Positions 1 to 24,000 of a stretch of 24,000 nucleotides of DNA are shown one piece after another. The translations under genes were made by a program, and so were the position numbers. Under the pieces are notes generated by a model, which worked only from the letters and a program-made list of their open reading frames with translations, did no database searches and was not told the DNA's origin. Every line of letters starts with the position of its first letter. The first letter of the stretch is position 1. Source of the stretch: an uncultured Mollicutes bacterium (lineage in GTDB: Bacteria; Bacillota_I; Bacilli_A; Acholeplasmatales; Anaeroplasmataceae); contig CAMWKG010000030.1 of NCBI GenBank assembly GCA_947174785.1, forward strand, positions 1 through 24,000. Reading direction: 5' to 3'.

Positions 1-2
1 AA

Positions 3-1664
3 TCCTATGCAGATAGAATTATCGTTTTAGATAAAGGTTTTCTTCTTTCTGATACGAATGATAATAAAAGCATTGAAGAAACCACAGAACAAAATTATGT
101 GCTAGCTTCTAAGCTTAGTCATCTTTCCTTTAAATTCATAATATCTTCTATCTTAAAAAATATTAAATCTAAATTTTCTTATTTTTTATTTAGCACATTA
201 ACACTAGTTCTATCTTTATCCTTAGTAGGTGTTTCTATGACTTTAGAAAGCTTTAATAAAAATGAAGTTCTCTTACAGTCCTTGCAGAATAATAAAGAAG
301 AATTTCTTTCTTTAAAGGCAGAGGATAGAGACATCGAGGGATTCAAAAATAAATTAACTGATTCAGTTAAAGAAAAATTTCCTAACCAAATCATAGAAAT
401 AAAATCAAATAATACTTCATGTGAAACTTACTTCTATATGTCCGCTAGATTTCACTCGCAAAGTACATACGATAATTATTTACTAGCAACGGGTTATTAT
501 TCTGGTTTTGTTGAATTATCAAAGGAGAATAAGAATCTTTTAAATTATAAGCTAATTTATGGTTCTTATCCAAAAGCTGATAATGAAATTATGATTACAG
601 AATATATGTTTAGATCCTATCAAGCTTTAGGATATAGCTTTGAAGAAGTAACGAAAGAGATTCATTCCTTTGAAGATCTTGCAAACATTCCATTTTATAT
701 AGATAATACTGCATATAAAATTGTGGGAATCCTTGATACAAGATTTAATTATGATTATTACGTTATGCTAAAAAATAAAGAAGGAAACAGTACTTTGTAC
801 GATGAGATTAGCATATTAAATGATGGCATTCACACTACAATCTTTGTTCCAGAAAACTTTTTTGATGCGTATTCTCTTTCTTCCATTTCGTATACACTTA
901 ATCAAAATAAATCTGTATCTAATCAAAGCATTCAAATAAAAAAGGATTTAAAAGAGTATGAGGTTATTTGTCCTACAAAGCTTTTAGGTTCTTGTACTAT
1001 AAGCTTTGAGAATAATTTTAGCAAAGATATAAATATTATTGAAAACTGTTCAGAAAATATAATTTATGTTTCTGAGGCTTTTTACCACGAATTAGAAAAG
1101 GAACTGAATATAAACTTTAGTACGCATATCCTTTTGCAGCTATCTAAAGATATGAAAAATAATTTAAATAAAATACAAATGCTGCAGGAAATGAACTTAA
1201 GGGTTGAAAATCAATATACAATTATGCTAGATTCAATCTCTGAAACATATACGTTTATTGCAACACTATTAAAATATATATCTATTTTCTTATTGGCTTT
1301 TAGCATTATACTTGCATGGAAATTTAGTTTTGATTCTATTCACGACAAGAGAAAAGAAATAGCAATTTACAAATCATTGGGTGTAGGGTATAGAGATATC
1401 TCTATTATGTTTTATCTACAATCTATTTTTATAGGTTTGATTTCAACACTTATTGCTATTCCTCTTGCTGTTTTATTTACCTATGTAGTAAATTACATTA
1501 TTCAAGAAATCTTTTTGGTTGGGCTTGCTTTACCCGTACTATCTATAAATACATTCGTTTTCCTTATTCTATTCCCAATAGCCTTTCTTACCATAACAGA
1601 AATTTATCCACTCTATAAGTTCAACAATAAATTAAATCCAATTCAAGTATTACGCTCAAAATAA
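3..1664 (+). CDS. Fused ABC transporter ATP-binding / FtsX-family permease protein (5' end lies outside the window)
   Basis: The frame of the 99..1664 ORF stays open back to base 3 with no stop. The extra residues read SYADRIIVLDKGFLL, a typical C-terminal end of an ABC ATPase domain. Downstream come one TM helix (FSYFLFSTLTLVLSLSLVGV), about 330 aa of extracytoplasmic region and three C-terminal TM helices, giving a MacB/FtsX 4-TM topology. Confidence 0.7.
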   Translation, partial: SYADRIIVLDKGFLLSDTNDNKSIEETTEQNYVLASKLSHLSFKFIISSILKNIKSKFSYFLFSTLTLVLSLSLVGVSMTLESFNKNEVLLQSLQNNKEEFLSLKAEDRDIEGFKNKLTDSVKEKFPNQIIEIKSNNTSCETYFYMSARFHSQSTYDNYLLATGYYSGFVELSKENKNLLNYKLIYGSYPKADNEIMITEYMFRSYQALGYSFEEVTKEIHSFEDLANIPFYIDNTAYKIVGILDTRFNYDYYVMLKNKEGNSTLYDEISILNDGIHTTIFVPENFFDAYSLSSISYTLNQNKSVSNQSIQIKKDLKEYEVICPTKLLGSCTISFENNFSKDINIIENCSENIIYVSEAFYHELEKELNINFSTHILLQLSKDMKNNLNKIQMLQEMNLRVENQYTIMLDSISETYTFIATLLKYISIFLLAFSIILAWKFSFDSIHDKRKEIAIYKSLGVGYRDISIMFYLQSIFIGLISTLIAIPLAVLFTYVVNYIIQEIFLVGLALPVLSINTFVFLILFPIAFLTITEIYPLYKFNNKLNPIQVLRSK

Positions 1665-1668
1665 TGCT

Positions 1669-4254
1669 TTATCGTTTATCATCATTTTTAAATAGCTCTG
1701 AATAAACACAGATTAATAAGGATAGACCTAAACAAATAACTAGATTTGTTGGACTTAATGGAGTAAATTTAAAAAGAGTATTTACGCCTGGACAATATAC
1801 CACAACAAATTGTAAAACAAGACCAATAAAAATTGCAAAATTCAAGAAATGATTTTTATAGCTTTCAATAGAAAATAAAGAATGCTTTGATTTTACATTG
1901 TAAGCATGAAGCAATTGAGATGTAGATAGAGTAAAGAATGCCATGGTTTGACCAAGCATATGAGAATGTTCAAGGAAATGACCAATGGCATATGCAGCAG
2001 TAGCGCATATACCTATGATAAGACCTTCAATAAAAATTTGTATAGACATATGATGGGCAAAAAAACCTTCTTTTTTGGCTCTTGGTTGTTCTTCCATAAT
2101 GCTATCCTCTACTTCTTCCATTCCTATACCAAAGGCAGGCAATGAATCAGTAATCAAATTGATCCACAATAAATGAATTGGTAAAAGCGGAACTCCCATA
2201 GAAATGTTAGTTAATGCAGAAAGCAATGATGCAAAAAATATAACAAATACTTCACCTATGTTAGATGACAGCAAATACTTTACGCACTTTTTTATATTAT
2301 CATAAATACCTCTTCCCTGTTTTACAGCAGAAACAATAGTGCTAAAATTATCATCAACTAGAATCATATCTGCAGCTTCCTTAGAAACATCTGTTCCTGT
2401 AATCCCCATTGCACAACCGATATCAGCTTTTTTCAAAGCAGGTGCATCATTAACACCATCCCCTGTCATCGCTACGATGGCATCTTTTTTTTGCCACGCT
2501 TCTACAATACGAACCTTATCCTTAGGAGCAACTCTTGCAAAGACACTATATTCTTCTATGGTGTCTTTTAATTTCTCATCACTTATTTTATCTAGTTCTG
2601 TTGCAGTAATAGCTTTATGCTTTTCATCTAATATGCCTAATTCTTTAGCAATTGCAGTTGCGGTGGTAATATGATCTCCTGTAACCATAACCGTGCGAAT
2701 GCCTGCAGTGCTTGCAATCTTTATTGCTTCCTTTACCTCTGGCCTTGCTGGATCCATCATACCGACCAAGCCTAAGAATTCTATTTTCTTTTCTAGCATA
2801 GATTCACTAGGCTTTGAAGAAAACCTTTGTACGCCTAAGGCTAAAACACGAAGAGCATCCTTAGCTAAATATTCATTGGCTCTTTTCGCTTTATTCTTTT
2901 CTTCTAAAAAATTTGTAGAGTGTTCAATAATCACATCAAATGCACCCTTGGTTATTGCCAGATAGCTTCCATTTTTCTTGATAACTGTTGTCATCATTTT
3001 GCGGTCACTATCAAAGGGAAGTTCAAATACTTTATTTATATTATCTAATGGATTCCCATAGGTATGATTTGCTTCTAATAATGCTATTTCAGTAGGATCT
3101 CCAATTGCTCCATTTTTTTCGAGTGTTGCATCACAACAAATTGCAAAGTATTCCAAAAGATCTTTTTCTTTTTTGTTTAAATATTTCAAGCTCTTTATTT
3201 CATCACAATACAACTTCTGAACAATCATTTTATTCTGAGTAAGTGTTCCTGTTTTATCAGAACAAATCACACTGCAAGAGCCTAATGTTTCTACAGCAGG
3301 CAGTCTTTTCACGATGGCATTTCTTTTGCTCATCTTCCCCACACCAATAGCTAGAACGATAGTTACTACAGTAGCTAGCCCTTCTGGTATTGCAGCCACC
3401 GCTAAAGCAATTGCTGTTTTAAAACAATCTACCCATACTTTAGATAAAATAGAGCCATTTTTCCATTCAGCAATCATTTCTAAAATAAAAACAAGTGCAC
3501 AGATGATTAGGGCCATAATTCCTATAACCTTACCAACTGAGGAAAGCTTATGCTGAAGTGGTGTAGTGGCATCTATCTGTTCATTTAACATGCCTGCAAT
3601 CTTTCCCATTTCCGTATTCATTCCAACTTGAGTAACTAAAACCTTAGCTTTACCACTTGTAATATATGTAGAGGAAAATACACAGTTTTTTTGATCTCCT
3701 AAGGATATCGCCTCATTTTGAAGAGAGCCTTCACTTTTATGTACGGGCAAGGATTCACCAGTCAAGGCAGATTCATCGACAGCTAAGCTGTAGCTTTCAA
3801 TAATTCTTGCATCAGCAGAAATATGGTCTCCCGCTTCTATGAGCATAATATCTCCAACAACAAGCTCTTCGGAAGGAATTTCAATTGTATGCCCATCACG
3901 GATGACCTTGCTTGTAGGAGAGGACATTTTCTTTAATGCCTCTAAGCTACGCTCCGCTTTTGTCTCTTGAACAACACCCAAAATAGAATTGAAAAAGACC
4001 ACCACTAAAATGATGATACTGTCAACATATTCATTTGGATCTAAAATAACAGAAATAATGGCAGAAGCCATAAGAATTAAAATTAAGCTATCCTTAAAGC
4101 TTTTTAAGAACTTCACAAATATATTGGTTTTTTTCTTTTCTTTAATCTTATTTTCACCATAAGATTTTCGATTCTTCGTAACACTGATTGTATTTAATCC
4201 ATTAGAAATACTCGTTCCATATTCTTTTACTAATTCATCTATCTGTTTTTGCAT
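1669..4254 (-). CDS. P-type (type IIA-like) Ca2+-transporting ATPase
   Basis: 861 aa with hallmark motifs: TGES (LTGESLPV), the phosphorylation site CSDKTGTLT, PEGL (AAIPEGLATV) and the hinge MTGDGVNDAPALKKADIG, plus about 10 TM helices. An AGGAGG RBS (4259-4264, complement) lies 4 nt upstream of the ATG. Confidence 0.93.
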   Translation of the reverse strand: MQKQIDELVKEYGTSISNGLNTISVTKNRKSYGENKIKEKKKTNIFVKFLKSFKDSLILILMASAIISVILDPNEYVDSIIILVVVFFNSILGVVQETKAERSLEALKKMSSPTSKVIRDGHTIEIPSEELVVGDIMLIEAGDHISADARIIESYSLAVDESALTGESLPVHKSEGSLQNEAISLGDQKNCVFSSTYITSGKAKVLVTQVGMNTEMGKIAGMLNEQIDATTPLQHKLSSVGKVIGIMALIICALVFILEMIAEWKNGSILSKVWVDCFKTAIALAVAAIPEGLATVVTIVLAIGVGKMSKRNAIVKRLPAVETLGSCSVICSDKTGTLTQNKMIVQKLYCDEIKSLKYLNKKEKDLLEYFAICCDATLEKNGAIGDPTEIALLEANHTYGNPLDNINKVFELPFDSDRKMMTTVIKKNGSYLAITKGAFDVIIEHSTNFLEEKNKAKRANEYLAKDALRVLALGVQRFSSKPSESMLEKKIEFLGLVGMMDPARPEVKEAIKIASTAGIRTVMVTGDHITTATAIAKELGILDEKHKAITATELDKISDEKLKDTIEEYSVFARVAPKDKVRIVEAWQKKDAIVAMTGDGVNDAPALKKADIGCAMGITGTDVSKEAADMILVDDNFSTIVSAVKQGRGIYDNIKKCVKYLLSSNIGEVFVIFFASLLSALTNISMGVPLLPIHLLWINLITDSLPAFGIGMEEVEDSIMEEQPRAKKEGFFAHHMSIQIFIEGLIIGICATAAYAIGHFLEHSHMLGQTMAFFTLSTSQLLHAYNVKSKHSLFSIESYKNHFLNFAIFIGLVLQFVVVYCPGVNTLFKFTPLSPTNLVICLGLSLLICVYSELFKNDDKR

Positions 4255-4269
4255 AGTTCCTCCTTTAAG

Positions 4270-4305
4270 AAAAAAAGCCCTTATTCAAACCACCTTGAAT
4301 AGGGC
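4270..4305 (-). terminator. Rho-independent terminator downstream of glmS
   Basis: On the minus strand GCCCTATTCAA / loop GGTGGT / TTGAATAAGGGC (one bulged A) is followed by TTTTTTT (plus-strand A-run 4270-4276). It lies 51 nt after the glmS stop. The T-tract ends 3 nt before the ATPase RBS. Confidence 0.75.
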
Positions 4306-4356
4306 ATTCCTATTACTATTATATTTTATAAAAATATCCTTTGTTTTAGAACATTT

Positions 4357-6132
4357 TTATTCAACCGTTACACTCTTCGCAAGATTTTTTGGCTTATCCA
4401 CATCATTTTCTTTTAACACTGCCGCATAATAAGCAATCAGCTGAACCACTAATACACTGACTAAAGGAGATAAATAATGAGCGACATTCGGTATTATAAT
4501 ATCATCACTAGGTGTAGATAAGCTCTTAGAAGCAATGACATAGGTTTTGGCTCCACGAGATGCAGTTTCTTCTAGATTACTTCTCGTGATGCGATTTGTC
4601 CCTTCCTGAGTTATGATTGCAATCACAGGTGTATTTTTAGTAATTAAGGCAATAGGCCCATGCTTAAGCTCGCCCGAAGAAAATGCTTCTGTATGAATAT
4701 AAGCAATTTCCTTAAGCTTTAAAGAAGCCTCTAACGCAGTCCAGTAATCTATACCTCTACCAATATAAAATAAGTCCTCTTGATCTATGATAGCTTTTGC
4801 GATACCCTTGCATACCTCTTTGTTCTCAAGCACCTTTTCCATTGCTAAACTTACAGCCTTTAAATTATTCTTTAAATTTGTTTTTGTCTTACTTACCGCT
4901 CTTGCAAGAATTGCTGAAGTAACAAGCATGGCAGTATAAGCCTTTGTAGATGCAACTGCAATTTCCTTTCCTGCATAAATATTTAAATAATAATCGGACA
5001 ATCTTACCATACTGGATTCAATCGTATTTGTAATGGTAAGAATGAGATGCTTTTGTCTCTTTACCTTTTTCATAACTGCAATTAAATCCGCTGTTTCTCC
5101 ACTTTGAGAAAAAAAGATAAAGAATGGTCGTTTCGATATTAAAGGTGTTGAATATACAAGCTCTGAAGCACAAAACACCTCACAAGGTATGCCACAAAGC
5201 TTTTCAAAATAGTATTTCGCAAAATACGAAGCAAACATTGAAGACCCACAGGCTACAAAGTTAATTTTATCGCTTTGCCTAATCTGATGTATTAGCTTTG
5301 GAGAAATGTTTACTTCTTCTCCAGAAAAATAATGATGTATTAAATTCCGAATCATCATCGGCTGTTCATAAATCTCCTTTAGCATAAAATGCTCATAGGT
5401 TTGTTTATCAATTTCTTCTTTTTGAATAGCAATTTTTTGAAATTTGTTCTCAATAGATAATCCTATCATATCCTGTAAATAAATATCCTCAGAATCAATG
5501 ATTCCAAATGTTTTATCTTCTAATGGCATATATTCTTCTGCATAATCCATTAAACCTGTAATGTCTGAAGAAAAGGAAATACCTTCTTTTCCTTTTCCAA
5601 CTAGAAGTGGACTTTTATCCTTCATACAATAAATATGGTTTGGATGTTCTTTATCTATAACTAAGCATGCATAAGAGCCTTCTATCAAGCTCATTGTTTT
5701 ACGTATGGCCTCTTCTACACTTAAAGTAGTGGAAAAATATTCGATTAAATCTGCAATGATTTCTGTGTCTGTATCACTCGAAAATCTAAAGTTTGCCAGA
5801 TATTCAAATTTCAACTTTTGATAATTTTCTACAATTCCATTATGAACGATGACAAACCGTCCATTCATAGAACAGTGAGGATGTGCATTTCTTTTATTTG
5901 GTTCTCCATGTGTAGCCCACCGTGTATGTCCAATAGCTAAGCAAGAATCAACATCCATAATGCATTTCTTTAAATCAAATACTCTGCCTTTTTCTTTACA
6001 AATCTTTATGTCATTATCTATTTTATATGCAACACCTGCTGAATCGTATCCCCGATATTCTAGTTTTGTAAGTCCCTCTATTACCGCCTCTAAAGCATTA
6101 AACTTGCCAATATACCCAACAATTCCACACAT
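4357..6132 (-). CDS. glmS: Glutamine--fructose-6-phosphate aminotransferase (isomerizing)
   Basis: The N-terminal MCGIVGY (catalytic Cys2 of class II amidotransferases) sets the start at the internal ATG 6132, preceded by the GGGAGAGG RBS, rather than the ORF-track start 6147. Two SIS domains are present and the C-terminus is the canonical KSVTVE. Confidence 0.95.
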   Translation of the reverse strand: MCGIVGYIGKFNALEAVIEGLTKLEYRGYDSAGVAYKIDNDIKICKEKGRVFDLKKCIMDVDSCLAIGHTRWATHGEPNKRNAHPHCSMNGRFVIVHNGIVENYQKLKFEYLANFRFSSDTDTEIIADLIEYFSTTLSVEEAIRKTMSLIEGSYACLVIDKEHPNHIYCMKDKSPLLVGKGKEGISFSSDITGLMDYAEEYMPLEDKTFGIIDSEDIYLQDMIGLSIENKFQKIAIQKEEIDKQTYEHFMLKEIYEQPMMIRNLIHHYFSGEEVNISPKLIHQIRQSDKINFVACGSSMFASYFAKYYFEKLCGIPCEVFCASELVYSTPLISKRPFFIFFSQSGETADLIAVMKKVKRQKHLILTITNTIESSMVRLSDYYLNIYAGKEIAVASTKAYTAMLVTSAILARAVSKTKTNLKNNLKAVSLAMEKVLENKEVCKGIAKAIIDQEDLFYIGRGIDYWTALEASLKLKEIAYIHTEAFSSGELKHGPIALITKNTPVIAIITQEGTNRITRSNLEETASRGAKTYVIASKSLSTPSDDIIIPNVAHYLSPLVSVLVVQLIAYYAAVLKENDVDKPKNLAKSVTVE

Positions 6133-6289
6133 TTTTACCTCTCCCATAAACCAATAGTACTTTAATACTTATTATTTTAAACTAAGTATTATGCCTATTT
6201 TAATATATGAAAGAATGCTATATTTTGAGACAGATATAGTAACTCTCTTTATAAAACAAAAAGTTCACTTTATAATTATTCTGCATTTA

Positions 6290-6317
6290 TTGACTTTTTT
6301 TGTGTTTGTGATAAAAT
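6290..6317 (+). promoter_or_regulatory. SigA-type promoter with extended -10 (TTGACT - 16 nt - TGaTAAAAT)
   Basis: TTGACT lies at 6290-6295, TG at 6309-6310 and TAAAAT at 6312-6317. It points away from glmS toward the structured region at 6330-6425. Confidence 0.5.
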
Positions 6318-6323
6318 ATAATT

Positions 6324-6433
6324 AATAAAGAATTAGACATTAGGTAGTGATATGTCCAACTACGCCTTTCGCCTTGCATTAGCAGGGAGGGAAACTCCAG
6401 AATGGACTCTGGAAATGTCTAATTCTTTTTTTT
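6324..6433 (+). ncRNA. Candidate structured small RNA (family not recognised)
   Basis: It lies between the promoter above and a T-tract (6426-6433, continuing to 6440). A perfect 12-bp closing stem GAATTAGACATT (6330-6341) / AATGTCTAATTC (6414-6425), extendable to 15 bp, encloses three short hairpins: GTAGT/ACTAC at 6344-6363, CCTTGC/GCAGGG at 6372-6387 and TCCAGA/TCTGGA at 6396-6413. There is no plausible ORF on this strand. The 5' end is inferred from the promoter, not observed. Confidence 0.4.
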
Positions 6434-6811
6434 ATTTTTTATTGTCATATATCTTGCTGAAATAATAGATGTTTTTTTTAAAACATTACTAGAAAACTTT
6501 ACAGTGATATATAAATAGGAATGTTCATCCAATATCTTAATAAGATTTCTAGTATCATTGTAGGTTTTATCTAATTTTATAAAATCGGGATTGTTTACAT
6601 AATCCATAAGATATGGAATATACTGTTTCATTTCAGGATGTCTTTTTAGAATATGATTTTCACGTTCTTTAGTCAGCACAATGATAGGATTATAACTTTT
6701 TATTTCTTTAGAATAATCATATGCTATCTTACCAACATATGCAAATTTATCTTTTATTGCTTTTTCAGAATTTTTAGTACTCCCCAATTTACTCTTAGAC
6801 TCCTTATACAA
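6419..6811 (-). CDS. Small hypothetical protein with a possible Barnase/EndoU/ColicinE5-D/RelE-like (PBECR-type) nuclease fold
   Basis: 130-aa ORF. The segment IIVLTKERENHILKRHPEMKQYIPYLMDYVNNPDFI resembles, from memory, the HxxxH-containing N-terminal core of phage/plasmid PBECR nuclease domains. The start is uncertain: the ORF-track start is TTG (6811) without an RBS, and an AAGGAG lies 12 nt upstream of a second in-frame TTG (codon 9). Confidence 0.45.
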   Translation of the reverse strand: MYKESKSKLGSTKNSEKAIKDKFAYVGKIAYDYSKEIKSYNPIIVLTKERENHILKRHPEMKQYIPYLMDYVNNPDFIKLDKTYNDTRNLIKILDEHSYLYITVKFSSNVLKKTSIISARYMTIKNKKKN

Positions 6812-6824
6812 AAATGCTATCTTT

Positions 6825-6833
6825 ATTATATCA
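6825..6833 (-). promoter_or_regulatory. Extended -10 element (TGaTATAAT) upstream of the 130-aa ORF
   Basis: The minus strand reads AACAATGATATAATAAAG. No good -35 is present, which is tolerated by extended -10 promoters. Confidence 0.35.
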
Positions 6834-6977
6834 TTGTTATACTATAAATTCTATAAAACAACTAATTGATAAAAAAGAATTTCAAAGTTTATTTTACATA
6901 CATCATCCCTTTATTTTTATCAATTGATACCACTTTTTTATTATTTATTTTCTTATAAATACAAATCTAAATAAATT

Positions 6978-7002
6978 AAAAAAGGAACTTATGCTAGTTC
7001 CT
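6978..7002 (-). terminator. Rho-independent terminator overlapping the stop codon of the 220-aa gene
   Basis: The minus strand reads AGGAACT / AGCATA / AGTTCCT followed by TTTTTT (plus-strand A-run 6978-6983). It ends the unit containing the 169-aa and 220-aa genes, and possibly the whole four-gene unit. Confidence 0.65.
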
Positions 7003-7651
7003 CTTTTTCGGTTTCTAAAGCTGTTAATTTTAAATCGTCTTTCATCGTTTCGTATAGTTCACTAAAGTCTTCTGTAGGCTCAATGTAATTAGGACACGTG
7101 ATTTTATGTTCCTCAACATATAAACCACTATAATATACATTATTCCCTTGAAGATTAAAATCAGGTAGTTTTCTTAAAGTATCCTCATCATAATCATAAA
7201 AAATTTCAAAGCCTATAAACTTCTTACATTTTTCTAAAGATCTATTCGGAGAAGATTTGTTTTCTTTTTCTTCTTCTTGGTTGAAATATTTTTCACAGTT
7301 GCGAACTAAAACAATTTTAAATGCATTAGTGCCATCCACCTTAAGATAACTCACACCGTATGGAGTTACTCTTGGCTTATAGCCCTTCTTTTTTAAATTT
7401 TCATCCATATCCAGAGTTGGATACTGATAAGACATCGTTGGATAGTTTTTAGGCTTTGGTTTATAGCGAAAGCTTTTTACAGAAGCCATTTGAATTGCGA
7501 TAGTCATATAAATAAATACTATTGCAATTAATACAATAAATACCTGTGTCCAAGCACCCTTAGTTTGCGTTACTCCAATAATTAATCCAATCGCTATCAA
7601 AAAGCTAACTGCTACACTAATCCATATATATCTAGCCTTTATATTTTTCAT
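6989..7651 (-). CDS. Hypothetical membrane-anchored protein (2 N-terminal TM helices); paralog of the upstream 169-aa protein
   Basis: 220 aa. TM helices are YIWISVAVSFLIAIGLIIGV and WTQVFIVLIAIVFIYMTIAIQMA. Residues about 106-205 align collinearly by eye with residues about 55-155 of the 7655..8164 product. Its start lies 3 nt after the upstream stop. Confidence 0.7.
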   Translation of the reverse strand: MKNIKARYIWISVAVSFLIAIGLIIGVTQTKGAWTQVFIVLIAIVFIYMTIAIQMASVKSFRYKPKPKNYPTMSYQYPTLDMDENLKKKGYKPRVTPYGVSYLKVDGTNAFKIVLVRNCEKYFNQEEEKENKSSPNRSLEKCKKFIGFEIFYDYDEDTLRKLPDFNLQGNNVYYSGLYVEEHKITCPNYIEPTEDFSELYETMKDDLKLTALETEKEELA

Positions 7652-7654
7652 AGA

Positions 7655-8164
7655 TTACCTCATTTCTATATCAATTGCACCTAAATCAAATACTATAGCT
7701 TCTACATAATGTGCATATAAAGAATAGAAGCTAGGAACAGGACGATAGTATTTTAAACGAATCTTTTGTGCATCATATACAAAGGTTTGATTAAATTCTT
7801 TCTTTGTATTCACAACAGACTCCTTAGCAATCCTTACGGTTTCTTCATTATTATTTTTAAACACAATCAAATGAATAACTGCTTTGTGCTCTTCTGTTAT
7901 AATCGCATCAATTTTATCCTTTAAAGCTTCATAATTATATTGTTCCTTTACGAAGTCTTTTTCGTTATCAACAAAAGTAAATACAAAAAGAGTAGACTTA
8001 TAAAGTCTTGTAAAAACTCTAACAAATTCATTTCTTATAACCAATTCATCTTTTGCATACGTCATATTAGACTCAAAATAATGATAGGGTTTAATCTCAT
8101 AATATCCTAAACAATCTAGGACTTCCTTTGGTTTTTTCTTAAAAAAATTGAACATAGCCATCAC
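7655..8164 (-). CDS. Hypothetical soluble protein; paralog of the downstream 220-aa protein
   Basis: 169-aa ORF with no TM segment and no motif I recognise. Possible starts are GTG 8164, ATG 8161 and ATG 8155. The last has the best spacing (8 nt) from an AAGAG Shine-Dalgarno-like element. Confidence 0.65.
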   Translation of the reverse strand: MMAMFNFFKKKPKEVLDCLGYYEIKPYHYFESNMTYAKDELVIRNEFVRVFTRLYKSTLFVFTFVDNEKDFVKEQYNYEALKDKIDAIITEEHKAVIHLIVFKNNNEETVRIAKESVVNTKKEFNQTFVYDAQKIRLKYYRPVPSFYSLYAHYVEAIVFDLGAIDIEMR

Positions 8165-8179
8165 TCTTTTCTATTTTGT

Positions 8180-8208
8180 ATTATACTTATTTTATTATAG
8201 CTTGTCAA
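8180..8208 (-). promoter_or_regulatory. Perfect consensus SigA promoter TTGACA - 17 nt - TATAAT
   Basis: On the minus strand TTGACA is the complement of 8203-8208 and TATAAT the complement of 8180-8185, with an exactly 17-nt spacer. It sits in the 50-nt gap between the McrC-like gene and the 169-aa gene. Confidence 0.6.
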
Positions 8209-8214
8209 AAGAAA

Positions 8215-9777
8215 TCAATGCACTTGATTACAATAAGGACAAAGAATCTCCATATCCTCTGTAATATCAGTTATATTTCTAAAATACATCTGAGCCTCTA
8301 GCTTTCGTTTCACGAGCCAAGCATCTCCTTCTATTCTAGACTTAGTAAGATTTGCAATTTGTGTATAGTGATATGTTTTTTTATGATTAGAACAATATCC
8401 ATATTTTATTACAGTTCTACAAGAAGTGCACTCATACGTTGGTTGATTCGGGCGAGAAAGCTCTGTGTTCACAATCAACGAATGATTACAAAATGGACAA
8501 TCCTCCCTTTTATTATCCGCATAAATCATACCACGTAAAAGAATTTGCTGAATTCTTCTAAAGGATTCTATACTTGTCATACTAATTTCGATACTATTCT
8601 TTACGTCCTCAAAAGGGCTGAAAATAATATATTCATCTGCTTCCTCTTGTTTTTGAATCTTTTGAAGCATTTCTTCGGTTTCTTTTTCAATTGTTGGAAT
8701 AATAAGTATTCTATATTTTGTATCCTTTTCTAAATCTAGTCGCAACAAAGAATACTCCTTCAGTTTTTTAGAAGAAAACTTAAGCTTCCATTTTTTGAAC
8801 TCAAAATTCATACTGAATCTAGAAAACGAAATTTCTTTTTCTTTGTCACAGACAAAATTAAAATGCCCAATAGAAAAGATAGATAGTATTATGCAAAACT
8901 GAATATAGTTTTTTTGTAAGGCCACTCGATCAACCTCTTCAAATTCCTTTTCATTTCCAATGTGATGAAGAGAAAAGTATTTAGAAAGCTTATAGATTTG
9001 ATGATAATCCTTATGCATAGACAAAATATTTGTTTTATGTGCCTTTAAATTCTTTGGTCTAGTTTTATTATTTTTGTACACAGGGCGTTTTAGTCTAGGC
9101 ACAAGGGTATTCATAATATATTGAAGCTTATTCAAGCATCGAATAGATACCCCATAGTAGGAATCAAAATTACGACTATAACCTGTGTGGAGCTTTCCTA
9201 AAGCTAAGAAATAATTCAAATGATTGACACGCTCTAATAAATTAATTTCAATGGTTTGATTTGTATAAATCAATTCTTGTATTATTCTTAAATTACTTCT
9301 TGTAAAGCCTAATATATCATCAACCGTTTTACAAAAGAACAAATTTTCATAAATGCCATAATTATCCTCATAGGTTCTAGTAAGAAGCTTAATAGGTTTA
9401 ATCTCATTTTCTTTCACATCAGACCAAAGCTCGCTATGGGAAGAAATATGCTGTATCGTATTGTTATTAATAATTCTTACAGACTCTGTAGGCAGTATCA
9501 CATTTTGTTCCTTAAGGTGAATAAACGGCTTAGCAAAGATTTGCTTAATTGCTGGAATTGTTTTTATGATAGCATTGATGTCTTCTTCTAAAGAATCAAA
9601 ATTCAAATCTGGATCTACAGTAAAAAGTGTCAAATCATGAACTACTGCATAATCAAGTGCAACATAAGAAAGCTTCTTATTGACTTTCATAAAATCTTCT
9701 AGCTTGTCATAATACTCGGTTAGTTTATAAAGCTCTGCCTGTTCTTCATAAGTTAACTCCATAGGCCTAATCCTCAT
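8215..9777 (-). CDS. McrC-like partner protein with C-terminal zinc ribbons (nuclease status unresolved)
   Basis: 520-aa ORF whose ATG overlaps the upstream gene's last codons (11-nt overlap). An alternative start at ATG 9762 has a GAGGA RBS 8 nt upstream and lies 4 nt after the upstream TAG. The N-terminal region contains TYEDNYGIYENLFFCKTVDDIL, reminiscent of the (P)EN-hydrophobic motif of McrC/DUF2357 N-domains. The C-terminus has CPFC(427-430)...CTSC(450-453) and CPYC(513-516)..H520. Its position immediately downstream of a McrB-like gene supports the assignment. Confidence 0.5.
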   Translation of the reverse strand: MRIRPMELTYEEQAELYKLTEYYDKLEDFMKVNKKLSYVALDYAVVHDLTLFTVDPDLNFDSLEEDINAIIKTIPAIKQIFAKPFIHLKEQNVILPTESVRIINNNTIQHISSHSELWSDVKENEIKPIKLLTRTYEDNYGIYENLFFCKTVDDILGFTRSNLRIIQELIYTNQTIEINLLERVNHLNYFLALGKLHTGYSRNFDSYYGVSIRCLNKLQYIMNTLVPRLKRPVYKNNKTRPKNLKAHKTNILSMHKDYHQIYKLSKYFSLHHIGNEKEFEEVDRVALQKNYIQFCIILSIFSIGHFNFVCDKEKEISFSRFSMNFEFKKWKLKFSSKKLKEYSLLRLDLEKDTKYRILIIPTIEKETEEMLQKIQKQEEADEYIIFSPFEDVKNSIEISMTSIESFRRIQQILLRGMIYADNKREDCPFCNHSLIVNTELSRPNQPTYECTSCRTVIKYGYCSNHKKTYHYTQIANLTKSRIEGDAWLVKRKLEAQMYFRNITDITEDMEILCPYCNQVH

Positions 9778-12442
9778 TTAGCTTACGAACAAAAGCACTA
9801 CAAGCAGTTAATCCTAGCTTGTCAAATTCTACCGCTAATGCTTCCTTATTTTCAACAATCTTATATTCTAGCTTGCTGACAACTTTGCTCAATACTATTT
9901 TTTCTACCGCATCCTTAAGTACAGCATCCTTATCACCAAAGCATGCACAATAGATTTTAACGAAATCCTCCATTTGTTTTAGGATACGGTTACCAAATGA
10001 AATATTGTATGGAGCTAAAAGCTTTTCTACCTTCTGAATGATTTTATCATCCTCTGCTTCAAAGGAGTAGCTTTCTTTTGCCTCTGCAAATAGCTTTGCA
10101 ATAAGATCATAGGTTACAAATCTTTGATCTAGTGGCTCACTAAAGGAATGTATTTTAGGAGCACGCTTATTGAAGTTCATGGTCTGTGCTCTATCGTAGA
10201 CCTTATCACTAATCTCAAAAGTACTTTCATCACGGTTTGCAGTTCCTATAAACCAAACATTTGTAGGGATTTCTATTGTGTGTCCCTCTGTTAAGCCATA
10301 ATAGGAAAGCTGTTCATGATTTAATGTACGATATAATTTTATATTCAATAGCTTAATTTTTCGCATATGCTCTTCATGTTCCATTAAAGAAAGAAAATCA
10401 GAAAAATAATATTCTATTCTACTTAAATTCATTTCATCTAGAACAATGAATGTTGGAACCTCGGCATTTAATCTAGCCTTATATAAGCACTGTGTAAATT
10501 TCTTTGGAGTAAAGCATTTACTGAATTCATTATAATATCCTAAAAGCTCATTTTTGTCTCTCCAAGAAGATTCTACTTCAACAACTTCACAATTTCCCAT
10601 AATGGCTTCAGCAAAGATTTTTGGTAGGCTTGTTTTACCTGTACCACTCATACCCTGAAGAATAGTGAGCCTAGAAGCTCCTAATCCTGCAACGAAGGTA
10701 GCTATATCCTCTAGAGAATAGGATAGATGTAGCCTGGACTCTCTTGCATAGTCTACAACAAAGCGAACCAAATTAGGTAATGTTAAATTCTCAAACAAGT
10801 GTGCTCTTCTATTTTCTAGCTCGGATTTAAATATCTCTAATTTAGAATCTAATTCTGTAAATGCAGGGCATGCATCAAAGTCAAATTCTACTGTTGGCTC
10901 ATCTAAAATTGGTTTACTCTTTTTATCTCTACCAGAACCAAAGGCTGAACCTATATAATTCTTCTCATCTTCTGTCTTATAATTTAACTGACCACGAACA
11001 ATCATTAAAATTAATACAACAAGGCTTGCCAAGAAAACATATATCATTTGACTATATATTTTATATTTATAGGTCTCTATAAATGCAATATTGTAATATT
11101 CTAATAAGCTTTTTATGTTATCCTCATTTATTTTTTGAGCGATTTTAAAGTAAAATCCATAAAGGCCTAAAAGAAGCATAAATATAACATTTGCAAAAGC
11201 ACTTACCTTTACAACTCTATAATAATCCTTATATCTTGCAAAAAAGCTTACAATCGTTAAAACAAGTAAAATACCAGAGATAAGCAAAAATGCAAACAAC
11301 GCAAATGCCAATCCTTGATATCCACCACTTAAATTCTGATAAGTGGTTAAAAGCTTAAATCCATTTAAAACAACATCACTTTTTAAAAGACCTATAGAAG
11401 CATGAATTTCAATAATATTAAAGAATAAGGAGGTTAAGGTTATGCAAGTGAGCACTGCAACAAAAATAAGTGGTTCAAGCTTAAATGTATTCTCCTTTTC
11501 CACCCTGTCATCCTCTTCAAACTCTATACCTATTTTTCCCTGAATAACAGAAAAAGCAATATAAAGTACAACCATCAAGAGAATTGGTATAAAAGAGATT
11601 GTACTTGCTGCTCCACCCTTGATTTTGGTGTAGAAGGTCATGAAATATCCAACTAAAAAGAAAACTAAAGAAATAGAAATATTACCAATAATAGCTAATT
11701 TAGATTTTCTAATGTATTCCTTGTCAGATTTATAATAATATGGGAATATTGATATTAGATATAATAGACTACTTAAAAATGCCAAGAAGAAAACTATAAA
11801 GAAAACATATATGACTACAGATGTATTCGTGCCCATAGCACTTATAAGAAAATAACTTGTTGTCTTTCTTAATTCTTCTGTTACATAAACTGGAATAAAA
11901 AAGATTGTAAATAAAATACCGAGACTTGCCCACTCAAAAATAAGTAATATACGTTTATAAAGCTTGATGTTATGAAGCTGCTCTTTTGTTATCTTTTCCT
12001 CTTTAACTTCTTCTTTCATGATTCTAGTATAAATCAAATATACAAAGCCAACGATAGAAATCAATATAGAAAATACTAAACAAGCAATTGCTCCTCCTCC
12101 CAGCATCTTATAACGAAAATGCACAAATAGTATAAATAAGCTTAATAATAAGTTAAAAGGAATAAGAACATAAAAGCCAAGCTTTTTCTTTTTTATAAAA
12201 AATAAAGCGACTCCTATTGCCGATAAAATAATATCCAAAATAAATAATGCAATAAAGGCTACACAAAAATAACTCCCTACGGGACGATTCGTATAAAATG
12301 AAGCCGTTCCCCAAATAGATGCCCCCTTATATCTACCTATCAATCCTAAAGAATAAGCTATTAATGTGAAAAATAAATGAAAGAAACTCGTGGATAATAA
12401 AACCGCTGTTTCACCAAGTCGAGATTCAAAAAATTTTTTCAT
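9767..12442 (-). CDS. Polytopic membrane protein fused to a McrB-family AAA+ GTPase domain
   Basis: The C-terminal part is collinear with E. coli McrB motor motifs as I recall them. LTILQGMSGTGKT matches NIILQGPPGCGKT (Walker A, nt 10631-10654). VEVESSWRDKNELLGYYNEF matches VQFHQSYSYEDFIQGYRP. TFIVLDEMNLSRIEYYFSDFLSLMEHE matches IFIIDEINRANLSKVFGEVMMLMEHD (Walker B, nt 10424-10450). NVWFIGTANRDESTFEISDKVYDRAQTMNF matches [28 protein letters not shown]. ORF residues about 17-487 contain about 12 hydrophobic helices. I prefer the start at ATG 12442 (GGGGGTG 6 nt upstream) over ATG 12457, which has no RBS. Confidence 0.8.
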   Translation of the reverse strand: MKKFFESRLGETAVLLSTSFFHLFFTLIAYSLGLIGRYKGASIWGTASFYTNRPVGSYFCVAFIALFILDIILSAIGVALFFIKKKKLGFYVLIPFNLLLSLFILFVHFRYKMLGGGAIACLVFSILISIVGFVYLIYTRIMKEEVKEEKITKEQLHNIKLYKRILLIFEWASLGILFTIFFIPVYVTEELRKTTSYFLISAMGTNTSVVIYVFFIVFFLAFLSSLLYLISIFPYYYKSDKEYIRKSKLAIIGNISISLVFFLVGYFMTFYTKIKGGAASTISFIPILLMVVLYIAFSVIQGKIGIEFEEDDRVEKENTFKLEPLIFVAVLTCITLTSLFFNIIEIHASIGLLKSDVVLNGFKLLTTYQNLSGGYQGLAFALFAFLLISGILLVLTIVSFFARYKDYYRVVKVSAFANVIFMLLLGLYGFYFKIAQKINEDNIKSLLEYYNIAFIETYKYKIYSQMIYVFLASLVVLILMIVRGQLNYKTEDEKNYIGSAFGSGRDKKSKPILDEPTVEFDFDACPAFTELDSKLEIFKSELENRRAHLFENLTLPNLVRFVVDYARESRLHLSYSLEDIATFVAGLGASRLTILQGMSGTGKTSLPKIFAEAIMGNCEVVEVESSWRDKNELLGYYNEFSKCFTPKKFTQCLYKARLNAEVPTFIVLDEMNLSRIEYYFSDFLSLMEHEEHMRKIKLLNIKLYRTLNHEQLSYYGLTEGHTIEIPTNVWFIGTANRDESTFEISDKVYDRAQTMNFNKRAPKIHSFSEPLDQRFVTYDLIAKLFAEAKESYSFEAEDDKIIQKVEKLLAPYNISFGNRILKQMEDFVKIYCACFGDKDAVLKDAVEKIVLSKVVSKLEYKIVENKEALAVEFDKLGLTACSAFVRKLNED

Positions 12443-12466
12443 ATCCCACACCCCCATAATACTATA

Positions 12467-12495
12467 ATTATACCCATTTTAAATGTCAAAGTCAA
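12467..12495 (-). promoter_or_regulatory. SigA-type promoter TTGACT - 17 nt - TATAAT for the membrane McrB-like gene
   Basis: On the minus strand TTGACT is the complement of 12490-12495 and TATAAT the complement of 12467-12472. This implies a very short leader before the RBS. Confidence 0.5.
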
Positions 12496-12524
12496 AAACT
12501 ATTCCCACTTATTTAGTAAGTCCC

Positions 12525-12553
12525 TTGTATTTTTCTTTCTTTTTTCATATAAT
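12525..12553 (+). promoter_or_regulatory. SigA-type promoter TTGTAT - 17 nt - TATAAT for the LD-carboxypeptidase-like gene
   Basis: TTGTAT lies at 12525-12530 and TATAAT at 12548-12553. It is divergent from the promoter above. Confidence 0.45.
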
Positions 12554-12578
12554 AGCCATAACTAGGAGGTATTTTAGT

Positions 12579-13574
12579 ATGCAACCAACCTTTATTCATA
12601 AAAAATCAAAGCTTTATTTTGTGGCACCATCCTTTGGGTGTACCACATCTCCATATGAAGAAAGATTGCATAAAGCAATTCAACAATTAGAAAGCTTAGG
12701 ACATGAAGTAGTCGTAGGACCTAATTGCTTTTTAGCTGAAGGAAAATGTGCTTCTAACACACCAGAGCTAAGAGCTAAGGAATTTATGGAGGCCTATAAA
12801 AGTGATGCCGATTGCATCCTTTCAGTCGGTGGGGGAGAAATGATGTATGAAATATTAGATTATATTGATTTTGAACAAATCAAAAAGCTTCCTCCAAAAT
12901 GGTTTGTTGGGTTTTCAGACAATACCAATCTCACATTTACATTAACTACACTTTGTGATGTAGAAACTATATATGGAGCTTGTGCAGGGCACTTCCACTT
13001 TAAAAAATATACCTATGATGTTTTAGATACCTATGAAATGTTAAAGGGGAGAAAAGAATTTAAAGGGTATCCAAAATATGAATCTCCCCAAGAAAAGTTA
13101 GACCCTTTTGCAAATTACAATTTAGATACAAAAAAAGTGATTACCCCTTATAATTATAAGGAGCCTTTCTCTGGAACTATTTTAGGAGGTAATCTTGATA
13201 TTATGCAATTACTTTGTGGAACACCTTATGATAAGGTTAAGGACTATACCTCCAAGCATACAGATGGAATCATCTTTTATCTTGAAGCATGTGATTTAAA
13301 TGTTGTAGGCATTAAAAGAGCACTTCTTCAGCTAAAACGTTCTGGGTGGTTTAACAATATAAAAGGCTTCCTTGTTGGAAGACCTCTATGTATTGGTAGT
13401 GAATTTGCAGGTGTAGATCATATTAATGCAGTAGTTGACGTATTAAAAGATTATGATGTGCCTATTCTATTAGATATAGATTTAGGACACATTGCCCCAA
13501 CGCTCCCCTTTAGAAATGGCGCTTATGCCACAGTAGAATACAAAAAAAATAATATCTTCATTACTTACAAGTAA
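12579..13574 (+). CDS. Peptidase S66 family protein (LD-carboxypeptidase / MccF-like)
   Basis: The start is moved to ATG 12579 (MQPTFIHKK...), preceded by AGGAGG at 12564-12569. The ORF-track N-terminal 32 aa overlap the promoter. The protein has the Ser-nucleophile motif VGFSDNTNL, and the later E and H (YLEACD, DLGHIAPTLPF) fit the S66 Ser-His-Glu triad. Confidence 0.8.
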   Translation: MQPTFIHKKSKLYFVAPSFGCTTSPYEERLHKAIQQLESLGHEVVVGPNCFLAEGKCASNTPELRAKEFMEAYKSDADCILSVGGGEMMYEILDYIDFEQIKKLPPKWFVGFSDNTNLTFTLTTLCDVETIYGACAGHFHFKKYTYDVLDTYEMLKGRKEFKGYPKYESPQEKLDPFANYNLDTKKVITPYNYKEPFSGTILGGNLDIMQLLCGTPYDKVKDYTSKHTDGIIFYLEACDLNVVGIKRALLQLKRSGWFNNIKGFLVGRPLCIGSEFAGVDHINAVVDVLKDYDVPILLDIDLGHIAPTLPFRNGAYATVEYKKNNIFITYK

Positions 13575-13575
13575 A

Positions 13576-13595
13576 AAGCAGCCACTAGGCTGCTT
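13576..13595. terminator. Bidirectional hairpin terminator shared by convergent genes
   Basis: AAGCAGCC / ACTA / GGCTGCTT is flanked by an A-run on the left and a T-run on the right. It fills the 25-nt gap between the two stop codons. Confidence 0.7.
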
Positions 13596-13599
13596 CTTT

Positions 13600-15942
13600 T
13601 TATTCTCCCACAAGAATTTGATATGGAGATATTTTCTTAATTTTTAAAGATAATAGACATAATAATGCAAAAGCAAATAAGACAAGTAATGCACCAACGA
13701 TAATGATAAATAAAATTGGAATAGCAAATGTGCATTTTACAATACCCAGTCCGCTTAAAAATAATGACATAAGCGGATTAATGACAATGCAACTTATAGT
13801 AATTCCAACAATCGTCGAGAAAAGAATTGCAGGCATAAATGACAGAGCTGTTTGCAAAATAAGTTGCTTAGTAGTAAAGCCTAACGATTTAAGTATTCCA
13901 TAATCACGCTTTTTATTATTGAGCATCGTTCGCACCAAAAGGTATAGCACAAATGCAATAATAATTGCAGATAAAACAAGAATAGCGATAACAATAATCG
14001 TCATAAGCGAAACGTATACGGTTGCTACAGCATCGATAGTTGAATCTATATTTATCGTCGCATTTACACTTTCTGCAAACTTGGTTCTTATTTCTGTATT
14101 AAACATATCAATGTCCGTTCCATCCACAAGATTAATGTAATAACTTGTACTTGAAAGCTTGCCCAACCGTTCATAGCCTTCTCGTGTTAGCAGTCCATCA
14201 CGCCCTAGATAATTAGTAACCTGCGTCAAGCCACATATAAGAAACTTTTCCGTTTTGCCGTTTGCTGTAATTTGAATTTCATTTCCTACCGTCAAACCCC
14301 TTTCTTTGGCATATTTAGCTCCAATTGCAATTTCGTTTTCATATTTTGGATATCTACCTTTATACACAACGACTTGGTTGTTGAGCTTTGAAAAGTCATC
14401 GCAAACTGTAGTCAGAAGCTCAGCTCCACCTAAATGCGTAACGTTAATCGTCGTGTATAAGTAAGCTTTTTCTACACGTTCATCAGCATTCATAAGCTGT
14501 AAGAATTCATCCTCAAAATCAATATTTACATTTATACAACTATTTGCCGTTTCTCCCACTATAAGATTTAAAAAGGGAGTCATATCTGTAATGACATTTT
14601 CGGTCATAAGTCCTGAAAATACAACGACAAGAGAAAGCACAAGCATAGTAATGCATATAGTAATATTATGCTTTACACCCGAAAGCGTAGTTTTTAGCGC
14701 AAGGGCAAAATTTAAAGGGGTTTTTGTCTTTTCAAGTGGAACGTGGTTGTGTTTGAAATTATGAGTCTGCACGCCAGACCTTAAAGCTACTATAGGCTCT
14801 ATTTTTTTTATTCTACGCGAAGCAAGCCAAACCACAAGGGCAACCGTACCACCCAAAATGAAAATAGAAATGAATAAAGGGAACGGTAAAAAGTGAATTG
14901 CATAGGGGATTCCAGTCTGAATAATCATCATTTTATTTACAGCTGGAAACAAACAATAAGAAATCCCTACACCTACGATTGCCACTATCAAGGCAAGTCC
15001 TAAAAACTGAAATAAAAGGGATCCAATGAGTAGTTTTGACGTATAACCTACCGCTTTTAATGCACCGAGATTTTTTATATTCACCTGAATGTAATTGATG
15101 ATGTTTGATATAATTACAACAAGAGCAATCAAAAGAACAAAGAAAGCCATTACGCTCATTATAATCGAACAAATCATTTGTGATATATAGCGTGCCTGCA
15201 CGACAATATCATAACAATTGCTTACCATAGTGACATTCGGAAACCGTTCAGAAACAGCACTTTTAAGATCAGCTTCAAAATCTACATTTTCCGACTTGTC
15301 ATAAAGCCGTATAGAACATAAGGTTGATTTAAAAGCGTAACCCAACGTTTCAAGTTCGTCATATTTATCTTCTGTAAGAATAAGTTCTGTTAGACCACAA
15401 TTATGTGAACCCGCCATAACGCTGTTAAAAAATCCACAAACGGTGTATTCGACAGTGTAGCTGCCAATGGAAACAGAAAGCAGCTTTCCAACTTCAATAT
15501 TGTTTGTTTTGTAAATCATTGGCAAATATATTCCGCTTTTAAAATTCTCTTCTTCTACAATTTCAGCTTTACCGATAGAACGAGAAAGAGCAACATCCTT
15601 TTCCATAAAAATAAACCAACTACTTAACTCACCATCGTTGTATGCAAACGATGCTGTCATATGCAAACATCTGTCCAAACGATATTGTGACACACGGCTG
15701 TCATTTTCTATCTTCTGTGAAAGAAAATCATAGACTTCCCCATCATTATCATCAACAGTAACTGTAACATGTTCGGCATTCAGCTTATCATGGTATCTGT
15801 CAAAGTTAGCTTTGTAGTCCATAGATAACATAAGCCAAAGATTCAAAAGCATCGCCGCAAGCAGAATGAGGACGATGATTGCCACTGTCTGCCCCTTAGC
15901 CTTACGCATATTCGAGCAGGCAATAAGAAATAACTTTCTCAT
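13600..15942 (-). CDS. ABC transporter permease with two FtsX domains and two large extracytoplasmic domains
   Basis: 780 aa. The layout is TM1, about 200 aa loop, three TMs, another TM, about 190 aa loop, three TMs (tandem MacB/FtsX arrangement). Its start lies 1 nt after the ATPase stop. Confidence 0.85.
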   Translation of the reverse strand: MRKLFLIACSNMRKAKGQTVAIIVLILLAAMLLNLWLMLSMDYKANFDRYHDKLNAEHVTVTVDDNDGEVYDFLSQKIENDSRVSQYRLDRCLHMTASFAYNDGELSSWFIFMEKDVALSRSIGKAEIVEEENFKSGIYLPMIYKTNNIEVGKLLSVSIGSYTVEYTVCGFFNSVMAGSHNCGLTELILTEDKYDELETLGYAFKSTLCSIRLYDKSENVDFEADLKSAVSERFPNVTMVSNCYDIVVQARYISQMICSIIMSVMAFFVLLIALVVIISNIINYIQVNIKNLGALKAVGYTSKLLIGSLLFQFLGLALIVAIVGVGISYCLFPAVNKMMIIQTGIPYAIHFLPFPLFISIFILGGTVALVVWLASRRIKKIEPIVALRSGVQTHNFKHNHVPLEKTKTPLNFALALKTTLSGVKHNITICITMLVLSLVVVFSGLMTENVITDMTPFLNLIVGETANSCINVNIDFEDEFLQLMNADERVEKAYLYTTINVTHLGGAELLTTVCDDFSKLNNQVVVYKGRYPKYENEIAIGAKYAKERGLTVGNEIQITANGKTEKFLICGLTQVTNYLGRDGLLTREGYERLGKLSSTSYYINLVDGTDIDMFNTEIRTKFAESVNATINIDSTIDAVATVYVSLMTIIVIAILVLSAIIIAFVLYLLVRTMLNNKKRDYGILKSLGFTTKQLILQTALSFMPAILFSTIVGITISCIVINPLMSLFLSGLGIVKCTFAIPILFIIIVGALLVLFAFALLCLLSLKIKKISPYQILVGE

Positions 15943-15943
15943 T

Positions 15944-23569: not shown

Positions 23570-24000
23570 ATGGATATCTTTACAGATTATGCCAATTGGA
23601 AATTTGAAAACCATGATTTCATTTTCCAGCTTGTAAACACACAAAGTAAAACGATATCTCGATTTACTGCAGTTATTGCAGTGGTAGATTATCTATATGA
23701 TAAGTATATCAAAAAAGGAACTTTGACTTCTGATGAAGAAGTCTTCTTTTCTGTTGGCTTCGACTATATACACGATAATTTTTATACCATTAAAACAATT
23801 TTAGATTACAAATTTAATGGGGACTATACTGAAATGGAGCGCTTTGCAAAAACTATCAATTTATTATTGTATGTTCATGAATTTCAATCTGAATTATTAA
23901 ATCAAAATTTAGACTTAACAAAAGATATGAAGCCTCTAGACACATTTGAAGAAACAATAAATGGATATTTAGACCGTAAAGAAGAAATTCCAGATGCTCT
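23570..24000 (+). CDS. Hypothetical protein (3' end outside the window)
   Basis: ATG 23570 is preceded by GAGG. The frame (MDIFTDYANWKFENHDFIFQLVNTQSK...) stays open to the window end. It is absent from the ORF track because no stop is reached. No motif recognised. Confidence 0.55.
   Translation, partial: MDIFTDYANWKFENHDFIFQLVNTQSKTISRFTAVIAVVDYLYDKYIKKGTLTSDEEVFFSVGFDYIHDNFYTIKTILDYKFNGDYTEMERFAKTINLLLYVHEFQSELLNQNLDLTKDMKPLDTFEETINGYLDRKEEIPDA

Follow-up and report, generated by a model that had tools for sequence, protein, structure and literature searches.

A membrane-anchored, apparently new and nuclease-free variant of CoCoNuT-type McrBC machinery

In the window (the whole stretch of 24,000 nucleotides that was analysed, from an uncultured Mollicutes bacterium), two adjacent minus-strand genes, here called A and B, encode what is apparently a new, membrane-anchored and nuclease-free variant of CoCoNuT-type McrBC. 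We consider it probable that the pair derives from the CoCoNuT-type (NxD clade) machinery, with a B protein that lacks the conserved PD-(D/E)xK triad, and its core, a GTPase ring plus activator, is well supported. We found this exact architecture described neither in Pfam, NCBIfam or PADLOC nor in the published census of CoCoNuTs (Bell, Sahakyan, Makarova, Wolf & Koonin, eLife 2024, PMC11090510), and the original prediction's view that it fits no characterised type IV restriction system stands. As to the role, the chance is close to even that the pair has kept an immune or exclusion function from its defence ancestry; an exapted, stably inherited housekeeping function is a more tentative possibility, and some other role accounts for the rest.

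The longest open reading frames on the minus strand are 9767..12457 (A, 896 aa) and 8215..9777 (B, 520 aa); both frames, and the motif positions in A, are as originally described. The true starts are likely to be codon 6 of each frame (ATG at 12442 and ATG at 9762). An SD-like GGGGGTG lies 5' of the A start and an SD-like GAGGA, within the last codons of A, lies 5' of that of B; homologues at NCBI have 891 and 515 aa, matching the shorter forms, and that of A (P0001, 891 aa) is 100% identical. With B starting at 9762, as its SD and the 515-aa homologue support, 4 nt separate it from the TAG of A, the spacing that had been proposed. The two genes show signs of coupling and probably form a two-gene, translationally coupled operon. 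From its position just 5' of the A start and its consensus match alone, we infer that the promoter-like site listed in Table 1 would serve A.

Table 1. Features of the A-B locus by position in the window; residues of A are numbered on the 896-aa form.
Feature	Positions	Strand	Remarks
Gene A: membrane-anchored CnuB/McrB-like NxD GTPase	9767..12442	minus	891 aa from likely start
Gene B: minimal CnuC/McrC-like partner	8215..9762	minus	515 aa from likely start
Promoter-like site 5' of A	12467..12495	minus	TTGACT-17 nt-TATAAT, 11/12 consensus matches
Polytopic membrane domain of A	10997..12409	minus	~12 TM helices, residues 17-487
Linker, TM12 to cytoplasmic module of A	10877..10996	minus	variable in sequence and length, predicted disorder
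Cytoplasmic module of A	9767..10876	minus	pre-AAA motif, McrB-like AAA+ GTPase core, C-terminal helical domain; includes stop codon
Walker A, GMSGTGKT	10631..10654	minus	A residues 602-609; invariant
Walker B, FIVLDE	10433..10450	minus	A residues 670-675
GTANRDE, NxD+E signature	10226..10246	minus	A residues 738-744; N, D, E invariant
DUF2357-like (McrC N-terminal) region of B	8836..9594	minus	residues 57-309
Alpha/beta domain of B	8506..8835	minus	residues 310-419; no conserved catalytic triad
C-terminal zinc-ribbon module of B	8218..8505	minus	C422/C425/C445/C448, then C457/C508/C511 with H515

The cytoplasmic module of A carries a conserved pre-AAA motif, D-x-CP-x-F-x-x-x-D. Its Walker B is followed by MNLSRIEYYFSDFLSLMEH, which aligns to DEINRANLSKVFGEVMMLMEH of McrB, and SLMEH and VYDRA lie at residues 690-694 and 753-757 of the 896-aa form. 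By hhalign, A matches E. coli McrB with a probability of 96.7% (E 4.6e-10, 250 columns) and the CnuB of a plasmid CoCoNuT operon (Rhodoferax) with 100% (E 3e-43, residues 519-874), against 1.5% for the MoxR ATPase RavA; McrB is also its sole AAA+ match in the PDB (E 0.018 by phmmer and 0.009 by profile). These comparisons place the ATPase with McrB and not with MoxR/RavA, and establish the cytoplasmic part of A as a CnuB/McrB-like AAA+ NTPase of the NxD clade, the clade of McrB-like GTPases marked by the NxD signature (Bell et al. 2024, PMC11090510). Its alignable collinearity with the E. coli McrB motif set, a central claim of the original prediction, goes beyond chance, but GTANRDE is not an NxxD: it is NxD followed by E, a shortened form whose one-residue deletion is invariant across the family. 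Of the best 150 cluster representatives, nearly all of those with a detected motif have GTANxD[ED]ST, with rare substitutions. The NxD-type McrB proteins include no biochemically characterised member (PMC11090510), and hence a GTP preference of A and its stimulation by B are assumptions. PADLOC, run on the locus as had been suggested, matched A to PDC-M26A (E 1.2e-50) and B to no model.

A Kyte-Doolittle scan places 12 hydrophobic helices in residues 17-487 of A and the AF2 model, in which they are of high confidence, agrees, bearing out the predicted membrane domain of roughly 12 helices; three short extracellular beta elements accompany them. The predicted loops hold 32 K+R inside versus 15 outside, as expected if both termini face inward (N-in/C-in) and the ATPase is cytoplasmic. 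The sequence of this domain is poorly conserved, with P184 and G361 as the only invariant positions in the family alignment and conserved polar residues nearly absent. In the linker, pLDDT falls below 50 at residues 490-519, and the family alignment leaves its columns unaligned; they are of low complexity and rich in acidic residues and Ser. The poor conservation and the disordered linker together suggest that the membrane domain serves to anchor or localise, rather than as a gate in rigid coupling with the motor.

B has no direct match to Pfam DUF2357 or to any other Pfam family, and no similarity to E. coli McrC (0.2%); the McrC-type N-domain that had been proposed for it was recovered through intermediates, where the direct comparisons fail. 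By hhalign, the B family matches two plasmid CnuB partners annotated in RefSeq as 'DUF2357 domain-containing' (96.6% and 97.4%), and Pfam DUF2357, at marginal scores on these intermediates (19.8-26.3 bits versus a cut-off of 23.3), falls in the part of them that aligns to B. The most conserved residues of B lie in 57-309 (HSELW, IKP-KLL, YEDNYGIYEN, NHLNYFLALGKLH-GY and KTNIL), and 70 positions of the protein are at least 97% conserved. The YEN motif (Y138-E139-N140, 515-aa form), rightly likened to DUF2357, is invariant across 78 species and aligns to the same motif of Pfam-recognised DUF2357 proteins. Residues 80-260 are the most conserved part of B, yet the least confident in its model (pLDDT 50-57).

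Residues 310-419 of B are modelled by AF2 as beta-meander, alpha, beta, alpha (pLDDT 86-97) and, judged from that model, may be a remnant of a PD-(D/E)xK fold; a Foldseek search with the model gave no match. A conserved D...(D/E)xK triad was not found in B, and the sole invariant acid of this domain is E377. An unconventional active site would be compatible with the missing canonical triad, and the N-terminal half of B holds many invariant His, Glu and Asp. The predicted zinc-ribbon character is evident from three CxxC pairs and seven invariant Cys, with H515 present in 90-97% of sequences; zinc-ribbon profiles match this C-terminus weakly.

Among the best 150 representatives, 5-13 TM helices are present in 76, and charged coiled coils in most of the others. 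The gene order in the coiled-coil relatives is PP2C, Ser/Thr kinase, SF1 helicase, a 535-aa gene, CnuB and a DUF2357 protein. Of 43 metagenome loci, 39 carry, 3' of the coiled-coil ATPase, a ~690-aa gene matched by the B-family HMM; BLAST clustering assigns this partner gene to 42 of the 43. Its matches to the partners (E about 1e-24 to 6e-48) fall into three blocks, two of which correspond to the DUF2357-like region and the third to the zinc-ribbon end (376-516, iE 8e-14). These alignments establish B as a homologue, at the level of sequence, of the DUF2357-bearing (CnuC/McrC-like) partner of coiled-coil CnuB proteins, with a link to McrC that is transitive, through those partners. The McrBC-type system of the original prediction is right as to a McrB-family pair, but the nearest known counterparts are CnuB/CnuC of CoCoNuT and not the classical type IV enzymes.

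The scan found the pair in 115 species, Mollicutes-like and gut Firmicute. A lies directly 5' of B on the same strand in all 76 testable species genomes (76 of 80 loci; the remaining four are truncated), with gaps of -41 to +13 nt. Identity across the 76 species is 56-91% for the GTPase domain of A and 38-77% for B, and the GC content of the pair follows that of its flanks (r = 0.97, range 23-58% GC). The flanks, in the window and elsewhere, are housekeeping genes that vary from family to family; an LD-carboxypeptidase and neighbours of 169 and 220 aa recur in 6-7 Anaeroplasmataceae loci. The flanking genes of the species loci include neither a conserved third gene nor an accompanying nuclease, helicase or kinase. 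The defence-island setting that had been expected for homologues is absent, a handful of 150 nearest-neighbour proteins matching PADLOC models, and this leaves room for a role outside defence. DRT3 adjoins the pair at one locus. Toxin/immunity-like genes lie 3' of the pair in the window and in one other locus (L004). No relative of B was found in IMG/VR, and 72,556 plasmids held no close relative of A (best match 36-39% identity). Christensenellaceae-labelled B is nearer to the Anaeroplasmataceae copies (52-57% identity) than is Acholeplasma/Izemoplasma B (39-43%), which hints at some horizontal transfer of the pair between gut lineages. The well-known cultured Acholeplasma species and the phytoplasmas are absent among the 80 matches listed. 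The original prediction is supported as to the clade of the ATPase, the McrC-like partner and the linkage of the genes.

What the pair does can be read in several ways. B might sense infection and fire the GTPase ring of an active anti-phage or anti-plasmid system with the membrane domain as effector, whereupon, as abortive infection, a 72-helix assembly would open or disorder the membrane; alternatively, the complex would block nucleic acid at its entry site. With either outcome, we regard this as somewhat unlikely. Every detectable relative is a McrBC/CoCoNuT-type conflict system, A matches a PADLOC candidate, and the membrane domain is the sole candidate effector since the pair has no nuclease; the hints of horizontal transfer, the toxin/immunity-like genes and the DRT3 neighbour point the same way. 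However, the flanks are housekeeping genes with few PADLOC matches, the architecture is uniform with no shuffling of accessory genes across 76 species, and a GTPase so conserved over hosts of 23-58% GC, its composition fully ameliorated, is unusual for arms-race genes. The ~30-residue disordered, variable linker between motor and membrane domain argues against tight mechanical gating, and the scarcity of conserved polar residues also counts against an effector there. It is possible, if doubtful, that Mollicutes-like Bacilli and Christensenellales instead recruited a McrBC-type GTPase ring to a routine membrane task, such as nucleic acid handling at the membrane (DNA uptake, segregation, division) or quality control of RNA or protein linked to the membrane. 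The spread over the 115 species found is taxonomically coherent, identity drops with taxonomic distance, synteny is kept within families, GC tracks the host, and the GTPase is under very strong purifying selection among housekeeping neighbours; all nucleases are lost from the pair, viral contigs and plasmids yielded none and no close A relative, respectively, and the NxD clade already includes a possibly non-immune branch, CoCoPALM (PMC11090510). Against this, flanks differ among families, the well-known cultured Acholeplasma species and phytoplasmas are missing among the matches listed, and a housekeeping role is not known for any McrB-clade member.

Two further readings are contradicted by the data. 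That A is a generic AAA_5/MoxR-type remodeller and B an unrelated zinc-finger protein would suit the direct matches, as A hits only AAA_5 in Pfam (23.1 bits versus a cut-off of 22) and B no family, but the hhalign scores for McrB and CnuB over RavA, the invariant NxD signature and the homology of B to DUF2357 partners make it very improbable. It is hardly credible, too, that the pair is a decaying, functionless remnant of a larger CoCoNuT operon: the helicase, 535-aa gene and kinase/phosphatase of the nearest relatives are indeed missing and B is shortened, yet both frames are intact, adjacent and conserved in 76 species, B keeps its many near-invariant positions, and the genes show signs of translational coupling behind a promoter-like site of their own.

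For a membrane-anchored CoCoNuT-type derivative, a mechanism can be proposed by analogy with E. coli McrBC. Six A subunits would form a GTPase ring just beneath the membrane, as in the solved McrBC; the DUF2357 stalk of B would enter this ring and stimulate nucleotide hydrolysis, while the two zinc ribbons of B would hold a substrate, probably nucleic acid. The output would be NTP-driven holding, moving or remodelling of the substrate at the membrane, not cleavage.

The closest known systems are CoCoNuTs with CnuB/CnuC of the Type II/III-A kind, themselves known by computational prediction only, in a branch where McrC-type nucleases are frequently inactivated (PMC11090510). CnuB shares with A the NxD+E signature, the pre-AAA motif, the AAA+ core and the C-terminal helical domain; its partner shares with B the homologous DUF2357 region and a CPxC zinc-ribbon end, and the GTPase gene likewise lies 5' of the partner with tight or overlapping junctions. 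In contrast, CnuB has an N-terminal coiled coil where A has ~12 membrane helices followed by a flexible linker, and B is ~175 aa shorter overall, without the ~160 residues between homology blocks 2 and 3. The CnuH helicase, the CnuE/HEPN or other nuclease and the TerY-P kinase/phosphatase are missing from the A-B pair, whose setting is chromosomal and housekeeping instead of plasmids or islands. E. coli McrBC (a type IV restriction enzyme; 6HZ4, 6UT6, 7VSR) resembles the pair in its collinear Walker A, Walker B, LMEH tail and sensor motif, its two-gene operon, in which the GTPase gene comes first, and, through transitive homology, its DUF2357-type N-domain; it differs in having NxxD, while A has NxD, lacks a DNA-reading N-domain and is membrane-integrated, and B has neither sequence similarity to McrC nor its PD-DxK triad. 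CoCoPALM, named but not analysed in the census, is a possibly non-immune branch with links to membrane and pilus, in which an NxD GTPase is fused to an FtsB-like anchor (transmembrane plus coiled-coil helices) and linked to signal-peptidase/pilus genes (PMC11090510); like A it is a membrane-attached NxD-clade GTPase, but A has ~12 helices and no coiled coil, and the pair has no conserved third gene. With the PADLOC candidate PDC-M26, for which a literature search found no paper naming it, the match of A spans the GTPase part only, whereas the coiled-coil relatives cover more of the PDC-M26A model, including its N-terminal half, and B matches nothing in PADLOC. FtsK/SpoIIIE has an unrelated ATPase, of the FtsK/HerA family instead of AAA+ McrB, and lacks a McrC-like partner. 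Nevertheless, in these proteins a long low-complexity linker joins a polytopic membrane anchor to a hexameric NTPase ring acting at the membrane, a layout like that of A, which we offer as a functional analogy and not as homology.

Two minus-strand open reading frames (ORFs) take up the flagged interval and encode a putative membrane-anchored McrB-like GTPase (A) and its McrC-like partner with zinc ribbons (B). Database homologues of A and B are 891 and 515 aa long, and a Shine-Dalgarno (SD)-like sequence lies 5′ of the sixth codon in each ORF; hence, both genes probably start downstream of the first possible codon. The ATG of B follows the TAG of A by 4 nt, as the original prediction had it, and B's SD lies within the final codons of A, an arrangement that suggests translational coupling. 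A promoter-like site just 5′ of A is near-consensus (11 of 12 positions match), a perfect sigma-70 consensus (TTGACA-17 nt-TATAAT) stands between B and the two small genes that come next, and these are followed by a terminator-like hairpin. Given these signals, A and B look like a separate transcription unit of their own. The top database match, at 100% identity, is an Anaeroplasmataceae MAG, and the remaining genes of the window are ordinary chromosomal ones (glmS, P-type ATPase, ABC/FtsX transporters, two-component system, HlyIII, LysRS and LD-carboxypeptidase).

Coordinates of the A-B pair, its neighbours and selected features in the loci of relatives
Feature	Sequence	Coordinates	Strand	Remarks
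A, longest ORF	window	9767..12457	-	896 aa
A, likely gene	window	9767-12442	-	
B, longest ORF	window	8215..9777	-	520 aa
B, likely gene	window	8215-9762	-	
Promoter-like site	window	12495-12467		
Sigma-70 consensus site	window	8208-8180		
Terminator-like hairpin	window	7007-6978		
First small ORF directly 3′ of B	window	7655..8164	-	169 aa
Second small ORF 3′ of B	window	6989..7651	-	220 aa
PBECR ORF	window	6419-6811	-	130 aa, TTG start
glmS	window	4357-6147	-	
LD-carboxypeptidase	window	12483-13574	+	
Pair followed by LRR protein and toxin cassettes	L004	10332-17501		
SF1 helicase	L096	1779-4928		
535-aa protein	L096	4882-6489		
P0032, distant A relative	L008	8001-10028		675 aa

A's only direct Pfam match is a marginal one to AAA_5 (23.1 bits), and E. 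coli McrB is the sole AAA+ protein in the PDB that it matches (E 0.018 with the single sequence, 0.009 with the family profile). When profiles were compared with hhalign, A aligned with E. coli McrB at 96.7% probability (E 4.6e-10, 250 columns), versus 1.5% for E. coli RavA, where a spurious 15-residue stretch alone was aligned. A MoxR/RavA placement of the ATPase, the alternative named in the original prediction, was thus rejected, and the McrB-like core proposed there is retained: judged by its sequence, the ATPase of A is McrB-like. Walker A, Walker B and NxD are all invariant in the A family. The motifs listed originally were correct except for the sensor motif, which reads N-R-D-E, with N, D and E invariant, and is of the NxD rather than the NxxD form. 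Bell et al. (eLife 2024, PMC11090510) use precisely this loss of one residue, "usually followed by E or D", to delimit a major McrB branch, whose members are as a rule fused to coiled coils. Among the best 150 of 8,201 related clusters at 50% identity, nearly all members in which the motif was found carry GTANxD[ED]ST, with rare substitutions. Sequence thus places A in the NxD clade of McrB-like GTPases. TM helices, 5-13 in number, are present in 76 of these best 150 clusters, which form the top-scoring block and put the size of the A family at about 76 such clusters, while most of the others have highly charged coiled-coil N-termini; the charged fraction of the N-terminal part is 0.15-0.26 in the A family versus 0.39-0.53 in the coiled-coil relatives.

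Both TM-bearing and coiled-coil relatives match the PADLOC candidate-system model PDC-M26A, A itself with an E of 1.2e-50. For B, none of the PADLOC models gave a match, even with E allowed up to 1; the composition of PDC-M26 was not found in the literature. The best plasmid relatives of A share 36% identity with it. When the A family was compared with such a plasmid-operon ATPase, hhalign returned 100% probability (E 3e-43), in an alignment that starts at the pre-AAA "CP-x-F/L" motif, which is conserved, and extends as far as the C-terminal helical domain. The plasmid operons are ordered kinase, SF1 helicase, ~489-aa protein, AAA ATPase and "DUF2357 domain-containing protein", which is the layout of CoCoNuT systems. 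Several other relatives were also seen: P0280, P0284, P0289 and P0293-P0298 are shorter NxD(D) GTPases (400-660 aa) with a short N-terminus and 1-4 predicted TM helices, and may belong to the CoCoPALM type, which is FtsB-like, or to another membrane-linked variant; P0032 (36% identity over 22% of the query) is solitary, has no same-strand partner and lies amid metabolic genes.

The N-terminus of A has no nucleic-acid (modified-base) reader domain, and Pfam and NCBIfam scans of it return no domain. In its place is a polytopic membrane domain: a hydropathy scan finds 12 helices within residues 17-487, and the AF2 model (21 homologues, mean pLDDT 75.6) has the same helices at high confidence, together with three short extracellular beta elements. 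The original reading of a roughly 12-helix domain replacing the reader is thereby confirmed. Predicted loops hold 32 K+R inside and 15 outside, which fits a cytoplasmic location for the N-terminus and the ATPase. Across 76 species, identity within the 370 cytoplasmic residues is 56-91%, with long invariant runs; the membrane part is 21-54% identical across the family, its invariant residues being one Pro and one Gly, and TM-helix counts among family representatives (P0153-P0228) cluster at ~11-13, 7-9 and 4-6. The linker is of low complexity and variable in length, with pLDDT below 50 at residues 490-519. Given this disordered linker and a freely evolving membrane domain, the membrane part would localise or organise the motor rather than act as a mechanically coupled gate. 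A Foldseek search of the PDB with the A model found no significant match (best MCM3, E 0.016). Weak matches were to LetA, a lipid-transport protein (E 0.28), and to four-helix TARP/claudin proteins (E 4, TM-score 0.52 on the target), and the beta hairpins of the model sit in alternate outside loops. The helix counts, this spacing and these matches suggest three tandem 4-TM modules, but hhalign between thirds of the 12 helices gave only 5-36% probability for such repeats.

B is harder to place directly. Scans against Pfam, NCBIfam and PADLOC gave weak zinc-ribbon matches only, sequence and profile searches of the PDB gave nothing beyond weak zinc ribbons, and hhalign with E. coli McrC gave 0.2%, with no similarity. 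A link to McrC emerged solely by way of CnuC-type intermediates. The B family profile aligns with two RefSeq DUF2357 proteins of the plasmid operons at 96.6% and 97.4% probability over B residues 57-309, and Pfam DUF2357, the McrC N-terminal domain family, falls inside the aligned stretch; the C-terminal halves of these two proteins do not align with B. When metagenomes were scanned with the closest coiled-coil relative as the seed, 43 loci were returned, in operons ordered PP2C, Ser/Thr kinase, SF1 helicase, 535-aa gene, CnuB and CnuC, the last two being the GTPase and McrC-type partner of CoCoNuT systems. The B-family HMM matches the ~690-aa gene immediately 3′ of the ATPase in 39 of the 43 (E 1e-24 to 6e-48; blocks at B 37-165, 231-310 and 376-516), and BLAST clustering finds this partner in 42. 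Pfam DUF2357 scores on these proteins are marginal, and the C-terminal block of B aligns with them as well. By transitive profile homology, B is thus predicted to carry a McrC-type N-domain, and these matches identify it as a shortened CnuC/McrC-type partner. The McrC-like partner of the original prediction was in this way recovered through DUF2357 intermediates.

Three parts can be told apart in B: the DUF2357 region, a small domain of alpha/beta type and, at the C-terminus, a zinc-ribbon module. It has three CxxC pairs (CPFC, CTSC and CPYC), and across 78 species seven Cys are invariant and a terminal His is kept in more than 90%. Among these species, there is no invariant D...(D/E)xK as in the PD-(D/E)xK nuclease triad, and E377 is the sole invariant acid in residues 300-420; Foldseek with the B model found no significant match in the PDB and no nuclease. 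B therefore appears to lack a canonical nuclease triad, although it may have an unconventional active site. Residues 75-250 are the most conserved part of B, yet have the lowest model confidence, a combination compatible with folding of this segment on the GTPase, which is equally conserved.

Clustering at 90% identity resolves the B family into 485 clusters. When genomes were scanned with this family, relatives turned up in those of 115 species. The best 80 fall into two groups: Anaeroplasmataceae, Acholeplasma-, Izemoplasma-, Mariniplasma- and Haloplasma-like and "Tenericutes" genomes on the one hand, and gut MAGs labelled Clostridia or Christensenellaceae on the other. In 76 of the 80 loci, an A homologue lies directly 5′ of B on the same strand (gap -41 to +13 nt); the other four end before the expected position of A, so that the two genes are neighbours in 76 of 76 testable genomes, as the original prediction required of a two-gene system. 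No further family is widespread among the 80 loci (the next commonest is in 11), and independent look-ups show the same two-gene unit amid unrelated housekeeping genes. A decaying-remnant reading of the pair was rejected in view of the intact adjacent ORFs and their conservation.

The defence-island setting envisaged at the outset was not found. The 150 nearest-neighbour proteins are mainly a housekeeping mix, PADLOC matches among them are sporadic (one DRT3 pair, one SoFic, a few generic matches), and there are no nuclease families among the top families matched. In one species, whose locus is one of L011-L073, the pair adjoins a DRT3 reverse-transcriptase defence pair (Drt3b E 1.7e-111, Drt3a E 4.5e-53), and in another a SoFic protein (E 6.6e-44); these are the only clear defence neighbours among the 150. 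Over a range of 23-58% GC, the composition of the pair is closely correlated with that of its flanks (r = 0.97, mean difference -0.5%). The scan with the B family found no relatives in IMG/VR, and no close relative of A was found among 72,556 plasmids. Given its housekeeping flanks, its matching GC and these negative results for relatives of B in IMG/VR and close relatives of A on plasmids, the pair is unlike a mobile defence island and has the look of a chromosomal module of long residence. Copies labelled Christensenellaceae are close to those of Anaeroplasmataceae, which suggests that some transfer has taken place between gut lineages in the past.

Several features near the pair merit separate mention. 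The two small genes downstream of B are confined to the 7 closest relatives; the 169-aa protein weakly matches Imm64, an immunity protein (E 0.004), and hydrophobic helices are present at the N-terminus of the 220-aa protein. The 130-aa ORF matches PBECR2 (E 1.5e-6; 28.9 bits against a cut-off of 27.1) and PBECR3 (E 6.8e-7), toxin-type nuclease domains of the barnase/EndoU/colicin-E5/RelE-like group. Lying between glmS and the pair, it could form a small cassette of toxin and immunity genes together with the neighbouring Imm64-like gene. In an unrelated host, represented by the Christensenellaceae-like contig L004 and also by L005 and L006, the genes after the pair are those of an LRR protein and of several PT-HINT polymorphic-toxin cassettes with DUF3885, which makes a second lineage with toxin/immunity-type genes just 3′ of B. 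The recurrence may be due to chance, or it may point weakly to a neighbourhood of conflict systems. In L096, the SF1 helicase 5′ of a coiled-coil CnuB matches PADLOC Mokosh MkoA (E 1.9e-99) and the 535-aa protein weakly matches MkoB (E 1.2e-6), which indicates that the CnuH/CnuE-like genes of such operons are related to Mokosh components. The LD-carboxypeptidase (Peptidase_S66, E 2e-30) probably has its ORF start placed too early, as homologues begin near internal Met-33. Anaeroplasmataceae are classically regarded as wall-less; both this enzyme and glmS are encoded in this Anaeroplasmataceae-labelled genome.

With the solved McrBC complexes, summarised in PMC11090510, as a model, A would form a hexameric ring beneath the membrane, and a stalk of B's DUF2357 region would enter this ring and stimulate nucleotide hydrolysis, while B's zinc ribbons would probably hold nucleic acid. 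Driven by NTP, the pair would hold or move a substrate at the membrane and would not itself cleave it. We hold this molecular picture as a whole, that of a membrane-anchored NxD GTPase ring with a nuclease-less McrC-like partner, with good confidence.

For the biological role of the pair, an immune or exclusion function is a serious candidate, though we stop short of calling it probable, and an exapted housekeeping function is possible but more tentative; other roles take up the remainder. The boldest form of the exaptation reading is less likely than not. It holds that a McrBC-type ring and activator, nuclease-less and bolted to the membrane, became a vertically fixed chromosomal module for a non-immune, membrane-associated function, the hosts being Christensenellales and Bacilli that are Acholeplasmatales-, Izemoplasmatales- and Anaeroplasmataceae-like. 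If this is true, the McrB clade would gain its first housekeeping member.

McrBC is a textbook GTP-driven restriction enzyme. To our knowledge, its CoCoNuT relatives, a large branch, have only been predicted and never characterised. By analogy, the A-B pair would work like McrBC: it keeps the McrB-like AAA+ NTPase and, by transitive homology, the adjacent DUF2357-type partner, but lacks the reader domain, and apparently the active nuclease, of classical McrBC. Its sequence makes it a member of the NxD McrB clade, and B has the CPxC zinc ribbons of CnuC; however, the coiled coil and tandem nucleases of strict CoCoNuT systems are missing, and 12 TM helices stand where their GTPases have the coiled coil. 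Moreover, CoCoNuT systems have a HEPN or other nuclease alongside when the McrC nuclease is dead, whereas only A and B are conserved at the present loci. The sole membrane-linked NxD variant named, CoCoPALM, has an FtsB-like anchor with TM and coiled-coil helices and a link to pilus genes (PMC11090510), and we found it named in no other paper. Neither that paper nor two of its supplementary files mention a polytopic fusion or the host taxa of the pair, and no description of the 12-helix form was found there or in a wider literature search, in line with the original remark that it could be assigned to no characterised type IV restriction system. The architecture is real, widespread and undescribed in the literature searched, while its function is one that we infer. 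Two widespread "hypothetical" protein families of gut metagenomes are hereby given names. The membrane fusion opens two possibilities: that immunity is exerted at the membrane without cutting, or that Mollicutes-like bacteria with reduced genomes and Clostridia abundant in the gut have recruited a restriction motor for everyday cell biology. Either answer would broaden the known roles of the McrB family. With two genes and neither accessory factors nor nuclease, the pair is the simplest NxD-clade system so far, and hence a clean entry point to the activity of an NxD GTPase ring with its DUF2357 partner alone.
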